From positions 1 through 46,147 of IMG/VR virus record IMGVR_UViG_3300049782_000007: a stretch of 46,147 nt of DNA, one strand, 5' to 3'. This document shows, one piece after another, positions 1-46,147 of this stretch. Both the position numbers and the translations under genes were made by a program. The notes under the pieces were generated by a model that had not been told where the DNA came from, made no database searches, and saw only the letters and a list, made by a program, of their open reading frames with translations. The DNA comes from a virus. Taxonomy: Duplodnaviria > Caudoviricetes. Numbering within the stretch: position 1 is the stretch's first letter; the number at the start of each line of letters is the position of its first letter.

Positions 1-18
1 CTGCCTGACTACGGGTTT

Positions 19-58
19 CCAAGTCGCCCAACCTACGAATTTAAGTTAGGCGACTTGG
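19..58. repeat. Left-end inverted repeat (terminase-binding site or terminator for 74..331)
   Basis: CCAAGTCGCCCAAC / GTTAGGCGACTTGG, 13/14 complementary. Confidence 0.55.
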
Positions 59-73
59 TACCGCTACTTGGTG

Positions 74-331
74 TTACATCTTTCTCTCTACTCCCAGTAC
101 ATCGGCATACACCATGCCGTGGGAGTTGAATCGAGCCGCTGCAACCACTTCGGCGGGGTCTGATGGGTACTCGGCCGCAATCGGCTTCAAGAATTCGCTA
201 AGCCATGCAGTCAAGGACTCCACCGCCATACTCCGTGTGGCGTCTGACTCTACATTCATTCGCCCCTCTGCGGACTGGTACCAACGCCCATTGTGGCGAG
301 TCCACACAGTCACTGGCAGGTTCTCGTTCAT
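74..331 (-). CDS. Hypothetical protein (85 aa), probably leaderless
   Basis: ORF; TG-G-TAACAT extended -10 lies 6 nt before the ATG on the minus strand. Confidence 0.7.
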   Translation of the reverse strand: MNENLPVTVWTRHNGRWYQSAEGRMNVESDATRSMAVESLTAWLSEFLKPIAAEYPSDPAEVVAAARFNSHGMVYADVLGVERKM

Positions 332-355
332 AGATGAATGTTACCAGCAATACCA

Positions 356-386
356 GAAACCCCCGGCCCGTAGGCCGAGGGTTCCT
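356..386. terminator. GC hairpin terminator
   Basis: GAAACCCCCGGCC-CGTA-GGCCGAGGGTTCC between two minus-strand genes. Confidence 0.6.
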
Positions 387-398
387 CGCTGTATGTGA

Positions 399-608
399 TT
401 AGCTCAGGCCACGTGCTTTCTCGTTCGCTAGAACGGCACTCCTGATATCAAGGATCGAGTTCCGAAGCATTGTTTCAGCTTCCTCGATCACCCGGTCTCG
501 GATTGTGTCCGGTAGACGCTCCCCCAGTTTAGTCTCAATCATGTCAACCAAGTCCTTGACTTGATATTGCGTGTACTCAGCGCGATTACTCCAAGAGAAT
601 TCCACCAC
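399..608 (-). CDS. Hypothetical protein (69 aa)
   Basis: 3' part of the 399..905 ORF; GTG at 608 preceded by AAGAAGGGGGAA RBS. Confidence 0.65.
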   Translation of the reverse strand: MVEFSWSNRAEYTQYQVKDLVDMIETKLGERLPDTIRDRVIEEAETMLRNSILDIRSAVLANEKARGLS

Positions 609-635
609 TTCCCCCTTCTTTTGTTGGGAGTTTCT

Positions 636-911
636 GTGTCGCCTGTCTCCGAGTCTTGGCGACGCTCCCGGTATAGACTTCGCTACGGTATCACACCCGA
701 GGATTACGAACGTATGTTTGCGGTGCAATCCGGCCGGTGTGCGCTGTGTCGGAACCCCGAGGAAAACCGCCGCTTGGCCGTAGATCACGATCACGAGACC
801 GGTAAGGTTCGGGCCCTTCTCTGCGCCCGCTGTAACACCGCCCTCGGAAACCTGCGCGATGATCCGGCCCTGATGATCCGCGCCGCCGCGTATGTAGCCG
901 CGCACAAGTAA
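636..911 (+). CDS. Endonuclease VII-family (His-Me) nuclease
   Basis: YGITPEDY...CALC...LAVDHDHETGKVRALLCARCNTALG motif; GGGAG RBS before GTG 636. Confidence 0.85.
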   Translation: MSPVSESWRRSRYRLRYGITPEDYERMFAVQSGRCALCRNPEENRRLAVDHDHETGKVRALLCARCNTALGNLRDDPALMIRAAAYVAAHK

Positions 912-944
912 GGGCCCCGAGGTTTCCCCCGAGGCCCATTCACA

Positions 945-1133
945 CTAGCTTTCGTAACCTCGTTCTCTGTCCAGCTTTTCGCGGATACCTTGAAGGACCG
1001 TCTCGGTGCGTTGATATCCAGCCCGTTTCTCGTCGTTGGTCGCTTCGCGGGCTGCGGTCCGAGTCTCCTTTAGTGCACCAATAACGGCCCACCCCAAGAC
1101 ATCGGCCTCATCATCTGTCAAATCGAGTCGCAT
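945..1133 (-). CDS. Hypothetical protein (62 aa)
   Basis: ORF with AGGGGA RBS, upstream TGA-TACGCT -10, and shared hairpin at 912-937. Confidence 0.7.
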   Translation of the reverse strand: MRLDLTDDEADVLGWAVIGALKETRTAAREATNDEKRAGYQRTETVLQGIREKLDRERGYES

Positions 1134-1185
1134 TGTTGTCCCCTATGGAAGTTGGGGAGCCAGCGTATCACAGGGAGGTGACCCG

Positions 1186-1611
1186 ATGGGCGAACGTGGA
1201 CCAGTACCCAAGCGATCCGACATGCGCCGCCGAAAGAACAAGGCCGAGGTAGAGACCGCAACCGCGCCGAGCGCACACCCTGACGGGTCAACCGCTCCCC
1301 CGGCGGATACTTCCTGGCACCCTATCGCCAAGCGTTGGTACGACTCTCTGGCGCAGTCCGGACAGTCATTCTTCTTCGAGCCATCCGATTGGGCCCAAGC
1401 CGCGTACGTGGCCGAGGCCATGAGCCGGAACTTGAACCAGGGACAGCGGCTAAGCGGTCAGCTTTTCGCCGCTGTTGTGTCGGCCGCATCTGACCTACTC
1501 ACTACCGAGGGTGCCCGTCGCCGTCTGCGTATTGAGCTTTCCAAGGCCGAGGCCGCCGAGGTTGACTCGGGTATTGCCGACCTAATGGCCGCTTACAAGT
1601 CTCAGACATAG
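1186..1611 (+). CDS. Terminase small subunit
   Basis: MGERGPVPKRSDMRRRKN N-terminus typical of actinophage small terminases; GGAGG RBS; lies upstream of the large terminase. Confidence 0.85.
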   Translation: MGERGPVPKRSDMRRRKNKAEVETATAPSAHPDGSTAPPADTSWHPIAKRWYDSLAQSGQSFFFEPSDWAQAAYVAEAMSRNLNQGQRLSGQLFAAVVSAASDLLTTEGARRRLRIELSKAEAAEVDSGIADLMAAYKSQT

Positions 1612-1622
1612 GAACGTTCCTA
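1609..1622. repeat. Palindrome copy 1 (TAGGAACGTTCCTA)
   Basis: Exact; supplies the TAG stop of the small terminase. Confidence 0.95.
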
Positions 1623-1633
1623 GGACGACAGCA

Positions 1634-1660
1634 AAGGGGCCCCGTTTCCGAGGCCCCTTT
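1634..1660. terminator. Bidirectional terminator
   Basis: AAAGGGGCC...GGCCCCTTT. Confidence 0.7.
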
Positions 1661-1663
1661 CAC

Positions 1664-1783
1664 TTACTGCCGTTCGCACTTCCTTAGTGCGTAATCCGCC
1701 GCTTCCGCGTGGTCCATCCCAAGCGCCCTCCCCTCTTCAAAGTAGCGGCGGTACTGCTCGGTTTCAAACATCGGGTTAGACAT
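1664..1783 (-). CDS. Small hypothetical protein (39 aa, MSNPMFETEQYRRYFEEG...), not in the ORF track
   Basis: ATG with CGAGAGGA RBS; own TTGTGT-N17-TAAGGT promoter; ends at a terminator. Confidence 0.65.
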   Translation of the reverse strand: MSNPMFETEQYRRYFEEGRALGMDHAEAADYALRKCERQ

Positions 1784-1861
1784 TCCCGCGTCCTCTCGCT
1801 GTCGTGCCTGTGCCCCAGACCTTACACAAGGACCGCACCGGACACAACCAGGAGGGACCCG

Positions 1862-3481
1862 ATGGAACCCATCCGCACGATTGAAGACGACTACGTACCG
1901 CCGGACGATCGCACGCTAGGCGTGTGGTGCTTCCTGTGGTGCTCCAAGTACCTCGTTCAGCCTGACGGCCCGGACGCCGGTAAGCCGTGGCGCTTCACTC
2001 CCGAGCAAATCCGCATCATTAAGCGATGGTACGAGATTGACGAGAACGGCCGATTCGTTTACCGACAGGGAACGATCCGCCGTCTTAAGGGTTGGGGTAA
2101 GGACCCGTTCACCGCCGCGCTGTGTGCATTCGAATTCGTCGGCCCCTGCCGTTTCTCCCATTGGGACAAGGACGGGTATCCGGTCGCCAAGCCACAGCCT
2201 GCGGCATGGGTTCAAATTGCGGCTACGTCGATGGACCAGACGCGCAACACGATGACGGTTTTCCCGAATTTGTTCAGCGCCGAGGCTATCGAGAAGTACG
2301 GAATTGACGTAGGAAAGCAGATCATCTATTCCGCTGTCGGAAACCGCATTGAGGCCGTGACTAGCTCTGCTCGTGCCCTTGAAGGTGGTCGAAGCACTTT
2401 TAATCTCCTGAACGAGACTCAGCACTGGATTGAGACCAACGGCGGGCACGCCATGGCGCTCACCATTGCGGGAAATCTCGCCAAGTCACGCGGCGGTGGC
2501 GCTCGCAGCATGGAGATCACGAACGCCCCCCTGCCCGGTGAAGACTCGGTGGCTGAGCGGACCTATCACGCGTGGTCCAAGCTGCGGGACAAGGGCGAGG
2601 ACGTACCCCGTCGAGCCGGTGTGTATTACGACAGCGTAGAGGCTCCTGGCATTTCCGATCTTGCCGACCGTGAGGCCCTAGAGGCTGGCATCCTTGCCGC
2701 CCGAGGTGACGCCACGTGGCTAGACGTGGATTGGATCATTTCCACGATTTACGCCGGTACCTATCCGGCCTACCAGTCACGCCGAATGTTCCTCAATCAA
2801 CTTGTTTCCGATGATGACTCACTCATCAATCCGACCGACTGGGACGCGTGCAAGGTAGACGATTCCCTCAAGCGCGGTGACCGGATCACCCTCGGTTTCG
2901 ATGGTGGCAAAACCGACGATGCAACGGCCCTAGTGGCTATGCGAGTGTTGGATCGGTTCGTTCAGCCGCTAGGCATTTGGGAAGCACCGGACGGCCCGCA
3001 GGGCGAGAACTGGGAAGTCCCCAAAGATCAGGTCGTTGACGCCGTTCACGCTGCGTTCGCCACCTACGACGTAGTTGGCTTCTTTGCCGACGTTGCGCTG
3101 TGGGAGGCCGAAGTTCAAGCGTGGTCCGAGGAATATCGTTCCCGACTTGTCGTCAAGGCTTCCGGCAAAAGCACGGTTGGCCGGGATATGCGCGGTGGTC
3201 TCGCTGAAATCACGCAGGCTAACGAACGCCTCGTTGCCGCTGTCGAGTCTCACGCTATTCGGCACAACGGGCACCACACGCTACGCCGACACGTCATGAA
3301 CGCTAAGCGGAAAATCAACCGCTTTGGCGTCAGTTTCACCAAGGAACACCGCGAGAGTAAGCGCAAGGTCGACGGTTATGCAGCGCTTCTACTTGCCGAT
3401 CTCGCACGTACCAACCTACTCGAAAGCGGAAAGCTCAAGCGGCCACGTTCCGGCCGAGTTTGGGGTTTCGGCGGCATGTGA
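1862..3481 (+). CDS. Terminase large subunit
   Basis: RRLKGWGKDP Walker A, LLNETQHW Walker B, LGFDGGKTDDAT nuclease motif, KVDG; GGAGGG RBS before ATG 1862. Confidence 0.95.
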   Translation: MEPIRTIEDDYVPPDDRTLGVWCFLWCSKYLVQPDGPDAGKPWRFTPEQIRIIKRWYEIDENGRFVYRQGTIRRLKGWGKDPFTAALCAFEFVGPCRFSHWDKDGYPVAKPQPAAWVQIAATSMDQTRNTMTVFPNLFSAEAIEKYGIDVGKQIIYSAVGNRIEAVTSSARALEGGRSTFNLLNETQHWIETNGGHAMALTIAGNLAKSRGGGARSMEITNAPLPGEDSVAERTYHAWSKLRDKGEDVPRRAGVYYDSVEAPGISDLADREALEAGILAARGDATWLDVDWIISTIYAGTYPAYQSRRMFLNQLVSDDDSLINPTDWDACKVDDSLKRGDRITLGFDGGKTDDATALVAMRVLDRFVQPLGIWEAPDGPQGENWEVPKDQVVDAVHAAFATYDVVGFFADVALWEAEVQAWSEEYRSRLVVKASGKSTVGRDMRGGLAEITQANERLVAAVESHAIRHNGHHTLRRHVMNAKRKINRFGVSFTKEHRESKRKVDGYAALLLADLARTNLLESGKLKRPRSGRVWGFGGM

Positions 3482-3495
3482 AGAAAGGGGCCGGA

Positions 3496-4911
3496 ATGGC
3501 GGATATTGCCACGCGCCTACAGTTCGGCCTAGACCGAATGCGCTACGACTATGACGAGCGTCTAGAGACGATTGATCGTTATTACCGTGGTCGTCACGCT
3601 GGCCCCTACATGCCGCGCCACGCTGATGCTGAGTACAAGCTACTTGCCAAGCGCTCTATTCATAACTGGCTACCGTGGATTGTTGCCGCGCCCCTACAGA
3701 ACCTACAGGTAGACGGCTTCCGTCCGTCCTCGGGCAAGGGGGACGCTGTATGGGACATTTGGCAGGACAACCGCATGGACGCGCGACAGCGGATCGTTCA
3801 TGAGGGGGCCCTTGTTTACGGGCATTCTTACGTTGTAGTCGGTGACGACCCGGACGGCCCCACGATAAAGCCGGTTTCGGCTATGCGCATTTGGGCCGCA
3901 TACGATGACCCCGTAACCGATGAATTCCCGCTGTACGCCATTCAGGTTTTCAAGAACCCAGACACTGGTGTTGAGGAGCGCGTTCGTTACTACGATAACC
4001 GCGAGGTCATCGACGTAGCCAACAAGGACGGCCGATGGGTGATTACCGGCCGCAAGACTCACCGGTTCGGTGTTACCCCCGTCGTACGATTCGCCGCACA
4101 GATTGACCTACTCGGCCGCTCGGTTGGTCTCGTAGAACCGCTCATCCCAATCTGTGACCGCATCAATCAAACCTGGTTTGACCTGCTGATCGCGCAGACC
4201 TACGGATCGTTCAAGGTCCGATACGCAACCGGCATGGCTCCCCCGCTGGATATCGACCCGATTACCGGCGAGGTACGCACAGACCCCGAGACGGGCGAAC
4301 CGCTATATAAGCCGGTTCAGTTCGACCCGACGCGCGTCATGATGGCCGAGGACCCGGACACCCAGTTTGGTGAGCTGTCCGAAACTCCGCTTGATGGATT
4401 CCTTAAGGCTCTAGAGCTGAATGTGCAGCATATGGCCGCCGTGTCACAGACTCCCCCACACTACCTACTTGGCACCATGGCCAACCTGAGTGCTGACGCT
4501 CTGGCCGCTGCCGAGAGTGCGCTTATGCGCAAGGTGGATGCCCTCAAGCAAGCATTCGGGGAATCGTGGGAGTCGGTTCTACGTCTGTGCGCCAAGGCCG
4601 CAGGTAAGACCAAGCTAGCGACCGACCGTAAGGCGCAGGTTGTTTGGCGTGACACCGGTTCCCGTTCGCTGGCACAGACGGCAGACGCGTTCGGCAAGCT
4701 CGTACAAATGGTGAGCGTTCCGCCCGAGGCCCTATGGGATAAGCTCCCCGGTTTCACGCAGACAGACATTGACCGGTTCCATGAGTACGCCGAAAAGGCG
4801 GACCCTGCACAGAAGATGGCTAACGCGCTGGCCAAGGCGACGGTTCCCGCACAGCCGGGAATTCCGCCACAGCCCGGACAGCCACAGCCACCGGCACAGG
4901 GGGTTAAGTGA
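3496..4911 (+). CDS. Portal protein (SPP1 gp6-like)
   Basis: Position after terminase; ~470 aa; DRINQT and NLSADAL motifs of actinophage portals. Confidence 0.9.
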   Translation: MADIATRLQFGLDRMRYDYDERLETIDRYYRGRHAGPYMPRHADAEYKLLAKRSIHNWLPWIVAAPLQNLQVDGFRPSSGKGDAVWDIWQDNRMDARQRIVHEGALVYGHSYVVVGDDPDGPTIKPVSAMRIWAAYDDPVTDEFPLYAIQVFKNPDTGVEERVRYYDNREVIDVANKDGRWVITGRKTHRFGVTPVVRFAAQIDLLGRSVGLVEPLIPICDRINQTWFDLLIAQTYGSFKVRYATGMAPPLDIDPITGEVRTDPETGEPLYKPVQFDPTRVMMAEDPDTQFGELSETPLDGFLKALELNVQHMAAVSQTPPHYLLGTMANLSADALAAAESALMRKVDALKQAFGESWESVLRLCAKAAGKTKLATDRKAQVVWRDTGSRSLAQTADAFGKLVQMVSVPPEALWDKLPGFTQTDIDRFHEYAEKADPAQKMANALAKATVPAQPGIPPQPGQPQPPAQGVK

Positions 4912-5717
4912 CGCAAGCGGATTACGACCGCGCGTCACGGGACTACTACGACGAACAGCTATCCATAGCCGCAAGCCTCATGCAGCGTGTCATTCGCTGG
5001 TTTCGCACGCTTAACCCGCGTGCCCTACATGCCGACGCTGACATGCTGTGGGAGGTCTACCGGGACATGGTGAGTGAGGCACGGGGCCGGTCCTATGAGG
5101 CCGGTACCCGGTTCCACAGCCAAGCCCGTAACGCGGCTGGTCTTCCAGACATAGGAACGTTCCTAGGTCGAAACGAGACGACCGAGGCCCGACAGGCTGC
5201 GGCTAGCTATTTTGTCCACACTGCGCCCGTGACCCGCGAAATCCAGCGGGGCCGACTAGATGACCCCGAGTTTCTAGCCGAGATTGACGACATTATGTCC
5301 CGTGCTGGAACCAACCTTGCCCGTGATGCCGGACGACTAGCCGAACAGGGCGGACGGGATGCGCTGGCAGATGCCCGCGAGAATGACCCCGAGGTTATCG
5401 GCTATTACCGCAAAACTGACCCGGACCCTTGCGGATTCTGCGCCATGCTCGCTAGCCGAGGTCTCGTTTACACCGAGGATCGGAACGCATCGCGTCGTAC
5501 TCGGTCATGGGTGGACGAGCAGAACCCGGATCAGTACCACCCCGATTGTCACTGTCAGACCCTCCCCCTTTTCCGTGGTCAGTCCATGCCCGCTGACGAC
5601 CGGCGACGTGCCGATGAATACGCGCGCATGTGGAACGACACCGAGGGCTCCGGCGAGACGCAGCTAAAGAACTTCCGCGACCGTATCGACGCACAACGGA
5701 GAGAACGAAATGGCTGA
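4908..5717 (+). CDS. MuF-like minor head protein (often annotated as capsid maturation protease)
   Basis: CGFCAMLASRG...YHPDCHC motif; lies between portal and scaffold. Confidence 0.75.
   Translation: MTQADYDRASRDYYDEQLSIAASLMQRVIRWFRTLNPRALHADADMLWEVYRDMVSEARGRSYEAGTRFHSQARNAAGLPDIGTFLGRNETTEARQAAASYFVHTAPVTREIQRGRLDDPEFLAEIDDIMSRAGTNLARDAGRLAEQGGRDALADARENDPEVIGYYRKTDPDPCGFCAMLASRGLVYTEDRNASRRTRSWVDEQNPDQYHPDCHCQTLPLFRGQSMPADDRRRADEYARMWNDTEGSGETQLKNFRDRIDAQRRERNG
5152..5165. repeat. Palindrome copy 2 (inside CDS, read as DIGTFLG)
   Basis: Exact match. Confidence 0.95.
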
Positions 5718-6210
5718 GAAGCCCGAGGGCGAGACCAAGCCCGAGGAGACGACCCCCGAGGCCAAGCCTACCGAGGAGACCAAGCCCGAGGCTAAGCCCG
5801 AGGAGACCAAGACCCCTGAGACGCCACAGGCGCCCGTCTCAGAGCCTTCTGCGCCTCCGGTAACCAAGGCGACCGGGACCACTCCCCCGTCCCCTCAGAC
5901 GGCCGTACAGGGCGACGACGAGGCCGCTAAGGCTAAGGCCGAGGCTGATGCAGCCAAGACCGAGGCCGAAAACCTCAAGCTCGAACTAGAGCGAGAGCGC
6001 ATGGCCCGCAAGTACGGCGTCCCGGATGAACTAATTCCGATGCTTCGCGCTGGCTCCGTAGAGGCGGACGCAAAGGCACTTACCACGTTCGCCGGTCGAG
6101 GTTCCTCGCTTGGGACCGGTGGCCTAGACCCGACCGACACCGACAACGACCCCAAGGCCGAGGGCAAGCGACTAGCCGAGCGGCTGTTTGCCAAGTCTCG
6201 CCGTTTCTGA
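5710..6210 (+). CDS. Scaffolding protein
   Basis: Acidic ETKPE repeats and coiled coil; directly before the capsid gene. Confidence 0.8.
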   Translation: MAEKPEGETKPEETTPEAKPTEETKPEAKPEETKTPETPQAPVSEPSAPPVTKATGTTPPSPQTAVQGDDEAAKAKAEADAAKTEAENLKLELERERMARKYGVPDELIPMLRAGSVEADAKALTTFAGRGSSLGTGGLDPTDTDNDPKAEGKRLAERLFAKSRRF

Positions 6211-6227
6211 TCAGGGAGTAACCCCAC

Positions 6228-7238
6228 ATGTCCGAGTTTATTAAGCAGCAGGAAAAGCTAGCTGCAACCGCCCTCCCCCTTCTACAGCGCACGCTGATCA
6301 TGTCCCGTCTTGTGGACACTCAGAGTGGCGACAGCTTCCGGGGTGCCAAGGGTGACGTTCTGAACATTCGTCGTCCGGCTGTTCTGGCCGCTCGTTCCGA
6401 GGCAATCACGCGTAGCAAGACGCGAAGCATCCTGACGGACGAGATCGTTGAGAGCACGATTCAGGTCAAGCTATCGGATCACATCTATTCGGCCGTTGAT
6501 ATCACGGATGCCGAGGCTACGCTTGACATCGAGTCGTTCGCGGATCAGGTCCTTTCCCCCCAGGTATGGTCAATTGCTTCAACCGTTGACCTGTACGTTC
6601 GTGACGCTCTTGGAACCCTACCTAACCTTACCGATAAGAACGGTACGGTAGTTACGATTCCGCGTGACGCTGACCCCGAGGCTCAGGCGCGCAATATTCG
6701 CATGGTAATTCCCCGCCTGCGTAAGAAGTTGAACGACAACCACGTTCCGGCGGGTGGCCGTGTGCTGGTGATCGGTACTGAGCTTGAGGCAATCATGCTG
6801 ACCGACCCGCACCTTACCAAGCTGGATGAGTCAGGTACGACGGATTCCCTGCGTGAGGCAACCCTTGGTCGCCTGTATGGCTTCACCATCGTGGTTTCTG
6901 ATGTGATCAACCCTGACCACATGATTGCGCTTCACCCTACGGCGTTCAAGCTAGCCATGATTGCGCCGAACGCTCCGGCCGGTGCCGCATTTGCATCCTC
7001 GCAGTCTGCGGACGGTGTTGCTATGCGATACATCCGGGACTACAACAGCGATAAGGCTATGGACCGATCGTTCCTGTCAGTCTACGTCGGTATCTCGCCG
7101 GTACTTGACCCGCTGTTCAACGCGCGTGGTCAGTACGTGGACGCAACCGGCGCGGTTATCGCAGAGCCTACGCCCGAGACGATTGTCAAGGCTCAGCTAC
7201 GCGGGTACAAGGTCGCACTTGCTCCGGAGGCTCCGTAA
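6228..7238 (+). CDS. Major capsid protein (P22 coat-like family)
   Basis: 336 aa; GAKGDVLNIRRP, LREATLGRLYGF and IRDYNS motifs; position. Confidence 0.9.
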   Translation: MSEFIKQQEKLAATALPLLQRTLIMSRLVDTQSGDSFRGAKGDVLNIRRPAVLAARSEAITRSKTRSILTDEIVESTIQVKLSDHIYSAVDITDAEATLDIESFADQVLSPQVWSIASTVDLYVRDALGTLPNLTDKNGTVVTIPRDADPEAQARNIRMVIPRLRKKLNDNHVPAGGRVLVIGTELEAIMLTDPHLTKLDESGTTDSLREATLGRLYGFTIVVSDVINPDHMIALHPTAFKLAMIAPNAPAGAAFASSQSADGVAMRYIRDYNSDKAMDRSFLSVYVGISPVLDPLFNARGQYVDATGAVIAEPTPETIVKAQLRGYKVALAPEAP

Positions 7239-7255
7239 CCACAGGGGGTCCAACA

Positions 7256-7269
7256 TAGGAACGTTCCTA
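7256..7269. repeat. Palindrome copy 3, inside the hairpin GGGGGTCC...GGGCCCCC (7244-7281)
   Basis: Exact match downstream of the capsid gene. Confidence 0.95.
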
Positions 7270-7302
7270 TGTCGGGCCCCCGTTCTTTAGGGAGGTTTGC
7301 AA

Positions 7303-7725
7303 ATGGCCGCCCTTGCAACGGTTGCCGAACTACAGGCGCGCATGATGGTGACCTTTACCCCAGTGGAATCGGTTGCGGCTAGCTCTGCTATTGACGATAT
7401 TTCCGCCCTGGCGCGTCACTACGGTCTGCCTACGTGGGGTAACACCACACCGGTCCCCGAGGCGGTCAAGGCTGTTGTCCTCGCTGTGGCAGAGCGTCGT
7501 ATGCGCAACCCCGAGGGTTATGTCTCCGAGATGGCCGGTGAATATCAGTACCGACTACCCGAGGCCGGATCGGCTGGAAACTTTTTCCGCGAGGATGAGC
7601 TAACCGTTATCCGTCAGGCTTCCGGTCGTGTAGGGCTCGCATCGGTACCGGTTCAGCGACCGGTCAAGGTAGCGCACCACCGCTACTACCCATTCGGAAA
7701 GGACTACCGGAATGGCGATCTTTGA
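7303..7725 (+). CDS. Head-to-tail adaptor
   Basis: LATVAEL...RRMRNPEGYVSE motif; GGAGG RBS. Confidence 0.8.
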   Translation: MAALATVAELQARMMVTFTPVESVAASSAIDDISALARHYGLPTWGNTTPVPEAVKAVVLAVAERRMRNPEGYVSEMAGEYQYRLPEAGSAGNFFREDELTVIRQASGRVGLASVPVQRPVKVAHHRYYPFGKDYRNGDL

Positions 7726-8035
7726 CCGTGCGCCGGTAGTTGCCAAGGTCTATCCCGCCGTAATGGTCGATGATGGTTACGGCGGGACCAAGCCGGGCGA
7801 AGGTGAGCCGGTAGAGGTGCGCGTTTTTGCCCAGCCTCTGAACGCCGAGGACCCCGAGGGTTGGTCACAGCCCGAGCGGTTCAAGATCATGGGCCGTTAT
7901 CTCCCCGCTGGCCCGTGGTCCCGAGTGGACATGATGGGCCGACGCTGGTCTGTTGCGCGGACTCCACGCCGACATTTCGCCACCCGTCGCACGACATTCG
8001 ACACGGCTGAGGTGGTGGCAGTTGGCGACGGTTAA
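7712..8035 (+). CDS. Head-to-tail stopper
   Basis: DDGYGG motif; position. Confidence 0.7.
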   Translation: MAIFDRAPVVAKVYPAVMVDDGYGGTKPGEGEPVEVRVFAQPLNAEDPEGWSQPERFKIMGRYLPAGPWSRVDMMGRRWSVARTPRRHFATRRTTFDTAEVVAVGDG

Positions 8036-8324
8036 ACGTGGTCTCGGTAAGCGGCTGGCCAGCCTCCCCGGTGTGAATGACGCCGTGCACGAGGAAGCCG
8101 TACGCCGTGCCTACAAGGTTCGCAGTGCTGCGGCTAGCCACCACAACACCGGTGACTTTCAGCGGTCCATCAAGGTAGTCAAGGCTTCCGGCCCGCACCG
8201 CCGCCAAGACTGGCTAGTCAGCATCACGGACCCCAACGCAATCAGCATCAATTGGGGCCACATCGACAGCAAGACGGGCCGTCCGGTCCGAGGTATTCAC
8301 GCGATTGAGAAGGGGCTTGAATGA
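8022..8324 (+). CDS. Neck/tail-completion region hypothetical protein
   Basis: Position; DPNAISINWGH motif; TTG start inferred. Confidence 0.65.
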   Translation: MATVKRGLGKRLASLPGVNDAVHEEAVRRAYKVRSAAASHHNTGDFQRSIKVVKASGPHRRQDWLVSITDPNAISINWGHIDSKTGRPVRGIHAIEKGLE

Positions 8325-8734
8325 CCGCAGTTCTCCCCGATGTTGAATCCCTCGTTCTCAAGGCCCTACGCGCCGGTCTCCCGGACGTTCGCGCGGCCGT
8401 GGACTATCCGGCCGACTGGGACGGCACAAGCCCTCTCATCGTCACTCACCGGGTAGGCGGGGCCGCTATTGACCCTCGGTTCGCAGACCGCGCGCTGATG
8501 GACGTTCAGTGTTTCCACACAGACCGCCGTGAGGCTTCCCGGCTAGCCCGCAAGGTGCGAGCCGTCCTCGTTGACGCGTGCCGTACCAAGGTTGCCGACG
8601 CCGAGGGTTCGCTTGCCCACTTCACAGAGGTAACCGGCCCGTGGTCTCCCGGCCCCGGTGACAACGCCAACGTTAGCCGGTTCATCGCTACCTATCAGCT
8701 AACGGCGCGTCCAGCGCTGAACACGGAGGGCTAA
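8321..8734 (+). CDS. Tail terminator
   Basis: PDVE...RVGG...DVQCF motif; precedes the major tail gene. Confidence 0.75.
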   Translation: MTAVLPDVESLVLKALRAGLPDVRAAVDYPADWDGTSPLIVTHRVGGAAIDPRFADRALMDVQCFHTDRREASRLARKVRAVLVDACRTKVADAEGSLAHFTEVTGPWSPGPGDNANVSRFIATYQLTARPALNTEG

Positions 8735-8737
8735 TTC

Positions 8738-9292
8738 ATGGCTCAGAACGATACCGAGGTTGTGCTACCGGGCACCGGTTACGTGTACCTCGCCAACCCG
8801 AACACAGCAAAGCCCGCCGCAGGCTTTGACCCTCTCGCACCCGGTACCGGTTGGGATGCAGTCGGTCACACGTCGCTAGAGAACGGCATCGAGTTTGGTC
8901 GTGACGGTGACGACCCCGAGACGCGCGGTTCGTGGCAGAACCCAAAGCTACGAACGACGAACCCGGATGTTACCTACTCGCTGACGCTGAACGCGCTACA
9001 GGCTTCCGCCGAGACCTACCGACTGTACTTCGGTGCCGGTGCCGGTGCCGTACAGGCTGACGGTTCGTTCAAGATCCCGGCCAAGCCAGCGCCGCAGGCA
9101 AAGGCAATGCTGATCGTCGTCGTTGACGCGTCTCACATGCTGCCAATTTGGCTGCCGAACGTCTCGCTACTCGGCTCGGACGCAATCACTTTCGACCCTA
9201 CCGCGCTGCTTGAGTTCCCGATCACGGGAACCATCCTCGCCGGTACGGATGGATCGCTTGGTGATATCGACGCGTTTGCCGCTCTGACCTAG
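8738..9292 (+). CDS. Major tail protein
   Basis: GTGYVYLA...VGHTS...SWQNPKLR motif of actinophage tail tube proteins. Confidence 0.88.
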   Translation: MAQNDTEVVLPGTGYVYLANPNTAKPAAGFDPLAPGTGWDAVGHTSLENGIEFGRDGDDPETRGSWQNPKLRTTNPDVTYSLTLNALQASAETYRLYFGAGAGAVQADGSFKIPAKPAPQAKAMLIVVVDASHMLPIWLPNVSLLGSDAITFDPTALLEFPITGTILAGTDGSLGDIDAFAALT

Positions 9293-9303
9293 GAACGTTC
9301 CTA
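9290..9303. repeat. Palindrome copy 4
   Basis: Exact; supplies the TAG stop of the major tail gene. Confidence 0.95.
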
Positions 9304-9313
9304 GGATCTAGGC

Positions 9314-9350
9314 CCCTCCCCCGTAGTCACTGGTCCCGCTACGGGGGAGG
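9314..9350 (+). terminator. Hairpin after major tail gene
   Basis: CCTCCCCCGTAG...CTACGGGGGAGG 12-bp stem. Confidence 0.65.
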
Positions 9351-9381
9351 CTCATTCTCGGGACCAGCGGAGGGACCAGAC

Positions 9382-9711
9382 ATGAGCAAGGTTACGTTTG
9401 ACGACCTAATGGCCGAGGTTGAGGAGAGCTACAAGACCGTAGAGTTTGAGGGCCCGGACGGTGACACGTTCGCGCTGCGCTCTATCGCTGTCCTTCCTCG
9501 CCACGCACGCAAGACCGTGGTTGACGCTGTGAAGATTGCCAACGGCAAGACGAACGACGTTGACAAGCAGGAAAACGCAATTGACAACGTGCTACTTGCC
9601 GTAGTCGATGACGCCGATCGGTTCAAGCCGGTTCTTGACATGCTGCCCCTTGGCGCAAAGGTCAAGCTAGTTGAGGCTTGGTCGAAGGGTACGCAGGCCC
9701 CGGAAGCCTGA
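9382..9711 (+). CDS. Tail assembly chaperone (G-like)
   Basis: Position between major tail and tape measure genes. Confidence 0.85.
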   Translation: MSKVTFDDLMAEVEESYKTVEFEGPDGDTFALRSIAVLPRHARKTVVDAVKIANGKTNDVDKQENAIDNVLLAVVDDADRFKPVLDMLPLGAKVKLVEAWSKGTQAPEA

Positions 9712-10115
9712 CGCTCCGGGAGATGTGCGACAAGAACGGGGCCGAACTAGTCGCTGACTTTCAGCGGCATTACGGCCTACGGCTTTCCGATGTGGTGGCG
9801 GGTTCCGTCTCGCCCAAGTCGGCTCTAGCCATGGTTCGCAATCTCCCGGAGGACTCCGCATTTGTCGTAGCCGTCCGAGGTGGACGGGAACACACCGGGT
9901 GGGACACGGTGGCCTATCTGCTAGCCGCCCTTATTGACTCGGTGAACATGACTACGTGGGCAGTGCGGGCGCAAAACGCTAAGCGGCCACCGCAGAAGCC
10001 CAAGCCCTTTGAGCGACCGGGACAGCGCAAGCGCACCATCCGGACGGCCGAAGCCCTGATACGAAACAATCCGCGCGCTATGCCGATTCCTGTACACCGG
10101 CTACCACGCGCATGA
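9700..10115 (+). CDS. Tail assembly chaperone extension (GT-like, -1 frameshift product)
   Basis: Overlapping -1 frame ORF with no clear RBS; LVADFQRHYGLRL motif. Confidence 0.75.
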
Positions 10116-10130
10116 TCCCTAGGGGGTGCC

Positions 10131-12344
10131 ATGGCCGGGCCGGGAGGTTCCGAGGCAGGCCGCGTAGCTATTCGGGTTCTTCCCGACACTACGCCGTTCG
10201 CCACCTCGCTCCAGCGTTACCTAGACCGAATCGAGAGCCGGTCACAGGTACGCGTACACATTGACATTGATGTTGCCGCCCTTGATACGGAACTGAGCCG
10301 TGTCACGCGGGACCGTAGCGTACAGATCGATCTTGATACCGAAACCGCTGAGGCTGCGCTTGCACGTCTTGCACGTGATCGCACGTCGAATATCAACGTT
10401 GATGTTGATAGAGGCGGACTAGAGCGCACGTCCGGCGCAATCTCCGGAATTCTCGGGTCTCTCGGACGAGTCAGCGGCACGGCAACTAAGGCCAGCATCG
10501 GTGTGGGTGCTATCGGTCTTGCCGGTGTGGCCGCTGGTGGTGCCCTTGCAGCACTGCCCCTAGCCATGGTCGGGATTGGCGCAATGGCTGTTGCGCAGTC
10601 CGAGACGCTGAAGGTCGAAATGACCAAGGCGACTGATGCCATTAAGTCGGAGTTCGGCAAGATTTCAGAACCCCTTGGGCGGGCACTAGTCGATTCTATG
10701 CCCGCTATTCAGAGTCTCGTCTCTGAGATGGGCCCGCTATTTGCCGCTGGCGCGCAGTGGATTAAGCCGGTAGTCGAAGGGGTCACCGGTCTAGCATCGG
10801 CCGCTCTGCCGGGGCTTACTTCGGCTATGCAGAACCTTGGCCCTGTGGTGGAGGGGATGCAGATTGGCCTTACCACCCTTGGAAGCGGCCTAGGCGACAT
10901 GTTCGCCTCCCTTGGGGAAAACGCCGAGGGCGCGGGAATGGCGATGAATTCGCTATTCGGTGGGCTAGGAGATATCCTAGCCGCTCTAGGTCCACTTCTT
11001 GGCGGTCTTGCTTCCGCTTTCGCCCCGCTTTTCGATGGCATAACGGGCGGAGTGCTCAACCTGATCGATGGCCTTGTTCAAGGACTAGTACCGGCCATTC
11101 AGGTAATCGCTCCTCTTGTTGGTGACCTAGCAGCGGCCATAGGCGGGACACTTGGTGCAGCCATTCAGGCAATTGCCCCCGGACTGGCCGCATTCGCTCA
11201 GGCAGTCCTACCGGCGATCACTTCGGCCCTAAAGGTACTGACCCCGGTCATCACGAGTCTGACCCCCGTTTTTCAGATGCTCGGTCAGATACTTGGTACC
11301 GTCGTGGCTACAGCGGTACAAGCCATTGTGCCGATCATTGCGCAGCTAGTGCCAATCCTGGGACAGATTCTTACGGCAGTAGCACCGCTGATCACGCAGC
11401 TAGTCACTGGTCTAGTGCCGATCTTCACGGCCCTAGCACCACTGATTACGCAGGTGGCACAGCTTCTACTGACCCTTCTGAAGCCGGTACTACAGGCACT
11501 GCCGATGACCCTCTCACCCATCCTGGAAGCGCTAAATATTCTGATCCCGCTATTCGTTCAGATTGCGTCTCAGATTATCAGCGCTCTAGGGCCGAGCCTA
11601 CAGACGCTTATGCGAGCGTTCGTTGATATCATGGTTGCGCTGTCGCCACTACTGCCGCTTTTCGCCAAGCTGATCGAGGCCGCTCTAAAGGTCCTCGTTC
11701 CAGTTATCACGCCAATCATTCGCGTGATTGCTCAGCTCGTGTCGGGCATCGTCGCATCGCTGGTTCCGGCTATCAAGTCAATTATCAATTGGCTGTCCGA
11801 CTGGATTACGCGGCTAACCAACACCCTGAACAGTATTCGCAACTTTGCGAATAGTGCCATTCAGTTCTTCTCGGGGATTTGGGACGGTATCAGCGCCATC
11901 CCTGGTAAGATCGAACAGGGCTTCAGGGTGGCCATCAACAGCATCATCGGAATCATCAATGGTCTGATCCGGGCGTACAACTCTATCCCTGGACTACCGG
12001 ATATCGGTCAAATTTCCCCGATGAGTCTAGCCGTTACGGAGCCCGAGACTAGCGGATTCTCGCTCATGTCCGAGCCAATGGCGCTGTCTGCGGAACCAAT
12101 GGCCTTTGCATCGTCGGCCACGTTCGCCAATGCCCTAGAGGAGATGGCAACGCTACCGCAGGCATCTGGAGCGGCCGATAAGATGGCAGCAGCCATGCGC
12201 AAGTCTCTGGGATCGCAGACGGACGCACAGCAGCGAAGCACATTGAATCCTGTGCAGTCCATCACGGTTAATGCCGAGACGAACGCCGATCCGTTCGAGA
12301 TTGGCCGTGAGGTGGCATGGGTCCTGCGCACTTCGGGCCGTTGA
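10131..12344 (+). CDS. Tape measure protein
   Basis: 737 aa; GRVAIRVLPDT N-terminus; long amphipathic 11-residue repeats. Confidence 0.92.
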   Translation: MAGPGGSEAGRVAIRVLPDTTPFATSLQRYLDRIESRSQVRVHIDIDVAALDTELSRVTRDRSVQIDLDTETAEAALARLARDRTSNINVDVDRGGLERTSGAISGILGSLGRVSGTATKASIGVGAIGLAGVAAGGALAALPLAMVGIGAMAVAQSETLKVEMTKATDAIKSEFGKISEPLGRALVDSMPAIQSLVSEMGPLFAAGAQWIKPVVEGVTGLASAALPGLTSAMQNLGPVVEGMQIGLTTLGSGLGDMFASLGENAEGAGMAMNSLFGGLGDILAALGPLLGGLASAFAPLFDGITGGVLNLIDGLVQGLVPAIQVIAPLVGDLAAAIGGTLGAAIQAIAPGLAAFAQAVLPAITSALKVLTPVITSLTPVFQMLGQILGTVVATAVQAIVPIIAQLVPILGQILTAVAPLITQLVTGLVPIFTALAPLITQVAQLLLTLLKPVLQALPMTLSPILEALNILIPLFVQIASQIISALGPSLQTLMRAFVDIMVALSPLLPLFAKLIEAALKVLVPVITPIIRVIAQLVSGIVASLVPAIKSIINWLSDWITRLTNTLNSIRNFANSAIQFFSGIWDGISAIPGKIEQGFRVAINSIIGIINGLIRAYNSIPGLPDIGQISPMSLAVTEPETSGFSLMSEPMALSAEPMAFASSATFANALEEMATLPQASGAADKMAAAMRKSLGSQTDAQQRSTLNPVQSITVNAETNADPFEIGREVAWVLRTSGR

Positions 12345-12346
12345 CA

Positions 12347-12360
12347 TAGGAACGTTCCTA
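12347..12360. repeat. Palindrome copy 5
   Basis: Exact; the TGA stop of the tape measure gene overlaps the TTGACA flank. Confidence 0.95.
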
Positions 12361-12363
12361 TGT

Positions 12364-12400
12364 TGAAAGGGCCCCCAGGTTCTCCCAGGGGGCCCTTTCA
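12364..12400. terminator. Bidirectional terminator
   Basis: TGAAAGGGCCCCC...GGGGGCCCTTTCA. Confidence 0.75.
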
Positions 12401-12402
12401 TC

Positions 12403-12537
12403 CTAGTTCACCCAACCGCCATAGTCCGACCAGACCGGACCGCACGTGTCGCCGTGGCGACGGTAGTAGGCGTCTTCCGCTTCTTCTTCGGTGGCGTACG
12501 TTTCTCCGTCAAGTTCTTCAATGAATAGGGATTGCAT
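12403..12537 (-). CDS. Small acidic hypothetical protein (44 aa, MQSLFIEELDGETYATEEEAEDAYY...), not in the ORF track
   Basis: Strong AAGGGGAGG RBS; TTGCGA promoter next to palindrome 6; ends at a terminator. Confidence 0.7.
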   Translation of the reverse strand: MQSLFIEELDGETYATEEEAEDAYYRRHGDTCGPVWSDYGGWVN

Positions 12538-12607
12538 TCCGCCCCTCCCCTTGTCGGTGTCTGACGAGACTTAGTTAACCACACACGCATCATGTTCGCA
12601 ACCACCC

Positions 12608-12621
12608 TAGGAACGTTCCTA
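12608..12621. repeat. Palindrome copy 6
   Basis: Exact match. Confidence 0.95.
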
Positions 12622-12634
12622 GGTCGAGAGGTCG

Positions 12635-13354
12635 ATGACCATGCTTGACTGGACTCTGTCCTATGGCCCTATCACCATCGGTGACGCCGAGACCCTACCC
12701 GCCGTGAACTTCACGAACTTTGACATCGCTTCCACGCCGGACATCCGGACCAATGACATAGCACTGATTCAGCGAGACGGGCTATGGGCCGGTGACGATT
12801 ACTTGGGTGGGCGAACGGTCAATCTTTCTCTTGAGGTTCAGGCAATGGACACAGCCGAGTTCTCCGCCGCTGTCAACCTCATCATGCAGGCGTTCTCCCC
12901 CGGAGTTGCCGGTGAGACCCCACTACGGTTCCGCATTCCCGGCATAGCCAACGGTCGTGAGGCTTACGTGAATGCCCGAACCCGTAAGCGCTCGAACCCA
13001 CTTGATGCCTCGTTCGCGCGTCTTTCGTGTGCATTCGAGATTGAGCTATTCGCTACTGATCCGGCAATTTACGCCGTCGATGAAACAAACATCACGCTCA
13101 AGCCCGGTGTGCTGGCCCGTATTACCGTCGATGGCTCACGCTCAGTGCAGCCTTATTTCCTAATCGACCAGATGACTAATCCAACGCTAACGAACGCAAT
13201 CACCGGAGAAGTAATTACATTTCCGGGTTCGGGAACTTGGACGCCTTCAAACACACCAACTTTCGAACCCGGAGACACGTACATGACCCTGTCGAAGAGC
13301 GGAAATCACGCAGATGCCGCCGGGTTCCTTCGCTGGCGAGACTCTTGGGTGTGA
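12635..13354 (+). CDS. Distal tail (Dit-like) minor tail protein
   Basis: First tail gene after the tape measure; GDDYLGGRTV, ATDP and WRDSW motifs. Confidence 0.8.
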   Translation: MTMLDWTLSYGPITIGDAETLPAVNFTNFDIASTPDIRTNDIALIQRDGLWAGDDYLGGRTVNLSLEVQAMDTAEFSAAVNLIMQAFSPGVAGETPLRFRIPGIANGREAYVNARTRKRSNPLDASFARLSCAFEIELFATDPAIYAVDETNITLKPGVLARITVDGSRSVQPYFLIDQMTNPTLTNAITGEVITFPGSGTWTPSNTPTFEPGDTYMTLSKSGNHADAAGFLRWRDSWV

Positions 13355-14508
13355 TGATGACGTACAAGGTTTTCCTCTATAACATGATCTCTCGGCAGGT
13401 CTATGCCGAAGTTCCATTTGCAAGCCTCTCCTACAGCTATGTGATGGATGAGCCAGGAAAGGCAACCATCGAAATCCCGATGGGAGCTACCCGCAAGGAC
13501 GGTGCTCCGATAGCGCCTATAGATCTCTTTCCCGTGCGTACTGGCGTAGCAATTCAGCGAGGTACGGACCTTGTATGGGGTGGAATCCTGTGGGCTTACC
13601 GGATGGATCTAAGTCGACGCACCATTACCCTCTCCGCCCAAGGCTACCTATCGTACTACCGATATCGACACACAGCCACAGATGGGCAGAGGTACAAGGG
13701 TATCGAACAGATAACCATGATCCAAGCCCTCATCAACACCTGTAACATCAACAACGGGATCAGTACCAATGCAACTGAGCTGACTACGACCAACATGGTG
13801 CGTGACCGAAGCTGGAACCCGTATGAATTCAAGCAGCTAGACGCGGTCTTTTCTGATCTCTGCGACGACATTACTTCCTTTGACCCTGTCACAGGTAAGT
13901 ATGGGGGCGGCTTCTTCCTCTACTTCGAACCATACTGGTGGCTTCCGGGTAGCCATATCGGCAATAAGGCTGTGAATACTGCGAACCGTCACCCTTACGG
14001 AATTGGCGCTACCCTACAGCAAGGGCAGAACTGTGAGTTCACTGAGGTAACGGTCGACGGTACGGGACTTGCTACTACGGCTTTCGCTGTAGGCGCGACT
14101 GACGGACAGAAGTCACTGACTCCATTTGCGTCTGACGAGAATTCCGGACTACTTGACGTAATCCCGCAGCTAAACACTGTTCTAAACGAGAACAGCGCCA
14201 AGAGCCGTGTTGCCCTTCAGTACAAGGTCCGTTCTGCCCTGTCGTTTGGCTCCGCCCCTACTATCATCCCGCATGCGCAGACGTATCCAAATCAGTTTTC
14301 CCCTCTGACTTTCAAGCCAGGAATGCGAACGTTTGTTACTACAGATGACGGATTCCTGAATCTAGTAGACGAAGTTTATGTAGTGACTGAGGCATCGGTG
14401 TCTGTGGCTAGTGACGGATCAGACCGAATCTCGCTTTCCCTAGTCCAGGATGATCTTTTCAAGGAGACTGACCCATGGCACGACCTGGGACCACAAGCCC
14501 AGACCTAG
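13354..14508 (+). CDS. Minor tail protein (baseplate hub-like)
   Basis: Position; VWGGILW...SAQGYLSYY motif. Confidence 0.8.
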   Translation: MMTYKVFLYNMISRQVYAEVPFASLSYSYVMDEPGKATIEIPMGATRKDGAPIAPIDLFPVRTGVAIQRGTDLVWGGILWAYRMDLSRRTITLSAQGYLSYYRYRHTATDGQRYKGIEQITMIQALINTCNINNGISTNATELTTTNMVRDRSWNPYEFKQLDAVFSDLCDDITSFDPVTGKYGGGFFLYFEPYWWLPGSHIGNKAVNTANRHPYGIGATLQQGQNCEFTEVTVDGTGLATTAFAVGATDGQKSLTPFASDENSGLLDVIPQLNTVLNENSAKSRVALQYKVRSALSFGSAPTIIPHAQTYPNQFSPLTFKPGMRTFVTTDDGFLNLVDEVYVVTEASVSVASDGSDRISLSLVQDDLFKETDPWHDLGPQAQT

Positions 14509-15302
14509 TCAGCGACCTCCGAGAGCTGAAGAATCGTCTCGACGCCTTGGAGCGCCGCCCGGTCCCCCAGACGGTTTACGACCAGTATCCGACTACGGAA
14601 TGGGCCGCGATTCCACGCAACCGTTCCGCTGATAACGCATGGTCATCTTGCGGCATTGCCAACGTTACCGGCCTGAAGTTTGATCGAGTGGAATGTAAGT
14701 TCATCACGGATCGCATTATTTCAGGCCGCAGCGAAGTGGAAATCCGCCTAGCAGCATTCCGCCATCCCTACGGATCGCAGTTCAAGGATTGCGTTTCCGC
14801 TACTAGCGTTATGCGCCTCACTGGAACCACGATTCGATCTATCGGCGTGGGGCGATGGCGTTGGATTCACGGTATTCCGTTTGGATGGGATTACAGTGAT
14901 ACCGACGATGCGGTATACACCATCGAGCTTCAGCATCGAAACCCAAACGATATGCCACAGCGACCAGATAATCCCGCCGTGCGTCAAATGTTTGGGTACT
15001 TCAAGATGTCCAACGAAACAGATATTTGGGATGCGGACCTAGTGGGCTCCGCTGGTATATGGGCGGCAGGTCTTCGGCCATCTTCCGATAACACCATTCC
15101 CCCTATGGGATGGATCGATGTTCAGGACCGGGATGGGGCATGGACCGGCGCTTACCACATCTCAAATATGCACTACTGTGTTGGCCTTCCCGCTGATCGA
15201 CTTCCGGAGGCTAGTGTGCCTGGATGGTTCGTTCTGACCAACGGTGGCGGAGTACGTTTCGCTCGGGACGCTGATATCACCGAGCCCTACACGAGGATTT
15301 AG
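14475..15302 (+). CDS. Minor tail protein
   Basis: N-terminal coiled coil DLRELKNRLDALERR; position in tail module. Confidence 0.7.
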   Translation: MARPGTTSPDLVSDLRELKNRLDALERRPVPQTVYDQYPTTEWAAIPRNRSADNAWSSCGIANVTGLKFDRVECKFITDRIISGRSEVEIRLAAFRHPYGSQFKDCVSATSVMRLTGTTIRSIGVGRWRWIHGIPFGWDYSDTDDAVYTIELQHRNPNDMPQRPDNPAVRQMFGYFKMSNETDIWDADLVGSAGIWAAGLRPSSDNTIPPMGWIDVQDRDGAWTGAYHISNMHYCVGLPADRLPEASVPGWFVLTNGGGVRFARDADITEPYTRI

Positions 15303-15305
15303 CTT

Positions 15306-15581
15306 ATGAACCTCTCAGCTATTCCATCCGGACTTGAAGTCGTCATCCCCGTCCTTGTTTTCGTTTTCGCGTCCCTACAGAAGTGGAAGCGTGGAATCAC
15401 TGAAACATGGCGAGAGGAAGCGGAAGCACAGAAGCTACGAGCTGACCGACTGGCAGAGCAAGTAAACGAGCTTGGCGAAGAGATCAAGGCTTTGCGACGC
15501 GAGAACGCAGAACTGCGGAAGATGCTTAGCGACAGGGGTTTTGACATAGGAACGTTCCTAGGTCGAAAGGAGGTAGAGTGA
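15306..15581 (+). CDS. Small membrane protein with coiled coil
   Basis: N-terminal hydrophobic helix followed by heptad repeats. Confidence 0.7.
   Translation: MNLSAIPSGLEVVIPVLVFVFASLQKWKRGITETWREEAEAQKLRADRLAEQVNELGEEIKALRRENAELRKMLSDRGFDIGTFLGRKEVE
15547..15560. repeat. Palindrome copy 7 (inside CDS, DIGTFLG)
   Basis: Exact match. Confidence 0.95.
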
Positions 15582-16996
15582 TGGCAACGCTGTTTGATCT
15601 ACCGGCATCAATCCCTCGTGTCACCCTTCGAGCTATCTATATCGGACCTGATGGCCGCCCACTGAAGGGCTTTGTCGAAATTCTCGCCCCTAGTCCGCTA
15701 ACATTCCCGGATGCGGATGTTTTCATTACCGGACCAGTAGTGATCCCGCTGGATACTCAGGGCGGATTCACCGTTACGCTTCCGGCGACTGATGTTGAGG
15801 GAAGTAATCCATCCGACTGGGCTTACCAAATCACAGAACGTATTAGCGGAACGCAGAATCGGCAGCCGTACGCCATTAAGCTACCGGCGTCAGCGCCAAG
15901 CGTTTGGCTAGATGAGATCGCCCCTTCCAACCCTTTCACTCCAAATTACGTGCCCGTTGTCGGACCCCAGGGACCGCAGGGACCCCAGGGACCACCAGGA
16001 CCCCAGGGACCACAGGGTGAGGCATCCACCGTTCCCGGCCCAACTGGACCGGAGGGCCCACAGGGTGAACGAGGCTCGCTATGGTTCTTCGGAGATGGCG
16101 AGCCGGGTGAGATAGAAGGCGCTGTAACCGGAGATGCTTACCTTGATCGCGTAAACGGTAACGTTTACTACCTCACTGACCAGTGGTACCTACAAGCCCA
16201 TCTAGAGGGGCCGCAGGGACCACCAGGACCCCAGGGAGAAAAGGGCGATCCCGGAACCGGAAATGTCAACACGGTTAATGGCGACGCTGGCCCAGATGTC
16301 GTCCTAGACGCTCTGGACGTAGGGGCTGTTCCAGCAAGCGAAAAGGGTGTCGCCAATGGCGTAGCATCTCTGGATACAAACGGCAAGGTACCGGCATCGC
16401 AACTTCCGCAGATGTCAGACCCTAATGCCGTTACCTCGGTGAACGGCAAGACGGGACCAACTGTCACGCTAAATGCGACTGACGTTGGCGCCGAGACGTC
16501 GGGAACATCCGTGCTTCTGACAGGCGCGCAAACGGTGGCCGGTGTGAAGACTTTCACCTCTCGACCGGTTTTCAGCTCAGGCGTAACAATCAACGGTATT
16601 AACGGTACTCAGGTGGTGTGGAAGGATACCGCAACATCGATAACCAACAGCACTACCGTGACAGCGGATCCTGACCTCGTTCTACCCGTCGTATCAAACT
16701 CGGTCTACATCGTTGAATGTACCCTTGTCTGGACTAACGGCGGGGGCGGAATGCGCTTTGATTTCACAGGCCCCTCGGGAACAACCCTAGTCTACGCCGA
16801 TAATGACGGTAGCGGAATTCAGTCGATCGGCACTGACGACACTTTCAGCGCTACGACTGGTTGCACCGTAAAGGGCCTACTGCGGACAGCGGCGTCATCT
16901 GGAAGTTTCACCTTCCGATGGGCACAGAACACAGCAAACGCCGCAGCTACTACCCTAGCCTCGGGTAGCTACCTCACTTTGACCCGAGTCGCTTGA
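15578..16996 (+). CDS. Collagen-repeat tail fibre / minor tail protein
   Basis: GPQ/GPP triplets; VTSVNGKTG and GVASLDTNGKVPASQLP fibre motifs. Confidence 0.85.
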   Translation: MMATLFDLPASIPRVTLRAIYIGPDGRPLKGFVEILAPSPLTFPDADVFITGPVVIPLDTQGGFTVTLPATDVEGSNPSDWAYQITERISGTQNRQPYAIKLPASAPSVWLDEIAPSNPFTPNYVPVVGPQGPQGPQGPPGPQGPQGEASTVPGPTGPEGPQGERGSLWFFGDGEPGEIEGAVTGDAYLDRVNGNVYYLTDQWYLQAHLEGPQGPPGPQGEKGDPGTGNVNTVNGDAGPDVVLDALDVGAVPASEKGVANGVASLDTNGKVPASQLPQMSDPNAVTSVNGKTGPTVTLNATDVGAETSGTSVLLTGAQTVAGVKTFTSRPVFSSGVTINGINGTQVVWKDTATSITNSTTVTADPDLVLPVVSNSVYIVECTLVWTNGGGGMRFDFTGPSGTTLVYADNDGSGIQSIGTDDTFSATTGCTVKGLLRTAASSGSFTFRWAQNTANAAATTLASGSYLTLTRVA

Positions 16997-16998
16997 CA

Positions 16999-17012
16999 TA
17001 GGAACGTTCCTA
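16999..17012. repeat. Palindrome copy 8 (extends to a 26-bp perfect palindrome 16993-17018 with TTGACA on both strands)
   Basis: TTGACATAGGAACGTTCCTATGTCAA. Confidence 0.95.
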
Positions 17013-17082
17013 TGTCAAAACCTTGCCCCGATCCGGCGAGAATCCGGGCGGGGCGCTTTCATGCCGACGAAAGGAGTTATCA

Positions 17083-17847
17083 GTGAAGCTTGTTACCCGT
17101 TCCCAGTGGGGAGCGCGTCCCCCAAAGAATGGTCATCCACGTGTGGAATCCAACTACGGCGTAAAGATTCACTATCTTGGCACCGCGTATGAATCTTCGG
17201 ACCACTCCACGTGTGACGATTACATGCGCAAGCTACAGAACTACTACATGGACAAGCTTGGTTGGGCCGATTGGGCGTACAATTACGGTGTTTGCGAGCA
17301 CGGATACGTGTTTGAGGGCCGAGGGCTTCATGCTCAGAATGCCGCAAACGGTAACACCACGCTTAATCGCAACCACTATGCCGTGAACCTCTTTGTCGGC
17401 TCCTCGGGTTCTACAACGCCGACCCGCGAACAGATGAACGCGGCACGTGAGCTGATCGCCTACCTGCGAAAGAACGGCGGGGCCGGTAACGAAATCAAGG
17501 GCCATCGAGACGGTTATGCGACCGCTTGCCCTGGCGACGCTCTTTACGCACTACTAAAGGCCGGTGAGTTCGAGCCGACCACCCCGGCCCCATCCACACA
17601 GACCTATGTCGCATTTCCCGGTGTGACATGGTTCAAGAAGAACCCCAATTCGCCAATCGTCACCGCCATGGGCAAGCGTCTAGTCGCCCTCGGTTATCGA
17701 GGCTATGCGAAGGGTCCGGGCCCGCAGTGGACCGAGGCAGACCGCAAGGCGTACGCATGGTGGCAGCGCAAGCTAGGTTACAGCGGCGCGGACGCTGACG
17801 GTTGGCCGGGGCGCGACTCGTGGACCAAGCTCAAGGTGCCTAAGTAA
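17083..17847 (+). CDS. Endolysin: N-acetylmuramoyl-L-alanine amidase (PGRP-like) plus C-terminal peptidoglycan-binding domain
   Basis: RSQWGAR, IHY, YVFEGRG and GHRDGYATACPG motifs; WQRKLG...ADGWPG; AAGGAG RBS before GTG. Confidence 0.9.
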   Translation: MKLVTRSQWGARPPKNGHPRVESNYGVKIHYLGTAYESSDHSTCDDYMRKLQNYYMDKLGWADWAYNYGVCEHGYVFEGRGLHAQNAANGNTTLNRNHYAVNLFVGSSGSTTPTREQMNAARELIAYLRKNGGAGNEIKGHRDGYATACPGDALYALLKAGEFEPTTPAPSTQTYVAFPGVTWFKKNPNSPIVTAMGKRLVALGYRGYAKGPGPQWTEADRKAYAWWQRKLGYSGADADGWPGRDSWTKLKVPK

Positions 17848-17868
17848 CGCCGAAAGAAGACATACCGA

Positions 17869-18072
17869 ATGAACTTTATCCGTGACCACGCTACGCGGCT
17901 CTATGCGGTCGCTGTAGCCCTTGTGGCCCTCGTGGCCCACTATGTTCCGGCCCTGCCGTCCGAGGCCGTTCTAGCCCTTGCTGCGGCCATTCTCGGTGTC
18001 GGTGAGGCAGTACAGCGGACAGAGAACCGCAAGACGGTTGAGGCATCCACCGCAGGCTACCAAAAGTCTTAA
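17869..18072 (+). CDS. Holin
   Basis: 67 aa, two hydrophobic helices, directly after the endolysin. Confidence 0.75.
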   Translation: MNFIRDHATRLYAVAVALVALVAHYVPALPSEAVLALAAAILGVGEAVQRTENRKTVEASTAGYQKS

Positions 18073-18083
18073 CTAACTCAATC
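18068..18083 (+). promoter_or_regulatory. CTTAAC box a (CTTAACTAACTCAATC)
   Basis: Matches the 8-copy motif; upstream of the dNMP kinase. Confidence 0.55.
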
Positions 18084-18093
18084 TCCGTAGCGC

Positions 18094-18645
18094 ATGAGAG
18101 ACATTGCGCTGATTGGCCGGGCCCGCTCAGGTAAGGACACTGTGGGGGCCCGGCTCGTTTCCCGGTACGGGTATACGCGTCTGGCGTTCGCTGACCCGCT
18201 CAAGGAAATGATCCTTGAAATCGACCCGGTAATTCCTTACGACCTTCAGGGGTTTGGTGGGCTGAATCACGTTCGTCTGTCAACTCTGGTCGAGCACGTC
18301 GGTTGGGAGCGAGCTAAGGACGAATACCCCGAGGTTCGCCGGATTCTTCAGCACACCGGCCAGAGCGTCAGGAACCATGACCCGGATTACTGGGTTTCGG
18401 CCCTTGTGCAGCGAATAGGCGACGGACCTACTGTCGTCACCGATGTTCGCTACCCCAACGAGGCACGCACACTCAAGCGGCACGGATTCCGGCTCGTTCG
18501 CATCGTACGTCCATCTCTCGATGCTCCCAACTCCACCGCTCACATCAGCGAACGGGCCCTTGACGGGTTCGCCGTAGGGCTGACCATCATCAACAATTCC
18601 ACGCTAGACGATTTGTACGCACACGCGGATACTCTTCCGTACTAG
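18094..18645 (+). CDS. Deoxynucleoside monophosphate kinase
   Basis: IGRARSGKDT P-loop, FADPLK, VTDVRYPNE, HISE. Confidence 0.92.
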   Translation: MRDIALIGRARSGKDTVGARLVSRYGYTRLAFADPLKEMILEIDPVIPYDLQGFGGLNHVRLSTLVEHVGWERAKDEYPEVRRILQHTGQSVRNHDPDYWVSALVQRIGDGPTVVTDVRYPNEARTLKRHGFRLVRIVRPSLDAPNSTAHISERALDGFAVGLTIINNSTLDDLYAHADTLPY

Positions 18646-18658
18646 AACAAATGTACCT

Positions 18659-18700
18659 TGGCCCCCATGGCGATCACTCGCTGTGGGGGCCTTTTGTTTT
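18659..18700 (+). terminator. Intrinsic terminator
   Basis: GGCCCCCA...TGGGGGCC followed by a T-tract. Confidence 0.75.
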
Positions 18701-18717
18701 CTGCTATACTCTTCGGC

Positions 18718-19317
18718 ATGGAGGCAAAGCAATGCAAAAGATGTGGGGAGACTAAAACCCTATCCGATTTCTACCCCCAGAAAAGCACAAATAACGGCAA
18801 GGTCTACTACTCACCCTACTGCAAAGGATGCCACAACAAATGGCGCAATGAAAAGAAGGCCGCAAGCAAAACGGCCACCCCCAAGCCCGAGACCAAGACA
18901 AAGGCTGAAAAGCAGCAGGTATGCGTTGAGTGCGGGAAGCCCGGATTGCTGCGCACGCACCCCGAGTGCAGAGAGACCCGACGCGCCCGTCAGGCACGAG
19001 ATCGTCTAAAGCGGCTCAAGCAAGAGGCCGGAATCACTGCTGCCGACTTGAACCGCAAGTATTGGGCGGGCAAGTTTGGTCTCACTGTCGAGACCTACGT
19101 TCAACTAATGAAGGCCCCGTGCGATGTGTGCCAAGAAGAAGCGCCCGAACACCGGAAGCACAATAGCCCATACGCCCGCAAGGACACCGGCGCTGTCACG
19201 GGGACAGTCTGCCAGAAGTGCGCTACCGCCCTCGGGTTCTTCAAGCATAACCCCGAGCGGCTACGTGCGGCGCTGGACCTACTGACATCGGACACGGACC
19301 AAAGGGAAACGACATAG
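18718..19317 (+). CDS. Zn-ribbon / endonuclease VII-like protein with degenerate active site, leaderless
   Basis: CKRC..CKGC..CVEC..CDVC..CQKC; TG-C-TATACT 7 nt before ATG 18718. Confidence 0.7.
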   Translation: MEAKQCKRCGETKTLSDFYPQKSTNNGKVYYSPYCKGCHNKWRNEKKAASKTATPKPETKTKAEKQQVCVECGKPGLLRTHPECRETRRARQARDRLKRLKQEAGITAADLNRKYWAGKFGLTVETYVQLMKAPCDVCQEEAPEHRKHNSPYARKDTGAVTGTVCQKCATALGFFKHNPERLRAALDLLTSDTDQRETT

Positions 19318-19328
19318 GAACGTTCCTA
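19315..19328. repeat. Palindrome copy 9
   Basis: Exact; supplies a TAG stop; lies just upstream of the repressor promoter. Confidence 0.95.
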
Positions 19329-19337
19329 TGTTCGGGG

Positions 19338-19368
19338 TTGACACCGCCCCGTGAGTCTGTGCTACTGT
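19338..19368 (+). promoter_or_regulatory. Host-sigma-type promoter of the repressor gene
   Basis: TTGACA-N19-TACTGT with TG extension. Confidence 0.65.
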
Positions 19369-19423
19369 CTTCCACGTGAGGCCGACAGGGGGTCGGCCCA
19401 GCAAACCGAGAGGTATCGGGAAA

Positions 19424-20734
19424 ATGACCACTTCCACCGAGATCAAGTTCTACACTGTCGGCAAAGGCGGCACGGTTCACGGTTCCACTGATGGTGAGAC
19501 AACCCTCTGCGGTAAGACCGTGGCTCGGTTGGTCAATGTTCCCGGTGCCACCCTCGGTTGCAAGGCTTGCACTAAGGCCGCTGAGAGCCTGAACACCACC
19601 AACGAGGAGAACGAGAACGTGACTGAGACCGCCAAGCCCACTGAGGACGAAATCGACGCACAGGTCAAGGCTGATGTAGAAAACATCATCGCCACGCTGG
19701 CCACCCTGACCAAGGACGACGGGGACAAGATCAAGTCTCTCGAAGGGCAGGCGGAAACCGAACTGCTCAAGATCACGGCCAACAAGAGGGCCGGTCTGCG
19801 GATGCAGCTCAAGCACGCGATGGTTGAGGCTCGGAATCGCAAGGCCGGTGCACAAATCGTCCTCAAGCCTGAGACCAAGGACGTTACGCAGATCCGGGAC
19901 TACCAAAAGATCGTTGACAACGCCGCGTCTCTCGTAGCTGAGGGCATCAAGTCCAACGTCAACGCTCACGAGAACGCGCGCAAGGTGGCAGAGGCCATTC
20001 TTGACGGCCGCCTGCGGGTGATCAACAAGCAGGGCAAGCCTGACTTGAAGGGCGACCGCAAGCAGTCCAAGGACCTTGCCAAGGCGATTTACGAAGCAGC
20101 GGCGAAGAAGCTGCATGCCGAGCAGTGGGGCGCCGACGCTTCGGTAGACTACGAGACCCTGGAAAAGCAGCTTAGGGACAAGGTGCAATACCAGATGACC
20201 GCCGTTCTCCCGGCGTTCATCTACTCGCTGGACAATTCCCCCGAGCAGTTCTCGGAGCTGTTCCCGGCCGAGGCCGCTGCACTGGCTGAGGTCAAGGCCG
20301 AAAACCCGGATGCCGCAACCAAGCCCTCTGACCTCGTGTTCGCGCTGTACGGGGTGAACCGCAAGTCCAAGGCCGAACTTGCGGCCGAGCGTCGGGCGAA
20401 CAAGGCCCTCACTTCGGGCAAGAAGGAGGGTGAGGATTCCGACGAGAACGGCGAAGAAGGCGAGAACGAGGGCGAGAACGAGTCCGCCAAGACCAAGAGC
20501 ACGGTAGAAAAGCTCGCTGAGGCTCTGGACAAGGACGCTAAGGCCCTCGCCAAGGTCAAGGTGGATGAGCTGACGGACACCGAGGCTGAGGCCCTGCGTG
20601 AAAAGCTCATGGCATTCACGACCACACTCCAGAACGTAGGGTTGGCGCTGATGGGGCGTAAGCCGGTCAACCCGGCCCCGGCTCCGACCGAGGACAGCGA
20701 AAGCGACAGCGACAACGACGGCGACAGCGAGTAG
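19424..20734 (+). CDS. Probable immunity repressor (positional analogue of phiC31 c)
   Basis: Own promoter and terminator, flanked by palindromes, between lysis and early genes; host-like codon usage; function inferred from position. Confidence 0.6.
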   Translation: MTTSTEIKFYTVGKGGTVHGSTDGETTLCGKTVARLVNVPGATLGCKACTKAAESLNTTNEENENVTETAKPTEDEIDAQVKADVENIIATLATLTKDDGDKIKSLEGQAETELLKITANKRAGLRMQLKHAMVEARNRKAGAQIVLKPETKDVTQIRDYQKIVDNAASLVAEGIKSNVNAHENARKVAEAILDGRLRVINKQGKPDLKGDRKQSKDLAKAIYEAAAKKLHAEQWGADASVDYETLEKQLRDKVQYQMTAVLPAFIYSLDNSPEQFSELFPAEAAALAEVKAENPDAATKPSDLVFALYGVNRKSKAELAAERRANKALTSGKKEGEDSDENGEEGENEGENESAKTKSTVEKLAEALDKDAKALAKVKVDELTDTEAEALREKLMAFTTTLQNVGLALMGRKPVNPAPAPTEDSESDSDNDGDSE

Positions 20735-20747
20735 TACCGGAAACCGT

Positions 20748-20785
20748 TAAAGGGCCCTGTTCGGAACCACCGGGTGGGGCCCTTT
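20748..20785. terminator. Terminator after the repressor gene
   Basis: AAAGGGCCC...GGGCCCTTT. Confidence 0.7.
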
Positions 20786-20796
20786 GGCCTAGCACC

Positions 20797-20810
20797 TAGG
20801 AACGTTCCTA
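20797..20810. repeat. Palindrome copy 10
   Basis: Exact match. Confidence 0.95.
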
Positions 20811-20851
20811 GGACACAGAACGTGACGAGACAATCGCGGAGAGTAGAGGCC

Positions 20852-21310
20852 ATGTCGAATAGCTGGAACAGCGTCTTCAGCCCCGAGGATCTGCGCCGAG
20901 TGTGGGAGAGCGAGAAGCACCCCACCATCGCAAACATGATCCTCAACACCGACACAGACGGCACACCGAACCACAACGTGACCCCCGAGGGGTACCAGCG
21001 AATCAGCGACCAACTGAACGATCTTGCGAACCTCATGGGTGCGCGCGACAACGAAATGACGAAGGGACTCGCCTACGCGGCATGGTTCATGCTTGCCACG
21101 CTCGTGCAACAGATCACCGAATCTCGCGAAATGCTCGCGAGCGAGGAAGGCAAGAACGCGCCCGGCGTCATCCGGCGGAGTCTCATCAACGCGACGGCCG
21201 ACCAAGAACGGCAGTACGCGCGGTACGTCCGTCTGTTTGCCCAACTGCCCGAGGGTATGCGCCCGGACATGCGGGACCGCCGTGTAATCCTGCCCGAGGC
21301 AAACCAGTGA
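20852..21310 (+). CDS. Hypothetical protein (152 aa)
   Basis: ATG 20852; first of five overlapping ORFs. Confidence 0.7.
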   Translation: MSNSWNSVFSPEDLRRVWESEKHPTIANMILNTDTDGTPNHNVTPEGYQRISDQLNDLANLMGARDNEMTKGLAYAAWFMLATLVQQITESREMLASEEGKNAPGVIRRSLINATADQERQYARYVRLFAQLPEGMRPDMRDRRVILPEANQ

Positions 21311-21552
21311 CAGACAAGGGACCCGAGATCATTGGGGCCGAAGTCATCCGGCTTGATGCTGAGATCGCCAAGGCCGATCATCCACATGGGACACCCATCG
21401 GCAGGACGCGACGCAAGGAGATCAACGACCGCCGCAGAGCCCTTGTGTGGGCCCTACACGTCCTGCTAACGGGCGACCGGACCAACCCACCGGGGGCGGA
21501 GGTTGAGGCGTTCCTAGGGGCCCTCAAGGCCCGTGAAGGGGGTACGCAGTGA
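21307..21552 (+). CDS. Hypothetical protein (81 aa)
   Basis: GTGA overlap with the upstream stop. Confidence 0.65.
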   Translation: MTDKGPEIIGAEVIRLDAEIAKADHPHGTPIGRTRRKEINDRRRALVWALHVLLTGDRTNPPGAEVEAFLGALKAREGGTQ

Positions 21553-21917
21553 CGACGTTCCGGGACCCGGAGCAAGAGCGCCGGATGACCGGCCCTTGGT
21601 ACGAGAACTTGGAACCGAGGGCACGATTGGTGGCGCAGGTCTATGACCACGCGGACGGATCATGCACCATCCAAATCAAGGATGGCCGATGGCTCACAGC
21701 GGACGGGTTCCCCAAGATCCTTGCGGCACGACAGTACCCGAACCGCGAGATAATCGACCTGGATGACGAAGTACGGGCCCTTGGCTACGAACCGGACTCC
21801 GACGCAAAAGAGTGGGGTTTCACCGGGCATGCGTGCTGGTTCGACCCCGAGGGGTGGGACGGCGAACCCACCGAGTCGTACGGCATCACTGTTCACGAGA
21901 GGGAGGGCGCATCATGA
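21549..21917 (+). CDS. Hypothetical protein (122 aa)
   Basis: GTGA coupling; GAAGGGGG RBS. Confidence 0.7.
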   Translation: MTTFRDPEQERRMTGPWYENLEPRARLVAQVYDHADGSCTIQIKDGRWLTADGFPKILAARQYPNREIIDLDDEVRALGYEPDSDAKEWGFTGHACWFDPEGWDGEPTESYGITVHEREGAS

Positions 21918-22174
21918 CGAACGAACCCGAGGGCATCGGCCATGACCATTTGGAAAAGATGCGGCGAGCCGGTGCTTTCAACACCCCGTGCGGGCAGTGC
22001 GGGTCATCGGAACACTGCAAGGCCGATTGCCCGGAGCTTGCCGGTTGCTCGTGGTTTACGGGCGGATTCGGCGAGAACCCCCCGGAATACTGCGACGAGA
22101 GCGCCGTACCGGGCGGGGAATACTGTGCGATCCACCAAGCTAAGGTAGACGCTATGGAGGAACACACGCCGTGA
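21914..22174 (+). CDS. Cys-rich hypothetical protein (86 aa)
   Basis: ATGA coupling; CGQCGSSEHCKADC zinc-knuckle-like motif. Confidence 0.7.
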   Translation: MTNEPEGIGHDHLEKMRRAGAFNTPCGQCGSSEHCKADCPELAGCSWFTGGFGENPPEYCDESAVPGGEYCAIHQAKVDAMEEHTP

Positions 22175-22383
22175 TCTACTGCCCGAACTGTAGGAAGGAC
22201 TACCCACCCGGCATGGAAGAACGGCACAACGCCCCATGCAGGAAGTGTGGAAGTCGGGAACACAGCCGATGCCAGCACTGGCCGTACCTCGCTGACGGAG
22301 GACCCAAGCAAGCCACTGACCCGCGCAAGCGGGAAGCCATGGAAGCAACCGGCCGAGCCCTCGGGGAACGGCAGGACGTGTGA
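22171..22383 (+). CDS. Cys-rich hypothetical protein (70 aa)
   Basis: GGAGG RBS; CPNC and CRKCGSREHSRC motifs. Confidence 0.65.
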   Translation: MIYCPNCRKDYPPGMEERHNAPCRKCGSREHSRCQHWPYLADGGPKQATDPRKREAMEATGRALGERQDV

Positions 22384-22402
22384 CCCACAACTGAACAGCG
22401 CA

Positions 22403-22451
22403 GGACCCCGGCCCCGGCCCTCCCTACAACGGGAAGGTTCGGGGCCTTTTT
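22403..22451 (+). terminator. Intrinsic terminator
   Basis: GGCCCCGG...CGGGGCC followed by TTTTT. Confidence 0.65.
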
Positions 22452-22460
22452 CATGCCCTA

Positions 22461-22552
22461 GTGTCGAGTGTCGATTTTGAGAGCCACATGGGGTCCCTCT
22501 ATGGAGCTCTATAGACCAACCCAAACCGGGGTCTGAAACCAGCACTCGACAT
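22461..22552. repeat. 92-bp dyad element, copy 1
   Basis: Symmetric about GAG|CTC; 67/92 ungapped identity to 42416-42507. Confidence 0.85.
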
Positions 22553-22555
22553 CCC

Positions 22556-22571
22556 CTTAACCGGCTCACTC
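22556..22571 (+). promoter_or_regulatory. CTTAAC box b (CTTAACCGGCTCACTC)
   Basis: Motif copy upstream of the exonuclease. Confidence 0.7.
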
Positions 22572-22609
22572 TCTGGATTTCACAGAAAGCAAACCAGAGA
22601 GGGGCCCGA

Positions 22610-23428
22610 GTGCCAGCAAAGGTAAGCACAATCCAGCGGGGTGGTTCCCGCTTCTACGTGAACCAGGAAACCAAGGAATCCGTCCCCGGCGTGACCTCGG
22701 TTCTCGGAATGCTCCCTAAGCCGTTCCTTGTTCCGTGGGCCGCCAAGACTGCGGCAGAGGCAGCGGTTGACAACCTCTCCGCTGTCAACACAATCGCACA
22801 GGTCGACCGACAAGGGGCCATTGACTTTATCAAGGGTGCCCATTCTCGGTATACCAAGACGCGCGCTGGAATCGGTAGCGAAGCGCACGACATGTTTGAG
22901 CGCATGATCCGTGGCGAGCGAGTTGACCCCGACTTGCTTCCTGAGCGCATGCTCCCCTACTACGAGAACTTCCGGGAATTCCTGGAAACCGTAAAGCCGG
23001 AGCTCATTCGGGCTGAGGACGTGGCATGGTCAGATGAGCACAGGTACGCCGGATCGTTTGATGCTCTGCTCCGCATCAAGGATGACGACGGAACCCCGAC
23101 TACAGTAATTACTGACTGGAAGACCGGTAAGTCCACCTATCCGGAAGTCGCCTTGCAGATGGCCGCTTACGGCAATGCCGACTTCCTGATTGACCCCGAG
23201 GGCAACGTCGAACCTATGCCCCCGATTGATGCTGCGGCGGTTCTGCACATCACGGATACACAGTGGTCATTCAAGCCCGTCCGCTTTGACGCGGAAGTGT
23301 ATTCCTACTTCTTGCGTCTGCGGGAAATCTTTGATTGGGACCGCGAGGTTTCCAAGACTGTCATCGGTAAGCCGTTCGCCAAGGGCGGCGCAAAGCGTTT
23401 TATCACCGGCACTGAGCGGAGGGCTTAA
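22610..23428 (+). CDS. Cas4-like / PD-(D/E)XK exonuclease
   Basis: PGVTSVLG, G.EAH, YAGSFD, DWKTGK and LQMAAY motifs. Confidence 0.85.
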   Translation: MPAKVSTIQRGGSRFYVNQETKESVPGVTSVLGMLPKPFLVPWAAKTAAEAAVDNLSAVNTIAQVDRQGAIDFIKGAHSRYTKTRAGIGSEAHDMFERMIRGERVDPDLLPERMLPYYENFREFLETVKPELIRAEDVAWSDEHRYAGSFDALLRIKDDDGTPTTVITDWKTGKSTYPEVALQMAAYGNADFLIDPEGNVEPMPPIDAAAVLHITDTQWSFKPVRFDAEVYSYFLRLREIFDWDREVSKTVIGKPFAKGGAKRFITGTERRA

Positions 23429-23430
23429 CT

Positions 23431-23610
23431 ATGGCGCGTAAGAAGATCACGAATGACGGCGAGTACATGATGGCGGTCATCTCGCTTGCCCTGCTTTTGC
23501 AGGGTCACCCGAATGCGGCCAGTATCCGGGATCACATCCTGTCCATTACCGAGTACGTAGGTGACGTGGCCGAGATGGAGGGCAAGGCAAAGGCTCTTGG
23601 CGAACTGTAG
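23431..23610 (+). CDS. Hypothetical protein (59 aa, MARKKITNDG...), not in the ORF track
   Basis: GGAGGG RBS; ATG directly after the exonuclease stop. Confidence 0.65.
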   Translation: MARKKITNDGEYMMAVISLALLLQGHPNAASIRDHILSITEYVGDVAEMEGKAKALGEL

Positions 23611-23663
23611 GGAATGCGGCCGAAATGTCGGTCACAAACTTGACTGCGGCCAGCGAAAGCCCA

Positions 23664-23679
23664 CTTAACCGACTCAATC
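23664..23679 (+). promoter_or_regulatory. CTTAAC box c (CTTAACCGACTCAATC)
   Basis: Motif copy upstream of the RDF gene. Confidence 0.7.
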
Positions 23680-23726
23680 TCTGAAAGTCAGAGAGGAAGG
23701 GACGCCGGACCGGCTAGCAGAGGACA

Positions 23727-23740
23727 TAGGAACGTTCCTA
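23727..23740. repeat. Palindrome copy 11 (24-bp perfect, 23722-23745)
   Basis: Exact match. Confidence 0.95.
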
Positions 23741-23809
23741 TGTCCCGTGGACATAGCCGGGGCCCGTCCCTTCCTCTCGTCACAGACATACAGAGACGAG
23801 AGGTAGAAC

Positions 23810-24508
23810 GTGGCACTTCGCATCTTTGAGACTGATCCGAACGCCAAGCCCAAGGTTCGCGAGAACGACACCGTAGGTCGGTTCCGTACGGGCCGACTGG
23901 TGGGTAAGCAGCCTGAGACCCTGCCCACGTTCCGCATCACGACCGGTGACCCCGAGGTGGCCAAGGCTGTTGCGGAACTGTACGGCGGCACTCCGGAAGA
24001 GTGGGAGACCTCGGGCGAAGACTTCAACGAGGTCATTACCGAGACGGACAAGGTACTTGTCGTCATCGAGGGCCCATCCGCCCTCAAGGTCGATATGCGG
24101 CTGTATGGTCGAACCGGACTCATTCACCACTGTGACGGTGTCGAGTCCCTGCTTGATGAGGATAAGGGTAGGCCGTGCGGTTGTCCGGCCCTCATGGAGG
24201 ACCGTAAGGCTTTCGCCAAGTCCGGACGTGGTCCATCCCCGTACACGTTCCTGACTTTCCGTCTGGCCGATGATTACGAGCTTGGAAAGTTTCGTTTCCA
24301 GTCCACCTCTTGGAAGCTGGCAGAGGTGGTAGACCAGTACGAGGCTGCGCTTGCATCCGTCAAGGGTGAGGCTCTGGCGGAACTGTCGCTTGAGCTTGTG
24401 GAGTACACCACCAAGAGTGGCCGTGATGTGTCGTACCGCAAGCCTGTACTCAAGGTCATTAAGCCTTGGTCAGAGGCTGTGGCCGACTTCCCCGACACCG
24501 ATTACTAA
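23810..24508 (+). CDS. Recombination directionality factor, phiC31 gp3-like
   Basis: DTVGRF, GGTP, HHCDG, PCGCP, LADD.ELG.F.FQ and LELVEYT motifs recalled from phiC31 gp3. Confidence 0.85.
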   Translation: MALRIFETDPNAKPKVRENDTVGRFRTGRLVGKQPETLPTFRITTGDPEVAKAVAELYGGTPEEWETSGEDFNEVITETDKVLVVIEGPSALKVDMRLYGRTGLIHHCDGVESLLDEDKGRPCGCPALMEDRKAFAKSGRGPSPYTFLTFRLADDYELGKFRFQSTSWKLAEVVDQYEAALASVKGEALAELSLELVEYTTKSGRDVSYRKPVLKVIKPWSEAVADFPDTDY

Positions 24509-24525
24509 TCAGGAGAGATCAAGAT

Positions 24526-24819
24526 ATGGCGTTCTACCTTGTGACCGATGGCAAGCTCAACGCGTTCGGTGAGGCTGACGCGTTCGTAGTTCGTGCGGGC
24601 GGTCGCCGTCAGGCTGTCTCTCTGGCCCCGCTTGCTGACCCCAAGGGCGCTGATGTGGTCAAGCTGGAGGATGGCCGGAACGTCCCGAACGGCGTCATCC
24701 TTTCCTCTCTGGTGGGCGGTCCCGATGCGGCCCCTGAGCCGACGCAGGACTATGACTCGGAGCTTGTCGAGTCTGAGGATGCCGAGGGTTCCGACCCGTT
24801 TGCCGCTTACTCGTTCTGA
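24526..24819 (+). CDS. Hypothetical protein (97 aa)
   Basis: AGGAG RBS before ATG 24526. Confidence 0.75.
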   Translation: MAFYLVTDGKLNAFGEADAFVVRAGGRRQAVSLAPLADPKGADVVKLEDGRNVPNGVILSSLVGGPDAAPEPTQDYDSELVESEDAEGSDPFAAYSF

Positions 24820-24834
24820 CGGGTAACACCCCCT

Positions 24835-24884
24835 AGGGCCCCGTGCCATAACGGATATCCATCCGCTGTGGTGCGGGGCCCTTT
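24835..24884 (+). terminator. Intrinsic terminator
   Basis: AGGGCCCCG...CGGGGCCCTTT. Confidence 0.7.
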
Positions 24885-24897
24885 GTCATTTTCGACA

Positions 24898-24911
24898 TAG
24901 GAACGTTCCTA
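24898..24911. repeat. Palindrome copy 12 (overlaps AGGAGG RBS)
   Basis: ...TTCCTAGGAGG before ATG 24925. Confidence 0.95.
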
Positions 24912-24924
24912 GGAGGTCGTCTTG

Positions 24925-25095
24925 ATGCGACTTATTACTTACACGGGGTCACCCGCCCTTGGTGACATTCGAGCAATGGGGCGTGGTGACACGGTCTACC
25001 TAACTGAGGCAACCCCCGACCGGGAAGATTGGGGCCGCATTCTTGACGCACTGTCTGCGGCAATTTCCAGGGGCGCGTCTGTGAGGTGGCTCTGA
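24925..25095 (+). CDS. Hypothetical protein (56 aa), not in the ORF track
   Basis: AGGAGG RBS; MRLITYTGSPALG... Confidence 0.7.
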   Translation: MRLITYTGSPALGDIRAMGRGDTVYLTEATPDREDWGRILDALSAAISRGASVRWL

Positions 25096-25205
25096 TGCTC
25101 AACGCATTTCTTGGTGGCGTGATGATCGGGTTCATTGTCAGCTCAGTCGGCATTGCCATTGTTGCCATGCTTGGTATCTACGCGGACGAAAGGCGGAAGC
25201 TGTGA
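25095..25205 (+). CDS. Small membrane protein (36 aa), not in the ORF track
   Basis: TGATG coupling; single hydrophobic helix. Confidence 0.6.
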   Translation: MLNAFLGGVMIGFIVSSVGIAIVAMLGIYADERRKL

Positions 25206-25627
25206 AGGAGTGCCGACTATGTGGGCGGGTAAAGCCCGCTCCCGATTTCCTCGCTGGTAAGGCTAAGCGCCCATCTTCTGCCTGTTCGTCGTGCCGTAAG
25301 GCTCGGGCCGCACAGCATCGACGCAGGTACTACGCGAGCCTCGGAACCGACAAGCGACACACGCTCACGCAAAGGCGCCGCGCCGAGGAGTACGGCGTAG
25401 AGCACAAGCCGTATAGCCGACTGGAAATCCTGATTCGCTGGAAGAACCGTTGCGCCTACTGCGGTGCGCTGGCCGAGCATCTAGACCACGTGGTTCCGCT
25501 GTCCAAGGGTGGGACGGACACCGAAGACAACATAGTTCCGGCCTGCGCAGGATGCAACCTTTCCAAGGGCGCCAAGACCCTAGCCGAGTGGGCGGAAACC
25601 TTCGCTGTTGAACCACCCCCTTTCTGA
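25202..25627 (+). CDS. HNH endonuclease
   Basis: CAYCG..EHLDHVVPLSKGG...NIVPACAGCN.SKG. Confidence 0.92.
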   Translation: MKECRLCGRVKPAPDFLAGKAKRPSSACSSCRKARAAQHRRRYYASLGTDKRHTLTQRRRAEEYGVEHKPYSRLEILIRWKNRCAYCGALAEHLDHVVPLSKGGTDTEDNIVPACAGCNLSKGAKTLAEWAETFAVEPPPF

Positions 25628-25637
25628 CCTGCGGTTT

Positions 25638-25675
25638 GTCACGCTCCGTAAAGGCCGGCGTTTACGGAGCGTGAC
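25638..25675. repeat. Perfect 15-bp stem hairpin directly before CTTAAC box d
   Basis: GTCACGCTCCGTAAA / TTTACGGAGCGTGAC. Confidence 0.75.
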
Positions 25676-25677
25676 CA

Positions 25678-25693
25678 CTTAACCGACTCACTC
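25678..25693 (+). promoter_or_regulatory. CTTAAC box d (CTTAACCGACTCACTC)
   Basis: Motif copy upstream of the primase-helicase. Confidence 0.7.
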
Positions 25694-25716
25694 GGTGGTC
25701 AGTGAAGGGAGAAACA

Positions 25717-28116
25717 TTGAAGTTCTCACAGCTACTCAATCGCTTTACTGACGTTGAAGAACACAGCGACGGGGGTTACATTGCTCGGTGTCCGGCTCAT
25801 GATGACTCGCGGCCCTCGTTGCGCATTTGGCGGGGAGACGACAACAAGGTTCGACTCACTTGCCGAGCCGGGTGTGAAACGGAACAGATCATCAAGGCCG
25901 TTGGCCTACCGTGGTCTGCGCTGTTCAATGTGACCGGCGAGGGCAACACCGTTCCCAAGGATCCCCCGGCCATTGTCGGCCCCGGTCCTATCGCTGGACT
26001 GCGGGTGTTCCTTGACTCGCTCACGCTTTACCCGGAAACCGTGGCATATGCCCGAGACCGGTTCGGTCTTGACGAAGCTGCGATTACCGACCTCGGGATC
26101 AGGGGTTTTCACCCTGATTCCGATTCGTCCGGGTTCATGGCGGTCACGACTGCATTTGCCAAGTTCCCGCGCATGGTGGTTCCGCTGTGTGGTTTCGACG
26201 GAATCGCCCGAGGCGTACAGGGTCGGGATCTTTCCGGGAAGTGCCCCGGTCGATGGGTAGGACTCAAGAACCCTCCCGGCCATCGGTGGGCCCTCTACGG
26301 GGTGTTTCGAGGCTCGGGCGGGTATGGGGCCACCATCGTCACCGAGGGGCCGTCAGACGCCCTTACAGCCGTTGCGCTGGGGTACGACGTGGTTTTCGTA
26401 CGTGGGGCCTCCCTCGCTGGCAATCCGGGCCTTGTGGCTGAGCTTGCCAGGGGACTGCGCGGAACCCAAGTCGTCGTAGCCGGTGATAATGACACAGCGG
26501 GGAACATGTTCACCGAGCGTCTGTCGACCGGCCTCGGGGAACACGGAATCGATGTGTACGCGCTGGCAATTCCCCGACAGGGTGACGACCTGAATGCATG
26601 GCGTCTGCGGAACCCGGATGCTTTCCCGACCGAGTTTCACAGGGCCGTACAATCCGCGCGTCTCCCCCGCCAAGCGGCAGAGGTTAAGGCATCCGCCGAG
26701 ATCACCGTTCGCACGGGTGCTGACAGCGTAAGTGCCGACGAAGGAAACGAGGCGGCGCGCATCATCGCTGGCCTACTCGCTCGTTTTGGTGAGTCGGACG
26801 CGATGAACGCGCACGCCTTGGTTGCGTGGACCAATGGCCGAATCAAGTACGCCCCCGGCCTCGGGTTCTACGTGTGGGATGGACGGGTGTGGATTCAGTC
26901 GGATCTCATGGTTCGGCAGGAAATCCACCGCATGGGGGCCGCGCTGGTTCTGGCCGGTGCACTCAAGGAGTCCAAGGGGTTCACGATGACCTCTCGGATT
27001 AACGATTTGATCACTGAGCTCAAGTCCGTTCCGAACGTGTATGTAGAGGCTGACGCATTCGACGCACGTCCGGACTTGCTGAGCTTCCGAAACGGGGTCG
27101 TGGATCTCCGATCCGGAACCCTACGCCCCCACGATCCGGCCGACATGCTGACTACGGTCTTGCCCGCTGACTACGACCCCGAGGCCAAGTGCCCTCGCTG
27201 GGAAACCTTCCTTGGTGAAATCATGCCGGGGATGCCCGAGATGGTGGATTACCTCCGTCGAGTCATTGGCTACGGGATCACCGGGCACACGAGCGAACAG
27301 TGTTTTTGTGTCCTCTGGGGCAAGGGGGCCAACGGAAAGTCAGTATTCAGCGAAACCATTTCAAGCGTGTTCTCCGCCATCACAACGACTACGCCCTTTG
27401 CGACGTTCGAAAGCAAGGGAAGTAGTGGCGGGATTCCGAATGACATTGCCGCCCTGCGCGGTGCACGCCTCGTTATGGCGTCCGAGGGTGAGTCCAATAA
27501 GGACATGTCCGAGGCGGTCATTAAGCGACTGTCGGGTAAGGACCGGGTGACTGCCCGCTTCCTGAACAAGGAATTCTTTACCTATCAGCCAACATTCTTG
27601 ATCCTACTGGCGACGAATCACAAGCCGGGGTTCAGGTCTCAGGACGAGGGACTTTGGCGACGCGTCAAGCTGATTCCTTTCCGACGGTTCTTCGCTCCGC
27701 ACGAGAGGGACTACGACCTTGACCAGAAGCTACTTGCCGAGGCACCGGGCATCATAGCTTGGGCGGTTCGCGGAGCCATCGAGTGGTACGCCGGGGGTCT
27801 GAAGGACCCGGATGTGGTCCGCAACGCAACCAAGGAATACCGGGAGACCTCGGACCGCCTGGCCGGGTTCTACCCGGATGTTCTCAAGCCGACCGGGGAT
27901 CTTACCCGGCTTGACGGGACGGACGCCTACAACGCCTATCGCGATTGGTGTGAGGCGGAAGGGTTGCAGTCCCGAGAGGTTTGGTCCCGAACCATGTTCT
28001 ACCGGGCGATGGAGGAGCGTGGAATTCAGCGCGTGCGCACGAGTAGGGGTCAAGCCTTGATCGGCGTGAAGCTGGAAACGGCTACGCCTACCGGACCCGG
28101 CATCTTCGACAAGTAG
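25717..28116 (+). CDS. DNA primase-helicase (Zn finger, TOPRIM, D5_N, SF3 helicase; P4 alpha-like)
   Basis: CPAHDDSRPSL, TEGPSD, AGDNDTAG, GKGANGKS, LATNHKP; TTG start after GAAGGGAG. Confidence 0.92.
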   Translation: MKFSQLLNRFTDVEEHSDGGYIARCPAHDDSRPSLRIWRGDDNKVRLTCRAGCETEQIIKAVGLPWSALFNVTGEGNTVPKDPPAIVGPGPIAGLRVFLDSLTLYPETVAYARDRFGLDEAAITDLGIRGFHPDSDSSGFMAVTTAFAKFPRMVVPLCGFDGIARGVQGRDLSGKCPGRWVGLKNPPGHRWALYGVFRGSGGYGATIVTEGPSDALTAVALGYDVVFVRGASLAGNPGLVAELARGLRGTQVVVAGDNDTAGNMFTERLSTGLGEHGIDVYALAIPRQGDDLNAWRLRNPDAFPTEFHRAVQSARLPRQAAEVKASAEITVRTGADSVSADEGNEAARIIAGLLARFGESDAMNAHALVAWTNGRIKYAPGLGFYVWDGRVWIQSDLMVRQEIHRMGAALVLAGALKESKGFTMTSRINDLITELKSVPNVYVEADAFDARPDLLSFRNGVVDLRSGTLRPHDPADMLTTVLPADYDPEAKCPRWETFLGEIMPGMPEMVDYLRRVIGYGITGHTSEQCFCVLWGKGANGKSVFSETISSVFSAITTTTPFATFESKGSSGGIPNDIAALRGARLVMASEGESNKDMSEAVIKRLSGKDRVTARFLNKEFFTYQPTFLILLATNHKPGFRSQDEGLWRRVKLIPFRRFFAPHERDYDLDQKLLAEAPGIIAWAVRGAIEWYAGGLKDPDVVRNATKEYRETSDRLAGFYPDVLKPTGDLTRLDGTDAYNAYRDWCEAEGLQSREVWSRTMFYRAMEERGIQRVRTSRGQALIGVKLETATPTGPGIFDK

Positions 28117-28132
28117 TCACGAGGACCCGACA

Positions 28133-28146
28133 TAGGAACGTTCCTA
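28133..28146. repeat. Palindrome copy 13 (34-bp perfect palindrome 28123-28156)
   Basis: GGACCCGACATAGGAACGTTCCTATGTCGGGTCC. Confidence 0.95.
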
Positions 28147-28173
28147 TGTCGGGTCCCTCTGTTGGGAGGGCTC

Positions 28174-30036
28174 TTGCGTACCTACTACCACGGCATTGCC
28201 GGAGACCGGATAACCGTCAATGTCCCAGAGACCGAAACTGATCTTGAGGAATTCAAGCGGTGGGCTCGTCGCGCGTCTCGTGTCGGTCCCCTTGCACTGG
28301 ACACCGAGACCACCGGCCTTGATATCTACAGCGATTCGTTCGGCCTGCGGACCGTTCAGTTTGGTGACGCGCATACGGCATGGGTAATCCATTGGGAACG
28401 GGGCGGTTGGTTTATTGAGACCGTTCTATGGGTCCTGCGAAAGCTGCGCCCTCGGTTCTTGATTCACAATGCGCCGTATGACTGGCTTGTTCTGAATCAG
28501 AAAGCCGGGGTCCCCCTGGAAGATCTTGCGCCGCTGACTCGGGATACGTCCATCATGGCGACACTGATTGACCCGAGGCAGGAACACGAGGGCGGCATGG
28601 GCCGGGCCCTCAAGCCGCTTTCCGCCAAGCTGATTGACCCCGATGCGCCGGACACGCAAGGTGACTTGACTGCCGTATTTCGCTCCCTTGGTCTGACCAA
28701 GGCAACCGGGTGGGCCGGTATCCCGCTGGATCACCCCACCTACAACTTGTACGCTGGGCTTGACGTGATTCTCACGGCCCGTCTGTACCCAATTCTTGCG
28801 GAGATTCACGAACAGCTAGACATTCGCCGGATGCTCGTGGACTACGAACACGAGATAGCTCGTATTTGCGCGACCATGCAGCGGACCGGACTTGTTCTTG
28901 ACAAGGAATATACCCGCAAGCTGGATGAGCGGTTGGCCGAGGAAGCCGAGAAGTACGCGGATATCGCCCGGCAATACGGCGTCGAGAACGTCAACAGTAA
29001 CAAGCAGATTGCGGAAGCCCTCGTATGGATGGGCGAAACGCAGATCCTAGAGAACACCACCAAGACCGGTGCGATCAAGGTAGACAAGACTGTCCTACTT
29101 GGGCTTGCCGACCTTGACTTGCACACATGGGAACGACTTGGGGTACGTGACCCGAACCCCCTTGCTGACGCCGTTGTCCGTAGCAAGCGTGCGGCCAAGT
29201 GGCGGAGTGCCTACGTAGAGACGTTCCTTGAGACTGCGGACGCCTCGGGCCGGGTACACCCGATGATACAGACGCTAGCCGCACGCACGGGCCGTATGTC
29301 CATCACGCGTCCCGCGCTGCAAACGCTACCGTCCTCGGAACAGATGATCCGCCGTGCGCTACTTGCGGACGAGGATCACGTCATGGTGTCCACCGACTTT
29401 GACGCCGTAGAGATGCGAGTCTTGGCCGCCCTCGCTGACGTGAAGAAGATGAAACAGGCAATTGCCGAGGGCCACGACCTACACGACTTTACGGCGTCAC
29501 TGGTGTACGGGCCCGACTTCACCAAGCATCATCGCAAGATTTGCAAGGGTGTCGGTTTCGGCAAGGTCTACGGCGGTGGTCCCGAGACCATCAGTAGGCA
29601 GACCGGTGCGGCTGTCGCTGACGTTAAGCGGGCAATCGCCACCTATGACCGGGTGTATCCCGAGATCAAGCGGTTCAGCTCTCGTCATCAGCGGATCGCC
29701 CGTGAGAACGGCATGGTAACGGTGACCCTTACCGGTCGCAGGTTGCCACTGGACCGTGACCGTGCGTACGCCGTCGTGAATTACCAAGTGCAAAGCGCCG
29801 CGCGTGACGTTCTCGGGCAGGCACTTATCGACATGGACTCGGCTGGTCTGCTGCCGTATCTGCGCTTGCCTATCCATGACGAAGTGTTGGCCAGTGTACC
29901 ACGACGCGATGCGGTCGAACTGTCCCGTGAGATCGAGCGGTGCATGAGCATGACTCTCGGTGGCGTGGCTATCACCGCCAAGGCGGAGACCAAGGGGTTG
30001 CGTAGTTGGGGTTCGCTGTACGGGGCCGACTACTGA
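28174..30036 (+). CDS. DNA polymerase, family A (3'-5' exonuclease plus polymerase)
   Basis: DTETTGL exonuclease motif, RTGRMS, DFDAVEMR motif A, RKICKGVGFGKVYG motif B, IHDE motif C. Confidence 0.95.
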   Translation: MRTYYHGIAGDRITVNVPETETDLEEFKRWARRASRVGPLALDTETTGLDIYSDSFGLRTVQFGDAHTAWVIHWERGGWFIETVLWVLRKLRPRFLIHNAPYDWLVLNQKAGVPLEDLAPLTRDTSIMATLIDPRQEHEGGMGRALKPLSAKLIDPDAPDTQGDLTAVFRSLGLTKATGWAGIPLDHPTYNLYAGLDVILTARLYPILAEIHEQLDIRRMLVDYEHEIARICATMQRTGLVLDKEYTRKLDERLAEEAEKYADIARQYGVENVNSNKQIAEALVWMGETQILENTTKTGAIKVDKTVLLGLADLDLHTWERLGVRDPNPLADAVVRSKRAAKWRSAYVETFLETADASGRVHPMIQTLAARTGRMSITRPALQTLPSSEQMIRRALLADEDHVMVSTDFDAVEMRVLAALADVKKMKQAIAEGHDLHDFTASLVYGPDFTKHHRKICKGVGFGKVYGGGPETISRQTGAAVADVKRAIATYDRVYPEIKRFSSRHQRIARENGMVTVTLTGRRLPLDRDRAYAVVNYQVQSAARDVLGQALIDMDSAGLLPYLRLPIHDEVLASVPRRDAVELSREIERCMSMTLGGVAITAKAETKGLRSWGSLYGADY

Positions 30037-30056
30037 TCGTACCCAAGGATGAGACA

Positions 30057-30070
30057 TAGGAACGTTCCTA
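30057..30070. repeat. Palindrome copy 14
   Basis: Exact match. Confidence 0.95.
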
Positions 30071-30398
30071 TGTCGAAACCAAACTTTTTTTGGCGAGAGG
30101 ACGGACCAGACATAGCGGACACGCTCCTGTAAACCCAAAATTTAGGTACCCCCGTATTTGTGTAACCGCAGGTACGGGGCCCTTTTATTTTCAAAACCAT
30201 GGCTGACAGGTCATCAGCCCTTAGTTTGCACGCTGGCATATGCCTTGCGCACGTTTGACCAGCGACGTTAGATCGCTGCCGTACCAGCGAGACCAGCGCG
30301 CGGCCCCGTCTGGACACACACCCCGGACGGGTTCCGTGTGCCCTCTCCTGCCCGCATCACGCGTGTGATGCAGGTCACGCCGCGCCACTCCTCCGGGA

Positions 30399-30414
30399 CT
30401 TAACCCACTCACTC
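30399..30414 (+). promoter_or_regulatory. CTTAAC box e (CTTAACCCACTCACTC)
   Basis: Motif copy upstream of the sigma-like gene. Confidence 0.7.
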
Positions 30415-30450
30415 ACTGACCAGTGAGCGACGGAAAACCGGAGGAAAACA

Positions 30451-31251
30451 GTGGACACGATCACGCTTGACACGATTCGGGCAGCACAGGACAACGACCT
30501 TGAGGCAGTGACCGAGGTCATCAAGGCCACGGAATCTCGCATACGAGGCATAGCCGGAAAGCTCAGTGCATCGGTAGACCAGCGGGAAGAGTTCGAACAG
30601 GTCGGCCGTGTGGCGGTATGGGAGGCCCTGAGCCGGTTTACCGGGGAAAGCGTGGACAGCTTCTTTGCTTTCATGACCCGGACGGCCGAAACCACCATGC
30701 GGGATGCGGTCCGCATAGAGAAGAACCAGGGAGCGACTGGCGCTGATCACACGGCGCTCTGGACGTTCGCCGCATGTGTGCGAGAGGCGAACGGGGACCT
30801 TGACGTAGCCGAGCGGCTTTGTCAGACGCTTCCCGCCAAGGGGCGCCGACTGTCCGCCGAACGTGCACACGCTGCCCGCATGGCATACGAGGGGCCCGTC
30901 TCGCTGGACATGCAGAACGGCGACGAGGGTGTGACTCTGGCAGACCTGATCGAGTCGGATTACGGGGTTCCCGATGACCTCGTTGAAGCCTCAGACCTTG
31001 CCCGTTCGCAGCGTGACAGGAAGATCAAGACCGTTCGCGCCGTACTGGACAGCATGGGTGCCAAGGGTTCCCACATCCTCAAGGCCACGTATGGCATAGA
31101 CCCGGTGCCTTGCCTCGGGACCGGCGCTGAGGCTGATCGGGAGCTGGCCGAGACCTTGGGGACCAAGCCCGCAACCGTCAAGGTGTTGCGAAATCAGGCT
31201 CACAAGAGCTTCGAGAACCGCTACCGGAAGGTCACGGGGTTGACCGCGTGA
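30451..31251 (+). CDS. RNA polymerase sigma factor-like protein
   Basis: Region 2-like EEFEQVGRVAVWEALSRF, VSLD, and region 4-like ELAETLG HTH; GGAGG RBS. Confidence 0.8.
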   Translation: MDTITLDTIRAAQDNDLEAVTEVIKATESRIRGIAGKLSASVDQREEFEQVGRVAVWEALSRFTGESVDSFFAFMTRTAETTMRDAVRIEKNQGATGADHTALWTFAACVREANGDLDVAERLCQTLPAKGRRLSAERAHAARMAYEGPVSLDMQNGDEGVTLADLIESDYGVPDDLVEASDLARSQRDRKIKTVRAVLDSMGAKGSHILKATYGIDPVPCLGTGAEADRELAETLGTKPATVKVLRNQAHKSFENRYRKVTGLTA

Positions 31252-31673
31252 CTGACCGACGCGCGTATCACGCCCTGTACCACTCGATACACGCTGAGGA
31301 ACGCCGCCAGTACGCCCGTGAGTGGCGCAGAAAGAACGCTGCGAGGGTTCGGGCCTACAGAGAAGAGAACGCCAGCGAGAGGGCCGCTCAAGCCCGTGCG
31401 GCACGGTACCGGCGACGAGTAGCAAAGTGGCTTGCCGAAACCGAGATCGTTGTCAGCCTTTGGGCCGAGGTCAACGACGTGCCCCGGCCCTCCCCCATCG
31501 ATCCCCAAGCGCTGGTCATCCGTTGGGATGAGACAGGCGTAACCAACACATGCGCACGCGGCTGTGGCCGTGGTTGGCGAGAAATCGTTCACGCTGTCCC
31601 CCTATACGCGGGCGGCGTACATGACGTATCCAATCTCGTCCCCGTCTGTGGCCGCTGCGAGAGGAACAAATGA
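31248..31673 (+). CDS. Divergent HNH-family protein
   Basis: CARGC...HAVPLYAGGVHDVSNLVPVCGRC. Confidence 0.7.
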   Translation: MTDRRAYHALYHSIHAEERRQYAREWRRKNAARVRAYREENASERAAQARAARYRRRVAKWLAETEIVVSLWAEVNDVPRPSPIDPQALVIRWDETGVTNTCARGCGRGWREIVHAVPLYAGGVHDVSNLVPVCGRCERNK

Positions 31674-31840
31674 TCACCTACTCCACTTACGACGGCGGAA
31701 CCCTCCATACTCGCCGCGTAGGCCCGAGATTCGAGTTCGAGTTGAGGAACCCGAAGGGAGAAACGACGGCAACCGTCGAAATGTCCGAGGCTGATGCATG
31801 GTCCCTACTTCAAGAGCTTGGTAGGGAATTGCACGCATGA
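31670..31840 (+). CDS. Hypothetical protein (56 aa), not in the ORF track
   Basis: GAGG RBS; ATGA coupling. Confidence 0.65.
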   Translation: MITYSTYDGGTLHTRRVGPRFEFELRNPKGETTATVEMSEADAWSLLQELGRELHA

Positions 31841-31986
31841 ACGGACGTAAGCACATTCCAGACCTTGACGGTTATGACAATGGCGAATCCCCCACTCTGT
31901 CCGTTTGGGATGAGTGGGACCGTGAAGATACCGCCGATACGTTGGCCGAATTGTTTGATGAGTTCCCCGAGGACGAAACGGCCTAG
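31837..31986 (+). CDS. Acidic hypothetical protein (49 aa), not in the ORF track
   Basis: ATGA coupling; very acidic C-terminus. Confidence 0.6.
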
Positions 31987-32008
31987 GCCATTCGACGTAC
32001 AACCGACA

Positions 32009-32022
32009 TAGGAACGTTCCTA
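32009..32022. repeat. Palindrome copy 15
   Basis: Exact match. Confidence 0.95.
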
Positions 32023-32042
32023 TGTCTAACCCTGGGAGAGGC

Positions 32043-32762
32043 ATGCAGGTTACCCTTCTCGCGTCAACTACCATCGCTGCCCACGTATTGGCGGAAGCCT
32101 ACGACGACTACGACGTATGGGGGCCGGACGCCAAGCGGAATAAGTGGTCAGTTACCAATGCTGACGCACTGGCCGAGGCTGCGGGCCGACTGTGCTACAA
32201 GTCGTTTCACCGACCCAACGAGGCAACGGCCGGTAACCGGGACTACTTGGCGAACATCATCCGCCAAGGTCATTTCAGTATCCTGGAACACAGTTCCGCC
32301 ACGTTCCTCGTTCAGGGCGTATCGCGTGCACTGCTGACGGAACTTACCCGGCATCGACACCTCTCCTTCTCGGTGGTCTCACAGCGCTACGTCTCGTACG
32401 AGAACACCGGGCCCGTCATTCCGCCTGCACTGTGCGACGATCTGTACGCGACTGAGACAGTAAGAGTTGCATACGCGGAAGCTCTGGAAGCGTATACGGA
32501 CCTTGTCAGTTACCTGATGGAGGACCGTGGACTCAAGCGCAAAGAAGCACGGGAAGCCGCGCGCTGTGTTCTCCCCAACGCTGCCCCTGTAGACATGGTG
32601 GTTACGGGCAACCTCCGAGCTTGGCGTGACGTACTTGGTAAGCGTTGGCACATAGCCGCAGACGCCGAGATCCGAGAGTTCGCGGGCAAGACCCTTGAGC
32701 ACCTGCGCACCCTCGCGCCTAACAGCTTCCAAGACATTCCGGCCGAGCCGTACGGCACTTAA
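32043..32762 (+). CDS. thyX: Flavin-dependent thymidylate synthase
   Basis: GHFSILEH and [15 protein letters not shown] signature, REAAR, NLRAW. Confidence 0.95.
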
Positions 32763-32773
32763 CCCACTCAATA
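32758..32773 (+). promoter_or_regulatory. CTTAAC box f (CTTAACCCACTCAATA), supplies the thyX TAA stop
   Basis: Motif copy. Confidence 0.65.
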
Positions 32774-32782
32774 GGGGAAGTC

Positions 32783-33049
32783 ATGAGAACGAAAATCGCG
32801 CTTTCTGCTCTGGCCGTTATTGCCCTCACACTCACCGGCTGTACCGAGAACAAAGACGAAACCGACTGTGACACGTTCGTATCGGCTGGAATTTCCGTAC
32901 CGGCCCCGCGTCCGGTACCTCCCCCGCGTGTACCAAGCATGACCAAGCCTGCACCCAGTAGTCCGCGCATTAAACCTGCACCAAAGGCGCCGACAGTCCC
33001 CAAGGGTCCGCGAGTTCACACCATCTGCCACGAGGGAGACGACGACTAA
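32783..33049 (+). CDS. Putative lipoprotein, Pro-rich
   Basis: Signal peptide with LTGC lipobox. Confidence 0.7.
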   Translation: MRTKIALSALAVIALTLTGCTENKDETDCDTFVSAGISVPAPRPVPPPRVPSMTKPAPSSPRIKPAPKAPTVPKGPRVHTICHEGDDD

Positions 33050-33402
33050 TGCCGTTCTACACTTTCGACCAGAACAACAGCGGTGGCGGGTTCGACTACG
33101 ACGAGTCGGCCGGTATTTCCTGCGTCGTCATCATTGAGGCGGATAGCGCCTATAGCGCGAACAGGCGGGCCGAGGAAATCGGGCTGTACTTCGACGGGGC
33201 GGACAAGGGGTCAGATTGCCCTTGCTGTGGTGACCGCTGGCACGAGGCTTACGGCGAGGGTGACGAGGTGCCGAGCGTTTACGATACCCCCCTTCCTGAA
33301 TACGTCCCTTACTTCAAATGGATTCGTTCGGGCTACGAGATATTCACGCACTACTCGGACGGCCGGATAGTCGGCACGCACGGACCGGAGGTTTCCAAGT
33401 GA
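33049..33402 (+). CDS. Hypothetical protein (QNNSGG / CPCCGDRW motifs)
   Basis: TAATG coupling; motif-rich ORF. Confidence 0.75.
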   Translation: MPFYTFDQNNSGGGFDYDESAGISCVVIIEADSAYSANRRAEEIGLYFDGADKGSDCPCCGDRWHEAYGEGDEVPSVYDTPLPEYVPYFKWIRSGYEIFTHYSDGRIVGTHGPEVSK

Positions 33403-33719
33403 GTATTTACTACTCCCCCGAGGAATACGGCGCGCGAATTATTGGGGATGTCGACACCATGGGCGGCTACGAGTTCAACATGCTGGCGGTGTTTCAGCGG
33501 AAGTCAGATGGAGCTCTTTTCTACGACACCGACATGGGTTGTTCGTGCCACTTCCCGTTTTCGGATTCCACGTGGGACAACATGGAGCAGATTCGTACCG
33601 GCTCGTGGTTCGCGGGTCAGGCTCGAAAGTGGCTCCGCGAGTCCTACTTCACTAGCGCTGACGACCGAGACGCTATAGAGCGGCTGATAGTCAAGGTTCG
33701 AAAGATCCTCGCTGCGTGA
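33399..33719 (+). CDS. Hypothetical protein (106 aa, GCSC motif)
   Basis: GGAGG RBS; GTGA coupling. Confidence 0.75.
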   Translation: MSIYYSPEEYGARIIGDVDTMGGYEFNMLAVFQRKSDGALFYDTDMGCSCHFPFSDSTWDNMEQIRTGSWFAGQARKWLRESYFTSADDRDAIERLIVKVRKILAA

Positions 33720-33853
33720 AAACCGCACTCGGATTGATGCTCGCTGCGTTCATCGGGGCCGTTGGTCTGTTCGTCTGGACTGCGGCCCCGTGTGGGTTGT
33801 GGACGTTCGCTAGCGCGGGTGAGACCCCCGCCCGCTGTCTGATGGGAAAGTGA
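33716..33853 (+). CDS. Small membrane protein (45 aa), not in the ORF track
   Basis: GTGA coupling; hydrophobic N-terminal half. Confidence 0.6.
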   Translation: MKTALGLMLAAFIGAVGLFVWTAAPCGLWTFASAGETPARCLMGK

Positions 33854-34105
33854 ATGACGGTCGTTTTCTTCGGTGCCTCATGGTGCCGACCCTGCAAAGC
33901 CGCATGGCCGCACGTTGAACGCATGGCCGGTGAGTTCGGTAAGTCGCTCGAATACGTGGACGTAGAGTACGGCGACAGTCGCGCGAACGACGTGACCGCC
34001 ATTCCCACTGTTCGCGCATACGACGAGTACGGCGACATAGTTGCTGAGATGCGCGGGAACGTCTCGCGGGGAACGATTGACGCGTTCTTCAACGGTCTGC
34101 CATGA
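33854..34105 (+). CDS. Thioredoxin-family protein
   Basis: FGASWCRPCK and IPT cis-Pro motif. Confidence 0.88.
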   Translation: MTVVFFGASWCRPCKAAWPHVERMAGEFGKSLEYVDVEYGDSRANDVTAIPTVRAYDEYGDIVAEMRGNVSRGTIDAFFNGLP

Positions 34106-34284
34106 AGCGTGGCGGAGTAATGCTACGTATGCGTAATTGGGGCAGCGTGGGTGGTCATTACCCGTGCTGCCCCGGTCACGACCGGACTGCCGGTAAGGGA
34201 ATCAAAATTTGGCGCAGAAAGATTCGGCGCGCGGAAGAACGAGGATGGATGCGTGAGTGGCATTCGGAAGGACGAAGTGACTGA
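34102..34284 (+). CDS. Basic hypothetical protein (60 aa)
   Basis: ATGA coupling; CCPGHD. Confidence 0.55.
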   Translation: MKRGGVMLRMRNWGSVGGHYPCCPGHDRTAGKGIKIWRRKIRRAEERGWMREWHSEGRSD

Positions 34285-34669
34285 TCGACCGAATCGCCCC
34301 GGATGGGATGCCTTCTACCTTGCCGGTGCAGCATGGGCCGCTACTCGTGCCGATTGCACACGGGCAAAGGTGGGAGCTGTTCTCGTCTCCCGTGATCACC
34401 GCGTCAGCATCGGCTACAACGGTCTGCCCGCTGGGATTCCGGGGTGTGCGTCAGCCGGTAACTGCCCGCGCGGTAAGCTGAGCCGGGATGAATGTGAACC
34501 CGATTCGGACTACGCTAACTGTGCAGCAAACCACGCAGAATACAACGCAATTGTGCGCGCTCGCCCCGAAGACCTCCCAGGAGCTACCCTGTACGTCACC
34601 CGCGAGCCATGTCCTAGGTGCAGAACGCTGATATCTAGTGCGGGCATCAGCCGAGTGGTCACACCCTGA
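34277..34669 (+). CDS. dCMP deaminase
   Basis: RPGWD, VGAVLV, GYNG, HAEYNAI, PCPRC. Confidence 0.92.
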   Translation: MTDRPNRPGWDAFYLAGAAWAATRADCTRAKVGAVLVSRDHRVSIGYNGLPAGIPGCASAGNCPRGKLSRDECEPDSDYANCAANHAEYNAIVRARPEDLPGATLYVTREPCPRCRTLISSAGISRVVTP

Positions 34670-34671
34670 CA

Positions 34672-34685
34672 TAGGAACGTTCCTA
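34672..34685. repeat. Palindrome copy 16
   Basis: Exact; the TGA stop of the deaminase overlaps the flank. Confidence 0.95.
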
Positions 34686-34790
34686 TGTCGTAGAGAGTCA
34701 TCCGCTTGCACTTCCGATTCTGCGACTTGACAAAATTGTCACCCTCTGCCACCCTGGAAGATCTGACCGAACAGGCGGAGGAACCCCAGG

Positions 34791-34988
34791 GTGGTAACGT
34801 TGGAACGGAACATGTGGCAAGTCGAATTTCCACAACACGGCGGCAAGGTCGTTCGTCTGACTGTTGCCGCACCGGCCGACCAAGAGAGTGCGGATGTGAT
34901 CGTGACCATGTCCGCAGCATGCACTGAGGCGGGGTTGAAGGTCGACCCGTTCGAAGCTACGGCCGTTCGCCTCAATCCCGCAGCCTGA
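34791..34988 (+). CDS. Hypothetical protein (65 aa), cassette 1
   Basis: GGAGG RBS; followed by terminator 35000-35031. Confidence 0.65.
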   Translation: MVTLERNMWQVEFPQHGGKVVRLTVAAPADQESADVIVTMSAACTEAGLKVDPFEATAVRLNPAA

Positions 34989-35038
34989 ACCATAGCGAGA
35001 GAACCCCCAGTCTCTATGGCTGGGGGTTTTCACGTACC

Positions 35039-35052
35039 TAGGAACGTTCCTA
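35039..35052. repeat. Palindrome copy 17
   Basis: Exact; abuts -35 TTGTGT. Confidence 0.95.
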
Positions 35053-35054
35053 GG

Positions 35055-35114
35055 TTGTGTCCTCCCACCCGACCGTGCTACGTTTCTCGCGTCACCAAGG
35101 GAACAGGCCCAAGG
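35055..35114 (+). promoter_or_regulatory. Cassette promoter TTGTGT-N18-TACGTT plus conserved leader
   Basis: Leader CCAAGG-GAACAGGC-CCAAGG at 35095-35114. Confidence 0.7.
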
Positions 35115-35134
35115 GACGGACGAGAGGAAGACTC

Positions 35135-35281
35135 ATGGACTACATGGACTACATCGGTGGTTGCGGTTTCGGGGACCGCCCGTGCCTGAACTGTGAGACG
35201 GAACCTGCCGCCCCTGACAGCCTCTACTGCGAAGATGAGTGTCGCGACGAGTTCGAGGGTATCGGCAAGTATGCTGGGTAG
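35135..35281 (+). CDS. Small Cys-rich protein (48 aa), cassette 2
   Basis: CGAGAGGA RBS; CLNC...YCEDECR; terminator 35292-35328. Confidence 0.7.
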   Translation: MDYMDYIGGCGFGDRPCLNCETEPAAPDSLYCEDECRDEFEGIGKYAG

Positions 35282-35336
35282 TTACTAGGGCAAAGCCCCC
35301 GATTCGGAGTAATCCGGTCGGGGGCTTTATCGTACC

Positions 35337-35350
35337 TAGGAACGTTCCTA
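35337..35350. repeat. Palindrome copy 18
   Basis: Exact; abuts -35 TTGCAC. Confidence 0.95.
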
Positions 35351-35352
35351 GG

Positions 35353-35412
35353 TTGCACACCGCGCCCCGGTAGTGCTACCTTCCTCTTGTCGCCGAGGGG
35401 ACAAGCCCAAGG
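35353..35412 (+). promoter_or_regulatory. Cassette promoter TTGCAC-N18-TACCTT plus conserved leader
   Basis: Leader CCGAGG-GGACAAGC-CCAAGG at 35393-35412. Confidence 0.7.
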
Positions 35413-35432
35413 CGGGAACGAAAGGAAGCAAG

Positions 35433-35645
35433 ATGATTCACCCCAAGGTCACTGAGGCTTTTAATGCCTACCTCGCTGCCCGCGATGAGGCCGGTTACGA
35501 GGTGGTAGCTTTCGAGATCACCGAGGCCGATGGCACTTACTATCTTCACCGTGACAACCTGTTCCCGCTGACCCTCGGGGACCACGAGGCAACCGTTCAC
35601 GCCTTGCAAGTTTCGGTTTCCAGTCTTCGCAGCATCGACGCGTAA
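35433..35645 (+). CDS. Hypothetical protein (70 aa), cassette 3
   Basis: CGAAAGGA RBS; hairpin 35658-35700. Confidence 0.7.
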   Translation: MIHPKVTEAFNAYLAARDEAGYEVVAFEITEADGTYYLHRDNLFPLTLGDHEATVHALQVSVSSLRSIDA

Positions 35646-35710
35646 GCATCACTCCTAGAGGGGCTCCGGTCGGTTTTCCTGCCGGGGTCCTTCCCTTTTT
35701 GCATGGGACC

Positions 35711-35724
35711 TAGGAACGTTCCTA
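35711..35724. repeat. Palindrome copy 19
   Basis: Exact; abuts -35 TGGACA. Confidence 0.95.
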
Positions 35725-35726
35725 GG

Positions 35727-35786
35727 TGGACAGAGGTTTCTGAGTCGTGCTACCTTCCTTTTGTACCCGAGGGAACAGGCCCGAGG
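35727..35786 (+). promoter_or_regulatory. Cassette promoter TGGACA-N18-TACCTT plus conserved leader
   Basis: Leader CCGAGG-GAACAGGC-CCGAGG at 35767-35786. Confidence 0.7.
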
Positions 35787-35807
35787 GATGCAGCGAGAGG
35801 TAACGCA

Positions 35808-35975
35808 ATGCCGTACATCAAGGATGAAAAGGGAATTCTTTACCCCAAGTATGGACTCTGCGCCGAGTGTGGCGGACGGGGAGAGTTCTTGCACACCGTG
35901 CGGGTGCATAACAAGAGCGTCAAGCCTCTCGCTGTTTACCTCTGCGCAGACGGAATGGACCGGAACAAGCGCTAG
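35808..35975 (+). CDS. Small Cys-containing protein (55 aa), cassette 4
   Basis: CGAGAGG RBS; CAECGG. Confidence 0.7.
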   Translation: MPYIKDEKGILYPKYGLCAECGGRGEFLHTVRVHNKSVKPLAVYLCADGMDRNKR

Positions 35976-36030
35976 TCAGCCTGTGGGGCCTCGGGGAGAC
36001 TTGGGGCCCCTCCCTACGGAAGGGTACGCA

Positions 36031-36282
36031 ATGGATAGAAAATGGTTCCGGCCTGCGCAGGCTGACCCGACCAAACTGGACTGGTTCATCATCAAACTGC
36101 GCCGCGCGATCAAGCAAGGGGAGCATGTCGGGTTCAGCCTCACTCTCGTCAATCAGCCACACGGCGGGGAGGTGACCGAGGACAAGGCCATATTCCCGAA
36201 GATCGAGGATGTGTGGGACATCACGCGCCCTCTGATCTCGGAATTGCGTGAAGAAGGTTGGGAAATGATCCCTCTCAAGTGA
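36031..36282 (+). CDS. Hypothetical protein (83 aa)
   Basis: GGAAGGG RBS before ATG 36031. Confidence 0.65.
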   Translation: MDRKWFRPAQADPTKLDWFIIKLRRAIKQGEHVGFSLTLVNQPHGGEVTEDKAIFPKIEDVWDITRPLISELREEGWEMIPLK

Positions 36283-36307
36283 TCGGCCTCATTCTCTGGG
36301 ATGATCC

Positions 36308-36321
36308 TAGGAACGTTCCTA
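36308..36321. repeat. Palindrome copy 20
   Basis: Exact match. Confidence 0.95.
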
Positions 36322-36330
36322 TGTCAGGTG

Positions 36331-36393
36331 TTGACACGACTAACGATCACCGTGCTATAGTCGTGTCAACGCCGAACGGAACAGGCCGAACGG
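36331..36393 (+). promoter_or_regulatory. Cassette promoter TTGACA-N19-TATAGT plus conserved leader
   Basis: Leader CCGAACGG-AACAGG-CCGAACGG at 36372-36393. Confidence 0.75.
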
Positions 36394-36414
36394 TGAGAAC
36401 GAGAGGAGCAGAGC

Positions 36415-36708
36415 ATGACCGAGAACACCGAAGGGTACAGCCTCCCCGAACTGGCAAAGGTCCGCCGTAGCGGAATGAGGGATCAGGTCCGGCTCACGGG
36501 CGATATTCAGAGCCTCCCTCGTACCCGCCGCAAGGCTAACCCCCTTGGCCGGTCCAAGACCTCACGCGTTCAGGTGACGCGCACGACCGTTCACCTTGAT
36601 CGGCTTCTCCCCGAGGTTCGCGAGATAGTCGAGAAGTTGGCCGCCGAACGGGGAGTTGAACTGATTGACGTTAGGGTCATCAGCGCGTCCGAGGCTATGA
36701 TTCCTTAA
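36415..36708 (+). CDS. Basic hypothetical protein (97 aa), cassette 5
   Basis: CGAGAGGAG RBS. Confidence 0.75.
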   Translation: MTENTEGYSLPELAKVRRSGMRDQVRLTGDIQSLPRTRRKANPLGRSKTSRVQVTRTTVHLDRLLPEVREIVEKLAAERGVELIDVRVISASEAMIP

Positions 36709-36727
36709 CGGCATCATCCCTAAGAAT

Positions 36728-36759
36728 GAAACCCCCTAGGAGCGCCCCTAGGGGGTTTC
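36728..36759. terminator. Hairpin containing a degenerate palindrome (TAGGAGCGCCCCTA)
   Basis: GAAACCCCCTAGG-AGCGCC-CCTAGGGGGTTTC. Confidence 0.7.
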
Positions 36760-36778
36760 CCCATGCTATACTGCGCCC

Positions 36779-37063
36779 ATGAGTGGACGCACTTGGAGCC
36801 GACCGAACCGAGAGGGGATAGCAGTGGCACAGCACGACGCGACCAAGGTTGATAGCTACAACACCAATAATGGGGACCGCGTATTCCGGTACGACGTGAA
36901 CGGCGTCCCCTCAGTTGCGTACATCTACGCGGACCGGTTGCCGCAGTTCCTTTCGTTCGACACCCCGGACGAGGCGGACCGCGTGTTCACACTCTCCCGT
37001 CTCGCTGCGGACAAGCGGGGAAACCTGCGAGAGGTGGAGTCATGGGAGCGTAACTCGGCCTGA
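36779..37063 (+). CDS. Hypothetical protein (leaderless ATG 36779, or a downstream GTG)
   Basis: TG-C-TATACT 6 nt before ATG; terminator 37085-37121. Confidence 0.7.
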   Translation: MSGRTWSRPNREGIAVAQHDATKVDSYNTNNGDRVFRYDVNGVPSVAYIYADRLPQFLSFDTPDEADRVFTLSRLAADKRGNLREVESWERNSA

Positions 37064-37202
37064 CTGCCCCTCTGGCAGCCTCTCGGCCCCGTCTGGCCCT
37101 AGCGGTCCGGCGGGGCCTTTTCATGCCCTTAGACAGGCGCACAGGCGTTATCACGTAGGGTAATTGCCGACTTTACCCTCCGCGTTGTGGTCTACGTCAC
37201 CC

Positions 37203-37216
37203 TAGGAACGTTCCTA
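37203..37216. repeat. Palindrome copy 21
   Basis: Exact match. Confidence 0.95.
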
Positions 37217-37221
37217 GGTGG

Positions 37222-37282
37222 TTGCGCTCGGGCTTGCTTCGGGGTTACTGTTCTTCCACACCGAACGGAACAGGCCGAACGG
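37222..37282 (+). promoter_or_regulatory. Cassette promoter TTGCGC-N18-TACTGT plus conserved leader
   Basis: Leader identical to 36372-36393 over 23 nt. Confidence 0.72.
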
Positions 37283-37302
37283 TAACCGAAAGGAAGGCTC
37301 AC

Positions 37303-37824
37303 GTGAGCGAGAACGAAAACACCACCGAGGGTCACAAGACCAAGACCAAGGCCATGATCGCGGGTGGTGTCGCCCTGGTTGGCCTCGGTGCCTTCCTTGG
37401 CAATGGTGGCGAGATTCCCGCCCCTGGCGCCACGGTTCCGGCCCCGAGTGTCCCCGCCCCCGCGCTGTCGCCCTCGGTTGCGCAGATTGCCCCGGCGGCC
37501 CCGCAGGCTCCGCAGATCGCTCCCCAGGTGCCGCAGATTGTCCCGCAGGCTCCGCAGGTTCCGGCCCCGGTTCCCTCGTGGGAGATCCCGACGCAAGCCC
37601 CGGCCACCGAGTTTGTGACCGTGACTCCGAAGCCTGGCGAGACGGTTACCGTTTACGTCACGGTGACTCCGACCCCCAAGCCCAAGGAGACGATTTCCGA
37701 AATTCCCACATCAACCAAGCCCTCCCCCTCGGACACCACGATCACGGCATCCCCTAGCGATTCGCAGGTTCCGACCCCGATTCCCACTTGGGTTCCGAGT
37801 CCGCAACCGCACCCGCACCCGTAA
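37303..37824 (+). CDS. Membrane-anchored Pro/Thr/Gln-rich protein (173 aa), cassette 6
   Basis: One TM helix, PQIAPQVPQ repeats, TVTVYVTVTP; terminator 37833-37856. Confidence 0.8.
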   Translation: MSENENTTEGHKTKTKAMIAGGVALVGLGAFLGNGGEIPAPGATVPAPSVPAPALSPSVAQIAPAAPQAPQIAPQVPQIVPQAPQVPAPVPSWEIPTQAPATEFVTVTPKPGETVTVYVTVTPTPKPKETISEIPTSTKPSPSDTTITASPSDSQVPTPIPTWVPSPQPHPHP

Positions 37825-37869
37825 CACAACAAGGGGCCTCGGGAAACCGGGGCCCCTCCCATGTCAACA

Positions 37870-37883
37870 TAGGAACGTTCCTA
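37870..37883. repeat. Palindrome copy 22
   Basis: Exact match. Confidence 0.95.
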
Positions 37884-38157
37884 TGTGGGACGCTAAAGCC
37901 TTGCGGTCTACGCGCATTGACGCCTCCGCTGTCTAGACCAAGGTGCAGCGCCACGCCAAAGCATGAAGGTTTATGACCTAAACGTGACATGGATCACACT
38001 TTGTCAGCACAACCTCATTCAGTAACCGGATCGTTACCTTCCGCACTCTACAAAATGTGTACGGAGCGTGGAGAATTTACTTACTTGTTCGACGGCTGGT
38101 TCTGTTCGAACATGTGTTTGCGCCACGGGGGCGCTCATGCAAGAGGGGTGGTGCTGT

Positions 38158-38544
38158 ATGTCCATAGATGAGAGGACTCGAATCGACGCGATTGTTGACC
38201 TTTGGGTAGAGGTCAGCGACGACGGGACGACATGGAGACGGTCCGAGCGTGTGGACACCGCGCAGGAGACCGGACGTGACTGCCGAGAATTGCGCGCGAT
38301 TCTCGCCACGTACGTTGCCGTCATGGAAGCGACAGGAAGCCGTCTGACGCCCGTTCGGAACTGGTTCCGAGTAGTCATGCAGGGAGCCGAGTCGGGAACC
38401 GTTCTGGCCGTGGTGCCACGCCACTGGAACGCCGCCGAGCGCCGCTACGAGATCACCGGAGGTGAATGGATGATCACGGACTACTCCACGGCCTACCAAG
38501 CGTGGTGCTTGAACCTCGTCCGCACCCGGCTCACAGCGGCCTGA
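38158..38544 (+). CDS. Hypothetical protein (128 aa)
   Basis: GAGGGG RBS; hairpin 38570-38607 downstream. Confidence 0.65.
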   Translation: MSIDERTRIDAIVDLWVEVSDDGTTWRRSERVDTAQETGRDCRELRAILATYVAVMEATGSRLTPVRNWFRVVMQGAESGTVLAVVPRHWNAAERRYEITGGEWMITDYSTAYQAWCLNLVRTRLTAA

Positions 38545-38623
38545 CGGAAGTACCTAACCCCCCACCAGAAACCGACCCTGGACCCTATGTTGGGACCGGG
38601 GTCGGTTCCGTATGCTGCGTCCC

Positions 38624-38881
38624 ATGGCAGAGCAGAAGCGCGGACACGAGGAATACAGCGGCACCAAGGCCGAGGTCATCGCAGAGCTTGAGGACCGGGC
38701 CAAGGGGTGGCACCACATGGCCAGCGACCGCAAGGCAGAGAGGGCCCGTGAAGCGGCCCAGAGTGTCAGGGACGGCTCGTTCTCGGTCAAGGTCGGAAAC
38801 ACGATTTTCACCGTGACGGATGACGCTGTACCAGACCAGCGCGAACCCCGTGACGAAACGGCGGACAAGACTGTTTCGTAG
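38624..38881 (+). CDS. Hypothetical protein (85 aa), probably leaderless
   Basis: TATGCT 7 nt before ATG. Confidence 0.7.
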   Translation: MAEQKRGHEEYSGTKAEVIAELEDRAKGWHHMASDRKAERAREAAQSVRDGSFSVKVGNTIFTVTDDAVPDQREPRDETADKTVS

Positions 38882-38943
38882 GCGTAGCCTGTGACCAAGC
38901 GCACAACCTGACAGGTGATCACCTCACCCAAGGACAACCAAAC

Positions 38944-39246
38944 ATGACCCCAGCGGACCGCGCATCACACGCGCGGGGAAGGTCGCTGCCGATCGAGTGG
39001 GGGGCACTCCCACCGAACGCGCCTAGCCGTCCTTCCCCGTACCCACGAGATGGAAGGACGGCTCAAGTGCTTTCCAGCGAGTACGACTACGCGACGTACG
39101 CACCTCCGGGCACCAGGTGCGCCGCGTGCGGCCAGTGCATCGAGCCCGATCAAGTAGCTCGCCGCGCCACAACCGATCGAACTTCAGCCGGTCCCGCTAT
39201 GTCCTACCGGCACCTCCCCAAGGACTGCCCGAAGGAACAGCCGTGA
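38944..39246 (+). CDS. Hypothetical protein (100 aa, CAAC..H..C)
   Basis: AAGGA RBS. Confidence 0.6.
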   Translation: MTPADRASHARGRSLPIEWGALPPNAPSRPSPYPRDGRTAQVLSSEYDYATYAPPGTRCAACGQCIEPDQVARRATTDRTSAGPAMSYRHLPKDCPKEQP

Positions 39247-39482
39247 TGGCCCCGCAAAGGCGCGTGAGCGCCCGTGTGAGCGCCTTACCGGCCCCGGAGC
39301 TAGTCAGCCTGCCGGACGGCCCCATAGACCCTCAGACGGCCGTTCAGGCCCCTTGGTGGGCCGAGTACGGCGGAGTGCTCGACGCGTCCGGAACAGTCCG
39401 GTTTCCCCGGCACGCACTCCCCCGGTGCCGTTTCGACCCGTGTCCCGTGTGTGACCGGCGGAGGCGTAATGTACCGCTGTGA
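39246..39482 (+). CDS. Hypothetical protein (78 aa, CRFDPCPVC)
   Basis: TGATG coupling. Confidence 0.55.
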   Translation: MAPQRRVSARVSALPAPELVSLPDGPIDPQTAVQAPWWAEYGGVLDASGTVRFPRHALPRCRFDPCPVCDRRRRNVPL

Positions 39483-39888
39483 AGCACGGACACTGCTCGC
39501 CGATGAAGTAGAGCGAGCGGCACGGTTGATCCCGTCGCCGGTCGACAGGGTCGAATGGGCGCGCACGGATGAGGTATTCCGCTGCAAGCTGGAGGACGAA
39601 GCTCACGCCTACCACGCCGCTTTTCTGCGTTCCGGAACCTCGCTAGACCCGTGCATGGACGTCTTCCTCTGCTGGCGGGACCCGGAAGGCCAGCAATGGC
39701 TAGAGGATGCCGAAGTGTGCCTCAAGAAAAAGGGCGACCACCCGATGGGTGTGGGTTGCACAATCTTCAAAGATCATCCCGGCCGGTGTGACTGGGGGTA
39801 CATAGACCCGGTCCAGGTGGCCACGTTGGCTCAGGCCGATCAGCTACGCCAGGAATGGGGGTATGCGCAGTGGTCACCAAGAGCATGA
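39469..39888 (+). CDS. Cys/His-rich hypothetical protein (139 aa)
   Basis: GGAGG RBS; C..C.L...H...H...C...C....HPGRC. Confidence 0.7.
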   Translation: MYRCEARTLLADEVERAARLIPSPVDRVEWARTDEVFRCKLEDEAHAYHAAFLRSGTSLDPCMDVFLCWRDPEGQQWLEDAEVCLKKKGDHPMGVGCTIFKDHPGRCDWGYIDPVQVATLAQADQLRQEWGYAQWSPRA

Positions 39889-40070
39889 TCGGACAGCGGG
39901 TGACGGACGGGGAAGACGTAGGAATCCTCATGGCCATAGAGCCGCAGTGGACCGATCCGGCGTCACCTCCGTGGGCGCGTAAGACGTACAGCCTCGCATT
40001 CGTCCGGCCAGTAAGGGGAGGCGCGGAATGGACGGTGGACCCGAGCGAGCTAAGGCCCGTCCCCGCGTGA
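39885..40070 (+). CDS. Hypothetical protein (61 aa, SH3-like pattern)
   Basis: ATGA coupling; AFVRPVRGGAEW. Confidence 0.65.
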   Translation: MIGQRVTDGEDVGILMAIEPQWTDPASPPWARKTYSLAFVRPVRGGAEWTVDPSELRPVPA

Positions 40071-40464
40071 TCGCGGTCCGAGGTCGGTCCGCCTAGGTTC
40101 CGGCCACCGTGACTGCGGCGGTGCAGCGCGGTGGCCGGTCGCCCTCGCGGGTTGGTCCAGCCTCTGACCCGCAAGGAAGGGGAGACCCCCGACTGATCTC
40201 TGGTCGGGGGCTCCTGCATCTCAAAATTTGGGGTACCACACCCCGTGTTGTTCGCTATACTGACAGTGCACGCCCGGTAGGGACACATGGTGGTTATTGG
40301 TACCGGGACCGCTGATCCTCGCGGTTCTCCTCCTCCTCACCCCCTGCCGGGCGTGCACGCTCCCCGCTGGTGAGGGTATGCATGACCGGTCGGCCGACCT
40401 GCGAATGTCTCCCAACACCCAGAGGTGACGTGCCCGCGACTGGACGCTTTCGCGGGACGGAGCA

Positions 40465-40497
40465 GAGCCCCCAGGGTTGATCACCTGGGGGCTTTTT
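40465..40497 (+). terminator. Intrinsic terminator upstream of the integrase
   Basis: AGCCCCCAGG...CCTGGGGGCT followed by TTTT. Confidence 0.75.
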
Positions 40498-40574
40498 AAT
40501 GTCTTGCCGCAGGTCAGAGCCAAGGTTATTGTGGTGCTCAACCTCCGGGGTGGTTGTGAACCCTAATCGGCTCA

Positions 40575-40590
40575 CTTAACGGCCTCACTC
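40575..40590 (+). promoter_or_regulatory. CTTAAC box g (CTTAACGGCCTCACTC), preceded by an overlapping degenerate copy 40562-40577
   Basis: Motif copy upstream of the integrase. Confidence 0.6.
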
Positions 40591-40625
40591 GGAGGGGTGC
40601 AGACACCCAAAGACCGAGGTGAGAC

Positions 40626-42296
40626 ATGGATCAGATCAGGTGGACCGGTGCTGACGACTCGTCAGAGATCAAATACGTAGACCTACTGTGCCGTAAGTCG
40701 AAAGTACTCTCTGAAGGCGACCGACTACGGGAAGTAAGCACTGACGAACAAGAGCGGCAGGGACGCGCATGGGCCGCACGCAACGGATACACGGTCCGGC
40801 ACGTCTGGCGAGAGCTTGGATCCGCGTACAAGGAGCGACAGCGCAAGGAATTTGAGGGCGCGCTAGAAGCAATCATGTCCGGCAAGTCACAAGCGCTGTG
40901 GGTTTACATGCTGGACCGTTTCTCACGCAAGGGTGCGGAAGATGTCCTCAAGGTCATCGGCAAGGCGCGCGTGATCTTTGACTGGGACCGACTGGACAGC
41001 ATGGACGACCGGGACCGCGAGCGGATCATCAGTGAGGCAGAACGCGCACGTACCTACTCCGCACGTCTGAGTGCCCGCGTAACTGACATCAAGCGCTCAA
41101 ACCGAGATCATGGCGAATGGGTGAGCGGATGGCCGCCATTTGGCCTAGTGGTCGGCAAGGATCGCCACCTGTACCCGGATACTTCCCCGGCCGCCCCCGG
41201 CATGACAGAAACCCGTGCGGACGTGATGAAGGAGCTATTCCGGCTGTCGGCCCTCGGCGCGTCCGCCAAGGACCTTGCCAAAGCCCTTGAAGCAAAGGGA
41301 GTCCCCCACTGCTCGTACAAGGACGGAGAGTGGGTGCCGGATGGAAAGCGGTGGGTCCCTACCACGCTCCGCCGCTGGATTACCAACCCTGTATATGCTG
41401 GATGGCAGATAATCCACCTCAAACCTGAAAACGGAGGTCGAAACAAAACCGTCGTATACCGAAACCCCAGAGGTGAACGGGTACGCGTAATTCCCGAGGG
41501 AATGGAGATAGTGACCGACGAAGAACAGGCAGCGGCCATAGCGGGCAACGGTGCTGAGGGGCGCGCGTTTGACGCTGTCAGGAAGGATGCGAACGGCAAG
41601 GGTCTTCCCTGGGGAGGTTCCACCGGCCCCCGCGAACGAGGAAAGCCGGTACATATCCTCACCGGGCTACTGGAGTGTGATAGCTGCGGCCGGAACATGT
41701 TCTTCACTGGCGAAAGCTACGTGTGTGGTTCCACACAGGGTGGCTCAATCTGCCCAAGACCTGCACGCGTAACCGGCAAGGCCATTGAGCCGTACGTGTT
41801 CCATCGCTGGCGCGCGTACATCACGAACAGCGCCGAAGATGATGACCTGTTGGCAATCATCTCAGAGCGGTGGTCCAAGATCGAGCGTCCCGAGGAAACG
41901 GCCGAAGCTGAACAGGCACGTCGGACGTTCAAGGCTGCGGAGAGAGCTCTGGGCCAACTACTGCAAGACAAACGCGATGGGCTCTATGACGGCCCCGCCG
42001 CACAGTTCTTCCGACCGGCACACAGGAAGGCGGTGGCGGACGTGCAAGAGGCGGAACGAGCACTTGCCGAGTTTGGCGGAATTCGGGTGGATATCTCGTT
42101 CCTCCTGGAACCCGACAAGGTCACCGAGTATTGGGAGAAACTGCACTACAACAAGGCCAAACAGCGCGAACTGCTTGGATGCGTCATCGATCGAATTTAC
42201 GTGAAACCGGCCCCGTACATAGGTGCGCGGTTCGACGGAGAAAAGCGAGTACGCTTCTTGTGGGCAGATGAGAACACGGAAGCGGATGTGAGCTAG
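40626..42296 (+). CDS. int: Large serine integrase
   Basis: LCRKS catalytic Ser, SAYK..R.EFE, LDRFSR, PPFG, NPVYAG recombinase domain, LTGLLECDSCG Zn ribbon, coiled coil. Confidence 0.95.
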   Translation: MDQIRWTGADDSSEIKYVDLLCRKSKVLSEGDRLREVSTDEQERQGRAWAARNGYTVRHVWRELGSAYKERQRKEFEGALEAIMSGKSQALWVYMLDRFSRKGAEDVLKVIGKARVIFDWDRLDSMDDRDRERIISEAERARTYSARLSARVTDIKRSNRDHGEWVSGWPPFGLVVGKDRHLYPDTSPAAPGMTETRADVMKELFRLSALGASAKDLAKALEAKGVPHCSYKDGEWVPDGKRWVPTTLRRWITNPVYAGWQIIHLKPENGGRNKTVVYRNPRGERVRVIPEGMEIVTDEEQAAAIAGNGAEGRAFDAVRKDANGKGLPWGGSTGPRERGKPVHILTGLLECDSCGRNMFFTGESYVCGSTQGGSICPRPARVTGKAIEPYVFHRWRAYITNSAEDDDLLAIISERWSKIERPEETAEAEQARRTFKAAERALGQLLQDKRDGLYDGPAAQFFRPAHRKAVADVQEAERALAEFGGIRVDISFLLEPDKVTEYWEKLHYNKAKQRELLGCVIDRIYVKPAPYIGARFDGEKRVRFLWADENTEADVS

Positions 42297-42306
42297 CCCA
42301 CACCTA

Positions 42307-42346
42307 GGGGCCACAGGGGTTCGCCCTTGTGGCCCCTTTTTTCTTT
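42307..42346 (+). terminator. Intrinsic terminator after the integrase
   Basis: GGGGCCACAGGGG-TTCG-CCCTTGTGGCCCC followed by a T-tract. Confidence 0.85.
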
Positions 42347-42415
42347 GTAGCGCTTTGCGCCAACACAGCGGGGAAGGGATCGACACTCACCGCACCCCCT
42401 CTGACCTGGGACGAT

Positions 42416-42507
42416 GTTGTGAGTGTTGATTCTGATCCCAAGATGAGGTTGCACTATGGAACTCTATAGGCCAACCCAAATCAGGGTTCGCAATCGACAC
42501 TCGACAC
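42416..42507. repeat. 92-bp dyad element, copy 2
   Basis: 67/92 identity to 22461-22552, same orientation. Confidence 0.85.
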
Positions 42508-42526
42508 CCTTCCCCGCTGTCGGCCG

Positions 42527-42542
42527 CTTAACCGACTCACTC
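42527..42542 (+). promoter_or_regulatory. CTTAAC box h (CTTAACCGACTCACTC), candidate tRNA/late promoter
   Basis: Identical to box d; upstream of the tRNA cluster. Confidence 0.7.
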
Positions 42543-42652
42543 TCTAGAGAGTGGCGGGGAGGATGCCGCACGCTTAGCCGGTGGTCTGAGCACTCCCCTG
42601 GCCTACGCGTGGACTCCCGGCCCTCTCCTCCGGTTGAGCCGCGTAGGCCCTT

Positions 42653-42723
42653 GTCCCCGTGGTGTAGCGGCAGCATGACAGGTTCTCACCCTGTCGGTAG
42701 GGGTTCAACTCCCCTCGGGGGTA
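42653..42723 (+). tRNA. tRNA-Glu(CTC)
   Basis: Cloverleaf; ACAGG-TTCTCAC-CCTGT; GGTTCAACTCC. Confidence 0.88.
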
Positions 42724-42773
42724 CGCAGGGAAGACACACTGATTGGCAATTGAGGGTTCTCGACCGGGGTGCG

Positions 42774-42965
42774 TCATGATTCAGGTTGGTTACCTGAATC
42801 AATTCGGTGAATTTGGATAAGGAAGTCTACGTCTGCGATGTGCATGTTCCAGTTTCCATGCTCGCGATAGTGCTTGCGGAAGTGGTCAGCAATGGCGTTG
42901 AGGTCGTAGACTCCTTTCCGGTCCTCTGTTAGTTGTTCTGCAATCCTGTATGCCAAGTCTGTCAT
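42774..42965 (-). CDS. Hypothetical protein (63 aa), leaderless, antisense within the tRNA cluster
   Basis: TACAAT 6 nt before ATG; hairpin 42776-42801. Confidence 0.7.
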   Translation of the reverse strand: MTDLAYRIAEQLTEDRKGVYDLNAIADHFRKHYREHGNWNMHIADVDFLIQIHRIDSGNQPES

Positions 42966-42982
42966 GCTGGAATTGTAGCGTT

Positions 42983-43055
42983 GATTCCGTAGCTCAGTTG
43001 GTAGAGCGGGGGGCTCTTAATCCCCGCGTCGTAGGTTCGAGTCCTACCGGAATCA
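42983..43055 (+). tRNA. tRNA-Lys(CTT)
   Basis: Canonical cloverleaf; loop CTCTTAA. Confidence 0.93.
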
Positions 43056-43057
43056 CT

Positions 43058-43133
43058 TTGCGCGTAGCTCAGTTGGTAGAGCCTCGGTCTGATACACCGA
43101 AGGTCGCCGGTTCAATTCCGGTCGCGCAAACCA
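43058..43133 (+). tRNA. tRNA-Ile(GAT)
   Basis: Loop CTGATAC; encoded CCA. Confidence 0.93.
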
Positions 43134-43136
43134 CGT

Positions 43137-43221
43137 GGAAGGTTGGCAGAGCGGTAATGCGAGGGCTTGCTACGCCCTAGCCGGGTTTCGGCCCGCGTAG
43201 GTTCGATTCCTACACCTTCCG
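43137..43221 (+). tRNA. tRNA-Ser(GCT)
   Basis: Loop TTGCTAC; long variable arm; G73. Confidence 0.9.
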
Positions 43222-43225
43222 CTTT

Positions 43226-43308
43226 GGAAGGTCGGACATTGGCGTGTCAAGCGCTCTTGAAAAGCGTCGGGGGTAAAACCCTTGGGGGTTCGACTCCCCT
43301 ACCTTCCG
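43226..43308 (+). tRNA. tRNA-Ser(TGA)
   Basis: Loop CTTGAAA; long variable arm; G73. Confidence 0.88.
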
Positions 43309-43313
43309 CATAT

Positions 43314-43386
43314 GCGTTGTTGGCCAAGTGGTTAAGGCACTCGGTTGTCAACCGAGAAATCGCCGGTTCGAATCCGGTACAGCGCG
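43314..43386 (+). tRNA. tRNA-Asp(GTC)
   Basis: Loop TTGTCAA; G73. Confidence 0.92.
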
Positions 43387-43387
43387 C

Positions 43388-43463
43388 GTTGACGGTAGCT
43401 CAATGGTTAGAGCGCTGGGTTGTGATCCCGGTGGTGCGGGTTCGAGTCCCGTCCGTCACCCCA
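43388..43463 (+). tRNA. tRNA-His(GTG)
   Basis: Loop TTGTGAT; G-1:C73; encoded CCA. Confidence 0.9.
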
Positions 43464-43467
43464 CGTG

Positions 43468-43505
43468 CAAAAGGACCCGCCCCTGAGAGGGAACGGGTCC
43501 TTTTG
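43468..43505. terminator. Bidirectional terminator
   Basis: CAAAAGGACCCG...CGGGTCCTTTTG. Confidence 0.8.
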
Positions 43506-43506
43506 C

Positions 43507-43671
43507 TCAGCTCACTGTAAGGGGACTACCGATATACACGGTCCACCCCTTTTCCGCCCCTCCCCACGATCCGGGTGGGACGGTTCCGGCTACGGCCGGG
43601 ATCCCATTTTTGCGTAGTTCGCTCGCTTCACGACGGGCATCTTCCATACTCATCAAAGGTTCGGTTTCCAC
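43507..43671 (-). CDS. Hypothetical protein (54 aa), antisense within the tRNA cluster
   Basis: GTG start with AAAAGG RBS; TG-A-TAAAAT -10 abutting tRNA-Ala. Confidence 0.6.
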   Translation of the reverse strand: METEPLMSMEDARREASELRKNGIPAVAGTVPPGSWGGAEKGWTVYIGSPLTVS

Positions 43672-43707
43672 GCTGCGCCTTTCTGTTGGGTGGGTACATT
43701 TTATCAC

Positions 43708-43778
43708 GGGCCTCGTGATGTAACGGTAGCATTCCACCCTTGCAAGGTGGCTGAGCGGTTCGATTCCGACGGGGTCCA
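43708..43778 (+). tRNA. tRNA-Ala(TGC)
   Basis: Loop CTTGCAA; G3:U70; irregular T-arm. Confidence 0.8.
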
Positions 43779-43780
43779 CT

Positions 43781-43877
43781 GGCGTTGAGCTAGAGAGAAT
43801 ACCGGCAACGGGTGCGCAACCGACCGGGAAGGTATCTGGCGAATGGGTGTGGCCTGCAAAGTCCCCCTACGCCACCA
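43781..43877 (+). ncRNA. Aberrant tRNA-like RNA A (acceptor stem plus ACCA, no canonical T-loop)
   Basis: GGCGT.G/C.ACGCC-A-CCA ends; fills the space between tRNA-Ala and tRNA-Val exactly. Confidence 0.5.
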
Positions 43878-43950
43878 TGGCGCGTAGCTCAATTGGAAGA
43901 GCACCACTCTTACAAAGTGGGGGTTGTCGGTTCGAGTCCGACCGGGCCAA
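43878..43950 (+). tRNA. tRNA-Val(TAC)
   Basis: Loop CTTACAA; one acceptor mismatch. Confidence 0.9.
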
Positions 43951-43958
43951 CTCCGACA

Positions 43959-43972
43959 TAGGAACGTTCCTA
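43959..43972. repeat. Palindrome copy 23 (between tRNA-Val and tRNA-Asn)
   Basis: Exact match. Confidence 0.95.
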
Positions 43973-43980
43973 CGTCGCAA

Positions 43981-44053
43981 TGACGCGTAGCACAATTGGC
44001 AGTGTAACCGGTTGTTACCCGGTTAGGTACAGGTTCGAATCCTGTCGTGTCAG
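43981..44053 (+). tRNA. tRNA-Asn(GTT)
   Basis: Loop TTGTTAC; G73. Confidence 0.9.
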
Positions 44054-44055
44054 CT

Positions 44056-44130
44056 CTGACGGTAGCTTAACGGCAAAGCGTGAGTCTCATAAGCTCAGAG
44101 ATGCGGGTTCGAGTCCCGTCCGTCAAACCA
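44056..44130 (+). tRNA. tRNA-Met(CAT) with initiator-like C1xA72 mismatch
   Basis: Loop CTCATAA; encoded CCA. Confidence 0.88.
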
Positions 44131-44205
44131 TGCCGTATAGCATAACGGGATAGTGCACTTGGCTACGAACCAAGGTTGGTGGGGGTTCGAATCCCTCTAC
44201 GGCAG
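44131..44205 (+). tRNA. tRNA-Arg(ACG)
   Basis: Loop CTACGAA. Confidence 0.9.
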
Positions 44206-44247
44206 CAACGGCGACAATAGCGCTTGGCCGCGCAACGATAGCCGCTA

Positions 44248-44345
44248 GCGTACGGGGTGTGTCTGCATTCCGGCCCCGAGTACCCGCTGACTAGCCATCA
44301 CGGGGAAACGGGCGGGCGGTGCTGGTTGAAATCCGGCCGTACGCG
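44248..44345 (+). ncRNA. Aberrant tRNA-like RNA B (perfect acceptor and T-arm, non-canonical core)
   Basis: GCGTACG/CGTACGC; GCTGG-TTGAAAT-CCGGC. Confidence 0.6.
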
Positions 44346-44348
44346 CTA

Positions 44349-44423
44349 TGGGACGTGGTGTGAAATGGAAGCACGCCCCGACTCCAAATCGGGGAGGCGT
44401 AGGTTCGATTCCTACCGGCTCAG
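44349..44423 (+). tRNA. tRNA-Trp(CCA)
   Basis: Loop CTCCAAA; G73. Confidence 0.88.
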
Positions 44424-44427
44424 CAAG

Positions 44428-44511
44428 GGCGCAGGGTAGACCGCTGGGTAGCGGAGCGGGTTCTATAGCCCGTGGTTGGCCTCCGGGGGTTCGAGTCCCT
44501 GCCTAGCGCCT
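44428..44511 (+). tRNA. Atypical tRNA with probable CTA (amber) anticodon
   Basis: GCGGG-TTCTATAG-CCCGT arm, GGTTCGAGTCC T-arm, bulged acceptor. Confidence 0.6.
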
Positions 44512-44518
44512 TGGCCAT

Positions 44519-44590
44519 GCCGCTCTAGCTCAACTGGCAGAGCTACGGGGTGAAATCCCGTGCGTGGGGGTTCGATTCCCTCGGGTGGCA
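44519..44590 (+). tRNA. tRNA-Phe(GAA)
   Basis: Loop GTGAAAT. Confidence 0.9.
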
Positions 44591-44594
44591 CTTT

Positions 44595-44677
44595 GGATGG
44601 CCGACGACGTTGGAGGGTCGTAGCGGGCTGTAAACCCGCCGCTGTATGCCTAGGGGGTTCGAATCCCTCGCCATCCA
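44595..44677 (+). tRNA. tRNA-Tyr(GTA)
   Basis: Loop CTGTAAA; long variable arm. Confidence 0.9.
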
Positions 44678-44707
44678 CGCTGCGCAAGTCTGACGGCTTG
44701 CGTTTAT

Positions 44708-44781
44708 GCCCGCATAGGCAAAATGGTAAAGCCAGCGCGCTTAGAACGCGTTGTTTGGGGGTTCGAATCCCTCTGCGGGTA
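44708..44781 (+). tRNA. tRNA-Leu(TAG) with short variable loop
   Basis: Loop CTTAGAA; A73; 5-nt variable region. Confidence 0.85.
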
Positions 44782-44828
44782 CGTCGCTGCGCAAGGAAAG
44801 ACCCGGAGAAGGTTCTTTGCGTAGTCTG

Positions 44829-44902
44829 GCCTCATTAGCTCAAATGGCTAGAGCGCCCGTTTCGTAATCGGGAGGTTGCGGGTTCGATTCCTGCATGGGG
44901 CC
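44829..44902 (+). tRNA. tRNA-Thr(CGT)
   Basis: Loop TTCGTAA. Confidence 0.9.
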
Positions 44903-44921
44903 CTTGCGCTGTTGCGCTCTT

Positions 44922-44993
44922 TCTCCGCTGGTGTAATCGGCAACACACGGGGCTCTGAACCCCGAATACGAGGTTCGAATCCTTGGCGGAGAG
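44922..44993 (+). tRNA. tRNA-Gln(CTG)
   Basis: Loop CTCTGAA; U1:A72, G73. Confidence 0.92.
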
Positions 44994-44995
44994 CA

Positions 44996-45026
44996 GAGAA
45001 CCCTCGGCATTGCACCGAGGGTTCTC
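44996..45026. terminator. Hairpin terminator
   Basis: GAGAACCCTCGG...CCGAGGGTTCTC. Confidence 0.75.
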
Positions 45027-45038
45027 CCCATTTGTCGA

Positions 45039-45239
45039 TCAGGTTTCGAGATGATCGAGTAGGGCAAGGCAGTCCAGAAGTGCGTTCAATCTATCGGCCG
45101 CTGATTTGAATTCGTTTGCATCGGGTGGTCCTTGTCCGATGCGGTTGAACAGAAGCCTGTCTAGCGCTTCCGGCGCATCTTCGGGGTCAAGAGCGTTATA
45201 CAGCCGCTCCATTTCTTCCGCCGTGTATCTCCTAGGCAT
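45039..45239 (-). CDS. Hypothetical protein (66 aa), antisense
   Basis: ORF ending near a hairpin; probably leaderless. Confidence 0.65.
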   Translation of the reverse strand: MPRRYTAEEMERLYNALDPEDAPEALDRLLFNRIGQGPPDANEFKSAADRLNALLDCLALLDHLET

Positions 45240-45337
45240 GGCGCAAGTTTGACAATCCCTTGTGTCGTTGTCTGGCTTTCTGGGAAACCAATTAGTCGCA
45301 TCTCGATAGCAGAGCCACGGTTTTCCGAGGGTCGTTT

Positions 45338-45583
45338 TTACAATCCGAAGCGCTTTCGCAGCTCAGCCGCAGTCATTCCTTTGGACGCACGGAGCACACG
45401 GACTTCCGCTTTGCGGTCTTCGGAATTTCCCGTAGTAGCCCAGACGGCCCATGCGAGATGATCTGTTCGGCCACAAGCGTGAAGCAGCACCGTACCTTCC
45501 GCCGATGAAACCTCGTAGAGACTTTCGGTTTCGCAGTCTCCCAGCGGAGGTTTTGCGAAACGGCAATTTGTTTTATCGGTCAC
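45338..45583 (-). CDS. Hypothetical protein (81 aa), leaderless, antisense
   Basis: TG-C-TACCAT 6 nt before GTG 45583. Confidence 0.65.
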   Translation of the reverse strand: MTDKTNCRFAKPPLGDCETESLYEVSSAEGTVLLHACGRTDHLAWAVWATTGNSEDRKAEVRVLRASKGMTAAELRKRFGL

Positions 45584-45607
45584 CTTGGCATGGTAGCACA
45601 AGATCAA

Positions 45608-45679
45608 CTGGAACTAGCTTAACGGTAGAGCACTCGGTTTGGGACCGAGGTGGTGGGGGTTCGATTCCCTCGTTCCGGA
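45608..45679 (+). tRNA. tRNA-Pro(TGG)
   Basis: Loop TTTGGGA; C1:G72, A73. Confidence 0.92.
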
Positions 45680-45688
45680 CTTTTGACA

Positions 45689-45702
45689 TAGGAACGTTCC
45701 TA
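45689..45702. repeat. Palindrome copy 24 (overlaps AGGAGG RBS of the HNH gene)
   Basis: Exact match. Confidence 0.95.
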
Positions 45703-45716
45703 GGAGGAAGCCCGCT

Positions 45717-46031
45717 ATGGCTTGGTCATCCTCGAACAGGCGTTCTGAACTGCCCCGCAATTGGGCCGTCATTCGTCAGCGAGTGATTCGCAGGGACGGG
45801 GGTCATTGCAAGGGCCTCCTAGAGGGAGGCCGTGTATGTGGCGCCCCAGGTACAGACGTAGACCACATCAGGCCCGGTGCTGACCACAGCCTAGGCAACC
45901 TACAGTTGCTGTGCGCATGGTGCCACAAGCGCAAGACGCAGGCCGAGTCAAGGGCCGCGCGTTCTTTCAAGCCGAGGCCACCAGCGATCATCCCCCGTGC
46001 CTCTCGGGAGACCACGCCCGACCCTTGGTGA
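45717..46031 (+). CDS. HNH endonuclease (terminase/cos-associated type)
   Basis: LPRNW..R..V..RD...C...DVDHI..G.DHS..NLQLLC.WCHKRKT; last gene before the end. Confidence 0.9.
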   Translation: MAWSSSNRRSELPRNWAVIRQRVIRRDGGHCKGLLEGGRVCGAPGTDVDHIRPGADHSLGNLQLLCAWCHKRKTQAESRAARSFKPRPPAIIPRASRETTPDPW

Positions 46032-46147
46032 CACGCTGTCGCTTGCTGTGCTTGAGATCATCACAAGCGTGGTCACGCAGCGTGGCAGCCAGCCTCAGTT
46101 CGCCTTCTTTTTGAAGGGAAAAGGGTGGGGAGGGGCCCCTTTTTGGA

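Follow-up and report, generated by a model that had tools for sequence, protein, structure and literature searches.

The window, as we call the whole stretch of DNA analysed here (46,147 nucleotides), is a complete virus record of 46 kb. It carries genes for a terminase, portal, tail proteins, primase, polymerase and integrase, and a terminal HNH gene; the integrase is a serine integrase by annotation in relatives. A search based on the integrase gave no relative. The cultured phages closest in the tRNA region are the Streptomyces phages Shaeky, Sycamore and Shady. ARAGORN called 19 tRNAs at 42653-45680, and those for Gly, as stated in an earlier note on this DNA, and for Cys are absent. No sigma-70-type promoter was found in 42250-46147. 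The element under study lies between tRNA-Arg(ACG) (44131-44206, plus strand) and tRNA-Trp(CCA) (44349-44424, plus strand), and ARAGORN made no tRNA call on it. The same DNA is present, without differences, in contigs of two further soil runs (X5, 43934-44339; X6, 44151-44301), and an assembly error was therefore excluded. In Shaeky, for which the genome paper reports 16 tRNAs and no other RNA (PMC8407747), the Arg-Trp slot is an unannotated gap, and Shady has another such gap between tRNA-Asp and tRNA-Phe; both gaps have blocks in common with the window, but without an acceptor or T-arm. The closest relative, with an HNH gene 86% identical, has a tRNA-Gly and carries a compact form of the element in the same Arg-Trp slot.

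Several other features of the array were recorded. Just 5' of the first tRNA, 42560-42652 is conserved, at 77-92% identity, in Shaeky, Sycamore, L031 and L200, and similar sequence lies ahead of tRNA-Thr in phiC31 and of tRNA-Asp in Shawty; the element may be a leader RNA that follows a late promoter specific to the phage. The perfect 14-bp palindrome TAGGAACGTTCCTA occurs at 24 sites in the window, from 1609 to 45689, many of them near gene boundaries and two in the tRNA array (43959 and 45689), and is likely a repressor operator or stoperator. Between tRNA-His and tRNA-Ala the array is interrupted by 240 nt (43464-43707) with hairpins and terminator-like sites, an interruption absent in Shaeky and L031. 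A small structured spacer RNA that recurs in related arrays between tRNA-Ala or tRNA-Val and the tRNA that follows (L001:3279-3335, L002:3529-3592, L162:657-719, L185:284-355) is absent from the matching slot of the window. A tRNA-like RNA at 44428-44512 was missed by ARAGORN; it has CUA at the anticodon position, possibly as an amber reader, and gives a weak match to a tRNA-Sec model (E 0.0014), with similar stretches in L018, L019 and L339. Finally, RNAs of about 80 nt that look like the tRNA-like domain of tmRNA without the mRNA part were seen in Shaeky, where they are unannotated (L001:3933-4013, plus strand), and between tRNA-Phe and tRNA-Tyr in L031 and L199. They have a G3-U70 pair and could be SmpB or alanylation decoys.

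The earlier note had described positions 44248-44345 as a tRNA-like RNA. This extent proved too short: the 98 nt make up the rear two-thirds of an element of 140 bases (44209-44348, plus strand, as for all parts given below) that starts 39 nt earlier, fills the gap between tRNA-Arg and tRNA-Trp and has a tRNA-shelled form. The limits follow the ARAGORN gap and two models: the covariance model R1, built without the window, and R2, whose match to the window is one to a member of its own training set. When R1 was run over the 46-kb window, rank 1 was 44270-44315 (E 0.0015) and rank 2 was 44209-44244 (E 0.1), in the right order. The RNA flagged earlier therefore belongs to a family member of 140 nt, of which it is the 3' portion. 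The added 5' hairpin, P1 (44209-44244), agrees between the R1 match, the local MFE and covariation. It consists of 4 bp, a symmetric 7x7 internal loop (44213-44219/44234-44240), which is loop-E-like and presumably resembles loop E of bacterial 5S rRNA, and a further 4 bp. Its terminal loop, L1 (UUGGCC, 44224-44229), is complementary at 44225-44228 to a second loop, L4.

The 7-bp acceptor and the T-arm described earlier were both there. The acceptor-like 5' strand (44248-44254) forms Watson-Crick pairs with 44338-44344 in a stem flanked by A44247 and G44345; the 3' strand and what follows it (44338-44348) include a G at the discriminator position and a 3-nt tail that abuts tRNA-Trp. The T-arm-like hairpin (44321-44337) has a 5-bp stem (44321-44325/44333-44337) and a UUGAAAU loop (44326-44332) in which G replaces C56. 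This odd T-loop may be explained by pairing of position 19 with 56, C44263 in the D-arm-like hairpin (44256-44269) being the putative partner of G44328, with position 19 assigned by eye. In the place of the anticodon arm is an extended arm of about 46 nt in total (44270-44315), 17-19 steps long as against 5 bp in tRNA, which is the best R1 match in the window and shows covariation. Its helices P3 (44270-44276/44310-44315) and P4 (44283-44290/44298-44304), both homologue-supported pairings, are joined by an AGUA/GAA motif (44279-44282/44305-44308), which we take to be a loop E, and the arm is closed by L4 (CUAGCCA, 44291-44297), complementary to L1 at 44294-44297. The hairpin of 3 bp with the CUAGCCA loop was thus seen correctly before. 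The two inner stems drawn with it can be formed, and one of them occurs in the MFE of the 98-nt piece, but homologues favour P3, P4 and the small D-like hairpin.

When the Arg-Trp gap was shuffled 20,000 times with its dinucleotides preserved, an acceptor and T-arm in tRNA register arose only once, and in shuffled 46-kb strands such a shell arose 0.02 times per strand. Eight such shells occur in the window, and the other seven are ARAGORN tRNAs. The acceptor and T-arm shell of the window is not due to chance. A translational tRNA was rejected nonetheless: the acceptor of 7 bp and T stem of 5 bp fit, but no 5-bp anticodon stem with a 7-nt loop directly follows the D arm. Rfam gave no match over 44209-44348 even at E up to 10.

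Folding energies were also calculated. The 98-nt piece folded no better than its shuffles (z -0.27), with a pair probability of only about 0.1 for the T stem. At full length the MFE of the window copy was -58.0 kcal/mol (z 0.05) and the family fold, a different one, reached -51.5 kcal/mol, with pair probabilities near 0 for P1, the acceptor and the T stem, in a comparison that gives no credit to loop-E, elbow or kissing contacts. Elsewhere in the family the predictions were near the model for compact L018 (z -2.9) and for shelled L335 and L344, and partly so for permuted L280. The family could be functional and the window copy a recombinant or decaying member that has a compact-type P3 inside a tRNA shell and misfolds in practice. 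The 6.5 kcal/mol that separate the family fold from the MFE would fit such a copy, as would its R1 scores of only 19 and 13 bits, obtained as two fragments, and the compact form in the Arg-Trp slot of the closest relative. We regard it as very unlikely, however, in view of the helices of the family fold, every one of which can pair in the window copy, of the identical sequence in the other soil runs, and of the changes themselves, which hit both partners of the proposed loop contact, both acceptor strands and, putatively, the 19:56 pair.

A blastn search of the window element against 50,697 phage records gave nothing at E 10, and its homology surfaced only via synteny and sequence patterns. 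The patterns were made from the blocks that the gaps of Shaeky and Shady share with the window. In IMG/VR, 29 of 31 loci from a pattern search were real, and later searches gave more. In GTDB 4 of 19 loci were real, all under Streptomyces titles, as were 4 of 15 from metagenomes. Chance matches were dropped before counting (2/31; 13/53 distinct; 15/19; 11/15; 24/36 distinct; 6/13), and those of them that were tested with R1 scored at most 21 bits, compared with 82-113 bits for members. Blastn added Shawty and Rowa, and the cultured Streptomyces phages with compact copies are Shaeky, Shady, Shawty and Rowa. The family was not found in the stretches of phiC31 and Sycamore that were searched; given its absence from these related phages, the element is accessory. 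Plasmids searched for a compact copy gave nothing, and R2, run over 150 sampled genomes of the genus Streptomyces, found nothing beyond the centre genome (1/151). A pattern scan of 401 genomes had a match level below that of the reversed control (36 genomes); 25 of its 37 matches and one more region were scored with R2, and two were real.

In total 64 distinct compact copies were collected. Their structure, derived from 40 distinct copies, has two hairpins: P1, which closes on an N-UGAC-Y loop, and, after a 2-nt link, a long arm made of P2, a GAAA/CGAGUA loop, P3 (in which one G is bulged), P4 and a CUAGUCA loop. A 4-nt tail, AA last, forms the 3' end. Double changes were seen in 15 of 31 pairs, a number reached by 0 of 500 shuffles, in a control that ignores the relatedness of the copies; controls with slid pairings were lower. 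Bases fixed in the search patterns are invariant by construction, and several of the invariant positions are affected by this. The loop-E-like loop of P1 was present in 20 of the 40 compact copies found without selecting on that loop, and replaced in the other 20; the upper AGUA/GAA motif was present in only 14 of 64.

Two further layouts were revealed by a pattern for the P1 hairpin alone, which returned 58 loci. The first is the tRNA-shelled layout, to which the window belongs. P1 is joined by a link of 1-3 nt to a stem resembling an acceptor; next come a D-like hairpin, a long AGUA/GAA arm, with a CUAGUCA loop in the homologues, and a T-arm. One follow-up pattern search for such copies was real in 7 of 13 cases, with six distinct homologues at that stage, and eight homologues are now in hand. 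All eight keep acceptor-, D- and T-like arms, and 23 of 39 pairs in an alignment of seven rows have double changes (0 of 500 shuffles reach this; slid controls are lower), with L337 left out of it as near-duplicate or truncated. R2 gave 120 and 54 bits to two shelled copies from Streptomyces-genus genomes outside its training set. The acceptors measure 4-6 bp in the homologues and 7 bp in the window only, and acceptor plus T usually come to about 10 bp. With position 19 assigned by eye, the 19:56 pair reads six times as G-C and once as A-U, whereas the window has C-G and L354, whose T-loop is degenerate, has a mismatch; a tRNA-like elbow is kept in 8 of the 9 shelled copies. The claim that the RNA is tRNA-shaped and under structural selection is borne out by these homologues. 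The random decay named earlier as its refutation was not seen; compensatory changes were found instead, and the objection therefore fails.

In the second of these layouts the order is circularly permuted, with the CUAGUCA hairpin first and P1 second. The 12 distinct copies come from other phages, on contigs of 5-259 kb whose G+C is lower. Most are close to tRNAs, and inverted-repeat stems often flank them; the first of these copies were found without selecting on CUAGUCA. Among 10 aligned copies, L285 and L318 being omitted as near-duplicate or truncated, 13 of 20 pairs have double changes, again reached by 0 of 500 shuffles and with lower slid controls. By blastn a permuted copy matched Shaeky and Shawty at 82% over 45 nt. 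As a separate observation, arrays of long inverted-repeat stems surround the permuted copies of L141, L150, L160, L149 and L180 next to tRNAs; each stem encloses a different insert of 60-120 nt, and these may be processing stems that release several small RNAs. The three layouts together count 85 copies (compact 64, tRNA-shelled 9, permuted 12), of which 76 have no tRNA shell. Rfam had no match for compact, shelled or permuted copies, and no description of the family was found in Rfam 15 or in the literature searched. Its motifs were absent from the portion of the supplements of PMC10690425 covered by the search, as were five contig ids from one file, and the family may be one of the 10,006 candidates of that source, the largest phage RNA screen. 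The phage RNA family is real and, apparently, undescribed, with three natural architectures.

The placement of the compact copies raises the question of a self-cleaving or processing ribozyme that would trim the 3' trailer of the upstream tRNA. Fifty-nine of the 64 lie directly behind a tRNA or T-arm, as the theta ribozymes do at the 3' ends of phage tRNA genes (PMC10879173), and in 46 of 64 a tRNA starts at most 12 nt downstream. Fifty-three copies allowed the spacer between the tRNA discriminator and P1 to be measured, and in 52 of them its length is 2-4 nt. Circular permutation and a kissing contact like that of the VS ribozyme, both seen or proposed in the family, are typical of small ribozymes. 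Against this, the discriminator-P1 junctions have 28 different patterns over that variable spacer and no conserved cut site, five compact copies have no upstream tRNA, and the permuted form starts with the other hairpin, with no ARAGORN tRNA in the 500-nt upstream flank of 7 of its 12 copies. The GAAA/CGAGUA loop, conserved in the compact form, is absent from the shelled one, and neither an HDV-like nested double pseudoknot nor an Rfam ribozyme match was found. A ribozyme is improbable on this evidence.

The two terminal loops were nearly invariant. L1 contains GAC in all 64 compact copies, and L4 is CUAGUCA in 56, CUAGUCC in 5, CUUGUCA in 1; in the last 2 the loop has 8 nt and contains GUU. 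The partner triplet is thus GUC in 62 of 64 and a wobbling GUU in two; all eight other shelled copies have GUC. The window alone has GGC in L1, where every other copy has GAC, and GCC in L4, a change of exactly both partner bases that turns an A-U into a G-C pair. A second GGC/GCC copy was not found, as the five matches of a window-specific pattern search were all due to chance. The loops are spaced about 47 nt apart in both the compact and the permuted form: 62 of 64 compact copies have 46-49 nt between L1 and L4, and all 12 permuted ones have 45-48 nt between L4 and L1, narrower than the ranges of 13-31 nt which the search patterns permitted. A shorter P1 that exactly offsets the longer acceptor of the window was considered and rejected: L1 to acceptor is 19 nt, as elsewhere, and the window is 2-4 nt longer beyond. 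A U-N-R triplet is present in all L1 and L4 loops, and the sequence pattern of a double U-turn with three Watson-Crick pairs fits all copies. From their complementarity and their joint change in the window, L1 and L4 probably pair as kissing loops; the loop covariation behind this consists of the single double change of the window and of a wobble shared by two near-identical copies, and binding of an outside partner could equally explain loops that are nearly invariant.

The earlier note had pointed to the same GCC and to the missing Gly. On that reading the RNA would be a repurposed mimic of tRNA-Gly whose top half, of 12 bp, is retained for RNase P and for the addition of CCA, and its partner, RNA A, would mimic Cys. 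RNA A (43781-43877) lies between tRNAs as well and is likewise conserved; it has about 90-97 nt, is closed by a short terminal stem and ends near CCA; its relatives in two other phages (L019:1222-1338, minus strand; L332:665-780, plus strand) are 81-84% identical over the 5' 68 nt, and it has no Rfam match. The top half of 7 plus 5 bp in the window, with G1-C72, C2-G71 and G3-C70, and the lack of Gly and Cys tRNAs in the array suit such a mimic. The identity elements of tRNA-Gly are a U73 discriminator (in bacteria) and CC at anticodon positions 35-36 in register, however, and the window has G44345 at the discriminator and AGC at positions 34-36, AGU in homologues. GCC is private to the window. 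The top half is not conserved either, with acceptors of 4-6 bp in the homologues and no T-arm in any of the 64 compact and 12 permuted copies, and a real tRNA-Gly lies near 4 of 64 compact and 1 of 8 shelled loci screened in their flanks, including the closest relative. Nor does the pair hold up: RNA A occurs in only two distinct contigs among all loci fetched, and the Cys-like hairpin is missing in both and present only in the window. A glycine mimic is extremely improbable.

The explanation we tentatively put first, while holding it somewhat below an even chance, is a stable RNA that would be released by tRNA processing and form oligomers through kissing between molecules, with the tRNA elbow as an exchangeable corner. 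The element is likely transcribed with the tRNA array. Trimming of the 3' end of tRNA-Arg would give the 5' end of the RNA, and 5' processing of tRNA-Trp by RNase P its 3' end. Established tRNA processing would cut at both flanking tRNAs, and we infer with good confidence that the RNA is transcribed and released in this way. L1 and L4 would then kiss. Since only 1-3 nt separate P1 from the next helix, P1 probably stacks there, directed away from L4. If the arm runs straight in a tRNA-like L, the distance between L4 and the acceptor end comes to about 100 Å, compared with a reach of about 50-56 Å for P1 (rough values from assumed dimensions), so that a head-on kiss within one molecule seems out of reach. 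This rough geometry presumes a rigid elbow and straight arms, and the internal loops of the compact and permuted forms could bend for an intramolecular kiss. Given that the loops pair, a kiss between molecules is thus only slightly the better bet. If it occurs, the fixed arm length would lead to rings, in which neighbouring molecules would join head to tail and the tRNA-like elbow would serve as an exchangeable corner piece, and the result could be a structural particle as in GOLLD, ROOL or phi29 pRNA that holds some cargo or protein.

A monomeric, compact RNA is the principal alternative, with an intramolecular kiss or none, which would act as a decoy or sponge for some host protein specific for tRNA or loop-E RNA, such as an anticodon nuclease, RNase P, Rel or bL25/Ctc. 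L4 resembles the anticodon loop of tRNA-Asp (in the window, of tRNA-Gly) shifted by one base, and L1 reads as the matching codon. The near-invariance of the loops across very different phages, the 7x7 loop of P1, likened to loop E of 5S rRNA and found in all three layouts, the elbow kept in nearly all shelled copies and the presence in the same arrays of other mimic-like RNAs (the short tmRNA-like ones) are all in keeping with a decoy. Yet half of the unselected compact copies have something else in place of the loop-E-like loop, few have the AGUA/GAA motif, most of the family does without the tRNA shell, and the joint change of both loops in the window points to L1 and L4 as mutual partners. 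The decoy is an unlikely reading for us. In the oligomer reading, the family may be a natural RNA tecton of about 110-140 nt, present in several phage lineages, in which two arms, their total length fixed, end in complementary U-turn loops and close a small polygon. Its corner would be provided by a tRNA elbow, by a bend at an internal loop or by circular permutation; this we consider doubtful.

The function of stable RNAs in phage tRNA clusters (T4, T5, GOLLD, ROOL) is a long-open question. The family is small and its conservation strong. Because it is carried by four cultured Streptomyces phages and missing from close relatives (phiC31), its function can be tested directly. The three interconvertible natural layouts single out the two loops, with the distance between them, as the core that does the work, a tRNA elbow is seen swapped in and out of another RNA, and the GGC/GCC of the window is a ready-made compensatory pair for the kiss. 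If the tecton is true, tRNA arrays would contain no smaller known natural ring made of RNA alone, and a tRNA fold would have been taken over for use as a building corner and nothing else.

Among known systems, the shelled form shares acceptor-, D- and T-like arms with tRNA-Gly, allo-tRNAs, YrlA and the tRNA-like domain of tmRNA. It differs from canonical tRNA in its integral 5' hairpin and its much longer arm. YrlA was rejected (no RF02553 match over the element; the T arm precedes the D arm there and follows it here), and so was tmRNA, as the Rfam tmRNA model does not call the element. The kiss of the Neurospora VS ribozyme pairs the triplet GUC with loop V. This I/V kiss is a double U-turn of two U-turn loops with three Watson-Crick pairs, in which loop V reads U-G-A-C-U (U696-G697-A698-C699) and the helices stack nearly end to end, at 127-175 degrees (PMC5573960). 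L1 of the family has the letters of VS loop V. In contrast to the VS ribozyme, the family has no conserved counterparts of its G638 substrate loop and A756 loop and lacks its two three-way junctions; no conserved internal loop lies under L4, and the compact form has no junctions. Membership was rejected, the likeness being limited to the kissing motif. The theta ribozymes, which are minimal HDV-like ribozymes, are similar in that compact copies of the family start within 5 nt of a tRNA 3' end, but the family has no HDV fold or J4/2 cytosine context, has other hosts and occurs also in permuted and shelled forms. Theta/HDV membership was rejected: the structure supported by covariation is two separate hairpins, and Rfam gave no HDV-like match. 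Hairpin, twister, pistol and hammerhead ribozymes were considered and rejected too.

Parallels in genomic setting are the stable RNAs of 100-145 nt inside the tRNA clusters of T5 (RNA1, RNA2 and RNA I/III/IV) and T4 (species 1 and 2, rnaC and rnaD), whose niche the family fills. RNA1 and RNA2 of T5 are annotated as tRNA-like, and RNA1 can be read as a tRNA shell whose anticodon position is occupied by a long arm. Homology to rnaC/rnaD or to the T5 RNAs was rejected for want of a significant model match: on the cluster RNAs R1 gave at best E 1.5, R2 gave only E 0.037, on the tRNA-Ser of T5, and the T4 and T5 stretches read have no pair of P1 and CUAGUCA. Phi29 pRNA is a small phage RNA in which two complementary loops join neighbours into a ring. 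It belongs to phi29-like podoviruses, whereas the family is accessory in siphophages that encode a terminase, and a link to packaging genes was not seen. pRNA is named as a natural RNA multimer in 10.1101/2024.12.08.627333. GOLLD and ROOL are often near phage tRNA islands and were shown by cryo-EM to form RNA-only cages through intermolecular kissing loops (10.1101/2024.12.08.627333; PMC5737381). Membership in either was rejected, with no covariance-model match and too small a size: GOLLD and ROOL have several hundred nucleotides and many pseudoknots, the present family 105-140 nt and two hairpins. Like them, however, it sits in phage tRNA arrays, and the oligomers seen there by cryo-EM are suggested here by loop complementarity, spacing and a rough geometry.
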